DNA of 7,734 bases. It comes from Candidatus Wukongarchaeum yapensis (GTDB taxonomy: Archaea > Asgardarchaeota > Wukongarchaeia > Wukongarchaeales > Wukongarchaeaceae). A model generated the notes under the pieces. That model was not told the DNA's origin. It searched no databases and worked only from the letters and a program-made list of their open reading frames with translations. The stretch is taken from contig JAEOSI010000101.1 in the NCBI GenBank assembly GCA_016840425.1, forward strand, positions 1 through 7,734, read 5' to 3'. A program made the translations under genes and the position numbers. Within the stretch, counting starts at the first letter, position 1, and each line of letters begins with the position of its first letter. Of the stretch, positions 1-7,734 are shown piece after piece.

Positions 1-442
1 GTTTTTTTTCTAGCCATGAGTATATCGTGTTGTTTGCTGTTAGGGCGATTATTACTCCTGTTAGGTAGTAGATGCCTAGTTTGTATACGTTTATTCGGTC
101 TTCTATGAAGTCTATTTCTTGTAGTATTTCTGTTCCGATGAGGAAGAATCCGATGTAGAAGAATATGGTTGTTATCATTATGGTTATTAAGATTGCTTCT
201 TTTTCGTTTATGAAGCCTTTTATTTTTAGTATTAGCATTTCAGAGAGGTTTATTGTGGAGATTGTTAGTATGAAGACGGTTCCGATGGGTAGTAGGGTGT
301 AGACTGGCCAGTTTTCTTCGGCGTTTAGCTCTAGGATGTGGAGGGCGTAGTAAATGGGGGGTATTTGTGTTAGGATCATCATGGTGGTGATGAAGAGTGT
401 TATGTTGAGCATGTTTGGACTGAGCCAGTGCCGTACAAACAT
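1..442 (-). CDS. Hypothetical integral membrane protein, ~4 TM helices; the C-terminal end runs off the left edge (at least 147 aa)
   Basis: Manual translation from ATG at 442: MFVRHWLSPNMLNITLFITTMMILTQIPPIYYALHILELNAEENWPVYTLLPIGTVFILTISTINLSEMLILKIKGFINEKEAILITIMITTIFFYIGFFLIGTEILQEIDFIEDRINVYKLGIYYLTGVIIALTANNTIYSWLEKK. No stop in 147 codons. SD-like AGGTG lies upstream, third codon positions are strongly A/C-biased, and there are four hydrophobic segments. Confidence 0.85.
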   Translation of the reverse strand, partial: MFVRHWLSPNMLNITLFITTMMILTQIPPIYYALHILELNAEENWPVYTLLPIGTVFILTISTINLSEMLILKIKGFINEKEAILITIMITTIFFYIGFFLIGTEILQEIDFIEDRINVYKLGIYYLTGVIIALTANNTIYSWLEKK

Positions 443-615
443 TTAAGAGCACCTTAATCTTTCGATTTGCGTGTTGTTTTTTAAAAATGTTGTGTAAGTT
501 GATGGTTTAACAGTTTTACGTGCGTGGACTTAAAATAGGAAAATAAGGAAATGGGGTTGATTTAATTTTTTAGATGTTTTTTGGAAAAATAGATAGGGGC
601 TTGTTTTGGTATAAT

Positions 616-634
616 GGGAGGGAGAGGGGAAGGG
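616..634 (+). other. Canonical G-quadruplex-forming / polypurine motif GGGAGGGAGAGGGGAAGGG
   Basis: Four tracts of at least 3 G with loops of 1, 3 and 2 nt. Whether it folds in vivo is unknown. Confidence 0.5.
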
Positions 635-636
635 TT

Positions 637-691
637 TTTTTGTTGTCTTTTTTTATGAGATAGTAAAAGGGGGAAAAAAAGACAGCAAAAA
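637..691. repeat. 18-bp inverted repeat with 19-nt spacer
   Basis: TTTTTGTTGTCTTTTTTT (637-654) versus AAAAAAAGACAGCAAAAA (674-691): 17 Watson-Crick pairs plus one G-T. Low complexity. Confidence 0.6.
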
Positions 692-944
692 CACGATTAA
701 GGTCTGTGTACTTTTTTTGTTTTGGGGGTTTATAAACTTTTTCATAATTATGTAAATAAATGCATTATTGTACGAATTTTTTAACGTAAAAGTGTATATT
801 TTGTAGGTTTTAAAATCAGAATCGTATAGATTTTCTTTAGGGGTTTTTTAGTTAGAGTTATTAATTATTGTCTCTAAAATATAATTAAGTGAATTGATTG
901 TTGAACTTATTGTATAGGCGTGGGTTAGGGAAAGGCGTATTTAT

Positions 945-2603
945 ATGAAGGTTAGGCAAGAGGTAAAATTAGATGAGCTGAAAGACGCTTTAAAGATACG
1001 TAGGGAGGGAGGGTCAGCTACTTTTCTTTTAAATCTTCTTAGTGTGCTTGAGGGATTGATTTTAAGTTATGGTAAAAAGCTTAGGGCTTTTAGTAGGCGG
1101 GGGGTTTTTAAAGATAAGGCGGAGAAGTATGCGTGGACTCAGCTTTTATGTGCTAGGGGGCTTTTAGAGGAAATAGTAGTGATAAGTAAGGAATCGGCTT
1201 TTTTCAGTCTTAGGACCCTTGAGGATTTGTTGAGAAGTAGGGAGGATGTGGTGTATGATGTTGCTTCTGAATCTTTGTGTGTGGCTTTGAAGAAATATCC
1301 GGTTATAGGGGGGGAAGTTATGGGGATTTTGAGGCGTCTTTTTCTGGATAAGGATCCTAGGGTTGGGGAGGCGGCGATAAATACTCTTCGTAAAATAGTG
1401 AGGGTTAACTTGGAGTTGCCTTGTAGATTGTTACCTGAGCTAAGATATCTTTCTTTGGGGGGTAGGGAGATGCGTATGAGGGCTATGGATGCTTTAGAAG
1501 TTTTTGTTGAGACTGATGCGGAGTTTTTTGAACAAGAAGTTGTTTCAATATTGAAGAGAATGGTTTTTGATGATAATGAGCTTGTTGTGGATTATGCGTG
1601 TCATATAATGAATGAGTTTATAAATAGTTTGCCAGATAGGGCTGGCGAGGTTTTATTTCCGATTATTAAAGAGATGGTTGAAAGTGGGAAAGCGCATGTT
1701 AGATCGAAAGCTTATTCTTGTTTGATTGAGTTTATATCAGTTATTTCAGAAGATTTTTTGAAGGATATTTTTTTGTGGATGAAAGAGTTGGTGGGAGATA
1801 AAGAAAGGTTTTGTAAGGAAACGGTAATTGCTCTTTCTGTTTTGGTTAGAAATTCTCCTGATTTTGGAGAGGAGGTTTTAAAGCTTCTAAAGGGTTTTCT
1901 GAAAAGTGGGGATAGGGAGATACGTGTTGCAATAGCGGGTTCTTTGGTGGATATGGTAAACGTAGATTTGATGGTTTTGAAGGAAGGAATAGAGATTTTG
2001 AAATGTTTATTGAGAGATAGGGATTATGAGGTTAGGAAAAGTGCTTTTGAAACGTTATATAAGGTTGTTGAGCAGGCGGCGCGGCATAGTCAGGATATAG
2101 CGATACAGATATTGTCAATGCTTGAAGAATTAATCGTTGAAGATGTTCTTTTTTCTTTCCGAAAATGGGAACATTGGGAAATAAGAGAAAGATTAGCATT
2201 CATTCTTAAAACCTTGATATATAGTAACCCCCAGATTAGCGAAAAGGCTTTACCTTTAATGATTAATTTTTTGGGAGAGAATGATCCGGAAGTTCAAAAG
2301 CATGTGGTTTTTGCGTTGGAAAAAGCGTTAGAGTATAATTTGGAAATAGGGGAAATCATTTTGCCTGAGGTAAGGAAACTTGTAGAGACTGCTGTGGAAG
2401 GTTTTAAAAAAGATCTTAGTTCTAATGAAGCTTTTACATATCTTGTAAGAAGTTGTTCTGCATTGGAAATCGTTTTGGAGAAATTGGAAAAAATTGTGGC
2501 TCCTAAAACATTGGAAGAGAGTAGAGAATTTTTAGAATCAGTAGATAAGCTTTTAAAAAACACAATGTTGAAAAAGCAAAAGGATAAACAGAGAGAACTT
2601 TAA
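945..2603 (+). CDS. HEAT-repeat (alpha-solenoid) protein, 552 aa, ~11 repeats
   Basis: Recurrent ~38-40 aa units with the 'L..LL.D.D..VR..A...L' pattern, e.g. RRLFLDKDPRVGEAAINTL, KGFLKSGDREIRVAIAGSL, KCLLRDRDYEVRKSAFETL, INFLGENDPEVQKHVVFAL. Confidence 0.88.
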   Translation: MKVRQEVKLDELKDALKIRREGGSATFLLNLLSVLEGLILSYGKKLRAFSRRGVFKDKAEKYAWTQLLCARGLLEEIVVISKESAFFSLRTLEDLLRSREDVVYDVASESLCVALKKYPVIGGEVMGILRRLFLDKDPRVGEAAINTLRKIVRVNLELPCRLLPELRYLSLGGREMRMRAMDALEVFVETDAEFFEQEVVSILKRMVFDDNELVVDYACHIMNEFINSLPDRAGEVLFPIIKEMVESGKAHVRSKAYSCLIEFISVISEDFLKDIFLWMKELVGDKERFCKETVIALSVLVRNSPDFGEEVLKLLKGFLKSGDREIRVAIAGSLVDMVNVDLMVLKEGIEILKCLLRDRDYEVRKSAFETLYKVVEQAARHSQDIAIQILSMLEELIVEDVLFSFRKWEHWEIRERLAFILKTLIYSNPQISEKALPLMINFLGENDPEVQKHVVFALEKALEYNLEIGEIILPEVRKLVETAVEGFKKDLSSNEAFTYLVRSCSALEIVLEKLEKIVAPKTLEESREFLESVDKLLKNTMLKKQKDKQREL

Positions 2604-2609
2604 TTTTTT
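2604..2609 (+). terminator. Oligo-T tract directly after the HEAT gene stop, putative archaeal terminator
   Basis: T6 follows TAA (2601-2603). T-tracts are common on this strand, so support is weak. Confidence 0.4.
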
Positions 2610-2664
2610 GTAAATATTGTAAAAAACAGTTTTTTTAATGTAGAATATTTAACAGAATAGTTTT

Positions 2665-2682
2665 AAAAAAAGTTTTTATAAT
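2665..2682 (+). promoter_or_regulatory. Archaeal BRE/TATA promoter, predicted TSS ~2703-2705
   Basis: AAAAAAAG-TTTTTATAAT. Canonical TATA-to-TSS spacing places +1 at G2703 or G2705, exactly where the 11-bp closing helix begins. Confidence 0.65.
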
Positions 2683-2701
2683 GCCTCAGCCCATCTTTTC
2701 A

Positions 2702-2905
2702 TGCGCAGAGGAAAAAATCCTTACACCTAAGATATTCCTGGAAGGAGAAGCCAGTAGGCCCCATCCAGGATAAGAGAGACTGTAGGAAGGTTGTGCGGAG
2801 AAAGCGAGCGCATACAACGAACTAAAAACATCATGGTTAAAAAGCATAGGCGGACACACTTTATAATTACGATTGTCAACGTTGTTTACACTCCTCCTCT
2901 GCGCA
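2702..2905 (+). ncRNA. Putative structured non-coding RNA (~200 nt), family unidentified
   Basis: Perfect terminal complementarity TGCGCAGAGGA (2702-2712) / TCCTCTGCGCA (2895-2905). Nested helices 2718-2725/2781-2787, 2736-2742/2764-2770 and 2750-2752/2757-2759. About 47% GC over 2681-2860 versus about 11% over 2601-2680. TATA upstream, T-rich tract downstream, no convincing ORF. Confidence 0.65.
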
Positions 2906-2907
2906 AA

Positions 2908-2943
2908 TTCTTTTACTGAATTTTACTTTTTTTATCGTTTTTA
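2908..2943 (+). terminator. T-rich tracts downstream of the putative ncRNA
   Basis: TTCTTTT...TTTT...TTTTTTT...TTTTT follow immediately after the 3' arm of the closing helix. Confidence 0.4.
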
Positions 2944-3756
2944 TGCGGGCGATTTTATCTCTAAGGGCAGTTTTACTTTGAGATTTAATATTTTTTCGGC
3001 GCTTCCTTGGTTGATAGATAGCTCTAGTTTGTCATCACTATTTATAAGGGCGATTATTTCGCCTTTTTTCGCTTGAGAAAAGGTAGAGACAAATTTGATT
3101 TTTTCCCCTTCTTTTAATTTTTCATTGATTTTTATCCTAATTTTATCGCCATATGTTATGCCAAATTTTTCCGTGATTTCTTTTGGGATGTTTGTTACTG
3201 CATTTCCAAAGCGATCAATGTGTATTATTTGACCCACTATTTTCTCCTCGATAATTTTCGCTTTTTCGATGGGAAGATATGTTATGTTTTGGCTGTTTAG
3301 TTCTGGTCCTAAATCGCTTAATGGTATACCTTTCGAGAGGAAAGCTGCTGCAGGAGCAAAAATGTCTCTGCCGTGGAAGGTTTTTGAGATTTTATTTAAC
3401 ATGTATTTTTTGTTAGTTATTTGTACTATTGTCGTTATGCCTTCTTCTTCTGCGGCTAGGGTTAAAACACCGTTGTCTGGTCCTACTAAAAGGGATCTTT
3501 TTGTTTGTATTACAATTGCTTTTCTAGCGCCTCCGACTCCAGGATCTATTACTACTATGTGAATGGTTTCTTTTGGGAAATGTTTTGTTGCTGTGCTTAG
3601 TAAGTAGGCTGCTTGTAGTATGTCTTGAGGGGGTATTTGGTGGGTTATGTCTACTATTTTTGTTTCGGGGGATATGGAGAGGATTATACCTTTCATTTGG
3701 GCTGTATAAGTGTCTTTTAGTCCGAAATCGGTTAACAAGGTTATTATTGGGGTCAT
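2941..3756 (-). CDS. DUF62-family S-adenosylmethionine hydroxide adenosyltransferase (SAM hydrolase; fluorinase/chlorinase superfamily), 271 aa
   Basis: Motifs ITLLTDFG, DITHQI, VVIDPGVGGAR, GPDNGVL, SKTFHGRDIFAPAA and IDRFGN. The Asp-Arg-His triad (DPGVGGAR, FHGRD) marks the hydroxide class. The likely start is MTPIITLLTDFG at 3756, with GAGG upstream, not the ORF-track start at 3840. Confidence 0.93.
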   Translation of the reverse strand: MTPIITLLTDFGLKDTYTAQMKGIILSISPETKIVDITHQIPPQDILQAAYLLSTATKHFPKETIHIVVIDPGVGGARKAIVIQTKRSLLVGPDNGVLTLAAEEEGITTIVQITNKKYMLNKISKTFHGRDIFAPAAAFLSKGIPLSDLGPELNSQNITYLPIEKAKIIEEKIVGQIIHIDRFGNAVTNIPKEITEKFGITYGDKIRIKINEKLKEGEKIKFVSTFSQAKKGEIIALINSDDKLELSINQGSAEKILNLKVKLPLEIKSPA

Positions 3757-3787
3757 ATTTTGTTTTTCCTCGGATTTGATTGGTTTT

Positions 3788-6001
3788 TTAGGGGTTTTCT
3801 TTTTCTTTGAAGCGTTCAAGGATTTTATCGTATACTTCATGGTCAGGGGTTTGCTCAGAGAGGCGGGATAAGCGTTCTACAATGAGTTCTGGTGTTGATT
3901 TGGCGAGGTAGTTGAATTTTGGTGTTCTGTCTACTATGAGGTTTAGATTTTTATCGAGTCCTGTTGCTTCTATGCCGTCGATGCGTATTTTGTTTTTTGT
4001 AAATTTTATAATATCTTCTGCTAGGTGGCTTACGAATACGCCGCAGGAGTTCTTTTTTTCGTTTAGCATGTCGAGGATTGCTGCTATTACTTTGGCTGAG
4101 GCTCCAGGTTCGCTTATTGCTTCCATTTCGTCTACAAGGATTATTTTTGATCCTTTTCCTTCTACGATGACTTTGGCGAAGGTTTTTAGTGTTGATTCAA
4201 GGGCTCCTGCGTCCATTGTTCCTGTTGTTTTTGCGAAGTAGTATAGTTCGTCGAAAAGCCCTATTTTAGCGTTTTCGGCGGGTATTGGTAGTCCTGATTG
4301 CGCCATTATTAATAATTGGGCTAGGAGGGTTATGCATGTGGTTTTCCCCCCCGAATTAGCGCCACTTAAGATGATAACGCGTTCGTCTCCTACTTCTGCT
4401 TCTTGGTCTTTTGGTATGTTTCCCACCTTATATCTTATGGGCATTACGGGGTTTCCTTTTTCTAGTTCTGCTTCTTTTAAGAAGAGATTGTATCCGTTTT
4501 TGAAGGATATTCCATAAGTGTCCGTGTAGAGGTTTTCGGGGGGGCTTAGATTGTATTCTTTCGCAAAGAGGGCTATTGCGAGGTGTACGTCGAACTCGAG
4601 CAAGGCTTTTACAGATTCTCTTGTCGTTTCTTCTAATTCTTTTAATTGGTTTGCTATTTTTTTAAGTAACCAGTATTTTTTGGTTGTGTAGTTTCTTCTG
4701 AGGGTGTCTTCTAGTTCTCTTAAGCGTATGTTGTTTACTTGTAGGGGGTAGGCTGTTTCACGGGAAAAGAGTCCTTCAATAATTTCTAGTTCTGAGGGGG
4801 TTAGTTCTAGTTTTTCTGCTATTTTGTCTTCTGCTTTTGTAACTGTTTCTTCGATGATTTCAACGATATCTTCTTCCACGATTCCGCGTAGACTACCCAT
4901 TTCGTCGGCTTCTTTTAAGAGTTTAAGTATTTGCTCCCCTTTAAGGGTTATAGAGCTTTCACCGATTTTTCCTGAAATTTCTTCGTTTGCCCAAACTTCT
5001 ACATCCGAAATGATTCCATCGAGGTTTTCTAAAGCTGTTCGGTATCTGTCTATTTCCGGGTCTATTTTTTCGGCTATGTCGCCATCTAGCGTAAGGTAGG
5101 ATATTCCTTCTGCGACAGTTTCTAATGCTTCTGGATTAATAGAGCCTACAAGGTTTTCAACTGTGGGCATTATGTTTAACTCTTTTAAAAGATCGTTTAG
5201 GTTACAAACAGCGTTAATGGTTTCATATTTTTGTGTGTAAAAACTCAGGACAAGTTCGGGAAAAATATCGATTATATCTGTCGAAGTAGATAATATTTCG
5301 AGGTTTGGAATATTTTCGAGGGAATGATCCATATAAAGGGAGTCGCTTATCAATAAGACTAGGCTAAAAGATTTTGCATAATCTATTGCTTCATCCATGT
5401 TTTCGATTAGATAAATTGGGCAAAAATCTGAACAGTTCTTATTTATGAACTCTTTATAGGTTTCTTCTTTTTCTGTTATAACTACTCGGTCTTCTACTTT
5501 TTTTTTCTTGCGGGTTATGTATAGGGGTGAAATTTTTGACAGGATTTTTTTAATTTTTTCCAAATCTTCTTCTTTAAGATCTCCTACTAATTTTTTCGCT
5601 ATCTTTAGCTTTTCATATCTTTGTTGTATTTTTTCAAGGAATTGGGGGGGGAGGGGATAGTAAAGAAATAATTTGTTTTTAGCGTAATTAGTACTACAGA
5701 AGGGAAAGATTATTTTTAGTATACGATCATGAATTTTTACCGCATTTTCTGTTTTCAAAATTCCTTCTACACTGATGTTTTCTATTGAAGCAAACGCTGT
5801 TTTTACGATGTTTATAGCAGTTTTTTGACTGATACCTTCTATGGAAGATAGACCCGCTATATCTCCATCAAGGATTGCTTCTGTCGTTGTTTCTAAAGAG
5901 CCGTAGAAAGATACTATCTTTTTAGCAAGTTTGGAGCCGACTCCTGGTAGTTTATCTAGGGTGAAGTTTTTATCAAGTTGTTTGAAAAAGTGATTAGACA
6001 A
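3788..6001 (-). CDS. mutS2: Archaeal MutS2-type DNA-binding ATPase with N-terminal helix-hairpin-helix motifs, no Smr domain, 737 aa
   Basis: N-terminal HhH motifs (LDKLPGVGSKLAKKI, LSSIEGISQKTA), Walker A GANSGGKT, TMDAGALESTL, Walker B ILVDEME, VFVSHL. TTG start with GAAGGG upstream. Confidence 0.88.
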   Translation of the reverse strand: MSNHFFKQLDKNFTLDKLPGVGSKLAKKIVSFYGSLETTTEAILDGDIAGLSSIEGISQKTAINIVKTAFASIENISVEGILKTENAVKIHDRILKIIFPFCSTNYAKNKLFLYYPLPPQFLEKIQQRYEKLKIAKKLVGDLKEEDLEKIKKILSKISPLYITRKKKKVEDRVVITEKEETYKEFINKNCSDFCPIYLIENMDEAIDYAKSFSLVLLISDSLYMDHSLENIPNLEILSTSTDIIDIFPELVLSFYTQKYETINAVCNLNDLLKELNIMPTVENLVGSINPEALETVAEGISYLTLDGDIAEKIDPEIDRYRTALENLDGIISDVEVWANEEISGKIGESSITLKGEQILKLLKEADEMGSLRGIVEEDIVEIIEETVTKAEDKIAEKLELTPSELEIIEGLFSRETAYPLQVNNIRLRELEDTLRRNYTTKKYWLLKKIANQLKELEETTRESVKALLEFDVHLAIALFAKEYNLSPPENLYTDTYGISFKNGYNLFLKEAELEKGNPVMPIRYKVGNIPKDQEAEVGDERVIILSGANSGGKTTCITLLAQLLIMAQSGLPIPAENAKIGLFDELYYFAKTTGTMDAGALESTLKTFAKVIVEGKGSKIILVDEMEAISEPGASAKVIAAILDMLNEKKNSCGVFVSHLAEDIIKFTKNKIRIDGIEATGLDKNLNLIVDRTPKFNYLAKSTPELIVERLSRLSEQTPDHEVYDKILERFKEKENP

Positions 6002-6054
6002 CGTTTAACCCTTCAAAATCTACTTTTATTTTTTTATCCCCGTTTAAAATGCGG

Positions 6055-6099
6055 AGATATGTTGATAAATAGATATGTTGATAAATGATCAATATATCT
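6055..6099. repeat. Tandem 16-bp direct repeat plus inverted copy in the mutS2/rpoD divergent promoter region
   Basis: AGATATGTTGATAAAT at 6055-6070 and 6071-6086 (perfect). ATCAATATATCT at 6088-6099 is an 11/12 inverted match to AGATATGTTGAT. Confidence 0.85.
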
Positions 6100-6161
6100 T
6101 TATTACGCTTTCTATTATTTTTTTGATAATTTTGTTCTTCTGAAGGGTTGTGTGTTAGAGG

Positions 6162-6968
6162 ATGGATGTAGAGATTATTGAGCGGGATGGTAATCGTATA
6201 AGGTTTATTGTAGAGGGTGTTTCTCCTGCTTTTATTAACAGTTTGCGTAGGACTATTATGGCAGAAGTGCCTACAATGGCGATAGATGAAGTTGTTATTG
6301 TGGAGAATAATTCGGTTCTTTTTGACGAAATACTTGCACATAGACTGGGTTTGATACCGTTAACTACGCCCGAGGGAAAGTATGGATTTAGTGAGGATTG
6401 TGACTGCCAAGGGGTAGGATGTCCAAAATGTAATGTGACTTTTACTTTGAAAAAGGAGGCAGGGGAAGGTATTGCAGTAGTTTATTCTGGGGATTTTGAG
6501 AGTTCGGATCCCGAAGTAGTTCCTGTTTCTCCGGATATAGTCATAATAAGACTTGTACCGAGACAGAGAATTGAGATTGAAGTCTTTGCGAAGATGGGTA
6601 CTGGGAAAGATCATGCAAAATGGCAACCTGTAACTGTTTCCGCTTATAAATATTGTATGGAGTTTGATTTTGATTCTGAAAAATGCACCCTTTGTGAAGA
6701 CTGCATTGAAGCTTGTCCGAAACAGATTCTTAAGCGTGAGGGTGATGAAATAGTTTGTATTGATCCTCTGGCTTGTACTTTATGCGATGCATGCGCCGAA
6801 GCTTGTGATTTTGATGCTATAAAAATTAATGAGAATGATACGAAGTTTATTTTCACGGTAGAAGGGTTAGGGTGTATACCTCCAGAAAGTATTGTAAGAC
6901 AAGCTGCTCAAATACTTATTAAAAAATCTCAAGAATTAGAAGAACAGATGAAGACGATGAGCGCGTAA
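6162..6968 (+). CDS. rpoD: DNA-directed RNA polymerase subunit D (Rpo3) with Zn-type Cys motif and ferredoxin-like Fe-S domain
   Basis: NSLRRTIMAEVPTMAIDEV, ENNSVLFDEILAHRLGLIPL, GTGKDHAKWQP, CDCQGVGCPKC, and two CxxCxxCxxxC motifs. GAGG RBS. Confidence 0.98.
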   Translation: MDVEIIERDGNRIRFIVEGVSPAFINSLRRTIMAEVPTMAIDEVVIVENNSVLFDEILAHRLGLIPLTTPEGKYGFSEDCDCQGVGCPKCNVTFTLKKEAGEGIAVVYSGDFESSDPEVVPVSPDIVIIRLVPRQRIEIEVFAKMGTGKDHAKWQPVTVSAYKYCMEFDFDSEKCTLCEDCIEACPKQILKREGDEIVCIDPLACTLCDACAEACDFDAIKINENDTKFIFTVEGLGCIPPESIVRQAAQILIKKSQELEEQMKTMSA

Positions 6969-6994
6969 AAATTTTTAGTGTTACGTTAGCTCTG

Positions 6995-7010
6995 TTTTTT
7001 TCTTTTTTTT
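6995..7010 (+). terminator. Oligo-T terminator after rpoD
   Basis: T7-C-T8 about 26 nt after the stop codon. Confidence 0.6.
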
Positions 7011-7020
7011 ATACTTTGTT

Positions 7021-7036
7021 GCGAAACTTTTAAGTA
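7021..7036 (+). promoter_or_regulatory. BRE/TATA promoter for the rpl18e-rpl13 unit; a second TATA-like TTTATAAA lies at 7083-7090
   Basis: GCGAAAC-TTTTAAGTA matches the archaeal BRE-TATA consensus. Confidence 0.6.
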
Positions 7037-7218
7037 TTTGCCCTATTTCGCTTAATATGCTTACTTTAAAAACGTGTTTAGATTTATAAAAAGGTTATAG
7101 CGAAATGATTAAATAAAACCAAGTAAAATTTTGTGATATTTATTGATTATTAGTTGCGTTTGAGATCGTCTTTTTGAGGTTTAAGGTGTGCATTTAAGGA
7201 TTTCTTAGGGGTATAAAT

Positions 7219-7581
7219 ATGACAAAATCTACGGGTCCGACCGATCCTACTGTTATTGCTTTGCTTTCGGAGCTTAGAAGGCGTGCTCGAGGTGATGGGA
7301 AAGTTTGGAAGACGTTATATCGTTGTTTATCAAAGCCTAGAAGACTGAGGCCTGTGGTTAATTTATCCAAGGTAAATAGGCATTGTAAGGATGGAGATTT
7401 GGTGGTGGTGCCGGGTAAGGTGCTTTCTTCGGGGTATATAAATTGTAAGGTGAGAGTTGCAGCGTTATCATTTTCTGAGAGGGCTGTTGAGAAAATTAGG
7501 ACCGTTGGCGGGGAATGTATGACTATCGAGGAGTTATTAGAGATAAACCCTGAGGGAAAAAGTATCAAAATAATGGTTTAA
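7219..7581 (+). CDS. rpl18e: 50S ribosomal protein L18e (eL18)
   Basis: TDP..L...L...W..L...PRR.R..VNLSKVNR....D.VVVPGKVLSSG......VAALSFS..A.EKI...GG.C.TIEEL...NP.G..I.I. AGGGGT RBS. Confidence 0.98.
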   Translation: MTKSTGPTDPTVIALLSELRRRARGDGKVWKTLYRCLSKPRRLRPVVNLSKVNRHCKDGDLVVVPGKVLSSGYINCKVRVAALSFSERAVEKIRTVGGECMTIEELLEINPEGKSIKIMV

Positions 7582-7600
7582 TTGATGGGAGGATAGAAAG

Positions 7601-7734
7601 ATGGAAAAAACTGTGGAAGAAGTAACGATAATTGATGGCGAAAATGCGGTTTTAGGGCGGTTGGCAAGCAAGGTGGCTAAAAGGTTGTTATGTGGCGAGA
7701 GAATAGTGATAGTTAATGCTGAAAAAGTTGTAGT
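7601..7734 (+). CDS. rpl13: 50S ribosomal protein L13 (uL13), 5' partial
   Basis: Manual translation [44 protein letters not shown] contains the L13 signature [34 protein letters not shown]; canonical position after L18e. Confidence 0.97.

Follow-up and report, generated by a model that had tools for sequence, protein, structure and literature searches.

Background

Orphan non-coding RNA (ncRNA) genes that stand out as GC islands in AT-rich archaea were reportedly described by Klein, Misulovin and Eddy in 2002, the Hgc RNAs of Methanocaldococcus being an example. The element analyzed here, from an Asgard archaeon, resembles the Hgc RNAs in being free-standing, GC-enriched and highly structured, in its AT-rich archaeal host, in its predicted TATA promoter and oligo-T end, and in having no assigned function. 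Several of the Hgc RNAs have since turned out to be H/ACA guides; unlike them, the element does not read as an H/ACA guide, and it shows no sequence or model similarity either to the Hgc RNAs or to other orphan archaeal RNAs.

Four further classes of RNA invite comparison. With 5S rRNA (RF00001) the element shares a three-way junction, a closing helix of about 10 bp formed by the 5' and 3' ends and two hairpin arms, a likeness of topology only; it is, however, longer by some 85 nt, shows neither the loop C nor the loop E motif and has no match to the model. Archaeal RNase P RNA, minimal type T included (RF00373, RF02357), and eukaryotic MRP RNA are comparable in size (type-T-like), in the terminal helix and in purine-rich, CR-I-like words, but the element matches none of their models at E ≤ 10 and has no P4-type long-range CR-I/CR-V pairing. 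Y RNA, with its Ro60 protein (YrlA/Rsr in bacteria), is likewise a structured RNA of ~100-200 nt with its two ends joined in a long stem, and lies beside a gene for a helical-repeat protein, whereas the element has no Y RNA model match and its neighbor codes for a PP2A-A-like HEAT protein rather than one with a vWA domain. Finally, the multi-intron tRNA genes of Asgard archaea are also ~200 nt long, have a perfect terminal helix of ~10 bp, are missed by Rfam and tRNA scans and lie in genomes rich in bulge-helix-bulge (BHB) introns; in contrast to these, the element shows neither a T-loop nor a D-loop signature next to its terminal helix.

The ncRNA repertoire of the Asgard archaea is almost unexplored, and much of it is missed by standard annotation with Rfam and tRNA scanners. 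We present evidence from comparative sequence analysis that the element is probably a real, lineage-restricted structured ncRNA gene on the + strand, representing a new family that is so far confined to one genus. A literature search found no description of such an RNA.

Genomic setting and distribution

The window, by which we mean the whole analyzed stretch of 7,734 nt, corresponds to an entire contig (C92) of a 2.16-Mb archaeal metagenome-assembled genome (MAG), which comprises 277 contigs and is 92% complete. In the genome set searched, the class to which it belongs is represented by only three genomes, and the sole congener among the species-representative genomes (G001) bears the label 'Candidatus Hodarchaeota archaeon'. 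The element is flanked by an ORF for a HEAT-repeat protein of 552 aa (945-2603, + strand) and by a convergent ORF for SAM hydroxide adenosyltransferase (SAM_HAT; 2941-3840, - strand); the window additionally codes for an archaeal RpoD with a ferredoxin insert and a HHH-MutS protein. The GC-enriched island that an earlier note on this DNA had seen between the convergent genes is evident: the GC fraction is 0.47-0.49 at 2700-2849, as against 0.19-0.20 in the spacer at 2550-2699 and 0.38 genome-wide.

The element is single-copy in the MAG, and its invariant motifs recur nowhere else in that genome. BLAST searches of 60 relatives recovered it in the congener only, as one full-length copy (77% identity, E = 1e-39) accompanied by short chance matches. 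A two-block pattern scan of metagenome contigs added one identical contig and a new variant (L049), while contigs coding for close homologues of both flanking proteins yielded further copies at the same locus. The copies fall into four lineages, namely the window type, G001/L052/L053/L061, L054/L059 and L049/L060. All or part of the stretch is present in sequencing runs from 10 studies; the element variants in the four DNA runs examined (sediment, mangrove and soil) are 95-99% alike, and in one metatranscriptome a fraction of 0.04 of the stretch's words was present. The locus is the same in every relative recovered, including the congener, four metagenome lineages and the four sequencing runs.

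Beyond the genus, two covariance models (R1 and R2) run against 150 other Asgard genomes and the three-genome class recovered no credible homologue; weak matches in two genomes (G065 and G090) were rejected as they lacked the terminal helix or lay in coding-looking sequence. In a genome of the same order (G002), where the models likewise recovered nothing credible, the SAM_HAT locus has just a 133-nt gap at the equivalent place. Among relatives, the identity of the SAM_HAT protein drops from 80-84% directly to ~55%, which makes the clade an isolated one in current data.

Predicted structure of the candidate RNA

The minimum free energy (MFE) fold of the window sequence is the one drawn in the earlier note. 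Besides the terminal helix it contains a second hairpin and a long one (UCCU(U)ACA/UGUAGGA, then UCCUGGA/UCCAGGA), which is interrupted by a 10+10 internal loop and tipped by GCC-AGUA-GGC. Its energy is -57.6 kcal/mol (z = -3.9), with none of 200 shuffled sequences as stable, and the copy from the congener folds with z = -3.85. The perfect 11-bp inverted repeat that closes the structure (2702-2712/2895-2905) is present as had been stated; since an inverted repeat of this kind also arises in 69 of 2000 shuffles of 2550-3000 (3.5%), the terminal helix is suggestive and mildly unusual but not decisive by itself.

The RNAalifold consensus of five or six sequences points to a different arrangement of the interior, namely a three-way junction composed of the terminal helix P1, a long P2-P3 arm and a long-range helix P6 (Table 1; the 5' end is misaligned by MAFFT unless 12 nt of flank are added). 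Of the long hairpin in the earlier proposal, the upper stem and the apical hairpin are conserved, the latter being invariant, but the lower stem (2718-2725/2781-2787) is paired in only ~73% of cells and is replaced in the consensus; its 3' portion can be formed from the internal loop at 2771-2787 in the window sequence alone. The second hairpin, GUUGU..ACAAC (2790-2818), belongs to the MFE fold of the window and is well paired, position 2795:2811 running through a G-C/G-U/A-U series; being in competition with P2 and P6, however, it gives way to other pairings in the consensus.

Table 1. Features of the element and its flanks (window coordinates)
Feature	Position	Strand	Remarks
Archaeal promoter (predicted)	2665-2682	+	purine-rich BRE-like AAAAAAAG at 2665-2672, then TATA box TTTTTATAA(T) at 2673-2682
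P1, 5' strand	2702-2711	+	pairs with 2896-2905; 60 of 60 cells paired (6 sequences)
A-rich P1-P2 junction	2712-2717	+	6 A in the window, 4 in other lineages; from alignments
P2, 5' strand, UCCUUACACCU	2718-2728	+	pairs with 2788-2799; RNAalifold consensus; 95% of cells paired
Asymmetric internal loop, 5' side, AAGRURU	2729-2735	+	alignment and consensus fold
P3 arm	2736-2770	+	stem 2736-2741/2765-2770; inner pairs 2744-2747/2760-2762; apical hairpin GCC-AGUA-GGC at 2750-2759
Internal loop, 3' side	2771-2787	+	variable, mostly unpaired; most divergent block of the alignment
P2, 3' strand, AGG-U-UGU-G..GGA	2788-2799	+	consensus fold
P6, 5' strand	2803-2818	+	long-range pairing with 2881-2895; inside the most conserved block of the RNA, GAGAAAGCGAGCG.AUACA
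A-rich, largely single-stranded P6 cap	2819-2848	+	partly conserved: CGAA.UAAAAA, CAUAGGC
Variable hairpin P5	2849-2880	+	outer pairs GGCG/CGUU become GGCC/GGUU in other lineages; interior not alignable in register
P6, 3' strand	2881-2895	+	abuts P1 on the 3' strand; closes the A-rich segment and the variable hairpin
P1, 3' strand	2896-2905	+	pairs with 2702-2711
Oligo-T tracts T4, T4, T7, T5	2911-2914, 2921-2924, 2927-2933, 2938-2942	+	overlap the 3' end of SAM_HAT

When both folds are enforced on the window sequence, the local-hairpin fold and the junction fold come to -55.9 and -54.2 kcal/mol, respectively, a difference of 1.7 kcal/mol, and only here is the local-hairpin fold ahead; the energies of the other five sequences favor the three-way junction by 2-13 kcal/mol. 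In light of this near-tie in the window and the preference elsewhere, we take the modeled three-way junction, rather than two local hairpins, as the family structure and note the other fold as an alternative. The two folds could also be two states of one molecule, a bistable riboregulator that switches between local hairpins and the long-range junction. The small energy difference in the window is in keeping with this reading, as are the facts that both sets of helices are paired in more than 95% of cells across the sequences and that the same substitutions are compatible with both folds. However, the preference of the other five sequences for the junction indicates that the balance between the folds is not conserved; furthermore, neither a ligand nor a regulated downstream gene is evident, the next gene being convergent. 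We regard such a switch as unlikely.

Selection on base pairs

Selection acts on the fold. Paired sites differ by 11-13% and unpaired sites by 38-40% when the window is compared with the other lineages, while third codon positions of the flanking genes differ by 16-21%; thus it is the helices, which evolve about three times more slowly than the loops, and not the loops that change more slowly than near-neutral sites. Standard pairs fill 96.8% of the pair cells in six sequences, under both a first model and the consensus model (with 282 cells in the consensus), whereas sliding the partners by 1-3 columns reduces the share of paired cells to 34-55% for the former and 40-51% for the latter.

Compensatory changes occur at several pairs. 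Five double compensatory changes separate the window from the congener under the first model, and double changes are found in P1, in two pairs of P3 and in P5. Those in P3 exchange G-C and A-U at 2741:2765 and 2744:2762, and environmental populations show a path from G-C through A.C to A-U at the former, along with a U-G wobble at 2751:2758. In P5 the fourth pair shows a double change from G-C to C-G. P1 varies among G-C, A-U and G-U at 2705:2902 and between G-C and G-U at 2703:2904, and P2 displays one-sided, wobble-compatible changes at three pairs. P6 has 14 pairs with 96% of the cells paired, the window lineage contributing two C.A mismatches.

The covariation score was matched by none of 500 shuffles for the first model, as against 52 of 500 for the three-way-junction model, the latter value reflecting the small number of sequences and the strong conservation of P2 and P6. 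More generally, the covariation statistics are weak because just four lineages of a single genus are available. One point against the preferred interpretation is that the RNA as a whole, at 78% identity to its counterpart in the congener, is no more alike than the neighboring spacers, at 85%.

Promoter, ends and strand

Upstream of the element is a predicted archaeal promoter, whose BRE/TATA block lies ~22-26 nt before the terminal helix begins. All homologues share the block unchanged, whereas the 19 nt that separate it from P1 diverge; environmental variants carry T2682C within the TATA box. Judging from the spacing of the TATA box, transcription is predicted to start at ~2702-2705. Downstream, the T-tracts reported in the earlier note are present at 2911-2942 and include a block, CUCUUUUA, that is conserved in homologues; they could function as archaeal terminators. 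Within the element itself, the + strand has no runs of at least four T.

The - strand deserves separate consideration, as the conserved structure might instead be part of the SAM_HAT mRNA, in its 3' UTR or terminator region, and not constitute a separate gene. The distance from the SAM_HAT stop codon to the element is 36 nt, and the - strand of the window folds more stably than the + strand (-73.4 kcal/mol, z = -6.15), which counts against the + strand reading. Moreover, two A.C intermediates seen in environmental variants, at 2741:2765 and 2719:2786, would be G-U pairs if the - strand were the transcribed one. The opposite holds for the consensus fold: its ~21 G-U cells, including two in P1 of lineage L054, turn into A.C mismatches on the - strand, and standard pairing of the consensus cells falls, by our own count, from 96.8% on the + strand to ~91%. 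Three T5-T6 runs inside the element on the - strand would also stop the archaeal RNA polymerase, and the conserved BRE/TATA block stands on the + side. An origin in the SAM_HAT transcript is accordingly quite improbable, and we retain the reading of a separate + strand gene.

Two features of the flanks may be recorded here. A 28-nt direct repeat, 82% identical, occupies 2613-2640 and 2656-2683, with the copies 43 nt apart, and duplicates a promoter-like module consisting of an A-run and a T-run; the upstream copy (2613-2640) could be a second promoter or belong to the region where transcription of the HEAT gene terminates. The other feature is a mirror relationship between TAAAAAAAGT (2664-2673) and ACTTTTTTTA (2925-2934).

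Comparison with guide and antisense RNAs

In the window fold, the first hairpin resembles a pseudouridylation pocket, with 7-bp stems around the 10+10 internal loop, and the 5' loop strand of this pocket is invariant. These features raise the question whether the element is an H/ACA or C/D guide RNA, or another antisense regulator, that acts through the conserved strand CUUACACCUAAG. An ACA box is, however, missing at 14-16 nt from the upper stem, where AGG or AAAGG is found, and the 3' strand of the pocket is the most variable part of the RNA. Inspection by eye revealed no K-turn or K-loop register compatible with the substitutions: the candidate GUGC-GGA-GA-AAGC-GA-GCGC was rejected because G2795A, present in two lineages, produces an A.C mismatch, and another register explains the changes. 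There are no conserved C (RUGAUGA) or D (CUGA) boxes on the + strand, and the homologues lack a C-like word that the window carries on its - strand. As for an antisense role, the best genomic match does not exceed chance, being a 13-mer located on the non-coding strand of an ORF; potential targets are generally confined to chance-level 12-13-mers, with none in rRNA, and the invariant strand is base-paired in P2 of the consensus fold. A guide or antisense function is thus very unlikely.

Comparison with universal RNAs

A cmscan search of 2560-2990 (431 nt) against Rfam, with all matches to E = 10 listed, gave no match at the gathering score and only chance-level matches to snoRNAs, miRNAs and sRNAs at E ≤ 10. 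A highly diverged or rearranged universal RNA, be it RNase P/MRP, SRP RNA, 5S rRNA or a multi-intron tRNA, nevertheless merits attention in a genome in which some of these genes are hard to find; in the 431-nt search none of the P, MRP, SRP, 5S or tRNA models aligned even at E ≤ 10.

The earlier note had pointed to partial echoes of RNase P/MRP. These were not borne out: the RNase P and MRP models RF00373, RF02357, RF00009 and RF00030 had no match to the element at E ≤ 10, and a canonical archaeal RNase P RNA (RNaseP_arch, 184.6 bits) is encoded elsewhere in the MAG, at 7930-8284 of contig C123. This gene is located ~900 nt downstream of the 23S rRNA gene (9181-12253) on the same strand. The archaeal SRP model (RF01857) likewise found no match in the element. 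The SRP RNA gene of the MAG lies at 1-210 of contig C170 (- strand), where the contig end cuts it, thereby explaining why Rfam detects only a 20-bit fragment; the copy in the congener is full-length and scores 164.6 bits.

A 5S rRNA identity might be suggested by the shared topology of a three-way junction with a terminal helix, and by the fact that RF00001 detected no canonical 5S rRNA in either the MAG or the congener; the same model had no match to the element at E ≤ 10. In the congener, two adjacent half-matches to RF00001, sub-threshold at 16-18 bits each, occur ~5 kb from its copy of the RNA (contig C1 of G001; L055:1409-1570). Read directly, this region is a circularly permuted 5S rRNA gene, in which the 3' two-thirds (GGAAGUUAAGC..., with the gamma arm GAGUAC/GGGAAA) are followed by helix I with a tiny loop and then by the 5' third ending in CCGAACUCGGAA. 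A perfect 9-bp helix (CAACGCCUG/CAGGCGUUG) encloses the gene; a TATA-like box precedes the gene and T-tracts follow it. The presence of this separate gene in the congener indicates that the candidate RNA is not the missing 5S rRNA; consistent with this, lineage L049 has not kept the candidate's 5S-like words, CGAAC and GUUAA.

The tRNA reading was tested because tRNA genes are here mostly found only when introns are allowed: ARAGORN reports 4 in the MAG without introns, 18 with the -i option and 29 with introns of up to 120 nt, suggesting that most tRNA genes of this genome are interrupted. At the element, ARAGORN found no tRNA with or without introns. It also found none in 16,492 single-deletion variants, with a canonical intron additionally allowed, nor in ~277,000 variants with 1-3 excisions at relaxed BHB sites on either strand, double and triple excisions being enumerated at BHB-like sites only. 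In a positive control, a tRNA interrupted by junk sequence was recovered after excision of the insert. No cloverleaf thus emerges after any of the tested excisions, of up to three introns, on either strand, and a multi-intron tRNA was rejected. Altogether, we find a disguised universal RNA highly improbable and continue to treat the element as a candidate RNA family of its own.

Coding potential and mobile elements

As the earlier note had held, the element contains no credible ORF: none is conserved, and 2-nt indels shift homologous segments into different frames across lineages. A small protein on the - strand was considered and rejected on the same grounds, the long open frames there being attributable to the A-poor composition of that strand. 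It is barely conceivable that the element is the remnant of a MITE or a DNA-level palindromic element, as its 11-bp perfect terminal inverted repeat around ~180 nt might suggest, for there is one copy in the MAG and one full-length copy in the congener with no dispersed copies, the locus is identical in all relatives, no target-site duplication is visible in the flanks, and wobble-compatible and compensatory changes point to selection at the level of RNA and not DNA.

Proposed nature of the RNA

Together, the single-copy occurrence, the lack of Rfam and tRNA matches, the invariant BRE/TATA block, the slowly evolving helices and the compensatory changes support the proposal, first made in the earlier note, of an undescribed, stable RNA that is structured and has a promoter of its own. 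We consider it highly likely that the element is a real gene for a structured RNA. The more specific reading that we favor, and hold to be reasonably probable, is an independently transcribed (as predicted) + strand ncRNA gene of ~205-230 nt that is so far restricted to one Asgard genus and adopts a three-way-junction fold. Transcription would start at ~2702-2705 under the control of the BRE/TATA promoter and would end in the oligo-T tracts from 2911 onward. The transcript would then fold into a 10-bp P1, a P2-P3 arm with the invariant GCC-AGUA-GGC hairpin, and a 14-bp P6 stacked directly on P1 and bearing an A-rich, partly variable cap. It seems to be no guide, riboswitch or catalytic RNA of any known class and might, as we suggest with low confidence, act in trans as a stable protein-bound RNA of the ribonucleoprotein (RNP) type, for which the invariant apical hairpin, the junction core and the A-rich single strands could serve as binding surfaces. 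Our searches for such an RNP returned no protein partner, target or known RNA-binding-protein motif, and no K-turn was recognized by eye. The TROVE domain (PF05731) has no match in the 92% complete MAG, and a Ro/Y-RNA module is hence not supported.

A free-standing RNA of ~205 nt whose fold is under selection and which has no known relatives is a candidate for a new RNA family and could be the RNA part of an RNP. For now its value is limited by the narrow known distribution, which spans one genus and four lineages. Default scans likewise miss the 5S rRNA gene and the majority of the tRNA genes in this genus.

Eukaryotic Y, vault and MRP-like RNAs drift in sequence beyond recognition outside a genus. 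It is a very speculative idea, to which we attach little weight, that the candidate RNA is a fast-evolving RNA subunit of a lineage-specific RNP in archaea near the eukaryotic stem, with the HEAT solenoid encoded upstream as a possible partner; if true, it would be an archaeal counterpart of these small eukaryotic RNP RNAs. The structural model of the HEAT protein (pLDDT 84.6) is an open, PP2A-A-like solenoid without a vWA domain. This all-helical protein has homologues detectable only in the genus-level clade (five clusters, 80-100% identity), and its lineage restriction is the same as that of the RNA.
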